A stretch of DNA of 64,000 nt from Monocercomonoides exilis PA203 (taxonomy: Eukaryota > Protista > Preaxostyla). Positions 1 through 64,000 of this stretch are shown here, piece by piece. A program made the position numbers and the translations under genes. Each line of letters begins with the position of its first letter. Within the stretch, counting starts at the first letter, position 1. The notes below the pieces were generated by a model that saw nothing but the letters and a program-made list of their open reading frames with translations, had not been told where the DNA came from and did no database searches. Location of the stretch: NCBI GenBank assembly GCA_001643675.2, contig LSRY02000016.1, positions 806,001 through 870,000 on the forward strand, given 5' to 3'.

Positions 1-372
1 TTTCTTTCGACCGACACGATTCGTCAAAAATTTCCTTGTCGCAAAGGCCTAAAGATAAATATATGAATGTTGAAACACAAACGAATTATGAAATTTTTAA
101 AAATTTTGTAACGTATTAAATTTTTATTTTTATTTGTATTTTCCTCAATTGATTTTTTCTTTCTCTAATTCATTGAATAGAAATTATTGAGAAATTGAAT
201 TTTGTTTACAAATTGAAATATTATAAAAAATTTTCTTGCTGCTTTTTCATTAGATTCAAAAATTTTTATTATCGTTCAATGTCAATTTACAATTTCGAAT
301 GAAAGTTAAATAGAAATCTTCTCAGAGCAGAGGATGAATATTTTTGAAAATGAATTAAAGCTGAGCATCTCC

Positions 373-1856
373 GGTAAGTGGGCAGATAGCGACCGGTAAA
401 AAGTGAGTGTTTTTCGTTTGTTTTTTCATGGATAAAAAACACAGACAAATGAAGAACATGATTAAACTTTGTTTTTTTGAAAATAAAGTGCAAAAAAAAT
501 TGATTGAATTCAATGTTTCAAAAAAAATTATTGCTAAGATCAGTTATTTTTCATGAAAATTCTGCATATTCCGATGCAGATTCACCATCGCCAGCTCCAT
601 ATATGTCACTTTCAGTTGATGAAACAAGATCATCAACTAATGGAGTCAATGATTCGTCTTCACTTTCTGATTCATTTGAATCACTATCATCGCTTTCTTC
701 TTCTTTTGGTACAGTAAATATAATTTTTTTGACAAAATCAATAGAAGAGTATTTTCGTGAGGAATGGAACATGTAACTTGCAATGTGGACATCAATAAAC
801 TTATTGTTAACTCCTGTTTTTGGTAAATATTGGCGAAATCTGGACCATAATCCTCCTATTCCGTTCGTGCAGACCCCAGAAAGAGGATTCTTGAAATTAT
901 ATTTATGGCAAACCGATAAATGTGAATAATTGTATTCTGATAAGCAATTATACGCACGCCATTCGTCACTGTAAATCATTGTCTTGGGTTTTATATTTGC
1001 TTGGATGATGGGAAGCAAGGTGTCTTTTTTTCTATTTTTGACCCTAACAATAAAGAATCTTCCTCCACATTTTTCGCTTTTTCTTTCAATACCTCCGAAA
1101 AGCCATATTTTTGATTTTTTTCGACCCTTGTGGAATTTTCTCCTTCTCAGGATAGCCTCGTCAATTTCTACGATTTCACCATCACCTCCAATTGGTTGAA
1201 AATTCTGAAATGTGATTGTCGAAGAAATTGAACGACATTGAGAATACCAGAAACTGACGGTTTTTCTGTTGATGTCAAGGAGAATACTTGTTTGAGTGAT
1301 ATTCAATTTCAAACAATAATACAAAATGATTCTGAGCAGCTTGTTCAATGGTATTTTCGTGTTAAAGAATGACGTATTTTCAAATAAACTGATCGATTTA
1401 TCGCATTTTGCACATCTGTATTGTTTTCTTGTTTCTGATCTTGAATAAATGTACATTTTATTAAAACATCTCGGGCATTTTTTTTTGACGACGTTCAGCA
1501 CATTCTTGATGAGCCAATCAAATGAACATGAAACACAAGAAAATTTATCATTCAAATCTGCAATATCCTTTCTCGAATCGTTGATACTTGTTGACATTGA
1601 ACAGAAATCAATCAATTAATCATTTATTTAATTTTGTTATATATTATATTCAAATTTAATTGTTAACAATTTGTGCACAAATTTATTATTTTATTAATGG
1701 GAAAATTGAGTTTTTATTGATTTTTATCATTTATTTTCAACAATTAAATATCAAAAAAACTCATTGAACGAAATCATTATATCATATTGTGTTCAAATAT
1801 ATTATTTAATTTGGCAAAATAACAAAAAAATACCGGTCGCTATGTACCCTCTTACC
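373..1856 (-). mobile_element. Merlin-superfamily DNA transposon (IS1595/ISXO2-like), full length, 1484 bp
   Basis: 26-bp TIRs starting with GG: ggtaagtgggcagatagcgaccggta (373-398) vs the reverse complement of 1831-1856, 3 mismatches. Perfect 8-bp TSD gcatctcc at 365-372 and 1857-1864. Encloses an ISXO2-type transposase ORF. Confidence 0.95.
551..1615 (-). CDS. Merlin/ISXO2-like DDE transposase (N-terminal Zn ribbon, HTH, acidic tail); third catalytic Glu replaced by Gly
   Basis: CPRC...CAKC zinc ribbon; IGGDGEIVEIDEA; WLFGGIER; IYSDEWRAY; TNGIGGLW where TNxIEGxW is expected. True start is probably an internal ATG (MSTS...). Confidence 0.92.
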   Translation of the reverse strand: MIDFCSMSTSINDSRKDIADLNDKFSCVSCSFDWLIKNVLNVVKKKCPRCFNKMYIYSRSETRKQYRCAKCDKSISLFENTSFFNTKIPLNKLLRIILYYCLKLNITQTSILLDINRKTVSFWYSQCRSISSTITFQNFQPIGGDGEIVEIDEAILRRRKFHKGRKKSKIWLFGGIERKSEKCGGRFFIVRVKNRKKDTLLPIIQANIKPKTMIYSDEWRAYNCLSEYNYSHLSVCHKYNFKNPLSGVCTNGIGGLWSRFRQYLPKTGVNNKFIDVHIASYMFHSSRKYSSIDFVKKIIFTVPKEEESDDSDSNESESEDESLTPLVDDLVSSTESDIYGAGDGESASEYAEFS

Positions 1857-3063
1857 GCATCTCCTTGTCTGGACTGACAATCGAGTTGGATCATCTGATT
1901 CATATTTTTTATGCACAGGACGAAGGAATTACTTAGGATCTTTGAGATGTTGTTTTTTCAACGAAAAACAAGCTGTTTTGATGGACGATGAGAATGAAAT
2001 TGAACAGAAATCAATGATTTCACATTTTTCAGAAGAGCAAGAAATCAATGCATTTGATGGAGAAACAACTGATGGAAAGAATGGTTGGGGAATCAGATGA
2101 TGAAACACTTGAAAAAGGAAGAAATAATGAAATTGAATTGAAGAAAACAGGTGCCAACGGAATATAAAACAGAAAATTGCATTTAAAAATGTTTTGAAGG
2201 TTTGCTGTCGTTATTTATTTTGAAGTGATTATTATTTTGTTTTGAGAATGCTGAAAGAGCGAAGGGATGAATGGCTTTGAAGAAGAAGTAGAAAAGCAAG
2301 GAAGAAAAATGAAATGAAGATTGATGAAATTAAAGATTAATAGAAGATGCCTTGCATTGCGCGTTGGTGAAGAAATATTTTTGAGGAAAGATGATTTTTT
2401 GTGAAAGAAGGGGAAGCGAAAGAAGAAGAGATGGAATGAAAAAGGAATTGCTCAATCTTTCCTATTTTCAGATGGAAAGAGAGGAAGAATCAAATTGAAA
2501 TTGTAATGAATTTCAAAGGTTTCTCCTCTGCAGAAGAAAAAGGCATAGAAGAAGAAATTTCAATGAATTTCTCTGTTGATATTTATTGGCTCTCATCTCT
2601 CAATTTTCAACAATTAATCGTCTCATTCAACAAATTCGTCATTTTCATTATCAAATATATTAATGCCATTTCACACAGTTTCTTCTTTTTAACAATCATT
2701 AACGTAATCTCACTGAATATCTTCACATTCAATATCAATATTACAGATCATGAGCGAAATGAAGAAAGGGATTTTTGAAGAAATGAAGCATAAATTGAAA
2801 TAAAGAAGATGATGTAAAAGAAAATAAAGAGAATAAAGAATTTATTTTGAAAGAGGATTCAGAAAGGAAATGGAACTGAGATGATAATGCAAATTTTTTG
2901 AATGAAAAGACGAAGATTGAAGGAGAGAAGATTCGTGTTGGAAGTTGGATTTGAGAAGAGAAGGAAACAGCAATCAACGCAAAGAAAAGCATTTTACCAA
3001 ACAGGGAAAAATTCTTGAGAAGCGAAACAACAAGCAAGGCAGGGTGATGAATAACAGGAGAAA

Positions 3064-4137
3064 TCAAAAATATGAAAAAAAAGAGAGAAGAAGGAATGAG
3101 ACGAGAGGAGATGATAGAGAAAGAAAAAATGAGAGATGGAAGCAGGAAAAGCATTTCATTGGAGAATTTGGAAAGAAAAGCAAGAACCTGCCAACGTACT
3201 CGGTGTTTTCAGCGGTTCCTGCATCACATATTCTTTTTGTTTGGGTTGTTGAGCCACAATTCTCAAATGGAGGTTGAGTAATGGCATTACCACTGAAGAA
3301 CACGTCATTTCCTCTGCCATTAGTTGCAGTGTTGCCATCGAAGAAACAGAATGTGATGAATTTATTTCCGCTCATCCAGAAATAAGTTGCTGTGCAATAC
3401 AGCGCAGCGCCACCATAGGAAGTTGATGAACTTGTCAATTTGTTGTTTATGAATTGGCAATCATTAACCAAAAATTGACTCGGTTTGTTGCTTGGAGGAT
3501 AACGAAATGTTAAAGTACCAGCAGAATCACCACCAGAATTTGCAATGCACTTGCATTTGGTAAACAAAAATTTTCCGTTTGATGGCATGTCATCGAGCAA
3601 GAAATATCAGCCGGTTCCACACCAATTTGTTATTTTACAACTTTCCACTCTGTTTTCTGAGAATGAATAAACAGAATTTGTTTGAGGCCAGCCAACATAA
3701 GCAACTCCTCCATGAAGTCCTGAACAATTTGTGAAATTAGATTTTGCGATATCAACTTTTAACAAATATATACAATATAACGCTCCTCCATGATCACTTG
3801 TTGAACATTTGTTGAATGAACAAGAAGTGATTGTGAGATTTGCATTCACGCAATTTACATAATGTGCACCACCAGATGAAGATCCACTATTTGAGTCATT
3901 CCATTCACACCACTCAAAACGATGACTGTTCTGATCGAATGAAGTCAATCTTCCAGGTTTCGCTCTTTGAGATTCAGTTCCAACATGTACAACAGCAGCA
4001 TTTTGTGAAGAACGTGTTTGGTGAAGGAAAGAGGTGTTGAAGGTTGAGAGGGAAGTGGAGGGGCTGCTGAGGTTGGGAAAGATGTACCATCGAAAAGAGA
4101 TTGAGATGAGCGAGCGAGAATATTGAAACAGAGACAA
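3064..4137 (-). pseudogene. Pmp/pectin-lyase-like right-handed beta-helix protein with one in-frame TGA
   Basis: ORFs 3607-4137 and 3064-3600 are in the same frame, separated by a TGA at 3607-3609 (WCGTG*YFLLDD). Repeated GGAHY/GGALY/GGVAY/GGAALY and FxxC/FxxN motifs. Gene ends are uncertain. Confidence 0.65.
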
Positions 4138-5079
4138 AACCGATTTTATTTAGAAAAAAAGAGTGCTCACAGGATATTTCTGAAGTTCAGAACTGTTCGC
4201 GAAAAAATATTTTGTGGCATTTTTTTTTTGGTTGTTGTTGTTGTTGTTTTCTTTTGAAAGATGTTTTTGACAGAATGATTGACTTTGTGAAAGATGATAA
4301 GGAAAAATTTGTAATTTCACCAACTTGAAAGAACTTTCTTCATAGAAAATGAAAAAAGCATTGCTATTGCAAAAAACATGATAATTATATCAATTTGTTT
4401 TCAATCATTCATATTGTTCTTAAATTTGAACTTTTGTCAAGAAAGAAAATTGATTATGGTGAATCATCATATATATATCATTATAAATGTCGAGGAATAT
4501 TCTTTGTGTGTAATTTGATTATGACATGTCGAACTTTAGAAATTTGTTCTCAGAATATTTCTCTCTCATAGAAATTTAGATTTGTTTCAAATCCATTTAT
4601 CAACAACAAAACCTCATGTTGTCTGAATCAAAAAGTTTAATAAAGACAACATTCAAAAGAGCTTCATTAATGAGAAATATTTTTTTAGATATAATTATTT
4701 TTAGCATCTTATAAATTTGAAGAGAAATACAAATGAAATATACCAAATAAAAATATTGCATAGACTTTTCTGTTATTTTCAATTTTTTGCCAAGGCATTT
4801 TGCTTAGGAAAGCACTTTATTTTTTATTTGATTCTAAAAAAAAAAAACCTTCGATACAAAAGAATTATTTTTTCAAAAAATTTTAGTTATATTTTTCCTG
4901 GTATTTGATAAATACGATTTAAATAAGTCAGGAAAATTTTGTTTTGAAATATCTTCAACAAATACTAAAATTCTTATGTATTTGAACCCATTCATCAAAA
5001 TCATATTCCCATTTTTTTCATCTTAACATATATTAAGAGCAACCCGGAACTCATTTTTTGTATAATTGATTTAAAAATA

Positions 5080-6567
5080 ATGGCAATCAATTACAGATAT
5101 GAAGAGACAAGTGAAAGAGGAAACAAAAGGAAAAGTGAAAATAGTTCATTAAGAGGTGTTAAAATTATGTGTTCACAACTAGAATATTTTTTAATGTGTC
5201 ATTTTTAACAAAAATATTTTCAAAATTGAAAAGAAGATTTAATCGAACAGAAAACAAACTCTGAGATCAATCATGCAAGCTTTAACAATCGATCACAAAT
5301 TGCAGAAGAAACATGCGATGATGATTTTGTTGCCAAGAAGAATATCAAACATTATCAAAGTCAAGAATCAAAATCATGTTCGATAAATAATTCAGACAAT
5401 AAAACAAAACCAAGAAATTGGACTCTGGACTTTGTGAAATGCTGCGCTGCATTTTCTGTAAACATGAGCCATGCGTGTCAGCAGCAACGTTATGCATACG
5501 GATATTATCTTTCGAAAAAAAAGTTACCATATTGGTTATGGGCAAATTTCTGGTGCATGTTTGGGCAAATTGGTTCGCATTTGTTTATGATGGTGACTGG
5601 ATTGATAATGCTTTCTCCAAAACGATTGAAAGATTCGGAGACAAGCACTTTGAAATATGTATTTCGAAGACTTATTCAATATGTTTTCTGGAGCATTCCC
5701 TATCATAGAAAAAGAATTTCCGATGGTCTAAAAATGAATACAAGATTTCTCGGAATACAAAATGTTGTTGAAGGATTTTTTATTTACCCTGGAACATTTT
5801 GGTATCTACAAGTTGTAATGAAGATTCTGATATTTGTTCCGTTTGTGAGGCAGGCAATACAAGCAACAACCAGAAAAACTTTGGAATTTTCAATTATTGC
5901 TATATGGATTACTCATTATTGTGTTAAAACATTTTTAACTTTAATGAAATGTTTAGCATTGAATGATTTCTTTTTTTCGGTTTCGCTTTCATTCTTGACT
6001 GGGCATTATTTCTGGACAATCATGGAGTATCAAGAAAATCCTCATGGCCCACATCCGAAATGGGTCGAGGAGGATGGGTATTTCCATGCGATCAAACGGA
6101 TTAATTGGAAAAGTTCTAAAACAGCTGTTGCTTGCATTTTGATTTTTCTCAGTTCTTCCTTGCTGAACTTTGGATTGGCAATCATATCCGGACACTATTT
6201 TAAGAACCCGTATTATGGAAATCTCAATCAACTATATAGCTGCTTGGTTCCAGTATCGTACGTTTCATTTTTCTGCATGGTCTATTCATTTGCATCAAAC
6301 TGGACTCCAACAACACGACTAAATAAAATTCTTTCCAGCTTTGTGTCTTCTGTTGGTTCATGCACATTCGGCATATATTTGTTTAATGAGTATTTCATTA
6401 ATGTTTTTGTAATGGAATATTTGTTCCCAAAAAAGTTGAAAATCTTTTTCTATGACATGAATCCGTTGTGGTTTTGCCCTCTCATTGCAACACTTGGATT
6501 TCTTTTGACTTGGATTGTCACATGCATTTTCAAGAGAATCCCACTCTTGAAAAAACTTGTTGTTTAA
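5080..6567 (+). CDS. Acyltransferase-3 (OafA/WecH-like) multi-pass membrane O-acyltransferase, paralog 1
   Basis: RNWTLDFVKCCAAFSVNMSH (the R..LD..K...V...H start motif), LFMMVTG, FWYL, SCTFGIYL and many hydrophobic helices. Predicted exon 5080-5155, GT-AG intron 5156-5233, exon 5234-6567 keeps the frame. Confidence 0.85.
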
Positions 6568-7483
6568 CGAATAAGATTGATAAAACCATCATTTGTTGTT
6601 TTTGAATTGAAAACGAATATGCCAATGTTCGCATTGAATGATTGCATTTCGGAAATATTAAAGTTGGACACTTTATTAATTCGGAATGAAAAAAAGTGCA
6701 TTTGTTCAACAACAACTTTTTTCCATTCAATGAATTACCTTGGTCTTTCTTCTTGTTTTCTCTTTCCTCACGTTTTTATTTTGATCCAAAAAGTGTTCAA
6801 TTGAATATGTCTCCTTTTTATAATTGCAATGCGTTTGGAGGAAATGCATTTGTATAATCTCATAATCATACTCTTTCAAAAGTTTGCATTTATTTGATGA
6901 GTTAAATCTGCTCTTCAAATTTGCATCTCAATCTCCATAACGAAATAACACTTGATAAAAAGTTGTTAACGAATTTCAAAAGAATGAGGAAAAAAGAAGG
7001 AAAAAAATACATGCCATTTTTCAACTCCGTTCAATAATTTGAAAACGCAACACGATTATCCATTGAAAAATTTGAAAGTTGTCTTTCGACAAACTATTCA
7101 AATCTTTCAGATTCATATGTTTCATTGTGTTGGCTGGTTTTTTGGATGATTAATTGTTTCATTCAAGTGAAAAGAAGAACTTCCATAAAAAATCTTTGTG
7201 ATATGTTGGTTAATCTATGACTCAAAATGAAAAAGGTTTTCATCAATTCAAAGTTAAGAATTGCAAAAATGAAAATGCTGTCAGATAAATACAACAAAAA
7301 TGAACATCAGGATGGTCATTGGGTAGATTGTCATCTATTGGAAAACCAATCTGAATAATACAAATAATTATTGAAATAAGATTTTTATAAATATTTGAGA
7401 TACATCTGAGAGAGAAGAAGTCTAATACTTTTTCGAGCTTTCAAGGTAGATAGATCAAAATTCCGTAAAATGAAATAATCTTA

Positions 7484-8818
7484 TCAAATAAATAGTGTGC
7501 AAATATAAGGAATTCTTTTTGCAGCAAGCGTCAGAATCCAGCATATTAGGTAAACGATTGCAGAAATGAAAAGAGGAAACCAAATTGGATTGAAGCTTGT
7601 TAATTCTTTTCCAGTCCACTTCATAACAATAAATGGAACAATGCGATACAGTAAGTACTCATTCAACATATAAATACCCATTGTGCATGATCCTGTGGAA
7701 GCAAAAAACTTATAAAGAAGTTTACCTGATTTTGATGTTGGTTTCCAATCAGAAAGGCATCCATAAATAAATAAAAACAATGAAAGTGCTGCAAATGTGT
7801 TAAATGGACTATGATCAAGCAAAAGAAAAGCTCCATTTGGAAGACCGTGAGTGGTTCTATATGACCAAATTTTATACATTAGAAAAACACTGGAGATAAA
7901 TACGAAGAGAGCAACAGCTCTTGCCCATGGCTTTTTCCAGTTTATTCTGGACAAATTTTTAAAAATCCCATCTTCATCTTCAACAAAATGGTACCCTGAA
8001 ATTATTTCTGGATGAGACGCTTTTTCAGCAAATCCATAAATCAATGGACCTGCCAAAACGAAAAAAGCCATATTTGTAAATCGTGTGCTCATTACCCATC
8101 CGTTTATGATTAAGCGCAATCCATTCAATCCTTGATACATAAGAAAATACGATAGCAAACAATATTCATACGTTCGACGGGAGATTGTCTTGAGAGATGC
8201 CTGAAAGAAGGGAGTCGCTAGATGAACAAACAAAAGAGTGTATAAATACCAGAAAGAACCTTCTCCATTAATAATACGTAAGATAGATAAATAAAGTGAA
8301 TCCTTCAATTGGCCTTTCCAGTTCAACTTTCTCATGTAGCTGAAATGGTATATTATGTTCCAAATCAAATAATTGATTCCTCTTGTTTTAAACATTTTCA
8401 GCGACATGAACGGAGAATCATTTAAATGAGAAGGATGGAGGAGTAATATTCCAGTCACCATCATAAAAACAGCATTTGCACATCGGACAAACGATGTGTA
8501 AAATGCACATATGTGCCATTTATACTCATCTCCATGAGCCACGTAATCATTGTAATCTGTCCTCCCAAAAAACAAAGTGTGCGTCATGATTACCAGAAAA
8601 GCAGCTATGCTTTTCATTGCATCCAAAGAAATGTCTCTATGTGATTTGGACTCTGTTTTGACTTTTCCTTTACAAAATTTTTGATCACACTGCTTTTTTG
8701 AGGTTATGCTTTCTGAATATAGTTTTTTCATTGCCAGATTCGATATTTCAACCTTTGACATGTCTGAATATGCAAAATTTTTATAGAAAAGATCAGCATA
8801 ATTAACCATTAATCGCAT
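7484..8818 (-). CDS. Acyltransferase-3 (OafA/WecH-like) membrane O-acyltransferase, paralog 2
   Basis: HRDISLDAMKSIAAFLVIMTH, RCANAVFMMVTG, FWYLY, SCTMGIYML. Clearly paralogous to 5080-6567. The 5' end is probably spliced (candidate intron 8764-8880, mini-exon 8881-8915). Confidence 0.88.
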   Translation of the reverse strand: MRLMVNYADLFYKNFAYSDMSKVEISNLAMKKLYSESITSKKQCDQKFCKGKVKTESKSHRDISLDAMKSIAAFLVIMTHTLFFGRTDYNDYVAHGDEYKWHICAFYTSFVRCANAVFMMVTGILLLHPSHLNDSPFMSLKMFKTRGINYLIWNIIYHFSYMRKLNWKGQLKDSLYLSILRIINGEGSFWYLYTLLFVHLATPFFQASLKTISRRTYEYCLLSYFLMYQGLNGLRLIINGWVMSTRFTNMAFFVLAGPLIYGFAEKASHPEIISGYHFVEDEDGIFKNLSRINWKKPWARAVALFVFISSVFLMYKIWSYRTTHGLPNGAFLLLDHSPFNTFAALSLFLFIYGCLSDWKPTSKSGKLLYKFFASTGSCTMGIYMLNEYLLYRIVPFIVMKWTGKELTSFNPIWFPLFISAIVYLICWILTLAAKRIPYICTLFI

Positions 8819-9082
8819 TATTAATCACATAATATTAAAAATTATGCTTCTTGTAATATTCATAATTCGAAAACTGATACTTGCAGAAATCTTTTGCTCC
8901 TCTTTACCTGAGATCCTAAGGATAAAAAAAAATTTTCATTAAGAAAGCATGAATGAATTATTTGTGAAAAAAACAAAATTTGATTGGAACTGATCTTGAT
9001 TTGAGGTTTTTATTCCGTTATGTGTTTCTTTTTAATCTATTTGGCAACGCAACGCATTTCATCTTGGATCAAATTTGTTGTA

Positions 9083-10090
9083 GGGTCAGCTTTTTAATGG
9101 GACTTTTTCCTTAATTGGCACTTTTTTTGTTTTCGCTTGCAAAATGTCGAGAAATGAGAAGTAGTTTTCAGCATTTTAAAAATCCTTTTTAACAAGTTTT
9201 ATTCTATTTATTTATTGTTTTCATTTTTATTTTCGTTTTTTACATATCGAGAAATTTCGTTTTTTTGTTAAATTTAATAGTACTTTTTCTAGCCAATCAG
9301 GCAACTCAAAAAAAATTGGGGACATGTTTTATATAGCATTTGCTTTGAACTATTAATCTTTAAAATCTTTTTTTTCACAAACACTTTTTTCTTGATTTTT
9401 TCGCATTTCAAAATTTCATCAACATGATAACATAAAACTGATTATTTCTTTATTAATATAATGAGATGACAAAAATAAAAATATGATATGAATGACTAAC
9501 ACTTTAAAAATCAAGTGTTGCGAAAATGAAACATTAATTTTTTCTATTTGTCTTTTTCCGGCAAATGGCGCAAACCAAAAATGATCAATGATCAAGTCTT
9601 TGTAACAAAGTTAAATACTTGACAAATAGATACAATAAATATTTTATTTTTATAATACTTTATTGTTAAAGCATTTGTTTTGCATATCATATTATTATTT
9701 TTGTCATCTCATTATATTAATAAAGAAATAATCAGTTTTATGTTATCATGTTGATGAAATTTTGAAATGCGAAAAAATCAAGAAAAAAGTGTTTGTGAAA
9801 AAAAAGATTTTAAAGATTAATAGTTCAAAGCAAATGCTATATAAAACATGTCCCCAATTTTTTTTGAGTTGCCTGATTGGCTAGAAAAAGTACTATTAAA
9901 TTTAACAAAAAAACGAAATTTCTCGATATGTAAAAAACGAAAATAAAAATGAAAACAATAAATAAATAGAATAAAACTTGTTAAAAAGGATTTTTAAAAT
10001 GCTGAAAACTACTTCTCATTTCTCGACATTTTGCAAGCGAAAACAAAAAAAGTGCCAATTAAGGAAAAAGTCCCATTAAAAAGCTGACCC
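9083..10090. mobile_element. Non-autonomous foldback (long-TIR) element, 1008 bp, GGGT...ACCC ends flanked by TA
   Basis: 9081-9490 is the reverse complement of 9683-10092 (one mismatch seen). Degenerate pairing continues to 9552/9621, leaving a 68-bp loop. No ORF. Confidence 0.85.
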
Positions 10091-10250
10091 TATAGGAAGA
10101 GATAAATAAATTGAGAGAATGAAAATATTTTTTGACAACTCCGATGATGAAAACACAATTCATTCAAATATATTCCAAACCATAACAGCTTTCACAATAA
10201 TAGTTGGTTACGGTTCAATGTCCAAAATTCAGAATTTTCAGTTGACATCC

Positions 10251-10500
10251 TTTTTTTTTTTTTTTTTTTTTTTTAATTAGTTTTTTTAAATGGTAGAATA
10301 AGTGAATAATTATTTAACTATCAAAAAGACCATCCGATCTGAAAAAAAAATTTATTGTCTTTTCTTACTTTTTCATCATAAGTTGTTTTTCATTTTTTGA
10401 TTCGAATGAAAATACAATAACATATTATTTTACATTTATTTGTTGATTTGCGACATCAGGCATCTCATTTCTTGAAGAATTGTCTTTTTCTTCTAAAAAG
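10251..10500 (-). repeat. Dispersed poly(A)-tailed repeat, copy 1 (retroposon-like 3' end)
   Basis: Homologous to 58578-58817: shared cttcaagaaatgagatg, aaaaacaactt and tcagatcggatggtctttttgat. Ends in A24 (T run 10251-10274). Confidence 0.7.
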
Positions 10501-11099
10501 ATGATGCAAAATATTTCTCTTCAGGCATTTTCATAGAATAATTATGTTCTTTTCATTGACTTTCAGAGAACAAAAAACACAATAAAAATTGGTTCATTTT
10601 TTGGCATTCGTGAAATGTCACTATTCTTTATGTTTTGAAAACAATGTTGCCTGTTTCAGGATATGAAAATCAAATATCTTTCGTAATCCGTGAAAGCGAA
10701 ACAAAGTTATGAGTGAAGCAATTTTTTGTGCTTTGAACAAAAAAAGCTTGAATGTTCATATTATCCCCCATATTATTTTGAGCGAAGAATAAAAAACAAG
10801 AAGACTGAAAACAAATCTCAAAAAGGTGTTCATTTTAGAGAGTTTAAGTGTGTCACAAATCCGGGACAATGTATTATTTTCTGCTTTTTTGATCTTTTTG
10901 TTCATAAAACAAATTATATTTGAAAAAATGAAAATATTTTGTTTAATTGTGTGTTATTTTTAATATGGAGCATAATTATAAGTCAAAATACAAAAAGGTT
11001 AAATAAATTTTTTTATGAAAAAAGGGTGAACATCTTTACCAAACTTTTATTTTTTCGAGACGAAATGAACATTTTTCCACTCAAATAAGGATTTATTGG

Positions 11100-11520
11100 A
11101 TCCATTATATTTACCGAAACTTTTACCCATCCTGGCTTTTTCTTAGTCACTTGTGATAACACAATCTCTGGATTAAATTACCATATTCCTGAATCTCTGA
11201 ATGAAACTTTTATTGTTGAAGGATTGAATGTTGCGAGTAATAAATAGATATATTTGTCCAAAAATAATTTTTTGAAATGGAAAAACCACAAATTAATAAA
11301 ATCGAAAATGCTATAACAGTATAAATCGGACATAATCACATGGAATATTAAAAAATCAGTTGAAATCACGTTAATATGTTCAAAAACATTAAAAGCCTAT
11401 ATTTTCAATCATTTTTTCATCGCATATAATCAAATGGCAAAATATGGTTCATTGTCTTTTATTTCTAAAATTAGGCATCGAGTTGTTCCATGCACTAACT
11501 GCTTTTATTAATTGATGCGT
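11100..11520 (-). pseudogene. Possible decayed pogo/DDE_1 transposase fragment
   Basis: STIKVSFRDSGIW*FNPEIVL resembles the FxxxGIWPFNP motif C-terminal to DDE_1. AVSAWNNSMP resembles the xSAxGxxLP motif. No catalytic Asp was recovered. Confidence 0.4.
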
Positions 11521-11654
11521 ATTTCATTTTAATTAATTTAAATTGTTGAGAATACTTCCATTATATTTTTTTGATAATAATTTTATAAAAGAATTCGATA
11601 TAAAAGGAAATAACTGAAACAAATATTCAAGGAAAATGAAAGACGCCAATTTTT

Positions 11655-13140
11655 GGTATAAGGGTACAATATGGTCAAATGAGATTTTTCATTTTTTCAT
11701 CATAAAGGCAATTCTCTTTAATTATACTGTTGTTGTGTGGTGTTTTATTTCCACGGACATTGTTTGCAACAATAATATAATATTTTGAAAAATCTCACTT
11801 TTTCATATATTTATGGGTTTGATCGAAACAAAAAAATGGAACTTGTTCCAATTAATTTTGGAACAGAAAGCATATCTGATCAAAATAAGGTATTCAATAA
11901 TGAGTATTCAACGTGGACTTGGTTTCTCACTCATATTCTGGAAAATAAAGTCCCAATATGCCCAAAACATCGAATCCGAAAGAATTGTTATAAAACAGTA
12001 TCTAACTACAGATTTTGGAAGTGCCCGAAATGCACAGAAAAAACATCAGTCGACAACAATACTATTTTCGAAAATATGAAGACTCCATTAGGAACAACAT
12101 TCTTTATTTGTTTGTCCTACTGGCTAAAAATTCCAATTACAACGATTTCAACTATTCTTGGCGTTGGTAAAAAGACAGTGGGATTTAGGGGGAGCGTCAT
12201 TCGTGTGTGCTGTTCAAAATTATGGAATTCTACACAGCGAGTTGTTGGTGGAGAAGGAAAGATAGTTGAAATGGACGAGGCGATATGGAGAAAGCGAAAA
12301 TATGGAAGAGGGAGAAAGAAGGAACAGATATGGATTTTTGGCTGGGTTGAAAGGCTCGAAGGCGGAGGGACAGGATCTAGCTTTATGACCATTGTGTTGA
12401 AAAGAAAAAAAAATTACATTGATCCCAATAATCCAAAAATACATTCTTCTGAAAACAATGATCATTTCAGACGAATGGAGAACGTATTCATGTTTGGAAT
12501 CGATTGGATGCGGACATCAGACCGTCTGTCAAAAGAAAGAATACGTGATCAAAGAGACTCATGCCTGCACATACACGATTGAAGGTCAATGGTCACATTT
12601 AAAAGCGTCTTTTCCACGTTTTGGAACTAGAAAGAAGTTTATTTCTGATCATATCGCAATGTATTTTGTGAAATCCTCAATGAAGTTGAGCTTTTTGGAA
12701 CCAATGAAGCATGTTTCAAATTATAAACCAGAAAAAGAAATTGAAGAAAAGGAACATGAAGAAGAAGAAGAAGATGATGATGATGAAATTGAAAAAGATG
12801 CACCTTTTATTGAAGATATATTGGGCAATGTTAAAAATGAGACTGATATAAAATGGAAGAAGATGATACATATGGTGCTTGAGATGGAGATAGTGCTTCG
12901 GAATATTCTCTCTAAAGAAAAATATATCTATCTTTCCATTTTGTTTGAAAAAATAGTATTTTTCATATCAAAAATTTCACAGTCCCAATGAAAATATTTG
13001 AATAATTATTTTTTGTTTTTCTGTGCATAAATAAGTTTCCGTTCAGATTTAACAACATAGTTATGCTTTTCTTGATATTACCGATGCATCTATACCAAAA
13101 AATATCAAAAACTCACATGACCATATTGTACCTTTATGCC
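11655..13140 (+). mobile_element. Merlin DNA transposon copy 2, 1486 bp
   Basis: TIR ggtataagggtacaatatggtca (11655-11677) vs the reverse complement of 13118-13140, 2 mismatches. 8-bp TSD caattttt at 11647-11654 and 13141-13148. Confidence 0.93.
11785..12915 (+). pseudogene. Frameshifted Merlin/ISXO2-like transposase
   Basis: CPKH..CPKC, VGGEGKIVEMDEA, WIFGWVER. Frameshift in the A9 run 12405-12413, then ISDEWRTY and TIEGQW. A second frameshift precedes the tail EDDTYGA*DGDSASEYSL* (12856-12915). Confidence 0.9.
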
Positions 13141-13789
13141 CAATTTTTTTATTTTGAAATTCGAATATTTAGAAAAGACATGTTTTGCCATTATCTGTGG
13201 AGGAATAGAAGATTTGTCTAAATATGTTTTCAATTTTTGGAAACTGTGTGGAATAGATATTTCAAATAAGTTGAATATGGAGATTCAATATTTCCATTGA
13301 ATAAAACAGTCGAAACCTCTGATATTATTGTAAATCCATTTTCCACGTATTTTATTTTATTGTTTCTGTATCATATTTCAAAGAATATTTATGTTAATTT
13401 CTGTTTGCATTTTCATTTTTAGTGCTAATCCCAATAACTGCTTCAAGTTGACTTGCTTTCTAATTAATCAATCATCCAACAAGCAAAACAAACTGTTCAA
13501 AATCTTTTTATTAGTTCAACAGGAAAAAAGCTATCAAACATTGACTTTCAAAAAAAAAAAAAAAAAAAATGTCAAGAGTTCGATGTTTATATCTTCTTTA
13601 AAGTTTTTGTCTATACATTTAATAGCAATTAAAATAGTGGCAAAAACCGAAGAATCTATCAAATGCTTGAAAAATTTTGTATTGATATTAAAAAGAGAAC
13701 TTCAGACTCTGATTCGCTGTTCATGATTTACATCATTTCCGCATGAAAGAATTATGCAAATGAAACAATCTGAATCATTTTCAAAGCAA

Positions 13790-14460
13790 AACTTGAATTA
13801 AATTCATTCAAAAATGCAAAATTGCATACCCATTTAGCATTTTTTGCATCCTTCTTCCATCTTTTCAAACTTTTTTTTATTCTTTTCACAGTCTTCAAAA
13901 ATGGTTATTCATTTTATAATATTCCTTTTCTTGTTGCATCGCTAAGAATTCATTAAGAAACACTCACAATCATCAATAACTTCATCTTCAAAAGTTGACT
14001 GATGAATCTCCCTTGAAATGAGAGATATGATTCTTCCATAAAACAGATTTTCAACTATGAAAATTGAGTTTCCTTCTTCATCATTAAAAAATATGTGTAT
14101 GAAATGGATGCAATTTAATCTTCAGTAATCCTTTGGAACTTGGAATAACAGAACAATGCAGCTGTGCAGCCCAACAAGCTTTTTTTCGGTAACGAGCAAA
14201 TATTTATGAACTTCTTCAAAAATTTAATCTATCCTATCAAATAAGCACTTCTTTTGAATCTTCCTTGCTCTTTTCATTTTTCTTCTTTCTGTCAATGCAT
14301 TTCATTAAATCATCAAATTGGCTTGCTTCAATGTGTGCAAATAATAGTTTATTTAAAAGAATTCCTCACAATCAAAAATCATGAAATTTTCGATTTATCT
14401 CAAACTGACAAGCAATCGTTATGGCAAATCTGTTCAGATTTCTGTGCTCCAAATGATGTC
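13790..14460 (-). pseudogene. Decayed member of the lineage-specific family also at 36.8 kb and 53.2 kb
   Basis: Minus-strand KLVGLHSCIVLLFQVPKDY* and EIHQSTFEDEVIDDCECF align with ELVGLIGGVVNVFRQAKDNY and KMKQSTLQVEVIWDCLEF of the 53228 ORF. Contains stops. Confidence 0.65.
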
Positions 14461-14523
14461 CGGTTATTATTAAACCTCCACCTTTTTTTTCTGTGACCTC
14501 TTTTTTATTACAAAAGTTTCATA

Positions 14524-14683
14524 TCCCACTTTTTGAAACAATAACTTGATTTTTTGCATATAAGGAAACTTTATTGAATATTAAAAATGCATTTTGAAAT
14601 AAAGCCTATTTCTCATGTTGGGGATGGGGCAGTTGAAAACTCTCCATCAAGCTTCCACGAGTAATTGGTTGGTTTAAAGGAGT
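14524..14683 (+). ncRNA. Candidate promoter plus structured leader/ncRNA of pogo element A
   Basis: TCCCACTTTT 14524-14533; ATATAAGGAAA 14558-14568; outer stem 14604-14614/14659-14669; inner hairpin 14623-14634/14638-14648; AAGGAGT 14677-14683. Same layout as 23310-23479. Confidence 0.45.
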
Positions 14684-14793
14684 GAAAAGCCACTTTGCTC
14701 ATTCAAAATATATTTTTTTGAGTTTTTTTTTTTGAAATTCAATTTATTTTTTAAAAAAAATATGAAAATCACATCAAAATTTTAAAATGAAAA

Positions 14794-16124
14794 ATGAAAA
14801 TTCTTGTTGAAGAAAAAAGAAAAGCAGGGCAGACTAAATTAAAGCATGCGATGTTATCTTTTCAATTCAGAAAATACAAGAATAAACTTGAACGAATGGC
14901 ACATGTTGTGTATGATGGCGTCGTCAGGATCACGGACGCCATCGATTCCAAGCAATTCAGCCGCAGCAGTATTAAAAACGCCGTTCGGGCGTTGAGAACT
15001 AAAAGGCAAGTTGGAAAATTCGTGAGACCGCAGATTATAAACAGAGAGAAGGAAGAAACAGGAACGGACGTTATTAAAATAGACTCCGTTTGCGGAAGCA
15101 GTTTGATAATGAAAAAAACAAGAAAATAGGTTTGTTCAAGTTTTTTATTGTAACAATTACATTTTTTCTTTCGATGGAAAATGTTGAGAACGATACAAAA
15201 GAAGAAAACGAGCCACATATCAAAGTTTCAAATGCTGCGGCGTACGGGTTTTTGAAGCGGCATCCCGAGTTAAGGAAGAGCAAACCAAAAAGTTAAGACA
15301 TAAATCGGCTGGCTGTGTCATGTCAAACCGTGATGAAGCCCTGTTATCAAATGGTAACAGGTCAACACGAAAAAAATCATTTCACACCTTCATTAATATA
15401 TAACGTTGATGAGTCATCAGTGCGAGTTCCATCTTCTGCTAATATTGAATTTATCCATTCATCTGGACAAAGCTGTGGGTATTGCTAAGAAGCACAAAGA
15501 ATGGACAATGCAACACTAGTTGCTGCCGTGGCTGCAGATGGTTATTCATTGCCTTGCATCATTCTCTGGCCAAGTGAAAAACAACCGGACGAACTTTAGC
15601 TTCTTTTCTCTCCAACTCTGGACATCTGGCCTAACAAAAGTGGCTGGATGGACAAGCAAAACTTCAAAAAATATACAGAAACAGTTCTTCTCACTTCCAT
15701 CGTTGAAAGGAGAAAGTACATGTCACTGGAAACAGAGAAATGTCTTCTTTTCATCGACTCTCATCCTTCACGCGGTGATCCTTCAATATGGAAAGCCTTT
15801 TCAGAAAACAACATTGACGTCGTGACATTCATCCCCCACAGTACTCATTTGTCTCGGCCACTCGATGGAGGAGTATTTGCGACTCTCAAAACTTTTCTTT
15901 CTTCATCATTTGATATTCCCGCATCAACGTCATCGTCTGCTTCGAGAAAAGCACTTGTCGACGTGCTTCCTCAAGCAATTCACTCCGCTTTCACTCATTC
16001 TTTCATCAAAAATGCTTTTGAAGAAAGCGGAATCCTTCATTATACATACGGTCCGGTTCTTCGCAAACCACCAGAAACATCAAAATACCCTCTTCCTTCC
16101 CATCGTAACCGTTTTGATTATTAG
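14794..16124 (+). pseudogene. pogo/Fot-like DDE_1 transposase (DD35D) with internal stops
   Basis: HTH-like N-terminus, YGFLKRHPEL (CENP-B/Tc5-type HTH), IYNVDESS, KSGWMD, LLFIDSH followed 35 residues later by the D of RPLDGGVF. Stops at about 15294, 15487 and 15598. Confidence 0.88.
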
Positions 16125-17419
16125 GGAAAGTCTATCACTTAAAAAGAACTTCTCGACGATTGGGAAAGATTTTTGTGGATTAATGAAGAGATAGAGAAGG
16201 AAAAAGATTTGAAACAAGAGAAAGAAAACAAAAAAGATGAAATTGTTGAATTCAAACATAAAATCAAATGAAAACGTTCTGACGTTATTTTTGATGACCC
16301 AAACGAAGAGGAAAACGAAGAGATGTAAAGAAAACAAGGAAAAAGAAAGATAATTCGAAGAATTGATCCTTCTTTTGTATTTTTTTTTAATTTTTTCTTA
16401 AATTTTCACTTCAAAAATTTGGGTCAGAATAAAAAAATGGGTTAAGGTTAAATGATAACACTAAGATTGTCTCTATGTTTTCATTTGCAAAAGTTCTAAT
16501 TCAATTTTCTTTTATGAAAAAAAGGAAAATGCAATTCGAAAAAGCAAAAAAATTAAAAAAAATGAAATTGAAATGCACTTTCACCTTGTCCAAAGAAGCT
16601 CAAAGTTCTTAAAACTTTTCTTTGACTTCTTTAAATGTTCAATCGTTTTTATTTTGATCAATGCAACTTTCACGAAACAAAAAATACATTTGAGTATTTT
16701 TTCATTTGAAATATTCCATAATAGATACATGATCAATACAAATTAAAAAAACGTGTATTCTAACAGGAATCGCTTCGTAATATGCAGGCATGTACCACAG
16801 TTGTCAACAGCTTTTTGAAACATGGATTCGGAGAACCAGGATGGATGCTTTTATTCCTTCATCCTTCATTGAAAATCTAGAAAAATTTTTCGTAAAGTTA
16901 TTGAAAGAAAATATAACAGAACGAACATTTATTTAATTTGCAAAAAAGTTATAATAACATAACTTCTTTGTTTATTTGGATTAATTAATGTTTCAAATGT
17001 TATAAAACTGCAAAAACAAACTAACTTCGAAAAAATCTTTCTCTAATTCTTTCTGTTCTGAATAGGCATGAAAGGGTTTTGGTTATCGGTTGCGTGTTCA
17101 ACATTTTCCATTTGGAAAAACAGGAGATAATCAATTAGAATGTGACAAAAAGCGAATTCTATTCCTCCAAAAAAACTTTGAAAGATATCTAATTGGAAGA
17201 ATTTGTTTCTTCAAATGAATAAAAAAAGGATAATTGCTTCAATTCGAAATAATTGTCTTTTCACTCTTTCATTTTTGACTCTTTTCTTGTTTTTTACGTA
17301 CCAAATAAAGCAAGCCAAATTTATATGTTGGCGTGCTGGATGTGCCACAGTTCTTGTTGCAATGGAAACATAAGAAAATGAAAAAATTTGAATGTTCAAT
17401 TTCATTTTTCTGAACAATT

Positions 17420-17680
17420 CAGAATTTTATCAACATTGTTTTTTTGAACTGACTTAAATCAAAAACTTTTGTATGATAACTTTTTTTGCCTTGAAAAATA
17501 ACTCTCGGCGCAACGATCTGAACGAATACCAGTCTTGTACAATTCCTAATGTGTATGAAAATGATTTTGACTTTAGAAATCAACATGCAGTTGATGTTGA
17601 TCGAAGAGAAATTGTCAAAACTTCTTCTTGATCTGAATATAAAAAAAATAAAAAAAAATAAAATAAAATAAAATAAAAAA

Positions 17681-17717
<37 letters not shown>

Positions 17718-18600
17718 AATTTAATACAGTTTTATCTCCAACAGAGAAAAGACTGATGGAAAAAACAAATAAGAATTTATTTTTTGATATCACGAATGAA
17801 TTGGAAATCAAAATAGCTTATTTTATGTTTTGTTTTAAAAAAAAAGAATTTCAAAAAATTCAAGAAAAGAACTGATCTTTGTGATATTTGTGAGAAAGTG
17901 AATTCTTTTGGATAGGAAAGAAGAAAAATAAATAAAATCACATGTGAAATGATGAAAAAAGGAAGAAATTGAATCAATAGAATACAATAAAAATGTTGGA
18001 AAATGCCATCATGATTAATTTTTATCACGTCAAAAATAATACACAACTCAATGAAGAATCCATAATAATGGACTTCAAAGAGAATTGGGCTTTGTCCATT
18101 GCAAGAAACGAAACTTGAAAGAATTCTATGAATATAAAACAAATTTCACACTTGTGTTTTGTTGTTTTTATGAAGTTTACAAATTTTGTTAACTTGAGAA
18201 ATTTTGTAATAATTTCTTTTCAGAAATTTTATCTCATGATTTTTGATTTGTGTTGGAATCATTTAAACAATTATTGAAATTTGATATTTTCGAAGATGTT
18301 TCTTTTTTTCATTTCTTTTGTGATAATTGTCCTCATTTTAGGAACTCACACATATTACACTTTTTATTGTCTAATTCGTCTCCAATTCTTTGCAAATAAA
18401 ACTTGTTCTTTATCATTTTTTGCAGAGCACCACGGGAAAAGTGAGTGCGATAGTGAATTTGGGCATTTAACTCGTTTATTAATAATAATTAAAATGATAA
18501 TGTTATAATGACTATTGATGATTCTAATAATTTTTTCGATTCTAATTGCAATTCTAAATATTGAGCAAAAAATATTTTTGATTTAAATATTGATAATACT
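17420..18600 (+). pseudogene. Sola-like DDD transposase remnant
   Basis: Collinear fragments in shifting frames: KRTDLCDICEK (~17865-17897), IMDFKENWAL (~18065), LSHDF*FV (~18230), DNCPHFRN (18322), FFAEHHGKSECDSEFG (18416-18463). These match the DFxEN / DxCxxxxN / HGKxxCD pattern. No termini found. Confidence 0.65.
17656..17719 (+). repeat. (AAAT/AAAAT)n microsatellite
   Basis: Directly visible tandem aaat/aaaat run. Confidence 0.9.
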
Positions 18601-19789
18601 TCTTTTTCTGATAGTGATTCACAGATAACAATGAATGAACAGGACTTTCCAACAATTACTCCTGATTTGTCTTTTCAAACCAACGGACAAAGAGAAAATG
18701 AAACGAAACTTTTATTATTAAAGTTTGTTTAAGTTTTTTTTTTTTTTATTTGTTCAAAATTATTTTTTTGAAAACAATTAAAACGATATTTTTAAATAAC
18801 ATTTGAAGCAACTTTTAGAATCTGAAAGACATGAAATAGAAGCAGATAATGTTTGGGGTGAATAAATCATCTCTGGAATGAAGAAATTTTTTTTTTCATA
18901 AAGAAAAATAGAAAAATATTGTCTTCTCCTCTCAGCAGTATTGATTCTCAGAATTTTGAAGAAATAAATTATAGAGAAAGAAAAAGAAAAACCGAAAAGG
19001 AAAGGAAAGTTTATTTGGGGAATGGAAAGACCGAAAATTCGTTTAATATTGAAATGGATAAAAGTATTGGAAAAAGCGTGAAGAAAACAATAAAGGATAG
19101 AATGAATTATTTGAAAGCTTTTAATTATGATTCAACATTATTTAATAACACTTTTTTTTCTGATGACTCTTTAATAGGCAAAGATTCAAACTGCTCCATT
19201 GAAAGCGAATCAGGTATGAAAGGTATGCAAGAAATAAACATTTCTCCAAAGAATTGCTCTATTCATTTTCAAACCATAAATAATTATTCACATTTCAATT
19301 CTTTTGATTTCAATAGCTCTGAAGGTCATTATAATTCTTCAAATTTGTCTGATTTTTTTATTAATTCAAATTCAGCAATTGACAACAACTCCACAATGGA
19401 GGAAGATTTCTAAATGTTTATAACTTTTTTATTATAAAGTCCATTTTTTGAAGTCTTGCTTATCCAATGATATCTGTTCTTTTCAGTTTGAGGACTAAAC
19501 TGAATCCTTCCTGTTTTTTTTCAAATATTATTTGTATAAAAATTTGCAGGCCTTGGGTCCAGATTCAGTTTCCCAGGAGAATTTCAATAAATTTACTCAA
19601 AAATAATTTTTGAAAATTGTCGGTCAATGCACAAGATTCGATTTGTCACAAAATTGTCATATGTCACAGCTATGATAACAGTATATTGTGCACATAAGTG
19701 TTTTTCTGCAGATTGTGTGCAGAAACTGTGAAATGTGTTATTTTCAATTTTCGTGGAATTCAAAAATCCTATTCAATTTTTAATGATAT

Positions 19790-20051
19790 GGGTGATTATT
19801 TTTGAAATCATATCTTTTTTCGGGGTGTTGATTTTTCAAAGGTTGTTTGCTTTTTGAAAGAAAATGTTAATTAAAAAGAGCAAAATCTTGATATTTTTTT
19901 TTCAGAAAACAAATTGTTTTTCCGAATCAAAGATTAAAATGTATTCAATAAGCCTTTTCACTTTTCTATTTTTTTTTTTATTTGAATTCTTGAAATATTT
20001 TTGCACAGAAATTTTTGTATGAAAAAAACATGATTTCAAAAATAATCACCC
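19790..20051. mobile_element. MITE, 262 bp, 4-bp TSD ATAT
   Basis: Perfect 22-bp TIR gggtgattatttttgaaatcat (19790-19811 / 20030-20051). atat at 19786-19789 and 20052-20055. Confidence 0.88.
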
Positions 20052-21583
20052 ATATGAATGAGTTTTTTGATGTTTTTTATTTGTTCGTTTTTTTTATCAC
20101 AGTTTTATTGTTAGGGACATTATTTAAATCAATATGTTGGGGTGTAATTGTTCAGCATAAATTAATTGATTTTTTAATAAATATTTATTTTTGCACGGAT
20201 CAAAAAAGCTCTATTCAAATTTGGAACAAGTTAAATTGAATCTATTCAAATCATGTTTTAGCGCCTGCTAGTTGAATTTCAATTATAAAATTGTTTTCTA
20301 AAATTATTGCAGAATATTGTTGATGTCAAAAATTTTGTTCAATGCCTTTTTAAGTAGGAAAAAATTAATTGATTCATAAAAAAAAGAAATTTCTGCACAA
20401 AAGAAAGACAGAATCACTTTATGAAACAGTTAACAATAACGTTATAATCATCCACACGTATTTTTATTAACGGTCGTATATTGCACAATAACCAAAATTT
20501 CACAATATGCCAAAACCAAGTGAATATACTGCACTTTTTATATTAAAAATATTTTATTATTTTTTTTGTTCAAATATTGTCCTCAGGCAATGAAAACCAA
20601 TCTCAAATGTTTGTCTTTGATGATGCTAACAATTTTTTTATGTGTTTGTGACAATAAGCAACGATATGGCTAATTAATTTCGTTAACTTCCTTTTGTTTA
20701 GTTATCAAATTTAATATAAATATCTTAATATCATCAATTTTCAGTTCTCACTCATGAAATTTCACTTTAATAGATACCAAAACCCAAAAAAATGTTATTA
20801 TCACCATTACAGTGAAGTTATTTAAGTTTAAACAGTAATTTGATGATAATATAAATTTTTAATAAAATTTGAAAATTAAACAAATGGAAGTTTAAAAATA
20901 AAAAAATGAACCATGTATTCAGTCCAACCTGGATATAATAACATTTAATATAATCTTCATCGTTATGCTCACATTTTTTCAATGCATCGAAATTTTTGAC
21001 CGACTTTTTATTCAATTGTCATCACATATAATCACATGGGAAATATATATAATCACATTTTATTTCTTAATGGGTCGATTTTTCATTGAAAAATCGATTT
21101 TTTGATCAAAAATATAAATTTTTTGATTTCAAAATAATGTTTTTGAAAGACTAAATTATGTGAATGAAAAATAAGTATTTTTATTTCAATTAAAAAATGT
21201 GTATTTGTGAAAAATTTCCAAAAACAAAAAATTTGATACGAAAATTTTTTATATCAAAAATTATATAGGGTGATTTTTTTATCCGGACATAATTTTTATT
21301 TTTTGATAGAAAAAAAAATATTTTTTTATAAATCGCATGTTGAAATTTTCGAAAAAACGCAACAATCAATTGTTAATATAATCCATCAATTCTCTTTTAA
21401 TAATTTTTCTGGTATTTCTTCGTTCATTATCATCTTCAAAATCATCATCTTTTAAAATTTGGGATTTTGATATTTTTCTTTTTTTCGGCTTGTCTTCAGA
21501 AAACAAATCTTTTTCAATTTTTTCTACAGCAGAATCATCAATATTCTTTTCATCTTTCATCTTTTTGTATTCTTTCCATTCAT

Positions 21584-22960
21584 CTAAAAATGCTTGGTCG
21601 GGAATATTTTTTCCATGGAAATTGAAACGATGGGTTTTTTTTTCAGCTGAACTGAAGGAGTGTCAGGCAACTTCACCAATACAGTATTGGACTGCCCAGA
21701 CAGCACGCAGCTCCTTTCAAATGCAGAGTGAATTGTTGAAGGAAGCAATGCAGTTTGCAAAGCCCGTGGCAAGGCATTTGCAACTGCTTTTCGTCTGAGT
21801 GCGATCGAAGAAGATGGAACAACATTTTTTGAATTGAAACATCTTTTAAACACATCAAAAACTCCACGGTCAAGTGGCTGTGAAAGATGAGTGCTGCATG
21901 GAATAAACGTAACGACACCATTTGATGCAATTTTTTTTTTACCAAAGATCTGGCTGTGCTCTTGAAGGATGTCAATCAAAGAGAAGCAAGCATCTATCTT
22001 CGTTCATATCCAGCAATTTTCTTCTTCGGACTATTCAAGAAAGCAGACTCTATTCAGCATAGCGAGCAAACAATGCATCTGTCATCCATCCATCATTGTC
22101 TGCTCAGGCATTAGGCTGCGGGTTGAGCAAAATCTTCATTTCTGGTAACAGTTTTTTTGGATGGGAAAAGAAAAAGGCTTGGCAAAAAATAACCATCAGC
22201 GGCAACTGCAACCACAAGGGCGGAGTTTGGCATGTTGATTGGTGTTTTGGAAAACCCGACTGGAACATCTGAAGGATGAACAGCAAGTTGTTTTGTGGAG
22301 TCGGAGAGACGCAAAGAGGATTCGTCGGTGTTGAAGATGAGTGAAGTGGAGTATTTGTATGTGTTATGAAGTGATTGAAGAAGAGAGAAGAAAGGTTGAA
22401 GAGATTGTTTATTTGATACAGAAAAACGTTGAATGTCAACGTTATGAGGAATGGATGTTTTGAGATCTGGATTGCGTTTGACAAACGAATACGGAGTTGA
22501 TTTTGAAATTTTAACTTCTTGATCTTCTTCTTCTCCACTTCGAATTTTTCTATCAGTTAGCACTGATTCCATCTTTAATTATTATTAATCATAAATATAG
22601 ATAAGAAAAAAATATTAGTGCAAACCAATCGTTTAGTTTGAGTTAAAGAATAACTCACTCCTGTGATGATTACTATTCTGATTACTCCGGTTATTGCGTC
22701 TTTTTCTTCTTTTGTAACCAGCTCTGGTCGACGAACTATTCCCACGAATCTTCACTTTTCAACAGCAGAAACAGCACGATTGATGGATGAAAAAGAGAAT
22801 TCATTAAGATTAATATCTACGGTTTCACTTCATTTTCCATCAGCAATAATTGTATCAATTCGAACAAATCGATTTTTGATTTGATGGTTGTGGAAAGATT
22901 TTGTCAAATCTCTCAATTTCGTCAAACCACTTTCTTATCTTTGTTTCACTACGCTCATAC
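21584..22960 (-). pseudogene. pogo/Fot-like DDE_1 transposase, multiply frameshifted
   Basis: YSFVKRNPDL, LIFNTDESS, VAVAADGYFLP, TFIPCSTHLSQPLDRGVF. Homologous to 14794-16124. Candidate intron gtgagt...aaag at about 22573-22639. Confidence 0.88.
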
Positions 22961-23018
22961 AAATAAAATATTGGTTATGATCATTCTTTTTATTTTTAAA
23001 AAAAATTTTTTTTGAAAT

Positions 23019-23258
23019 GGGTTATTCTTTTTGAAAAGTCGCAAATGTTTAATTTTCAAACAAATCAAAAATTTCATATTTTGCTCAAATTTCTGTTTCT
23101 TCTCACGAATTTTCTTAAGAATGTTTGAAATAGCATTATCAAGATATTGATTCCATGTTTGTGAAGTTTAGTGTATGTCAACAAATTTTTGAGCAAAATA
23201 TGAAATTTTTGATTAATTGGAAAATTAAACATTTGCGACTTTTCAAAAAGAATCACCC
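23019..23258. mobile_element. MITE, 240 bp, ~71-bp TIRs, 4-bp TSD AAAT, nested in the 5' region of pogo B
   Basis: 23018-23089 vs the reverse complement of 23188-23259, 68/72 identical. aaat at 23015-23018 and 23259-23262. Terminus gggt(t/g)attctttttgaaa is nearly identical to that of the 19790 MITE. Confidence 0.88.
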
Positions 23259-23309
23259 AAATGAAAAAAAATAAAAAAATTTTTTTTCGATTAAATTCTA
23301 ACTTAGTAA

Positions 23310-23479
23310 TACCCCTTGCTATTACCTAATCTCCTCAGGGGAGGCACAAATCAGAGATGGAGGAGCTGGCCTTCCCATCTCCCCCCATCAGAGATTAGGT
23401 ATAGTAATTTGATGTTAATTTCTGACTTCTGACTTTTCCTTATATAATCAAAACTATTTATAAAATATGAAAAGTGGGA
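23310..23479 (-). ncRNA. Candidate promoter plus structured leader/ncRNA of pogo element B
   Basis: On the minus strand: TCCCACTTTT (23479-23470), ATATAAGGAAA (23445-23435), perfect 11-bp outer stem 23401-23391/23333-23323, inner stem gagatgg/ccatctc, AAGGGGT (23317-23311). A GC-rich island in very AT-rich DNA. Confidence 0.5.
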
Positions 23480-23949
23480 AGAAATAATTCATAATTAAAA
23501 TTTTTGTCCGGATAAAAAAAAATGTCCGGAAAAAAAAACCACCCTATAATTTTTTTCTGTGTGAAGCGATTTCGTTTGTAATCACAATCGGATAAAGTCA
23601 CAAAAAGTTGTGCAAAATACGATGTGATAAAATTCGGATTAGACTGAACTTCTTTCGAAAAGAAATAAATTTATTCTTAAAAAATAAATTTTTTTCCAAT
23701 GAAAATATGTGAAAATTTTTATTTTGTTTTAAAAAAATTTTTCATTTTGAATTGTTTTTAGCGTATCAAAAGGAAAGAAAGAAAATGAGCCATAAAAGAA
23801 AAAGGATTTTTCCATCTGAGATCATTGCAATCAAATATCCTTTTAAAAAAAATATCGAATCAATTCATTTAAACTTTTCAAAATTTTAAACAAATTGCAT
23901 TAACTCAATATTTTTGTGAAAATAATAAAATATGATTTAAATTTCCTTT

Positions 23950-26900
23950 CTATGAAATCTTGCTCGTATCGTTTTTTCTTTTCATTTTTTGAATAAATGA
24001 AGAAAGCGAGAGAATAATTGCTTCTTTTTCGGTGTCTCTTTCCTTCCTTCTCCTCCAATTTTCTCTTGCTATCCACTCGCTCAGTTCAGCAAATGGAGAA
24101 GCATTGTTACGCCCATGCGCACACTCAAAGCAGCACTCGCAAGCTTTGAGATCATCCATCATTTCATCAAGCTGCTCAATGCTCAAAGGATCTCCAAACA
24201 TTACAGCTCCTCTGCATGCACGAGACGCTAATATCCTTCTGAATGGAGAAGGAATCATCGCGTCACAGCACCCGCAATCACGAAACTCATTTAAAGTCTG
24301 TAGAAAAGTGGAGGGCTGAACACAAACACCGAATATTGCTGGAACAGAATGAAGACGCCATTCAACTGTTTCTGATGTGGAAGCAAAATCTGCATCAAAT
24401 GAAAGGAAATTGATATCTGGATCTTTGTCAATGTTTTTGTGATCCACTCCTTTCACAAGTTCAAGATCAAACCAAACAGCATGAAAATAATCTCTGTGCT
24501 GCTGAATAAACACAGTGTCGTCTTCGCTCAGAAAAAGGGTTACAGGAGGAGAAAGCTGATGTGCTGAAAGAGACAAATCGTCCTTCAAACGAGAAATAGG
24601 CTGCACAGCAGACAAATAAGCTTCATGTGAAAGTCTTCCAAACGAGAATGAGCGAGGCGTTTCCAATTGAATTGATCTCAACTGCTTTTCTGTCTGCTCT
24701 TCAATGACTTTATCGCTGTCCAAATGATAATCCAGTTCAATGGTTTCGCTATTGTCTTTCTCGTTTTTAGTTTTATTCGAATTAAATTCGTTTTTCAGTC
24801 TCAGATTTTCATTTATTTCTTTCAATCGATTGGATATTTCGCTTTGCAAAATTCTTTCAAAATGCTCCAATCTAATCCTCTCTGAAACTGCATGCTGGTC
24901 AAACATTGTGAGAATTATGCGTTGTTGTGCATCCAACTCATCTTTGCTTTGCTTGTGCAATGCCGTTGCATCACAAGGAAGTTTCAATACGCTAACAACA
25001 AATCTGTTGCTTATTTGTCCTATCACAGTCGAGTGCGAAAGATGGGAGCGTACAAGGGAAAAAGCTGGAGGAATCCTCATTAAGGAGTTGTCAGATAGAA
25101 GGAATGGAAGCCTCTCAGGCTTCGTATGCGAGCTGCAACTGGTTTGTTGCTTATTATGCAAAGTTGTGGAGTCTAATGTTAGCCCCTCTTTCGAAATATG
25201 AGATGACATAGTTTCAGCAAATGGTGAAGTAAATGAAATCATTATTCCGCTTGAATTTTGAAAAGATCCCTTTGAAGCATCTGTTACAGTTGTTTCTTGC
25301 CTCTTTTGAGAATCTTTTTCGCTTTTCTGATCAAATGGCAAAGGTGCATCCTTAATAGATTCGTCATAACGAAAAGCAGCATTGCTTGATAAGGAAACTT
25401 TCATGTCTTCATTCAAAAAATCTTCAAAAGTTGTTTCATTGCAAGGAATCCGATCTTCTTTTGCACATTCGAACTCGAGTCTCTGAGAATGAACTGGAAA
25501 AACACGGACGTCATTCACTTCTTCGTGTTTGCAGCAATCAGAGTGCTTACACCTTTGAAAATGAACTGATTCTGAACCATCGCCTGCGTCGCTTTCATCC
25601 AGAAAACAGCACTGCGAGTCATCAGATCGCACAGAATGAGATGAAATTTCAGACCCCGTTGAAGTTCTTTGAAAACGTTTTATTTTCCTTTTTGTCTCAC
25701 TAAATTTTCTGTGTTTGGAAACACTACGATGACGATGACCATTGCAAGAATGACATTTATGGCAACGAACCGAACAGCATGAACGGCAAGAAGAACTGGA
25801 AGTATTTGAAAAAGAGGAAGAATTAGAAGAACATTCGGAACAAACTGATTCAGAATTGTCGGAATCTGCACTTTCCGATGAACGGTGGTGATTATGACTT
25901 CTACTGCAATGATAGTGATGGTGATGCAATTTCCGATGGTTATGTTTTGAATGTGATCGGAAATGTGTTGAATTGTCTCGTTCCTCCCTTAATCTTTTCG
26001 TGTGATGCGATGTTAAATGTAGCTTCCTCTGTTCTTGCTGTTGGGGTTCTTTTCTTTTTTCGTCTTCTTTCTCCTCTTTTTCAATCATTCTGATCTGATT
26101 CTTCAGTTCTTCTCGTTCATGTTTTCTTTTCTTTATGCATTCCTCTGTTTGGCTTTGGCTTTGACTCAACACTTCATCAACCTGCTTGTCAAAAAGGCTG
26201 TTTTCGAATTTGAAACGAGACGCATTTTGCTTGGAAGTCATCAGAGCATCTTCGGTTTTGAATGCTTCGTGCGTCTTTTCAATGGGAAGGAGCGGAACAT
26301 TCGACGATGAGGCCATTTCTCTCAAGCGCCTGCTTTCTTCTTTGTGCAGAATTTCGTCTATTGAACGCTGAACAGAATTCACAAATGGATCGGGCTTCAT
26401 TGATGTAATGTCATCAAAAGATGACTTTGTTGGAAAAACAAACGGAGATGAATTGCTTGAGTGAAACACATCATTTGATGAAGAAAAGAATGCAGGCGCT
26501 GTACGAGGAGAAAATGAATGATGTGATAAATTGCCAGTTTGCCTTTCAAACGAATGATAAGCGCTTTTTTGGAATGGAAAAGAAGAAAATGAAGCATTGT
26601 GAACTGGAGTTGTTTTACGCAAAGTGTTCGAAAATGGAAAACCTTCTATTTGCTTTATTCCCTTGTTAAGGTCAAATCCAAAGCTGTCAAATTTGTGATG
26701 ATCATCAGCAAATGACAGAACAGGAATGTGCTTTCCAATAGGAATTGTGAATGGATGTGGTGTGTTGTGAATATGTGAAGTGTGATGATGTGATGTTGAC
26801 TTGTAATCTTCAGAGGGAAGTAATATGTGAGATGGGCTGCTCGGAGAATGAGAAAGTGAATTCGAACGCGAATGTGAATGTGAATGTGAATGTGAATGTG

Positions 26901-28803
26901 AATGTGAATGTGAATGATCGAGATGGGTCTTGCTTAAAAATGTTTGACTCATAAATATGGGACTTAGTTCATCTTTTTCTTTCGATATAGGACTATATTG
27001 CGACAATGGAGAAGAAAACGGTGATATATCCATTGGGATTATATCTGATGATGATGGATGACTAAGCAATGAAGGAGTGTGTTCTTTAACTTCTTCCAGT
27101 TGCTTGCCTATTTCCATAAAACAGTTTTTGATGTCTTCATCATCAAAACTGGATAAAGAAACATCACGTTTTTTATTCACCGAATCCTTAATTGCATTGT
27201 CAAGAGGAAAAGAACAAGAGTTCTTTTCAATTGAATTGTAATTTAGTGCTTGTGGTTGTTCCATGCTTTTCTGTTCTTTTATATAAGTTTCTGCTTGCTG
27301 TAGCCTCCGTTCCATCTTTAATCTCATTCGTTCAAAATGAGTCATTCGAAAATTTTTGTCTGGAGTTGATTTTGAAGAAGAAGAAGAAGAAGAGGACGAA
27401 GAAGAGCGTAGAAAAATCTGTTCGTCCATTGATTGACCATCTTCGCTGGGTTGCTGAGATAAACGTTTATCTTCAGATTGACGTTTTATTGAATGTTCTG
27501 GTGTTTGAATAACGTCTAACGAATGCTTTTGAGATTCCATTTGTTTTTCTTGTAAGTAGTTTTCTTTCGCTTTAACATTGGCGAGAATGGCAGAAATGAT
27601 AGCATTCCACTCAGTCTTTCCAATGACCGCACTATAAGAGTCTCTTTCGAATAAAAATGAAACATAAGCAGGCGATACTTCTATTCTAATAACAAAAAAA
27701 GGATAAAATTTGTTCGATTCGCTGCTGCGAAGCTGCTTCACTGATTGAGACAATATTTGTAATGATTGCTGATGTGTTGATGAAGGTGATGACTGATAAG
27801 ATAAGCATCGGTTTAGCTCTTGGTGCAAAGGGGACTGCTTCACTAATCTTCCATTTATAAATAAAAATTGAATGCTTTTTGTTTTGTTTCCGAAATGTGG
27901 TAGAGATATAAGTCCATTCGCAGAAAATTTAAAAGCAAGTGATTCGTTGCTAAGAATCTGAAGAGAAGAAGATGAAAAAGATCGAGATGGCCCATGAATG
28001 GAAAAATGAGTAAGTTGTTTTGCTCTCTCCTTTCCGAACAGAAAAGAAAACATTTCAACATCTGATTTCTCTCCAGGTGTGCAAAAAGTCATCGGATCAT
28101 CAACTGGCGAAATGGCTTTAAAAGAAAAACGAATTTGCGGCAAAAATATCCACAAGCAACGCACCAAACCCAGTAGAAGTCCTCCCCATTTTTTTCCAGC
28201 CTTTCCTCCGTTATCAGATTGTTCGTCAAAAAGATACCTTCGTCTAACTGGCTGGTTTGAAAATAACCCAAGAACTTGAACACGGGCCCAAGACTCTCCA
28301 TATTGCCCACGATTGTAAAATAGAGGAGAAGGAGGTTTTACACATCCAGATGCAAAGCCACAATATTGTTCCTTTCCTTCTTTAAAAATTTTAACATACG
28401 GTTCGTCTTCAAATACAACTTTGCTTTCAACTTGGAGGCAAGATACATCTGCAATTGAAGCAAGAGCTTCACCACGAAAACCGAAAAAAGAGGAAGAATA
28501 CAAATCATCATAAGATGAAATTCGAGATGTGGAATGATGCTTTCCACACAAAGGAAAATCATCCGGGGAAATACCATTTCCATTGTCTGTAACTGACAAA
28601 TTCATAGTTGACATGTCAAAAGCAACATCAATCCTCGTAGCTCCAGAATCAAGAGAATTTAAAATCAATTCGTAAAGAACATGAAGTGGAGATGAAATGA
28701 CCGAAGACGAATGAATTGCCTTGCTACAATCTTTAGATAGAACATGTATAGTTCGTCCGAAATTTGTATTCGAGGAAAATCCTTGGTTTGAGTCGGAATT
28801 CAT
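23950..28803 (-). CDS. MLH3: MutL-family mismatch-repair/meiotic endonuclease MLH3
   Basis: GHKL ATPase motifs ELILNSLDSGA, DNGNGI, FGFRGEALASI. C-terminal DQHAVSERIRLE, ACRGAVMFGD and CAHGR are MLH3-type. The likely start is the ATG at 28803 rather than 28941. Confidence 0.9.
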   Translation of the reverse strand: MNSDSNQGFSSNTNFGRTIHVLSKDCSKAIHSSSVISSPLHVLYELILNSLDSGATRIDVAFDMSTMNLSVTDNGNGISPDDFPLCGKHHSTSRISSYDDLYSSSFFGFRGEALASIADVSCLQVESKVVFEDEPYVKIFKEGKEQYCGFASGCVKPPSPLFYNRGQYGESWARVQVLGLFSNQPVRRRYLFDEQSDNGGKAGKKWGGLLLGLVRCLWIFLPQIRFSFKAISPVDDPMTFCTPGEKSDVEMFSFLFGKERAKQLTHFSIHGPSRSFSSSSLQILSNESLAFKFSANGLISLPHFGNKTKSIQFLFINGRLVKQSPLHQELNRCLSYQSSPSSTHQQSLQILSQSVKQLRSSESNKFYPFFVIRIEVSPAYVSFLFERDSYSAVIGKTEWNAIISAILANVKAKENYLQEKQMESQKHSLDVIQTPEHSIKRQSEDKRLSQQPSEDGQSMDEQIFLRSSSSSSSSSSSKSTPDKNFRMTHFERMRLKMERRLQQAETYIKEQKSMEQPQALNYNSIEKNSCSFPLDNAIKDSVNKKRDVSLSSFDDEDIKNCFMEIGKQLEEVKEHTPSLLSHPSSSDIIPMDISPFSSPLSQYSPISKEKDELSPIFMSQTFLSKTHLDHSHSHSHSHSHSHSHSRSNSLSHSPSSPSHILLPSEDYKSTSHHHTSHIHNTPHPFTIPIGKHIPVLSFADDHHKFDSFGFDLNKGIKQIEGFPFSNTLRKTTPVHNASFSSFPFQKSAYHSFERQTGNLSHHSFSPRTAPAFFSSSNDVFHSSNSSPFVFPTKSSFDDITSMKPDPFVNSVQRSIDEILHKEESRRLREMASSSNVPLLPIEKTHEAFKTEDALMTSKQNASRFKFENSLFDKQVDEVLSQSQSQTEECIKKRKHEREELKNQIRMIEKEEKEDEKRKEPQQQEQRKLHLTSHHTKRLREERDNSTHFRSHSKHNHRKLHHHHYHCSRSHNHHRSSESADSDNSESVCSECSSNSSSFSNTSSSSCRSCCSVRCHKCHSCNGHRHRSVSKHRKFSETKRKIKRFQRTSTGSEISSHSVRSDDSQCCFLDESDAGDGSESVHFQRCKHSDCCKHEEVNDVRVFPVHSQRLEFECAKEDRIPCNETTFEDFLNEDMKVSLSSNAAFRYDESIKDAPLPFDQKSEKDSQKRQETTVTDASKGSFQNSSGIMISFTSPFAETMSSHISKEGLTLDSTTLHNKQQTSCSSHTKPERLPFLLSDNSLMRIPPAFSLVRSHLSHSTVIGQISNRFVVSVLKLPCDATALHKQSKDELDAQQRIILTMFDQHAVSERIRLEHFERILQSEISNRLKEINENLRLKNEFNSNKTKNEKDNSETIELDYHLDSDKVIEEQTEKQLRSIQLETPRSFSFGRLSHEAYLSAVQPISRLKDDLSLSAHQLSPPVTLFLSEDDTVFIQQHRDYFHAVWFDLELVKGVDHKNIDKDPDINFLSFDADFASTSETVEWRLHSVPAIFGVCVQPSTFLQTLNEFRDCGCCDAMIPSPFRRILASRACRGAVMFGDPLSIEQLDEMMDDLKACECCFECAHGRNNASPFAELSEWIARENWRRRKERDTEKEAIILSLSSFIQKMKRKNDTSKIS
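26870..26916 (-). repeat. Hexamer tandem repeat encoding (His-Ser)n in MLH3
   Basis: (gaatgt) about 8 copies on the plus strand. Confidence 0.9.
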
Positions 28804-29026
28804 GGAAAAGCCATTGTGCCGGTATAGAATTAAAATTATTATATAAAAGATCTCATTGTGAAATGTAATTTTTTGAAAAAAAGAAAGAAAGAAAATTAAA
28901 TGAAAAAATATATAACTGAGAAATACAACATCAACATACATAATTATAAACTGTATTTATAACAACAAAGTTGAAAACGAAAACGCAAAAAGAAAAAAAA
29001 AAAATACTCTGAAATATCACAATTGA

Positions 29027-32000
29027 TTATAACATATCATTAACAATTGTTTTGTAATCTCCATTAATACTTTCTGAGCTACCTTCACTCGCACTATTAT
29101 CAATATTATCTCCACACTCTGCATCAATATTGCATTCACCATCGACACTGACCTGCACAAGCCTGCTTCCAGGCAGAGGCGCCTGATACACCTGCGCCAC
29201 TCCCAAAGGTGTTGTTGATCTTTCCACAATTTGATCAGGTGAAAATTCTATTTCTTCTGTCGCATCGCTCTCTTCATTCAAAACAGGCTGCCGTGTTCTT
29301 GTGCGGTGTCTGTGATGATGTTGATGCTGATGTCTTCTGAAGTGGGCTGAGCGTGTGTGCTTCGGAGCCTGCTGCACTTTGGTTGAATGGTAGCTTTCGG
29401 AGACAGAACGAGGAGGAGGCGGGAAAGGGGGTGTGGGTGGAGTGGCAATAGAGCCAGAATTGGAATGAGAGTGGGAATTAGAGTTAGAACTGGAAATTGG
29501 ATTGGATATTAGGAAAGAGCCAGAACGAGAGCCAGAACCAGAACCTGAGACAGAGCCTGAGACAGAGCCTGAGACAGAGCCTGAGACAGAGCCTGAGACA
29601 GAGCCTGAGACAGAGCCAGAGCGAGAAGAAGAGCGAGAAGAAGGAGCATTGGATGACAAAGTGATGGAAGAAGAGCGAGAGGAAGAAGAAGATGATGATG
29701 ATGAAGTGCTTTGTGCAGAAATTGAAGCGGACGATGAAAGAGAAGGAGATTTCACAGGGGAAGGGCGGAAGGGAAGAGGAGGAGTGGGAGAAGGAGAGGC
29801 TGGGTGTGAAGGAGAAGCAGGGCGGATGAGAGGAATCCATTGGCTGGCAGGGAATGAGGCAGAGGGAAAGATGGAAGGAGAGCGGGAGAGAGAGAAAGAA
29901 GAGGAGGAGGAGGAAGAAGAAGAGGAAGAAGAAGAGGAAGAAGAAGACAGAGAAGGGAAAGAAGATAGAGAAGCTGGGGGAGGTGGCGAGGCAGCCGAAG
30001 TGTTGAGAGAGGCCTGGAGGGACGAGGAAGAAAAAGAAGAGATGGAGAACGGCTGGGCAGAGGAAGACGGGGTGAGCAGGCCAGACGAAAGAGGAGCTGA
30101 GTCCAGGGGGATTTCAGTGGCAAGCGAAGAGAAAGTGTCCAGTTTGCATTCAAAAGGGAAGTAAACTGACCAGACATGGAAGGACTCGAATTCAGGGAAG
30201 TATGCGTCCTCCAGGGGCTGGTAAGAGGTGTTGGTGTATTTGTCCCTGTGCAGCATGATGTGGATCCACACAGACTGCGTCTGGTTGGCGAGGTCGTTGC
30301 GGATGCGCTCTTTGAAGCAGTCGCAAAAGAAAGTGCCAAACAAACACGAAGTCAGATGCTTCGCGAGAAAACGGAGCATTTTGTCGTTGAACTGGAACAA
30401 GTCGGGGCTTTTGTGCAGAATCTGATGGACACAGTCCAGAAACTGCAGGAACACGGGTGACATCTGCTCCACATCATATCCACTGCTTCCACTACCACTT
30501 CCACTGCTACTTCCTCCCTTTTCGCTTCCTCCACTTCCTCCTCCTCCTCCACCTCCTCCTCTTTCCCCACCACCACTACCATTATTACTGTTACTATTGC
30601 CATTGCTACCATTACCACTGTTATTACCACAACTGCTATTACTATTGCTCCCACTCCCTTGTCCCGACTGCTGAAACGCCGATGCAAACGGCAGCGAATC
30701 CAACACAGACTCAGAAGGGTATATTGCCTGCCTCTTAACTGGATACGACCCTGTGCGTGTGGCAAAGCGGTGTCCGAACTGCACCCAGTCTTTCTCCACA
30801 AGTGTGATAAACCCAACAAGCGTGCGATAAAAGGGCTCCAAAAACAGAGCAGCCAATGAACACAAGCAAGGCGTGCGGTCCCAGCCGTCGGAGCAATGCA
30901 CAAGCACGTTCCGTTCACTCAGCACGGCCTGCGCAATTGCCTGCGAGCACTCCAGCAGCTGCAGCACATGCGAATTCCACTGGCTGCTCCGCACAAGCGC
31001 GATGAACTTGTCGTTCGTGAGCCCTTCCTCCACACCCACCCGGCACGCCTCTGTCAGCTTCCACAGGCTCTTCCTCATTGTGTGGATGTTGCCTATCCCC
31101 AGAAACTCTACAGACGCAAAGTCCAGCGCCTTCTCGTCTTCCGACCCGCCTTTCTTGAAGCGGTTGCCCAGTGCTGCTATTTTGCTTCGTGCGTCGACGA
31201 TGTGCAGAGGGAGAGGAGGAGGAGAGGAAGAGGAAGAGGAGGTGGAGGAGCTGTGGAAAGAGGATGTGGTGTGAGGGGAAGGAGAGCGGGAAGCCATGGG
31301 GGAGATTGGGAGCGGAGCTGGGGGAGAAGAAGGGAGAGGAGGGGAGAGGAGAGGAGAAGGGCGGTGTTGGATGTGGATTGGAGAGACAAGAGCAGAGGAA
31401 GTGTGGAAGGTGATGCCGGAGGGGAGAGAAAGAGGAGCAGGAGGAGAGATGCGGGAGAGGTGAGAGGGATGAGAGGGATGGGATGAAAGGGTTGAATGAG
31501 ATGAAGAGGAATCAGAAAAGAGAGGGGAACGAGACTGTTGAGAAGAAGAGGAAGAAGAAGAAGATGATGATGATAATGATAATGATGAAGGTTTAGCTAA
31601 TGCAGTTGTAGAAGCTGACAGATGTGGAGAAGGGTCAGAAATGACAGTGAATGGAGAGGAATAAAGTGACGTGTGAAGAGAAAGTGTCAAAAGGGAGCCT
31701 TCAGAAGCTGAAGAAGAAAGGTTCTTTGGCAGTTCTTCTTCTGTCAAGTTGGTGATTTGTGGCTGAGTGTTGCCTGGTGAATTGTCCAGAGGTAGCTGAG
31801 GAGGAGAGGCAGAGGGAGAAAGAGAAGGGCGGATGGGAAGAGGAGCAGAGGGCTTGAGAAGAGAGGTTGGATGATGTTGATTGGATTTCTCTTTATTTTG
31901 TTGAGTTTGCTGTTGATTTTGTTGGTTTTGTTGATTTTGTTGTTGTTTTGTATTGATTGCTGAGTCATCTTCAGTGTCTGAACATTGAAGAGTTTGAAAC

Positions 32001-35000
32001 GTGGGGGAAGCAGATGAGTTGTTAGAGCGGAGGGAGAAGCGAAGAGGAGGAAGAGGTGGAGGAAGAGGAGGGGGAAGAGGAGGAGGAATAGAAAATGGGG
32101 TGTTTGGTTTGTCTTCGTTGTTGGTTGTGGCAAGATTGCAGAAGACGGATGATGTGGAGGATTGGGGAGGGGAGTGTTTGAAGAGAAGAGAGGAAGAAGA
32201 AGAAGATGAAGAAGAAGAGGAAGAAATAGAAGAAGATGATGATGATGATGATTGTGAAATAGAAAAAATTGAAGAAGAAGAAGAGGATGAGGATGAGGAA
32301 GAAGAAGAAGAAGAAGAAGAAGAAGGAACAGTCATCTTCAACCCAGAAAAGGAAGAAGTGAATGAAAAATCAGGTGAATTTCCAGATGAATGAAGAGTGA
32401 ACTCAGGGATGGGTGCTTTGTGCATAGAGACGACGGCAGAGGAAGAGCGTGTGAGAGGAGAGGCAAGTGGAATAGGAGAAGAAAGAGGGCGAGAGGAAGA
32501 AGAGGAGGAGGAGGAAGAAGAATGAGAAGAAGAAGAGGAAGATGATGATGATGATGATTTATTATTTGAATTATAAGGAAAAGAAGAAGAAGAAGAAGAA
32601 TATTTCGATGTCGACAAATAAGTTGTGCTCAATGAATGATCTGAGGGAGGAGGAGGTTGAGGTCTGCTGTGGGTGAAAAGAGGAGGAGAAGCAGAAGAGG
32701 AATGGAAGGTAGCAGAGAGAAGAGGAGGAGGGGAAAGCTCATATGAAGCAGAAGGGGAAGCAGGCAAAGGATCAGAAATTGAATGAGATGAAGGAGAATA
32801 AGAGGAAGAAGGAGAAGAAGGAGAAGGAGATGAAGGAGATGAAGGAACAACAAGAGAAAAGCCGTTGGTGAAAGAGGAAGAAGAAGAAGATGTGGAAGAA
32901 GAAGAAGGAAGGGAAAGATGTTCAGCAGTTGTGAAGATATCATCAGGATGCTTCATTGAAATGAGATCAGAAGTAGCAGGAGCAGATGAAGAAGAAGAAA
33001 AGGGGGAAGAAGAAGAAGATGATGATGATGATGTTTGAATTGATGTTAATGTAAATGAAGTGGGAGGAGAAGAAGAAGAAGGCAATGATGATGATGATGA
33101 TGATGAATTTGAAGAAGAAGAAGAAGAAGACTGCAAGAAAAGCGACGGGAAATCGCCACAGCTTGAAGAGAATCTTCCATGTGTGCATTTTCCATCAGGC
33201 GAATAAGGAGCAAGCGTTGTTGTGAAAACTACATCATTTTCGCTGGAGACGGTTGATTTGAAAGAAGAGGAGAATTCTGAAGAGGAAGGGAGGTTGACAT
33301 CAGAAGCAGACGCTTCTGAGCCGAAGGAGCGGAGGGAAGAAAGAGAATGGAGGGAATTGAAGGTGCATGTTCCACTGATGCTGCCTCTACTGCTTTTATC
33401 GTGATCTTTGTCTTTATCTCTTTCTTTTTCTCTTTCTCTTTCTTTTTCCTTTTCTCTGTCATTGTTTTTATCTTTATCGTTTTCTCCCTCTTTTATGCTA
33501 TCTTTATTAATTTGCTGATAAAAAGGCAAATGCTGTTCCTGTTCTTGACTTCTATCTTTTTCTATTTCTCTTCCAATATCTCCATTGTCATCAGCATCAC
33601 TTTCTTTCTCTCTTGCTTCTGAATTCTTTCTGTTTGAAGATAAGTTATCATTCATATTTGTGTCAATGACTTCTTCTTTGGTTGAAGAAGAAGAAGAATA
33701 TGAAGAAGAAGAAGAAGAATATGATGAAGATGATGTTGTGGATGATGATGCACGTGAACTTCGTCGTGAGTGATCAGAAGAATTGTATATTGAAGAAGAG
33801 GCAGAAGGCGAATACTCAACACTCCAGTACAATTGCTCAGCTTCATTGCTTGCTCCTTTTTCTTCCTCTTCTTCCTCTTCTTCATTGTACTTTTCTTCAT
33901 TCGCACTTTCTTCTTCTTCTTCTTCTTCTCCATCTTCTCTTTTCTCTTTCTTCAGCTTCGATCCCAAATGTGAAGGAAAATTTTCTTTCTTTGAACGAGA
34001 TTGCACTTCTTTCTTGCTGAGGCTGAATGAAAAACGCGAAGGCGGAGGTTTTGGTGAAGGAGCAGGAGACGGATGCGGAGAAACATTTTCCGGCTCCTCC
34101 TTGTTTTGGTCAAATGTTAATGGGCCTCGGAGAAATTCGGAGAAATTTTCGAGGGATGGAGGAGGGAGCGGAGGTGTTTTGTGCTCAACTGGTGAAAGAG
34201 GAGAAGCAGAAAATGAAGAAGAAGAAGAAGAAGAAGAAAGCGCAGGAGAAGACGAAGGAGAAGACTGTGGTGATCCCCCAGGCACAATCACCGCATAATC
34301 CTCTTCTCTTCCCCACACTGTGTGCTCATCTGTATTCTCGAGCGTCTCCTCATCTTTTGACTGAAATTGCGTTCCCTTCGCCTTTTCCCTCTGAATGTCT
34401 GTTGCATCATCAGTCCAAGCCGTCAGCCTTGTTGCTTCTTCGATCTTCTTCGCCTTCTCCTTCTGCGCATCGCTGTGAATTGCGCTGCTTTCGAGTGCCT
34501 TGAGCAGTGTTTCTGATATCCCCTCTGTTTTGATTCTCTCCATGTTCATCTCCCCCGAAGACTGCTGCTGCTGGTTCTGCTGCACCGCTGCCAGCATCTC
34601 CTTGATGACAGCCTCGCACCGCGCCTCAAACAGCGCCGTGTCGCTTTCTGTGTCCCTCCGCACTGCTTCCCCCACCGCCCCTGCAATTGCCCTCAAAAGC
34701 ATCTCGTCGATGGCGTTGCGGATGGACATCAAGCCAGACATTGGTTGAGACGAGCGGCAGATGGCGTGCCCGTTCGTGTGGAGGTATGTCAGCACAGGAA
34801 GCCGCCCGCTGCTGCGAAATGTGGCAGCGTCGCGCAGCTCTCCGTCGCTGACCACTGCAGGCACACACAGCAGCGGCGGGTACGTCTCACACACTTCAAA
34901 GTGGCTGTTGGCCTTGCTGATGCGCCACCCGCTCAGGAACGAGCTGCTCCGCGTGCTTGTCGGCGAGGACGGCGGCTGGGCCTGCAGAGGGGGAGAGTGT

Positions 35001-35752
35001 GACGGTGGTGATGATATGGACGATGATGCTTTTTCATCGATATATGTTATCCCCATTCTTTTGTATTCGTATAATAGATCGCAAAGCGACCATTCTGTTG
35101 TCTTCAATCTGTAATTCTCAGAAAGATGATTATATAATGGCATCAACGCTGATTGAAAAACATATGCAAATAAATGACGTTCTGAAACTCCTGCGGGAGT
35201 TTGAGGAAGCTCCAAAAATAAATCTTCAGAAGAGTATAAACTAATTTTTAAATAAAAAGAATGAATTAATAAAATGATAAGTGCATTTGAAAGTAATTGT
35301 TTGCAAAAACAAACGTCACTTGACGATTGTCCTTGAGAGTGAGCTTTAAAACTTGGGAATCCGGCTCTCCATCACGTAGTCGTATTTTTCCTCTCTGAAT
35401 GCCTAGAATTGACTTGAGAGGAATTTGTAATTTTCTGTGCTTCTGACAAAATAATAAAAATTGTCAATTTTTATAAAAAGAAAATATAAACTGTTGCTTG
35501 CTTTTGCCATAGAGGAACGAAGACAAAACGATAGTTTGTGATCCACATGGTTCCGACGAGATGGAGAGAGTTAAAGCCAACACCTGAAAAGCCATTTCTG
35601 CGCAAGCACGTTTCTCCAGGAAGCAAAATTGAGTCGAACAAATTTGCTTCTGAAATTGAAAGAAAAAATAAAAAACAAAATTTAAAAAGTTCAAGCAACA
35701 ACCCCATTTTAAATGTATAAACAATTTTCAAACTATTTTGCTTATTGGCCAT
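29027..35752 (-). CDS. Myotubularin-family phosphoinositide 3-phosphatase (GRAM + PTP domain), spliced at the 5' end
   Basis: GTMWITNYRFVF (GRAM, upstream exon), CETYPPLLCVP, FRSSGRLPVLTY, ICRSSQP, active site VLVHCSDGWDRT, SPVFLQFLDCVHQI, LFGTFFCD. Start codon is inferred. Confidence 0.92.
29544..29617 (-). repeat. 12-bp tandem repeat x6 encoding (SGSV)n
   Basis: cctgagacagag repeated six times perfectly. Confidence 0.95.
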
Positions 35753-36013
35753 CTCCTCTTCGCAGTTATGAAAACGCAAATATGAACAAAGCAAGCTGGT
35801 TTATTGTTTTTTTCGAAATAGCACTTTCATAATGGGTCGAATTGAATAAAAATAAACAATTTCTATTTTCAAAAAAGAATGAAAAGCTTTTCTGCATAAA
35901 ACTTTCATGCAATGATTAGCCCTTTTCATGAATTTTTTATTGAGAAAGAATTTGTTCATTATTTCAGCAACGAATGTTGTTTTATTTTTATTTCGAGAAA
36001 TTGTAACTTCTGT

Positions 36014-36044
<31 letters not shown>

Positions 36045-36779
36045 CGAAAAATATTGCATTATTCTTTATGATTCATTTTTCCAAGTTGTTCATACTTTTT
36101 GAAAAATATTGTGTTTAAATTTATTACATTATTATTTAGTATTTGATTAAATAAATTTCAATTAAAATACATTTCAATTTTGAATTCTGCAAAATGTGGA
36201 TACAATAATAAATCAAGATTATCAAAACTCGTCATAAAGAAAATTTGAAAATAAAAAAAAAAAGTTGGTGATGGTTGTATGATTTTGAAAATATGTTCGA
36301 AATTAATTCACTTTCACATTTACAAGCAAACTTAACAAAGTTGTGGGAAAGAATTGATGTGCCAGCAGCACGATTTATTTCGTGTGCTTCGAAAAACTTC
36401 TCGCAAATTTGTAAAGTTTGTTTGTAAATATGAAAGTGAAATAACACGAACATACTTTCAATATCAAAATAAATAAACACTCAGACAAATCAAACTGAGT
36501 ATGAATAAAATCTAATCACATTTAGCAAAAAAAAAACTTTAAATTAAATATAAATGATAATTCATTGATAAATAAAACAAATCAAAGCGATAAAAAAAAC
36601 AGCAGAAATTAAAATGATAAATAAAAAATGCTTCAAAAGAAGCAAATAAAAGATATAGAGTGAATGGCACTTTTTTTCAAAACGTGCAAAAACCATTTAA
36701 TTTAATCGAATTTTAAAGACAACGCGAAATATTGATATTCGAAAAATGATCAACAAGATCTGCTGAAATTATTCATTAT

Positions 36780-38025
36780 CTAGTATTGGTCATTATCTGT
36801 TCTATTAAAGCTAATTTGTAAATCTTCGTAACCTTCTTCTTCCAACTTCCTTTGAATTGTCATCTTCAACGCAATTTTCTTTTTTTTATCTCTTGCAATT
36901 CCTACGTTTTTTTTCAATCTTTCTGTTAGTGATGATAAAAATATCATCCTTTTATCGGTAGACTGATTATCTGAATTGAATTTGCACATTTCTTCCAAAA
37001 TAAAGCCGATAGTTCTTTCTCCAAAAAAATCGCTTATGTGCAATGTTGAGTTTCTATCCATGCAGGTAACAATTATCGTAATGCATTTCTCAACGGTGCT
37101 TCTGTGATTATCCTTCGCCAGTTCAATCAATCTTGTTGCGCACATAACAAACCAAACACTTTCTTCTTTATCTAAGTTGAATTTCTCTGTATATACACAA
37201 ATTGTTGAGCACCATCTCTCAATAATACCTATTGTTGCCATCTCTTTAATGGTGATATCTTTCTTCTTCCAATTCACACATCCTGCAAGCTTTTCAATTT
37301 CTTCTGTTGATTCTCTCGCAAAATGAATTTCGTCATTATCCAAAGCAAATTCTTTCAGTATGTCATGATACTTGATAAAATAAATATGTAAAGCTGATCG
37401 AAACGCAAGTTGTGAAAGGTTGCGGGAGTTTAGATGTTTACGAATTAATTCTTTAAAGTCTTTGGCATCTGTGTAACATACATCAATCTAATTGTTATAC
37501 ATAAATCAATTTTCATCGAAAAATAATAAAAGATCACACGTCTTTGACATTTAAGTGACAAGCTAATAGTAAAGCTATTTCTTTATCTTTTTGAGCGCAT
37601 TTGCTTTCATTCAGGTCAATTGCAATTCTTAAAAAATAGGACTTGATAGTTCGTTTCCAGCTTCTAAAGTGTTTGTCGATTCGTTCCGATAAAGAAGCAA
37701 AGCATCCGCAGAGATCTTTCACCAGTTTCCCATTCTGTTGCTTTTTTTTCATTTCATCAACCATTATGAATTCAAATCTTCGTCTTAAAAATGAATCATC
37801 AAAGCTTTCATTTTTAATTCCTGCTAAAACCTTGGAATATCCAATGTGCATCAAGAGTGGAAAGATATTTTCCAACGATAATTTGCATCTTGCAATTAAG
37901 TCGTTAAGATCATAATAAAAATCTTCTGTTATGACTGTTTGAAATTCCTTCTCATTCATTGCATCGATCAATCCTTTCAATTCATCAATTTTTATTTTTT
38001 GTTCTGCATAATTGCAATTTTCCAA
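36780..38025 (-). CDS. Lineage-specific multicopy hypothetical protein (helical)
   Basis: Two ORFs joined in frame by the GT-AG intron 37488-37539. Shares FARExxxExExLxxCVxWK and KLEExGYED with 53228-54559. 5' exon unresolved. Confidence 0.75.
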
Positions 38026-39075
38026 CTTTGCAAATGTTTCTGAAAATTATGTTCAAATTTTGTAAAAAAATAAATGATGACATTGCGAGCAAACCGATGA
38101 ATTTTGTAATAGTAGACAACTGTTACGTATTTAAAAATTAGCAGCAGCGTTAATTGTAGCGTAGGTTTGGGATATTTTACAGCACAACATTCAAAAAGAA
38201 GAAGCAAATAAAAAATCGTTATAAGTCAGTTGGCAAACTTCAGACATTAACCAAAATGTTTTAAATGTTTCTTTGAGTATAATGGGTATTTGACCTGCTT
38301 AATGAAACTCAAAATCTTTCGGTTTTTTGATGAAATTTTGTGTATTAAATAACTCAACATAATGTGTTTCATTGCCAAAGAAAAAGCGAGAATCCTTTTT
38401 TTATCCTTTTTTCAAAGAGCAAATATGCGTTAAAGAAAGATGAAATCTGAATAGGACCTTCCAATTTGAATAAAGAGTGTTTTAATGAATAAACAGCCAA
38501 TTTTTGAATAATCATATTATTTATTAAAATAAAGTCTGATCATTCGAAAGAAATATTCTTTTTCACATTTCTAACAATCACTTGTTCTTTATTAAAGTGT
38601 GCAGGCGATTAGAAAAAGAATGATAAAAAAATATTATGCTTCATCTTCAAGTTCGTTCTTTTTTCCTTAAAAAAATGGAAAGCTTTCGCTTGAAATAAGC
38701 ACAAAAAATGTTTCCATTAAAAAATAAAAATATCTATCGCTTGTAAAAGAAAATATGAATTTTTCAAGGTGATGGGGATGTTAATCAGAAAATGTGAAAC
38801 ATTCAAAGTTTTTTTGAACATAAAATAACTTCACCTTCCTTTTCATATGGTGAACTTTTGGAGGAAAAATTGTTATTTGCATCATGACGTAAATGAACTT
38901 TTTTCTTTCCTTTTTTTTTTTTCCATTGTTATACAATTAAAAACAAAATTTTGGAACGCTTCTCTTTTTTTATATGATGATATTGTCAATTATAAAAATG
39001 TTGTTGATATTTTTAAAAGAAAAACATAAAAAGAATGTTGATTTTTGATAATTTTTAAAAAAATAATGGTTAGAT

Positions 39076-42000
39076 ATGATAATTGATATTTTTCTTCTTG
39101 TTATTAATGTTAGATTAATTGGTGAATGCATATTTCGTTCTGGCAACATATATAATTATGATTATTTTTTGAACTGTGCGAGTACTATTCCAGTTTGCTG
39201 TTAGAAGCGCATTTTTCACATGTTTTAATAAAAATTTTTGTATTAATTTTCACTGAAATTTTCTTTCATTTGTTTATTTTTAATTTTTTTTTTCTTTTGA
39301 GTACTACATTAGAAATAGCGAGTCCCGCAAAACTATCGCTTCAATAAAAGAACATTTAAAGGATTATGCATATTTAGATGAATCTTTTTATTTGAAAGCT
39401 TGGTCATCAACTCCAGAGAAAGATATTTTAAAGCGAATTGATACAATTGGAATAACTCAATATGATAATGGCTTTAAGTTTTATCAAGCTCTTGGGAAAG
39501 AGATATCATTTTTTAAAGATGGAAACATGCAACTGACTTCCCCGTGCTTTGAGCGGTTCATTGCAATTTTGCCTTTTGGTATTACTGCTTCAGTCGATGA
39601 AACAAGTCAATTTTTCATTCATATTTATGCAACGCCTCCATATTTCTTGAGCGCATTTCAGCGGCATATTTCAGAGAATAAGGAGGATATAACTGGATAT
39701 GAAATTTTGAGGATATCGGTAGATGGAAAACATTTTCCGTTAGAGCCTTCCTGGAAAACGATTCGATCGTGGGCAAACGACAATTTAAGTTTCTCAAAAG
39801 ATGCTTCTGGTCGTTTTAACTGTGCAATTGCGAGTGAATGGGCTGCAAGAGATTGCTCACGTTGGTATTTACCTGAGAAAGAAGCTATGAAATATGAAGT
39901 CAGAGATTTGAATGGAATAGTTAAAGAGGTGGAGATCAAGTGGTACATTTACAGCACTACGGATTCGACGACAATTGATTCGTTATGCTCTTTGACATCC
40001 TCAAATCATGGATTGAATGAAAACATTGAAAATCAACAAAATTTGAGAGAAAATAGAAATTACTTTTGTTCCAAAAGTACAAAATATCTCTCAAAAACAG
40101 AAGAATTGCGCAGAGAAAAAAAGATGACTCAAAACAAGAAATTTATTCAAAACGTGTTTTTTGCAAATTCTGCAAGTTCTTTAAAATCAGATGGAAATAT
40201 CTATCCAGATGGCCTTTTCAGCAATCTTACACTGCATTCTGACATCTCATCTGATAAAATTAATACTGGTGGCATTCGTGTTTTATCCGAAAGCTCTGAC
40301 ATAAGCGCATTTCTTGATGAATCGCACAATATTGGCGTGATTTCTATTCGATCTTTCTCTTCCACATCTGCCTTTGCCCAGAGCTTCTTTAGCGCTCTTT
40401 CCACAATCCTTGCCAGTGCTTCCTTTCCTCCCTCATTCAATGCCAACACACACCAGCCATCCAGCACAGCACAGAAAGCGCGGTTGATTCTCGATCTTCG
40501 GCAGAACAGTGGCGGAAGCGCTGCAGCTGCAGATTCTGTTCTGAAACTCCTCTGGCCGAAGGAGTGGGGCCTGTCTGAAGAGGCGGAAGTGAGGAAGAGC
40601 TCTTTCATGGAGCAGCTGCAGGCGGTCCTGAAGCAGACAGAGAGGAATGTGCTGTATTGGAACAAGACGACGCTGAGTGATGTGAGTGAAGGGTGGTACA
40701 AAACAGAGAGGGAGAGAGAGTATTCGATGGAAGATACCAGCAGAGCATTGGAGATGGAGAGAAGCAGCTTGACAAAAAGCAGATTGTCTGATGATGATCA
40801 TGATTATGATGATGCAATGGATGTTGATGTTGAATCTGATAGAAAACAAAAGAAGCAGAGATTTCTGTTGAATAGAAATGCGTTCAGACAGAAATTTTCA
40901 TTTTGGAGAGAATTGGTTTCATTGTTATTTCAGCTTTTTCATTTCACTTCTGCTTCATCTTCTTCGCTTGATCCACCAACTTCACCTTCGCCATTATCTT
41001 CTTCTGCTTCGACTTCGAACAACGAAAGGAACATCTCTTCTTCCTCCTTCTCTTCCTCTTCCTCTTCCACATATTCCCGCTCCTTTTCAATGCCTGTGTC
41101 ACTCTCATATCCGCTCCAGGATCTCTTTGCTTCGCACACAGCTGGCTGGTCATTTGCCAACAAAACGCTTTTCTCCCCTCAAAATGTGATGCTCCTTTCA
41201 GACGGAATCTGCAGCGGCGTCTGTGCAAGTTTTGTGGCTCGAATAAGAGAAAGAAACTTGGCAAAGGGAATGTTTTTTGGGGGTGTTCCAGATGAAAGTG
41301 AGGAAGTTGCGGATGAATTGTTGGTTAATAATGCTGAAAATAATTGTGGATTGAATTCGACAGTGTTTTTGGATCAGTTTGAGATGAATAATGTAACAAG
41401 CCGAAAACAACAAAAATTGTCTTCATCAATTTCATCAAACAATTTTTCAACCACCCAAAAAGAAAGCAATTGTCAGACTAATTTGTCCACTTCACGCATT
41501 TCAACCACAAATCCTTATTCACATCACTCTTCTTCCTCTTCTTCTTCTTATTCATCATCTTCTTCCTCTTCCTCTTCCTCTTCCTCTTCCTCTTCCTCTT
41601 CCACAAACCTTCTTGCGTCCTCTCCCAGCACCCGAGTCATCACATCCTCTCAAATAAACTCACTTGGATATAGTTTTTCGTCTCTCATGAACACTTCCTC
41701 GTTCCCTTCTCAGTTTCCGAGGCAAGGAACAGAGCTGCAGATGCCATTTATGCGTTCTCTATCAACCGATCCATTTTTGGGGTATCGTGTTGTTGTGGAG
41801 AAGCTGAGCAATGCCAAAGTTAGCATTTCTGTGAAAAGTAAGAAAAACCATTTGAACACAGCAAAATTTCAAAGAGCTTCACAAGAGACAAGTGAATATT
41901 TAGTGTCAGAGCATGCTGAGTTTAGTTCTGTTTATGATTTTCTGAAGGCGCCAAGCATTTTGGAGCATGTTCCGCTGTATGCAGATGCTGATGTCCAGAT

Positions 42001-43876
42001 TTATCCGACGGGAAATGGCGGAGATTTTTCTGTGGAGAAAATAGCAGAAGCGGTTGGTGCTGTTGATGCTTACTGGAAGAAGTGCTTTGAATGGGAAGTT
42101 TTAGCAGTGAGTGAAGAAGAGGAAGAGGAAGAAGAAGAAGGAAAAGAGATGATGAATGAGGAACAGAGAAGATTTGAAACAAAAAGAAAAAGAACTTTGA
42201 AAGAAGGAGAAAATAGAGAAGGTGCTTTTGATTACAAATTGAAGTCAAATGAAGAAAAAGAAGGAAATAAAATTGGAATTAAAGAGAAAGTGAATAAAAA
42301 CAATAAAAAAAATAAAGAAAACAAAGATGATAATGATGATCATAATAATGATGATGCGCCAGAATCTCCCACATTGCACATGATCTTTGGCCATCCCTGT
42401 GACACAGCAAGCGGCCAGTTCGATTTCTCCAGACTTGTCTTTGCGAAATGCGAAGACGGATTTCACATTCAACTCCTGGTGAATGGAACAACTAGAATCA
42501 CTTCTCCTTCACATTCATCTTTCATCAGCTTCTTTTCGAATGCCAAAGGTTTTGATAGGACAAATGTTGTCCCACCAGAAAAGATCCCGTTTCGCTGTGT
42601 GAACAATTACGAGCCTCTGGTGACGATTAAGCCAGCAGCGGCAGATGACACTCAAATCAATCAGCTTCAGAAGCAGGTAAAAACATACAAGACAAGCACA
42701 ATTGTGTTCAGTGTCTTGTTTTCTGTGTGTTTCGTGTGTTTTGTTGGGGTAATTGTCGTGTTTTGTGTGATTTTGAGAAGGAAAACGAAGGAAAACGACT
42801 TGCTTTCTTTGCTTTTGCTGGAAAGCGACGAAGATTCTGCACAGTTGAGAGAGCTGACTGGACAGAGCAATTTTCCTCTTCCTCATCAACAACAACAGCT
42901 TCAGCAGCAGCATCAGTCTCAGCGTGATTCTATCATTGAAAACACTCAAAGACAAAGACAAAAGCAAAGCCAGAAGCAGAAGGAGAAGGAGAAGCAAAAA
43001 CAGAATCAAGAAAAAAATCAAAAACAAACACAAAAACAAAATCAAAGACAAATTCAAAGACAAAGAAGAGAAGAGCTTGATGGAAATGAAAGAATGAACA
43101 GCAGAGCAAGTCAGATGGAGATGGTTGATGATGATGTTGATGTTCATGCAATCAGAACGGGAAAGAAGAGGAATGAAGCAAACAATCAAAACAGACAGAA
43201 AATACAGAGCTCAACACGAAATATGTCAAATAACAGAATGAGGGAAGTATCAAATGAAGAAGAAGAAGAAGGAGTGGAAGAGGAAATGGAAGGAACTGAA
43301 GCAGAAGAAGCAGAAATGGAAGAAGCAAATGAGGAAGAAAGAGAAGAAGAAAGAGAAGAACAAGTTGGCAGAAACAGTTCAGAAAGAGCCAAAGATCGCA
43401 AAGGGAAGCTGACGGTGAGCGTTTCTGTGCCTCCAGTCGATTTGAGCCGTTCAGTCGGGTTTTTGTCTCCTTCTTCTTCTTCTTCTTCTTCTTCTTCAAG
43501 TTCATCATCAGATATCCTTTTTTTGAATTCAATGCACAGTGAAAGAGATCAGGTGCAAGATGGAATTCCTCTTTTCTTTCCTTTCTCTTCACCAATGCCT
43601 TCTTCTTCTGCTTCTGTTTCATCTTCCTCTTCCTCTTCTTCCTCTTCCTCTTCCTCTTCTCCTTCATTGTGTGCTTTTGGCTTTTCAACAGAAAGAATTG
43701 CTGCTTCGATGGAACTAATGCCTCATCACTCTTCTCATTCTCATGAAGAGCAGCCGCCTCCCTATTCACATGTATTGAACAAGAAGATGAGTGCCAATAT
43801 TTACAGCAGCCATAATGAAGGCGATTCCAATTATGGACAAGATAACACGTTTGAAAGCATTTCACCTGAAACCTGA
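39076..43876 (+). CDS. Type I membrane protein with an S41 (CPAF/tail-specific protease)-like ectodomain
   Basis: Signal-like exon 39076-39192 and in-frame intron 39193-39301. Motifs LILDLRQNSGGS, LLSDGICSGVCASF, FFGGVP. One TM helix (IVFSVLFS...VILRRK) and a low-complexity tail. Confidence 0.7.
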
Positions 43877-44393
43877 ATTTTTTATATATTTATATTGAAG
43901 CAAATGGTAAGAGATTTTCTTTCAAAAAAAATAATTATTTTTTTATTTTTTTATTGTTTATTCGCTGAGAAATAGAAAGCGTTTCAATGAAATAAATATA
44001 CGTACATTTAACAATCACATTTATTTGAAAATTAGATTCATTTTTTTTTTTAATGTTCTTTGTAGTTCTGTTTAAGTTCTCGATATTAAATTGTTCTTGA
44101 TCTTCATTTTTGAAACTTTTTTTGTTTGTATAATCTTAATATATTCTTCGTAGCATCATTGATATTACAATTAATCATATTTAAAGTTATTACGATTTTT
44201 GTTTTTTATTTTGGGCTATTCAAAGAATTTGACATACACCATAATTATTAATATATATGTTTTCGGCAATTGTCTTTTTTTGCTTTTATGAACAATATGA
44301 ACAATTTTATTGCAAATGAGAAATGATTATCCGATTTCAATCAGTTTATGAGTTTCTCCGAAAAAATGAAGAAATACCATAATAAATTTAAAG

Positions 44394-45015
44394 ATGTCAG
44401 TCATGGATAAGATTCGGAGTCGTCGCTCGTGCAGAAAGGTATTGTGCACAAGTTCTTTTGCTTTTCGTTTATAGTTGTTGAATTTATTGATCATAAACAT
44501 GTTAGTATGATCCAAAGCCAGTTCCTAAGGAAACAATAATGCAACTTATTGAAGCAGCACGCCTTGCTCCTTCTGGAAGAAATCTGCAACCTTGGTTTTT
44601 CTATGTTGTGACAAACATGGAGCGAAACCAGAAAATTGGAAAAGAAATTGAGCCCAGACTCATTGAATCTGTCCCTGCATATGCTGGTGCAGCTGAAAAG
44701 ATGGGAGTTAGCAACATGCTTTTTTATGATGCGCCTGTTGTCATTTATTGCACTATCAAGAAGGACGGAATTGACACCAAAGAGCTCGACATGGGATTGG
44801 CACTGGAAAATTTGATGCTTGTTGCAGAAGAACTGGGACTTGGCACCGTTCCAGTTGGATGGGCAAAAGTTTATGGAACTGACATTGTTACAAAAGAACT
44901 TGAAATTCCGGACGATGAGCAATTTATTATTAGCATGTGCGTAGGATATCCCGACAAATCAGTTACGCGCTCACCAAAAGATAGACATGAAGTTGTTGCA
45001 AAGTTTTTTGAGTAG
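44394..45015 (+). CDS. FMN-dependent nitroreductase-family protein
   Basis: Exon 44394-44438 (IRSRRSCRK), intron 44439-44505, then YDPKPV...ARLAPSGRNLQPW...DMGLALENLMLVAEELGLGT...VGYP. Confidence 0.93.
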
Positions 45016-45367
45016 AGATTGAAGATTACTTTCGCATTTTTTTGTTTTCATTTATGAAATGAGGGTGTTAGTCTTTGTAAACTTTTTTTTTGCGTTTGCG
45101 TGTTTCATTCCGCCTATATCATAATTTTTGAGATCATCATTTGATTCAACTTTTGTAAAATGTTAATAGAATTTAAAAAACACATGTCTTTATTTTTTTG
45201 AAAAATTAAAGTGATTTGATAAAATAGCACAAATATAAAAACTCAAATAAAAGAGTGATAGTGAAACAATAACGATTCAACTCAAACAAAAAAATAACAT
45301 TTGTCAAATTCTTTTGGATAACAGTGATTTGTACAAACAGAAGTTGCTTGTGATCGAAGCTCATCTC

Positions 45368-48300
45368 TCAAAGCAGTGGAAGTTTCTCTTCTTCTGATAT
45401 TTCATCTTCATCCTCGTCTTCATCATCCAAATCATCATCATCCAAACCTTCTATTTCAACATTTCCGTATCTATGCTGTCGCCTCTTCTTCCTGCGTTCC
45501 TCTCTTTCTTGTTCTTTCTTTCTCTCTTCTTCTTCCCTCTTCAGTTCTTTGATTTTGTTTTGCACTTTTTCTTCCACTTGAGCTTCCCACAAAAGACGCA
45601 CTGCCTCAACTGGTGTCATCACCGGCATTTCCTCTTCTCCTTTCTCGTCTGCAGAGTTATCATTCTCATCTTTCTCTCTTTCTGTGACTTCACTTGACGA
45701 AAGAATAGAAAGCGCACTTGACGGATGCTTGTTGGAATAAGCCAGTTGCATCGATTGGGAGGTGAGTGGTTGAGGGGTCGATGAAGTGAGAAGTGATGTG
45801 TGATGAACAGCAGAAACAAGATCAGCCACGCCTCGTGATGTGCCTAGGACATCGTCGTTGTCAATATCGTCAATAACTGCAAGCGGCGAGGCTGATAAGA
45901 AAGCAGATTTCGGAGAAGAGAAAGAAGAGGAAGCAATTGGAGATGAAGTGATATCAGTTGAACGACTTGTTGTAGAAGGAGATGAAAGTGCGTTGTTGTG
46001 GACTGAAGCTGATTTTGATGGAGAGAGTGGAGTGAAAGGATATATCGGAGGAGCAGTGGCGCCTGGAAATGGAGATACGACTTCTCTTAGAGATTTATTC
46101 GCTTGCTCTTCTTTCTCCCTAATCTTCTGTTCTTTCTTCTTCTGAATGATTTTGTCTTTGCCTTCCTGCTTCCACAGCAGGAACCAGCGTCGGATGTTGG
46201 AAATAGCGTCTGCTGCAGCGTCTTGTGTGCCAGCGTCGGTGCTGGTGACGCATTCTGTCAGGAGCTCCACACACCCACAGCGACGGAGCAAAAGAGAATT
46301 TTCGCGGTTAAATGAGACCATTCGCACAGCCAGCACAACTGCGCGGAGGAAAGATGTGTCGTCAATCAAAGTGATTGGAGATGCTGATATTGTGAATGAT
46401 GATGACGAGGAGGAAGAAGAGGATGATAACGATGATGACGAAGCAGAAACTGAAGTGGGTTTTGATGAAGAAGATGTGGAAGGTCTATTTGTTGATGCTA
46501 GTGGTGAAGAAGAATTAATAGTGGAGGACAGAGATGATGATGATGAGGCTAAAGCTGAAGAAGAAGAAGAAGAAGAAGAAGAAGAAGCATTTTTGGGAGT
46601 CGGTGCAGTGTACTTCAAATAGCTCTTCTGTTTCATCGGCGCTTGCTTCACTTCGCTTTTCGGCTTCTTCTTCTGCGCAATGCGCAAGAAATCCACCAAA
46701 AGCGGAATTGATCCGAGCTGTCCGAAAAGCCAAGCCGTGTCGTCAGTTCGGCAAGTCGCTGCAACTGCCTTGCTGATCTGCACAATCAGCGTTCTGTCGC
46801 GTGTCGACATCAGCACAGACATCAGCGGCATCACCCCAATCTCAACCATCACTGCCAAATTCTCATCGTTCATCGCCAGTTTGCTCACAAGCCCGCACCC
46901 AGCACCACAAACACCGTCATCGCTGGAGCCCACCATCTCAACAACCTGCTCAAGCGCTCCCACGTACTGCCTTCCAATCATTCCGGCGTTCGTCTCCCAT
47001 CCGATCAGCCTTTCCAGAGCTGCTCCAGCCGAAATCAGCACCAACGGAGACTGAGATGAAAGAAGCGACCACAGCAGCTTTACTCCATCTTGCTTCAGCA
47101 TGATCTGCACAGACTCCGCCTCGCTTCCGCACTCGCACAAAGTGTTGCACACAGCTATCAGCAGTGCCTCCTTCATTGCTCCAGACAGAAGACTCAGCAT
47201 GTACACAAGCCCTCCTTTCTCTCTCATCACCTGCTTGCCTGATGGGAGTCGGCATAACACCTCCAATGCACTGGCTGCATGAACTTGCACGTTTGTTGTC
47301 GAAGACAAATCTCTCTGCGAAACAGAAGGACTTGAAGATCCCGTTCCAGAAGCAGATGAAGAATATTCCTTTCTCACAACAAGAAGAGACAGAAGATCTG
47401 TCATGCAATGTGCTACCATCCATTCTACGCTCTCGTCATCTCCATCCATCGCCCGCACACAGTCTGCCAACCCTGTGATGATGCAGTCTTTCATGTTGAC
47501 GTACAGACTGGGCTTGATAAAATCGTTTCTGACTTCTTCGTTCTTATCTGAGCTGCTCTTTTCTGATCGATTTTGATTGTTGCTGTTATTGTTGTTACTG
47601 CTGCTAATGCCTTTTTGAAGTTCTCTGAACATTGCTCGTTCTTTTTCCTGCTCTAATTCTCTTTCCTTTGCTTCACGTTTCTCCTGCTCCGCTTGCAAAA
47701 TAGCTATTTCCCTTTTCTTTCTGTCTTGTGCATACTCCTTCAGCAATGTCTCAACAGCTGGCAGTCCATCAATTATCCTCATCTCCTTTTGCATCCACTC
47801 GTTCGCAGCACACAAACGGCCAACCACAACAATTGACAGCTGCAACGTTTCTTCCACAATATCTTCCTCATTCTCTGCCATTTTGTAGTTCATGCCAAGC
47901 TTTGCTTTCTTTCCTGCTGTATTTGCATTCTCTCCTTCTTTCTCTTTCTCTTTCTCTTTTTCTTTTTCTCCTCCCTTTACAGCCACCCCAGAGAAAGGTG
48001 CTCCTCTTTTGACACTTGCATTATATCCACCCACACCAGTGTATGCTCCACTCCCATCGCTTCCAGAGCTCGCAGTATTTCCGCTTCCGCTTGTTTTGTT
48101 CTTCGTTTCCTTCAGTTTCTCTCTGCACCACAACATAAGTCTCACTCCTTCAAGCAGAGCATCCGAAGCGAAAAGAGGAACGGACAGTGAATTCTCCAAG
48201 CACAAATGCGACAGAATCCCAACAAGAGAGCGGATCAGATTGATCGACGTGAGGTTTGCTTTCTGCTTTGCATATTCTATCACATGGGGCCAGTTGCGCG

Positions 48301-51300
48301 TGAATGGAAGTGACATCGCCAGCTGAGAAGATGGTGTGGCTGAAGAAGACGATGAAAGAATAGACGCCGACTGCAGCCGCTTCTGCTTGCTGAGAAAGTC
48401 GCTTTCTGTGCTCATCACAGGAGGAGGCGGTGGTTGTTTCAAATATTCGTATTGCTCTTCAACCGAAGGAGTTGCCGAGGCAGATGATGAAGATGAAGCT
48501 GCAACAGTTGAGGACAGCATGGAAGAAGATGTTGGAGAAGCAGGAGGATTCACACCTGTTGAAGAAGGAGCGCGCGAATAGGACGAACGTGAAGGAGGAA
48601 CAGAAGATGTGCGAGGGCGTGGGCGAGATGTCTGACGTGAGGACGATTGCATTGCTGGAGAGGAAGAAGAAGACATCATTGTTGCCATTTGTGGATCAGC
48701 AATCGTGATTCCCTGTGTTGCTTCGTTGTCTGAGTAATATCCATTAGGCTCTTGATTTCTGCCAGAAGATGGCCTTTGTTTTTCTTCCTTTGATGGATTT
48801 GACAAATCACGCCTTTTTGGTGTTGGCCGTGATTTAGCAGAAAGCGAACGTGGCTGCCTTGACTTCCTCCCTGTGGGGCTTGTTGGAGTTGTTGAATTCG
48901 GAGAAATCGGAGAAACTCCTGAAGTTGAAGTGGGTGTTTTTGGTTGATTTGTTCCTGTGTAATCAGATCTTGTTCCAGAAGAATCAGAAAATCCTTGCTC
49001 ATTTGCATCCAGCGCCTCGCTCAGCGCAACAGTTGTTGTTTTGCCTCTCATCGAAAGAGGAATATAAGCAGGAACTTTTTTCGCCTGATCTCCATCTGTC
49101 CCAGCTCCGCCATATCCTGTTTTCGTGGGCTTCACCTCCTTCGGCTTCAGAATCGGCTGGTTGATTGCTGCTCTGAGTCTTCGCATTGCAATCTTCAGGA
49201 GATCGAGTTTAACAGCCTCTTTACGACACTCTCTGCTCTTCAGCGCCTTCCACAGCAGCCGCGACGCAGCCTCAACAACCTCTCTGTTTGTTGACTTGTT
49301 CAGTGCCTCCACAGCCACTGTCATTCCTCCTCTTTCTCTGAACACTCTCCTATTTCCTGGATACTCCACCAGCTCCGACACGACAGACAGGCACAGCGCA
49401 CACACCTCCTCTGAGCCGTCTCTGGCGCAGTCGACCATCCGCCCTGTGAGCTGCTGGTCGTACATCGCAGTCTGAATGAACGGAGACACGCAGATCAGCT
49501 CAAACACACGGCACACCGCCGCCCGCAGCTTCGCATCGGACACGTGCATCAGCTTCATCAGGACAGGAAGGCCGCCACAGTCGCGCACTGCCAGCTGGTT
49601 GCGCGGCGCAGACAATTCGACCTCGAGGAGCGAGGCAATCGCCACGTTGATGACGGGGATGTTGCCTTCGTTAACAACTGAGATCACTTTGTAGATGCGG
49701 CCGTAGTCGGCGTTGTTACCAGAGGAAAGGTGCCGCGTGTCCCGCCGCAGATTCAGCTCGTCAAAGCGCTCGTCGTCGCTCTCTGTTCGATCGCTTGAAG
49801 GCGAATATGACTGTTAATTGTGTATTTATGAGTTAAAAGTTCGATACAAAAAACAATTTCAATTGAACATTTAAAAAAAAAAGAAAATGAAAATGAAAAA
49901 GAAAAAGAAAAAATTATTAAGTTACAAAAAATTACGCTTTAAATGAAAAGCATACTCTTTTGTTATCACTTGATTTCCCTCTTTCCGTCACATTTCCGCT
50001 GTTCATTCCATAAATAGTCCCAATATCCAAAGAGTCTGTTCCTCTTCTAATCTTCCTCTCCCACCCATCTTTCGTAAGCTGCCTCGGCTCCATCGAAGAG
50101 GAAACCGAAAACCGCCGCTCAGAAAATGATGACTGAGACGCACTTGTTTTCTGCTTGAAGCGCTCATATGCAGCGATCCATTCATCGCGTTCAGAGGGAA
50201 TCGGAGCAGAAGCTGGGGAAATGAGGGGAAAAATAAATTAATTGATTAAGTATTGAAGTCGAAGTATTTTTTTGTCACAGTAAAAATAAATATATAAGAA
50301 AAGTTTGTTAACTTTGAGTATTGAAAAATCTATTAATTCCAAACCTGCAGACAGAATTCGATCTTGTCTGTCTCGTTCAATTTCCAACTGCTGCCACATC
50401 AGCAGATGCTGAGGCGGTTTGTGCATCGGAGCTCCTCTTCGCTCCATCCTATCCTTCGAAGACGTCGTGTCGTGGATTGCGAAGTATTCCTGTTCCGAAC
50501 GACGCTTCCTCAGCTCCACAGGAGTCACCCCGTTCAGCATGAGAAGCGATGAGTGCATGTTGTGGCTGCCACTCCCACCAAACTGCGGTTGAAATCCAGA
50601 AGTGGACGGAGAACGGCGAATCATCGCTCCCGTCTGCGAAGTGTATGGGCGAGGCTTCTGCCTGCTGCTTCTGCTTTGATAGTCGCGCGATCCCATCCCG
50701 TCGCCTGTGGCAGATCGCCGCTCAGTCGACAAAGGACGCCTCGATGATCGGAACGTTGGGCCAGATGATAAAGCTCGCCTTGGTGTCTTGTAATTCCGAA
50801 AAGCGCCTTCTTTCACAAATTCATCGTCGCTCACGCTTTCGTTCGCTTCATCGCCAAAAAGCATCTCTTGCCTGTCTATTTCATCAAGACCTGAGTCATT
50901 GGCACCGCTTGGTCTGTCTGTAAATTCTGTTGTGCCGTCTTGTGAAGTGTACTGTGACTGTCTGTTTTGACTAAGCGGATGAGCTGATGACACCCTCTTT
51001 TGGTTCTGCCGCCTCAGATACGAAGATGTCGAAGGGCGTGTGGTTGCTCTGCCGCTGCCGCGTTGTCTGGCCGATAGATACGAAGCAGAAGAGGCACGTT
51101 TTGCACTGCTGCTGCGCACTTTTCTGCTTTTGTTGCTCCGGAAGCTCATCAGCGACTCATTGTCATAAGCGGAAGAGAGGTTTCTCCGTAGGAACTGGTC
51201 ATGGCCGCTGCCTATCCGCGATGCTGCATTTACGCCTGGACGTGAGAATGATCGAAATGAGTTCGACGATTGGTTAGGGGCGGAGCTTGAAGGTGTTCCA

Positions 51301-52522
51301 ATGTTTGTGAGCTGAGGTGACGTTGAACGAATCAGAGACAATGGAACAAGATGTGTTGATGCTGACTGCTGGCTGTGTCCTGATTTCTTTTGGTCTTTGA
51401 ATCTTTGGGCGCAGTCTAAGACAAAATTTGTTAAACTTTTGGAAATGGGCGATGAACGAAACATTGGCTCAGTAGCTTCGAAGAGAAAAGCAATGTGGAA
51501 ATGAATTAGAAAATTGGAAAGAGAAAAATAAACAAAGAGAATGCAGAGGAAAAGGAGATCAGAAATGAAAATGTCAAATATGTCTTGTTAGGCAAGAATA
51601 AAAAAAAGTCTGTTGGCTTACCAAATTGATCTGGTACTGTTCCATCAACTTCAAAGCATCCATATGTCGTACACACAACAAGTCTTCTACGAGTTTCTTC
51701 AACACTTGGTGCATCTGACATAATAATGTATGCATACGCCAGCTCGCAGAGCTGCTCCCGTGGTTCTGGGACACGTAATCCGTCTTCTGATGGCTGATCG
51801 ATAACCCACTCAATCATTTTTGTCAGAGGTTTCCCTTCAATTGTCATTAAAGTTCTGGCAGAATTAAAATCTGTTTCAAGAGCATCCACTGTTAAAAGCT
51901 TAGATTGTGAAAAATACTTTTTTGTTAATTGCACATCAAAATCGTAAAAAGCTTGAAGAATTTGCAGGCATAATTCAGGTTTCAATCCCTTATCAAACCA
52001 AGTCGGATGCAAATGTCCGCTCATTGAGACTTCTATCAAACTCAATTGCTCCTCTTGCTCATATGAAAGAGATCTTGGGGGTGGCTTACCCAATATTGAA
52101 GAGAGAATCGGACGGTTTTCATTCATTAAAGCCAAAACTTCCACTGTTTTGTTCACCGTGTTGAAGAGAGAACAATGCAAATGAAATGCGCGAAATGTCA
52201 AAATTGTTACCTCATTTCCTGGTCCTGCTGGTACGCTTGTTAGTGTGGGAACTGTTCCAACAAATTCTCTTGTTGTAACAATTCTGGTTTTTCTATCAAA
52301 ATGAAGATTTTTCCATTCAGGATGCTTTTGGTAATGAGATTCTGTAACTGAAGACATGTAAGTTATAGGTTTTCTAAATGTAACGCCACTTAATAATTGA
52401 TAATTTGCGTTTAGAAAGTATTCGACTTCTGGCCATAGAAAGTTGATAATTTGTTTGCTTTCCTCTGTACTCTCTATTATTCCATGTTTCCAATGAAATG
52501 CAGTTGATATAAAATTCCCCAT
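45368..52522 (-). CDS. ARMC4: Armadillo-repeat outer dynein arm docking protein ARMC4/ODAD2-like, multi-exon
   Basis: NQLAVRDCGGL, DGVKLLWSLL, NAGMIGRQYVGALEQVVEMV, ENLAVMVEIGVMPLM and QDAAADAISNIRR match ARMC4 blocks. Upstream ORFs 50238-51464 and 51506-52558 (MGNF..W start) are inferred 5' exons. Confidence 0.8.
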
Positions 52523-53227
52523 GGCCCAGGGAAGTCTATAAATAAAAAATTGTTTCAAATACTTACCCTTAACATGTTTTAATTTATCGTTGAAAAATGA
52601 AAAGCATGATTTTCAACAAATTGTCTTTTGTTTTATTCTGCATCTTTTAAATTGATTCAGTATAAAAATTAGAAATTAAACAAATGTTCGTATTTTTTTT
52701 TTTTTTTTTTTTTTTTGAGAAATGAATAAAAAAGAAAAAGATATAATTATGGAGTTACAGAAATAGAAAAATTGTTGAAAAGGAAAATGAAAAATGAATG
52801 ATATTTGTGCTACAAAATTTCATCCATTTCATTTTCTCAAACATTAACATCATCATCAGATAATTTAACAGACACGATCCAACAAAAATTATCGATAGAA
52901 AAAAAACTACAAACAACCGTTTGCTGATGAAGGAAATTATCTAAAAAGAAAAATACGAATTGTGAATATAAAAATGTGAAGCATTTCATTTCTTCAAACA
53001 TTAACTGAACAGTCAGAAACAGATTACATCGAAATAATATTTTTTGTTTTTTAAATAAAATATGTTCAAAGTTTTGTTGAATCAAAAAATAAAAATGAAA
53101 ATGAAAATGAAAAAAAAAAAAGAAAAAGAAAAAGAAAAAGAAAAAGAAAGAAAAAAAGAAAGAAAAAAGAACAAAAGAAAAGAAAAGAGAGATTTTTGAG
53201 TTACAAAATTCAATATGTCTCATTTCC

Positions 53228-54559
53228 TCAAGCATTCACAAAATAATCAAATGTATTTTTTGTTAATTCCTTTAGTTGTTGGTGAAAGCAATCAATCGTT
53301 TCATGAAAGCTTGTAATGACATCTTCGTATCCGTCTTCTTCCAACTTTTCCAACATTTTCTTTTTGTTTGCCTTTCTTTTCACTTCTTCAGCTTTGTCAT
53401 CCGTCTTTTCTTTCAGTCTTTTTAATATTGTCAAAAAGAACTCTAAGCAATCCCATATCACTTCAACTTGCAAAGTTGACTGTTTCATTTTCTCTGAAAT
53501 CAGATCAACAACACCTTCCTTTTGTAAACTATCAATTTCTATGTTTTTGTTTTGAACCGCTCCTCTGAAGGAAAAAATGCACCATTTAGTTATATTTTTG
53601 TAATTATCCTTTGCTTGTCGAAACACATTCACAACTCCGCCAATAAGCCCAACAAGTTCTTCGTTCCACAATGTGCAGCATTCTAAGTAATTATTAATTA
53701 CATTGATCCATCTATTAACGATATGTACTTCTTTCATTTCTTTTCCTTCCATTTTCTCTTCTTTTCTCTTCCAATCTACGCATTTTGACAGATCTTCCAG
53801 TTCTTTTGCTGCTTCTCTCGCAAAACACAATTCATTCTCAATCACCCATTTTGAATTGTTGCCTTCGTAATATCTATCCATCAAAAACTTCCATGCTGAT
53901 TGATAGGCAAGGCGAGTGAGGTTGTAATGTTCTTGATGATATTCGATGATTTTTTTGATTTCATTCAGATACGGTTCTTTATCAATACTCTGTAAAAAAA
54001 TTAAGAAAAAACGTAAAAATATCAAAAATAATGTTTGCTGTTCTCATACAGAATAAAACTGAATGTGACTTAATGCAAGCAAAGACATTTCCACTTCTTT
54101 TTGAACTTCCTCGTTTTCCTCCTTTTTCAAGGCAATTTTCAGAAGGCAGTGAAAACTAATGTTAAAGACTCTCATTGAAGGACCTTCATCACACAGTAAA
54201 AGATAACATTCACAAAGATCAATCATCAGCTTTTCGTTCTCATTTTCTTTTTCCTTCTCCTCCTCAATTATTATCTTTTCAAGTCTATTTTCCAATATGG
54301 AAAAATCAAATGAAAAATTGATTATGTTTTTTAACATTTTGCGATGTCCCATGTGCCTCAACAATAAAACTGCATTTTTCATCATCAGTTTCCTTTCTTC
54401 AATAAGTTTGCCTATTTCATTGAAATTTTTTATTGATAAAATTGAATTAAATTCTTCTCCTTCCATTTTGTCAATAAGCATGTTCATATCTTCAATTTTT
54501 TGTATCTGCTCATTTTCTGTGTAATGCTCCAGTTCAGAAAGAAATTCTTCAAAAGGCAT
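53228..54559 (-). CDS. Lineage-specific multicopy hypothetical protein (helical)
   Basis: Two ORFs joined by the phase-0 GT-AG intron 53990-54049, at a position equivalent to that in the 36.8-kb paralog. Confidence 0.8.
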
Positions 54560-57500
54560 TCAAAAAACAAAAATTTGTTCAGAATTGTTCAATCCAAATA
54601 AAATGGCAAACTTGAAAACTGCTCGGTTCTGGCCGTAGTCAGAATTTTATCTTCAGAATTGTCATCTTCAGAATTATCATCTTCATAGCAATCATCATCT
54701 GACAAACTCATTCTGTTTGTTCCAAAAAAATATTCAAACAGAAGGGCAAATCTTGTCAAGCAACAAAATAAAATAAAACAGCAAATATTGTTATTTATTA
54801 TGCAAAATAAAAATTATCTCAATATATACTGCTAAGATTTACTCAATATAAAGAAGTGCAAAACAAAATGCAAAGAAGTTACAAGGACTGGCTGTATGAG
54901 GAGAAAAAGAAATCTTTTATTTCTCTTGGATCAAACCAACAAAAAATTTTGAAAATTGATAAAGTTGGGGCAAAATTTTTTCATTTATGAAAAAAACAAC
55001 TATTTGTTCCAAACTTTTTCCACAACCTTATCATTATAAGTCTTGCATTCCCATGTCAAAAAAATACATTAAAATTCCAAAATTGAGAAAAATATTTGTC
55101 AGAGAAGAATGGAACAAAATTCTTAAATCAAAAATTTTTGTCCCAGTTATCAAAAATCCATCTTCTTTCATAATCACATTTTTTGTGCAAACGGAGCATA
55201 TTTTTTGTCTTTGGAGAAGATGAATGAGACTGAAAACATGAATATGCGATGTTGCATTCTCGATATTTTATGCGAATTATTGCATTTTTGGCTCTTTTCG
55301 AAAGAAACATTGAATGATGGAAGAGGAAAAGAAATGATTTCTGAAAATATACACAAAATCACAGGAGAAATGAACTTAATACATCTTCAAAATACGAACA
55401 AGAAGAATATGTTTGTCGAATGGCAAAAGATCAATGTCCAATTCTTCAATTTCCAAATAATCATATGCCAAGAAGAAAAACAATGAAGACCTACTCCAAC
55501 AGAAATGTTGGAAATACTCAAGTTTTGTGAGACGGAAACATCAAAGGTTATGCATTCATTTCTTTGAAAGTTATCAGAAGATTTATGCATAAAAGACAAT
55601 TTTTACTTCAGCTGAAATGAGACTTGGAGAAGAAAGAGGTTGACAACTTTTCTATGAGGCATATTCAAGAAACACATCAGCAAAGCTTTTTTTAACATCG
55701 GAAATGGAGAAAAGGGTTTTGAAGGAAAGCGATTTTTCTTGAATTCAATAACAGTCATTTCAGAATGAAGAGAATGAGAACATTTTTGAATTGTCACATT
55801 CTTCAATGGGCACATCAGAATGTTCTTCATTCATCTTCAAGGAATTCGATTGAACGCTATAGAAAATGAGAATTCAAGGAGAATCGTTTTTATTTCTCAC
55901 AAGAGCTTCTTCTTTCTCCGCAAATGCAGATATAATAAGAAATTTTTGTTCATTTTTAATTTCTGCAACGAGTCTTGCTAAGTCTTTCTCTTTTGTGTGT
56001 GTAAAAGCAGCTCATCAACATATCATTTGATTGACGATGAGACTCAGTGCAACTGCTCTGATGAAACAGAAGCATGTGCTCTTTTTAACATAAAGAGCTC
56101 TGGAAATCAAATAGACTTTTCGCCATCTCCGCAATCATCTTTAATATTATCATTTTCCTCTTCTTTTTCTTCTTCCTCTTCGATTGTTTGATTATGATCA
56201 CATTCTTTTTGAATTCTTTTTTCACATCGTCTTCTGCATCTTGATGGATAATCCCATGAAGAAGGCAACAAAACCAACATTGAAAAATAAATTGTTAAAT
56301 TGGTTTCAGGAAATGCAAATAAAGAAAGCGAAAGTGATGAAGAACATAATTTAGAAAGCGAAAGAAGAAGAAGAAGAAAAGGAGAATGAAGTTGTTAAAA
56401 TTCAACAAAAATAGAAATGCATTATTTTCAGGCACTTTGATTCGGATGTCAAACGACGAACTTTTTTAAGATTGCTTTTCTTTTTGTTTTTCATTTCAAT
56501 CAGATCAAACTGATTCATTTTATTTGTTTCTTTTTTTCTGTTTTGAAATTTTTGTTGATAATTGCCCTTTTGAGAATAGTTGTGAGTTTTTCTGTATTTC
56601 AATCAAAAGAACGAACTCAAAACAAAATTGAAAGTTCTCTGAATTTGTTTTATTAGGAAATTTGTTTATTTAATTTTTTATTTTTGATCTTTCCAATAAT
56701 TTTTCCTCGACTGCAATTACCAATCAACAATTCTTTTGTGAAATGATTTCCGTTGTTGAGGAGGTTTGATGGTTTTGTTTCGATTGAATGTGATGAAGGA
56801 TATCGTTTGCAGAAAAGTGATCAAGTTTATAAACATTGTTTCACTATTATTTTTTATTTTTTTTATGATATTTTTTTAATCAATCACATAATACTGATAA
56901 AAATCATAAAATTGAAGAAAAAAGAAATTATTCTGATTTTGTATCTAAAGAAATGTAGTCTTAACAGGATATAATTTCATCTAACATTATCACGCTCATT
57001 CATAGTCACACTTTTGTATGCAAATATATATTTTTGCTTGTTTTCCATTCATTGCTCATTGCATTAAATCAAAGGTCCAAATATAAATGCAGGTATTTAT
57101 TATTGAATTTATATTTTCCCAATCAATATTTTAGGTCTGAGAATTCTCTATGAATACTGAAAATCGACACTGAAAAGTTTCAACTCCTTTTAAAAGATCA
57201 TTTTTACGTGAATAATGTCTCATATATCGATTTTTTAACAATCATTATTTTTTTATCTTTTTATTTTATTATGTATTGTTTTTTTTTTCCAAAAGTTTCA
57301 TTCCTCTTCCAAGAAATAAAATATAGGAAGAATTCACTCCACCAAAATTGTTATGATTTCAAAAATAATCACCGATATAACATCATTTTTAATAAGAAAG
57401 AGTTCATTTAATAATGAACAATCAATGCAAGGATAAAAATTATTCCTTTTTATTTTTAAAATAAAGTTATTAATAATCGAAACAATGTTTATTAATGGTT

Positions 57501-57789
57501 CAAAATGTAATCGCTTTCGAAAAACAAGTTTAAATGAAAATTTTCCAATTATGAAAATATTGACACTTAAAATTTTTATAATTTTTGGAATATTTAGTTT
57601 TTTTCTGTTTGAAGCAACATTTCACATACTCATAACATTTTGAAGCCACAAAAATTTGTGCAAAACCAGATGTGATTATATCCGATTGAGTCTGTAATGA
57701 ATTCAAAAGAAATAATTAAAAGTTATTTCAACTTTTTAATTCTATTTCAAGTGATGAAAAAAAAATGAAAGTGATATTATCATTTTGTT

Positions 57790-58570
57790 TCATGAGATAA
57801 ACATCCAGAGTGTTCATTTCACAAAAAGAGTTTTGCTTTGCTATCTGAAAAAATAACTCACAAATATAAGATGTGCAGCAAATGGAAAAAAAAGACAGCT
57901 CAAATATTCTTCAGATTGACTGATATTCAATAAGATAAGAATAATATTTATGATCATTATATTACTGAAACAAAAGCTAATAGAAGCTCATTCATGCTTT
58001 TCAATTTCTGTTCATCCAGAAATTGGCGTGTATAAAAGTTTAATTCAACAAATTGAACTTAAAAATAAGTAAAACTCAATTTAATAATGTTTTGAAAGAA
58101 AGAGATATCTTTTGATATTAAAGAATTCATATGGAGAAATTGAAAATAAAATTTAGAAAGAAGAAGATTTTTTCAAGAACCCAAACATAAGTTCATCTAA
58201 TAATATTACTCATTTAAATGTGAACAGCAATAATGAACAATGAATAGAGTCCATTTTAGCAGCTTAAAGGATCATGGACTTATTTGACAATCAGAAAATC
58301 ATTATTTGAACTTTGTGTGGTTCCAATCACATGTATACACCTAAATACAGGAGAAGGAATGTGGTCACATCTGAGATTGTTTTTTCCAAGATTTGGTCCA
58401 AGTGAGAAATTAATTGGCAGTTATCTTTTTTTTTGACAGTGATTAAAACAGTGAAAGTTTCTTTTTTAGACATAGTTGGAAATAATGCCCATGGAAGAAA
58501 AAATGAAAGAGAAGTCACAGAAAAAGATGAACAATAATAAAAAGATGGATAAAATATTGATGAAAACGAA
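57790..58570 (+). pseudogene. Third, heavily decayed Merlin transposase remnant
   Basis: TCIHLNTGEGMWSHLRLFFPRFGPSEKLIGSYL (58329-58427) aligns with THACTYTIEGQWSHLKASFPRFGTRKKFISDHI of copy 2. DKHPECSFH...KMCSKW resembles the Zn ribbon. No TIR found. Confidence 0.65.
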
Positions 58571-58577
58571 ACAATCT

Positions 58578-58817
58578 CTTTTTCAGAAAATGATAATACT
58601 TCAAGAAATGAGATGAATGATTCAGCAAATCATTAAATAAATTCGAAATCAAATGGAATTGCATATTCATTCATAACAAAAAACAAAAACAACTTTTCCA
58701 ATCAAGATAGAAAAGTCCAAAAAAAATACGTCAGATCGGATGGTCTTTTTGATTGTTAAACAATAACAAACGTATTCTTGAATAAATAAACTTTTTTTTC
58801 AAAAAAAAAAAAAAAAA
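58578..58817 (+). repeat. Dispersed poly(A)-tailed repeat, copy 2
   Basis: Homologous to 10251-10500 (minus strand). Ends in A17 at 58801-58817. Confidence 0.7.
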
Positions 58818-59237
58818 CAACGATAATGGATAATGAAAAAGTATTTTTACGTTTCCTTGAACTTTCATATTCAAATGCATTGTCTGAAAAAAGATAAAGA
58901 TGATTTTCTAATTCGAAATAGATAAATTATAATAATTCAGAAATTTTTAATTTTGATTAATTTGACTGTGTTCTAGATATGTTCAAGGAAGAAAAAATCA
59001 AAACTGATCTGGATAAAAGATGTATCAAAAACCAAAACACTTTTTGTTGCAATTTTTGAAGCAAAAAAGAAAAAAGAGAACTTCTTTTAATTCTTTCAAA
59101 ACAGCCAGCTTAAATATTGTTATTTGTATCTAACAAATAAGTGTTTGATAAATATATTCATAAAATGAAATAAAAATTAACTCAAAAAGATAAAAACGAC
59201 GCCTTTTACAAAATTTAACTGAAATAAAAGTTTCTCT

Positions 59238-60925
59238 TTATTTCCTTTTCTTACTGCTTTTTTGTGCGTCATTTTTAATTTTTGTGTTCATCAAATTTTG
59301 AGATCGCTTTTTACTGTCATTTTGAGTTTTTTCTCTGTTATTAACTTTCTTTGAACTTTCAAGAATACTATTCATACGCGAACGTAGCTCGTTAATCTCT
59401 GGACGAGAAAGTACAATTCCGGACACGCTGTCCCCAACCTTTTCCTTTGAACTATTGTTATTTGATGTGGATTGTGAAGGATCAAATGAATTGGTTGAAG
59501 ATTTGTCAGAAGAAGAAGAAGAAGAAGAAGAAGACAACTGCAAGGAGGACGAAGAACTAGATGATTCATGTTGAGGCACACTCTCATCCATTTCTTCTTC
59601 CAACTGTGCAAGCTGCCTTTCAACAGAAGATTTCTCAATTTTCGTCTTTGCAAATACACAGCAAAGCATTAAGGGGAAACCAAGCCCAATTATAAGCATG
59701 AAGAACATCATAACAAAAAGCTGAGGATTTTCGTCAGCAAAAAGAGTTATTATTTGAAACAGTATCAATGCTTTGCTGCCTAATGACTTTTCCGTCTTAA
59801 GTTCTTTCCACATTTCATCTCGCTTCATCTTCCGCCCAATGTTTGTATATGCCTTAACACGTGTATTTTCTAAGACATTCAAAGTCTCCCAACGTTTTTG
59901 CCCTTCTTTAACAGATTCTTCATCATCACACAAAAGTATCGAATCAAAAGACACCGGCGAAGAAGAAGTGAATAAATCTATGCCTATTGCCTTCACTGAT
60001 TTTGCAGAGCGGAGTAGATTTGCATCCTCTTCTTTTTTGCCAGTTGGTTGTAAATTCATTTCACTATCGAAAGACTGATCTTGGCCATTTTGATCCAATG
60101 AAAAATCTAATATTGGTGGTGAGAATAAGGTCTTATCGTGAAGTGATCCCTGCAAGACGCTCTTTCCATCAACCATTATTTCAAATGTATCGTCCGCAGA
60201 TAAACAAAGCGAATATAAATGTGAAAAATTCGTGCTGAAACCGGAAGGAATATTCTTTGTCAATTGGTGAGCGACAATCTCATTTGTCTTTGGATTGATT
60301 TTTTGAATTATGAATATTATCTTATGAAAAAGGAATTACATCAGAAAATTTTGATAAAAATGTAATAAAAATTAAAAGAAAATGCACACAGAATCTTTAG
60401 AACCACAATAATCCGGACCAAATTGAATGAAAAATGGTGTGTCAGACGAATAATTTTTTTGATTTATTTCTTCTGTAAAAAGTTTTAAAGTTCCTCCTCC
60501 ACATCCGAATGGATAAATTTCTCCTTTTGCTATAAATTGAAGATAAAGATATGGATTTGAAAGCGAAACATCAACTTTCAAAGATATGGCATGCAAAGAT
60601 CCTCTTGAAGCAGCAGTGAGAACTTTAGTGATCAAAAGAATTATGAAAAAACAACATTTTTGAAGTTATTAATAAACGAAGCAATACCAGGATTAAGCGC
60701 TTGCTCGTAATCATATGATCTTCTCGATATTACCCAACGCCCAGTATATGATGGATTTGAAGAAATTTCCCATTTGTTCAGTTGCTCCCCATTTATGAAG
60801 GTTTCATTTAAAAGTATCTTTGAAATGAAAAATGACGTGAATCAAATAGTAAAAATTATATGGAATATTTTAAAGTGTTGTACCTTCGATAAAGAAAAAG
60901 AAAAGAGCAACAGCAATTGAAGCAT
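59238..60925 (-). CDS. Calnexin-like ER membrane protein lacking the P-domain, multi-exon
   Basis: Signal peptide MLQLLLLFSFSLS, then CGGGTLKL, FIQFGPDYCG, HLYSLCLSADDTFEIMVDG, AIGIDLF...FDSILL, a TM helix and C-terminal KKRK (KKxx). Confidence 0.8.
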
Positions 60926-61058
60926 TCCGCTTTGAAAAATTGAATCAATTTATTATGGGTGTTCTTTCGAAAATTAAATCACTCATTTGAACAAAAATAA
61001 CTTCATTTAAGCATATCATTTATAAATTGCAAGCATCAAAACACGATTAACTGCTGGA

Positions 61059-62615
61059 TTAGTCGGTTTTAGGGAAAATTGGTTGACCATGATGTTTATA
61101 AGGAATTAAAAGTGAATGATCAACCTGCTTTGAAGAAGGAACGGATGATGATGAAGAAGAAGAAGCTGAAGATGACGAAAGAAATTCCAAGCTCCTTTTC
61201 ATAAGCCCGCTTGTATTCCACAATTCTTCCACTTTGGCGATTATTTCCTTTGCCTCTTTTTCTTTTCCTTCCTTCACAGTGTATCGCTTCTCCCCTCTGA
61301 ACCCAGAGACGGTGCAAAGAGGTGCAGACAGCCAAAGAGCAATGTCATTGCCGATTGCGCGAAGCGACTCGTCAATCAGCTGAGGCAACGTCTTCACTCC
61401 GGTCACCTCTGGACTTTCAGCGTCATCGTCGGAAGAGCAGACAGACTCAATGTCTCCGCTGAGGCGAGCCGGAGTGGGCGAAGCGCTGGCGGCTGGGCGG
61501 CGCGACGAAAACTTCTTCCGCATTTGGAGCGAAACAACAGAATTGCGGTCCTTTGAAGCAGATGAGTCGCACCTGAATACAATAGGTGCTTCCTTTAAAA
61601 CTTTCTTAAGCTCGTCAAATTCTTTATTCATCAGCTCCTCGTTCTTTTTTTTCATTTCTTCTTCTTCGTTCTTCTTCTCTGCATCCTTTTCTACCTGCTC
61701 CATTTCAGCTTCCCAATCGTCAAAATCTTCTTCCGCTTCTTCAGATTTTGGCTCGCTAGTTGAGGCTGCTTCACTATTAGCACGAATACCATATTTATCT
61801 GGTGAAGCAACTGACTCATATCCACGCAATGAACCCAAAATAACAAATGGCTTTTCAAAAAGATTTTTGCCAAATATGCGGCTCAACTGTTCTTGAATAA
61901 ACGGTTGAGTGCACGCACGATGTGCATATTTCTGCTTTCCTGATTCAAGAGTTATAACTGTTCCCTTTGCTGCATGCACCGACCTTTCTTTGCAATAAAT
62001 GCATCTTCTACCTCGTTCTTGGAGCTGTCGTATTGTAAAATTCATTTAAATCAATAATTGTAATTTCAAAAAACTCACTAAAAAAACACACCTCATATTC
62101 AAACTCATCCCTTTTAGTTTTTGGCTTTGCATTTTCAATTTCACCAACAAAAAATCCTTCCATAACATCTCCTTCTCTTCTGCTAGTTATTCTATCATCC
62201 CCCAAGTATTTTTCATCATATGATTCCCACATGTCGAACGTAGAGCCATCTTTCATATTTTCTCTCTCAGCCAACGCTTTCCTCTTTAAACGTTGAACCT
62301 GTAATGCATAAACATCATCGTTTGAAATGTATTGCTTGAAAGCTTTTGTTGTCCTAAGAAGCTATATAACGTTATTGTTAAATTAAAAAGATCACTTTTT
62401 CCTGGCACACAGCTCCCAATGTTCTTGGAGAACAAAATCCTAGTATTGCGGTCAAAGAAGATTTAGTGAGGTTTGAGAATAAGCCAAGCTGCTTTTCAGA
62501 CAAAAGAGCTTCTGCAGTTAATATTTTATTTTTCTTTTCTCTAATGAAACAACAGCAAATTTCGAAGTTCCAAAAGAATATGTAAATACTATGCAATGCA
62601 AGCAAACTGCTCCAT
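61059..62615 (-). CDS. Hypothetical spliced protein with a possible N-terminal F-box-like motif and CxxC...HxxC
   Basis: Exonic ORFs 62378-62605, 62008-62274 and 61059-62045. LFSNLTKSSLTAILGFCSPRTLGAVCQ is F-box-like; CIYC...HRAC. Start is unresolved. Confidence 0.5.
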
Positions 62616-63004
62616 TAATATGAATGATATGACGAGTGATTTTGCTCGAAAATGGAAATTGATTTATGAATAATTCCTCAATATATTTGATCAAATCATT
62701 TAATCATTTTTTTTGAAATGTTTTTTGATTGAGAATATTTTCAAACTTGAAAGTCGGTTTTGAAGTGAAAAATATGTTCCTTAAAAAACAAGTGATTTTG
62801 CTGCCATTCTCCATGATAGAAAATATTTTGTTTTCATGTTAAAAAGTATTCGTAGTTTTTTTCTCTTAATGAATATTTGCACTTGAAAAGAAAATAAAAA
62901 AAGAAAATATAAACACAAAAGAAGAGTTACTAAGATGAAATGAAGATAATGAAAATTATGAAGAAAAATATGTCACAATTTTCTGTTTTAATACAAAATT
63001 CAGA

Positions 63005-64000
63005 TCAAAAAGCGAAGTGTATATTTGGTTGTTTTGCTTTCAATTTTTTCATTGAAATGCGATGCCTAAAGCCATCAGGAGTTCCAACTGTGATCTAAAA
63101 AAATTATAAAATATTAATTGAAAAGACAATTAATAATTAATAATTTATAATCAATAAAAATAAATGTGATACACAACAAATTCATACCCCTTCTTGTGAT
63201 ATGCTTTCAATCACTCCAGTTATCTTCCCCTTTTCTCCTTGTTCCTCAATCGTAATAAAATCATTCGCCCACAAGATATGCCCCATGTACAGCAGCGACG
63301 AATCGTCCAATAGCCGAATGGCAGACAGCCCACCGAAGTTTCCTCTGAACGCCTCTCCTTTCTCTGCAATGTATTCTCCGTCTTCTTTGACCTGCGCATC
63401 CGACAGGGTGAACTTGACTGGAGGAATTCCCGATGACAGCCTCCGCTTCAGCACCAGCGACGAAGAGCCGCTGATCGCTGCTGCAGTCACAGCCTCTGCC
63501 GCCGCCGAAGCGTTTGAGTGGTGCTCTCCGCTCTGCTCTGCACGCAGCGTGGGCGCAGAAATCGTCGGCGCTGAGGCAGACGGAGGCGGGTTGACGGGCG
63601 GGACAGTCGTTGCGGAAGAGGCAGAAGGTGGGGAACTGAGAGTGGTGCTGGAAAGAGAGGGAGAAAGTGATGCGGCTGAAGAGGAAGGAGAAGGAGACGG
63701 AGACAACGAGCGGCGGTGTTTCAATGGAGGGTGATCTGTTGAAGTTGCATCGCTTGGATACAAAGACGCTCCTTCAGCACTTGCACTTTCGCTTTGATTG
63801 GCAGCTGCATGTGACAAATCAGCATCGTGAATGCTTGCATCAATACCTGCTTTTCTGCTTTCTTTTTCTCTGCCTCCTCTGCTTTCTGAAGCGCTTGATG
63901 TGTGAATTGATGAGGTTGAAGAAGAAGATGAGGAGGATGAGGATGAAGGCAATGAAGAGGCTGTTAAAGAAGCTCCAGAAACAGAAAGTGAAGAAGCAGA
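63005..64000 (-). CDS. 3' end of an Sds3/BRMS1-like (Sin3-HDAC subunit) gene, truncated by the window edge
   Basis: PPVKFTLSDAQVKED and IRLLDDSSLLYMGH...ITGVIESISQEG|ITVGTPDGFRHRISM resemble the Sds3/BRMS1 C-terminal region. Intron 63095-63187, last exon 63005-63094 in frame. Confidence 0.55.

Follow-up and report, generated by a model that had tools for sequence, protein, structure and literature searches.

The window analysed here, a stretch of 64,000 nucleotides of Monocercomonoides exilis DNA, carries two transposons, elements A and B, both decayed copies of ~2.05-kb pogo families. Ahead of the transposase, and on the same strand, each of them has a promoter-like unit followed by a structured RNA domain. 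An earlier note, made from the letters of the window, had listed the motifs of this module, and all of them are present in both copies where it had placed them; its core claim, that a promoter-like unit and a sense-strand structured RNA are conserved upstream of the transposase, also stands. Our search covered the M. exilis genome, 82.3 Mb in 101 contigs of the published long-read assembly (PMC8767320). The features of the two window copies are as follows.

Element A
14459..16464 (+): element A, a decayed ~2.02-kb pogo (DDE_1) copy with 86% identity (BLASTN) to an intact-looking relative (L073)
14525..14529 (+): CCCAC upstream box, read in the sequence; its spacing to the TATA box is constant genome-wide
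14557..14565 (+): TATA box, 27 nt past CCCAC; CATATAAGG in this copy, TATAAAAGG in the family consensus
14591..14709 (+): structured RNA domain, from alignments and folds; covariance-model match at 14591-14716, 103.6 bits
14591-14598 with 14702-14709 (+): closing helix, from alignments and folds
14603-14670 (+): long hairpin, outer stem 14603-14614 with 14659-14670
~14678-14698 (+): small hairpin, from alignments and folds
14713..14734 (+): T7 and T11 runs, immediately 3' of the RNA domain
14794..15129 (+): transposase start codon and exon 1 remnant, 84% identity to A-family exon 1

Element B
21264..23546 (-): element B, pogo subfamily B1, 90-93% identity to L062, split by a nested element
23474..23478 (-): CCCAC upstream box, read in the sequence and from the genome-wide spacing pattern
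23438..23446 (-): TATA box, TATATAAGG, 27 nt past CCCAC
23289..23414 (-): structured RNA domain, from pair counts; covariance-model match at 23288-23416, 95.1 bits
23414-23406 with 23297-23289 (-): closing helix, from pair counts
23404-23319 (-): long hairpin, outer stem 23400-23390 with 23331-23321; the small hairpin follows
23264..23279 (-): two T7 runs, 3' of the RNA domain
23020..23258 (no strand): nested foldback element of ~240 bp, with long inverted arms and the ends GGGT...ACCC, inserted into element B 3' of the T-runs and 5' of the transposase start
22982-22973 (-): conserved GATCATAACC motif, upstream of the transposase ATG
22958-22956 (-): transposase ATG, matching NCBI protein models P0003 and P0010

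The carriers have the DDE_1 transposase, the terminal inverted repeats (TIRs, ~35-45 bp) and the TA target duplication of pogo / Tc1-mariner elements, and NCBI names the transposases that they encode DDE superfamily endonuclease of M. exilis. The DDE_1 match falls in an open reading frame at 15648-16124 in element A and is weak in element B (20.3 bits against a Pfam cut-off of 22; E = 0.00045); an intact copy of subfamily B2 gives 54 bits, and the window copies score lower. The pogo transposase gene consists of a first exon of 116 codons, an intron of 45-55 nt and a second exon of ~404 codons, and the two exons were used as separate search queries. In four families (L066:1009-1060; L062, L069, L073) the intron has an unusual conserved 5' site, GTTTGY (...AG).

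Element B has TA on both flanks of GGGT...ACCC. The two elements had been described as having unlike TIRs, which is true of their subterminal repeats, but the termini of both A and B start with TA followed by GGGT. The same start was seen at the left ends of all pogo families (window 23546-23500 (-); L082:~155-205; L083:~160-205). Further inside, each pogo family has a private subterminal motif of 8-9 bp, repeated twice (ATCCGGACA in B, TATTGGCAC in C), and these family-specific repeats are likely to be transposase-binding sites. Only this B copy has the nested foldback element; 2.3 kb off, at 20664-20902, is a stretch that resembles it. The neighbours of element B on the same strand are two very long intron-free open reading frames, a MutL-like one of 1663 codons (23950-28941 (-); HATPase_c_3, DNA_mis_repair and MutL_C domains) and one of 2062 codons (29027-35215 (-)).

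Fold and conservation of the RNA domain

The RNA domain is ~120-135 nt long, and 119-126 nt in the window copies. An RNA of ~80-110 nt had been proposed at first; the structured domain is there, but it is longer and includes an extra closing helix before the T-runs. The closing helix is built around the long hairpin, which is followed by a small hairpin, and the A/T runs and then the transposase ORF come after the domain. To form the closing helix, the first 8-13 bases pair with a stretch just 5' of the A/T runs, and the sequences of both strands differ from family to family. The long hairpin is 28-31 bp long and G.U-rich, with one internal loop; in family C, 18 bp are followed by a 3x3 internal loop, a further 10 bp and a loop of 6 nt. 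The 5' arm of the inner hairpin, which had been described otherwise from the window copies, is a G-run that reads G7-ARAU-G7 in intact copies. The length of the G-runs varies in old copies, and since the assembly is from nanopore reads, G-run lengths are uncertain.

The folds of the two window copies are not significant (z -0.4 for A and -1.8 for B), whereas intact representatives reach z -5.2 to -7.7, and none of 200 shuffled sequences was as stable. Covariation across families, suggested earlier as a check, was found in the form of compensatory changes. When 20 copies of five families were aligned under guidance of the model, 86% of the cells were paired, versus 43-66% with slid partners, and double changes were seen in 37 cells versus 1-12 when slid. 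Compensatory changes affect 5 of the 11 outer-helix pairs, RNAalifold recovered the three helices independently, and at one closing-helix pair of family B 12 copies have UA and 10 have CG. The fold is one of the sense strand, which exceeds the antisense strand in stability by 8.6-26.7 kcal/mol and has 4-12 G.U pairs versus 0-3.

The UGAU/UGAG loop (UGAUGG...CUGA by stem), pointed out earlier as compatible with tandem G.A pairs, is invariant in 28 of 28 distinct family B copies, but families A, C, D and E lack it, their helix at this position being continuous or otherwise mismatched. Since this motif of family B is not conserved across families, the module does not qualify as a k-turn RNA or a box C/D snoRNA, in which a terminal stem joins a C box (RUGAUGA) to a D box (CUGA). 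A hammerhead-like CUGAUGA was also tried and rejected, being confined to family B, lacking the GAAA core and having no Rfam match.

The idea that the module might be a captured known RNA, raised in the earlier note, gained nothing from our searches: Rfam 15 at its gathering thresholds gave no match over the whole window, a permissive Rfam search of the window modules and of intact B, C, D and E copies gave at most 25 bits (thresholds 42-117), which is chance level, and ARAGORN found no tRNA-like gene. Two sources of constraint at the level of coding or splicing were considered as well. A short coding exon or an upstream ORF was rejected: its peptides vary from family to family, and its frame follows G-run length. 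AAGGRGT as the donor site of an intron in a leader is not supported: the intron of the transposase gene has GTTTGY...AG, and B2 and D have no GT at that place; the GTTTGT present in family D is the 3' strand of its closing helix.

Comparison of subfamilies B1, B2 and B3 showed an identity of 97-98% for the hairpin, compared with 68-87% for the promoter spacer and 53-78% for the coding DNA, with proteins ~66% identical; the TIRs of B1 and B2 share 67% identity. The expectation that the module is conserved above the neighbouring element DNA is therefore borne out by spacer, TIR and coding sequence alike. The compensatory changes, together with conservation above that of the coding sequence, show that selection acts on RNA structure, although the near-identity of the hairpins among the B subfamilies could be due in part to recombination instead of selection. 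Copies of B2 are 99.5-99.95% identical to one another, and subfamily B2 has therefore been recently active.

Conservation above the coding sequence is also what would be seen if the constraint acted on DNA, with the inverted repeats and G7-N4-G7 serving in cis as a binding site or structural signal that a host factor or the transposition machinery needs. The G7-ARAU-G7 arm, kept in families A-E, does fit the G-quadruplex consensus (four tracts of at least three G, with loops of 1-7 nt) in intact copies (GGG-G-GGG-ARAU-GGG-G-GGG), by a criterion of sequence only. However, the arms of the helices change between families while pairing is kept, unlike a protein-binding half-site, and the pairing needs many G.U wobbles, which form on the sense strand only. 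In addition, the module is common to two transposase families with different ends, and the subterminal repeats of each pogo family are likelier transposase sites. We therefore regard a DNA-level site as improbable. What the sequence evidence favours is that the feature would be a transposon-encoded structured regulatory RNA.

Distribution among transposon families

Family B has at least 40 copies in the genome and family A ~25. A covariance model built from these two families and run genome-wide gave at least 150 matches. Reading of twelve new matches brought in families C, D, E and F. The module, first taken for a feature of two pogo elements, is in fact a cassette of many pogo (DDE_1) families (A, B1-B4, C, D and F) and of a Tc1/IS630-like (DDE_3) family, E. 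Pogo exon 1 lies downstream of the module in families C and D and in the decayed, B-like family F, and in nearly all copies read the transposase exon 1 is found ~190-220 nt past the RNA start, on the same strand. By a count made by eye, ~45 of the 150 DDE_1 matches listed have one of the listed modules 0.9-1.3 kb upstream.

In family E, DDE_3 domains of 80-84 bits are located 0.9-1.0 kb downstream of the modules at four loci, and the family E protein has no BLASTP similarity to the pogo transposase (E = 13). The family E transposase (L090:303-700; L019:2022-3201) is a single ORF of ~536 codons, and at the second of these loci the element stands head-to-head with a B3 pogo copy. By comparison of motifs, with no tree or identity figure behind it, the family E cassette is nearest to that of pogo family D. 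We infer from these sequences that the cassette passed between DDE_1 and DDE_3 elements; the likeness of motifs combined with many compensatory changes between the E and D cassettes would fit an old transfer followed by continued structural selection.

The DDE_3 family bears directly on the proposal that the RNA partners the DD35D transposase, as a specific guide or cofactor of the pogo enzyme in the manner of an IS110 bridge RNA or a TnpB/Fanzor omega RNA. A structured non-coding RNA encoded beside the transposase and conserved with it is what such a partner would look like. The same cassette, however, also serves the DDE_3 transposase, which is dissimilar to pogo, and the presence of the module in two different transposase families makes a specific partner of one transposase unlikely. 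Moreover, the highest-scoring pogo DDE_1 clades have no module among the 150 covariance-model matches listed, and there is no guide-like variable segment, the variable part being the G-run only. To our knowledge, pogo and Tc1 enzymes work without RNA, which also counts against this reading, and we consider it very unlikely indeed.

Only one fragment was seen to lack a transposase downstream. Two copies on one contig (L051, L052; L076:~380-640) run from the box to the A-run with neither TIR nor transposase. The ORFs found ~0.8 kb downstream of them belong to a host gene family with a member in the window too, at 53228-54025, and the solo module looks like a transposon fragment beside this family. 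Outside M. exilis, an exact scan of metagenomes for the G-run motif gave 0 hits, and six distant metagenomic pogo relatives (28-42% identity) had no module by covariance model or pattern. The closest protein from elsewhere, P0028 from a JGI metagenome (51% identity), is encoded on a 1.08-kb contig without upstream DNA and comes perhaps from another oxymonad.

Promoter-like geometry and proposed expression of the cassette

The cassettes of families A, B, C, D and E have the same layout, a CCCAC box, exactly 27 nt and a TATA box, and the gap of 27 nt is constant in all five though the spacer sequences have diverged. The first paired base of the RNA is found 32-34 nt past the first T of the TATA box. 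In a genome-wide pattern scan, the strict box-spacer-TATA pattern gave 22 matches versus 0 in the control, and a looser box-TATA pattern gave 49 versus 1, with identical spacing in 48 of the 49, far more than chance would give. The general CCCAC-27-TATA form gave 146 matches versus 86, an excess that, as judged by eye, is made of repeated spacer classes resembling transposon families; two of the repeated classes seen in the scan, G and H, are additional to the families described above. The scan gave no sign of host genes using CCCAC-27-TATA. Taken together, we infer that this sequence pattern is a putative bipartite promoter.

The host snRNA genes offer a standard of comparison. The host U6 gene has CCAT, 27 nt, TATAAAAGG, 34 nt and then the start, with T9 at its end, whereas the corresponding distances in the two host U2 genes are 22 nt and 32 nt. 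The geometry of the module, CCA(T/C)-27-TATA(A/T)AAGG-32-34, is that of U6 and not of U2, with a single U6 gene available for the comparison. An analogy with plant USE+TATA promoters had been drawn from the TCCCAC box; it holds for the layout, but the upstream box of host U6 and U2 is of the GATCAYNNCCAT type and not TCCCAC, and it has only CCCA(C/T) in common with the box of the module. The U6 and U2 genes share among themselves a common box, GATCAYNNCCATAWT, plus TATA (L031:1480-1700 (-), L081:1400-1700 (+), L080:1500-1790 (-)). The 27/34 spacing of U6 versus the 22/32 spacing of U2 may be a polymerase-specific rule in an oxymonad, and it offers a first look at how snRNA-type promoters are laid out in this group.

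A second motif, GATCAT[AT]ACC (window 22973-22982 (-); L066, L062, L069, L082), is conserved among the pogo families at 14-22 nt 5' of the ATG and bears a close likeness to the upstream box of the host snRNA genes. Going by its sequence, it could be a further, transposase-specific promoter element; it is missing in family E.

How the cassette is expressed is the point on which the two main explanations part. The one that we prefer, at a probability of roughly one half, is that the cassette of ~230 bp at the left end of these autonomous cut-and-paste elements provides its own promoter and a structured 5' leader of the transposase transcript that acts in cis. Transcription would be expected to start at the closing helix, 32-34 nt past the TATA box, and the leader would then control translation or stability in cis, or be processed by a host Dicer. 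The RNA is probably not a cofactor of the transposase protein. The cassette is always in sense and directly 5' of the transposase ORF, and no TATA-type promoter other than its own occurs in the non-coding region at the 5' side. In family E the distance from the T-run to the ORF start is ~35-40 nt, which leaves little room for a second promoter. A benefit that is private to the carrying transcript would also explain why each family keeps its own copy.

Several observations sit poorly with a leader. It would fold at -44 to -60 kcal/mol and contain two or three conserved upstream AUGs, and such a stable fold near the cap, together with upstream AUGs, would strongly hinder ribosome scanning. The paired ends, the T-runs and the U6-like 27/34 geometry look more like a discrete small-RNA gene, and GATCAT[AT]ACC could act as a separate promoter for the transposase. 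It is therefore possible, though in our view below even odds, that the module is a stand-alone U6-type gene for an RNA of ~125-135 nt that is separate from the transposase mRNA. This RNA would be made by Pol III or an snRNA-type Pol II complex, starting ~34 nt past the TATA box and stopping at the oligo-T, while the transposase would be transcribed from its own proximal promoter. Such an RNA might regulate transposition, or it might engage host RNAi as a decoy or substrate.

The box-TATA and TATA-start spacings are fixed as in host U6 and differ from those of both U2 genes, and the ends of the domain pair in every family although their sequences differ, all of which suits a small-RNA gene. So does a run of T5-T11 within 0-8 nt past the domain in families A, B, D and E; host U6 ends in T9. 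In 7 of the 8 representatives, runs of T4 or more are missing from the body past nt 6, a weak piece of evidence by comparison with shuffled sequences (~0.4-0.65 per family). The upstream AUGs and the very stable fold are awkward for a translated leader, and the snRNA-box-like motif before the pogo ATG could supply the promoter that the transposase then needs. At least four genes with a Piwi domain and one that has two RNase III domains are encoded in the genome, and the 28-31 bp stem in a host with such Dicer-like and Argonaute-like genes has the form of a pre-miRNA/shRNA-like Dicer substrate, for which an imperfect stem of ~22 bp or more is expected; given these genes, however, processing of the hairpin is possible with either a leader or a small RNA.

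Against a separate gene, the argument from geometry is drawn from one U6 and two U2 genes, and the box shares only CCCA(C/T) with that of the host. Family C, apparently recently active, has T3-T4 only after the domain, and families A, C, D and E have TTTT at RNA positions 2-5, inside the proposed transcript. T-runs are also common throughout this AT-rich DNA, and family E is nearly without space for a second promoter. Finally, an RNA acting in trans would be a shared good, which is a poor fit with a strongly constrained copy in each family.

A broader form of the small-RNA explanation, which we put forward only tentatively, is that of a portable transposon-borne gene with a U6-style promoter and an RNA of ~130 nt with paired ends and an oligo-U tail, acquired and kept by different superfamilies. 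It might blunt or redirect host RNAi, by analogy with some viral Pol III RNAs, or its hairpin or G-quadruplex might be a switch that times transposition. If this were true, it would be the first ncRNA gene maintained by eukaryotic DDE cut-and-paste transposons. Whether the module makes a leader or a separate small RNA is cheaply testable with the existing M. exilis transcriptomes.

Comparison with known systems

As far as we know, eukaryotic pogo and Tc1-mariner elements have been described as simple inverted repeats plus a transposase gene. The literature searched contained no description of a conserved structured RNA in any eukaryotic DDE cut-and-paste transposon, which is not proof of absence. 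The cassette of M. exilis is a structured RNA with a promoter layout, kept in many families by compensatory evolution; it evolves more slowly than the transposase and is carried by DDE_1 as well as DDE_3 elements. The implication is a function that is important to the transposon and that relies on a factor of the host, not on a single transposase. A compact natural promoter-plus-RNA unit is also at hand in a protist without genetic tools.

If the cassette does encode a leader, as we prefer, its nearest functional analogues would be the leaders of the bacterial elements IS200 (5'tnpA), IS10 and ISPpu9 (PMC4513863, PMC12594629, PMC8450116). In these elements translation of the transposase is limited by the folded 5' end of its mRNA, which in IS200 also gives a small RNA by processing. 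The bacterial elements and M. exilis both have a strongly folded transposon RNA at the 5' end of the transposase transcript, which in M. exilis is predicted. However, the bacterial leaders hide the ribosome-binding site, whereas the M. exilis fold lies at the predicted cap and away from the start codon, in a eukaryotic host and in a cassette common to several transposase families.

With U6-type Pol III type 3 genes and plant USE-TATA promoters, the module shares fixed spacing of box, TATA and start, paired ends and oligo-T; it differs from them in that its box is not that of the host, it matches no known RNA family, its T-run is not kept in family C and it is placed within a transposon, directly upstream of an ORF. 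IS110 bridge RNAs and the omega RNAs of IS605/Fanzor (PMC10691335) are likewise structured ncRNAs beside a mobility gene, but these belong to one enzyme family each and have guide segments, while the module occurs with two DDE families and has no guide-like loop. The MITE-derived miRNA genes and the miRNA-like hairpins of maize transposons (PMC10004981, PMC10760457) resemble it in being imperfect transposon hairpins of ~30 bp in a host with Dicer-like and Argonaute proteins. Those hairpins, however, usually come from TIRs and are triggers of host silencing, whereas the hairpin of M. exilis is internal, has a putative promoter of its own and shows compensatory evolution in active autonomous elements.
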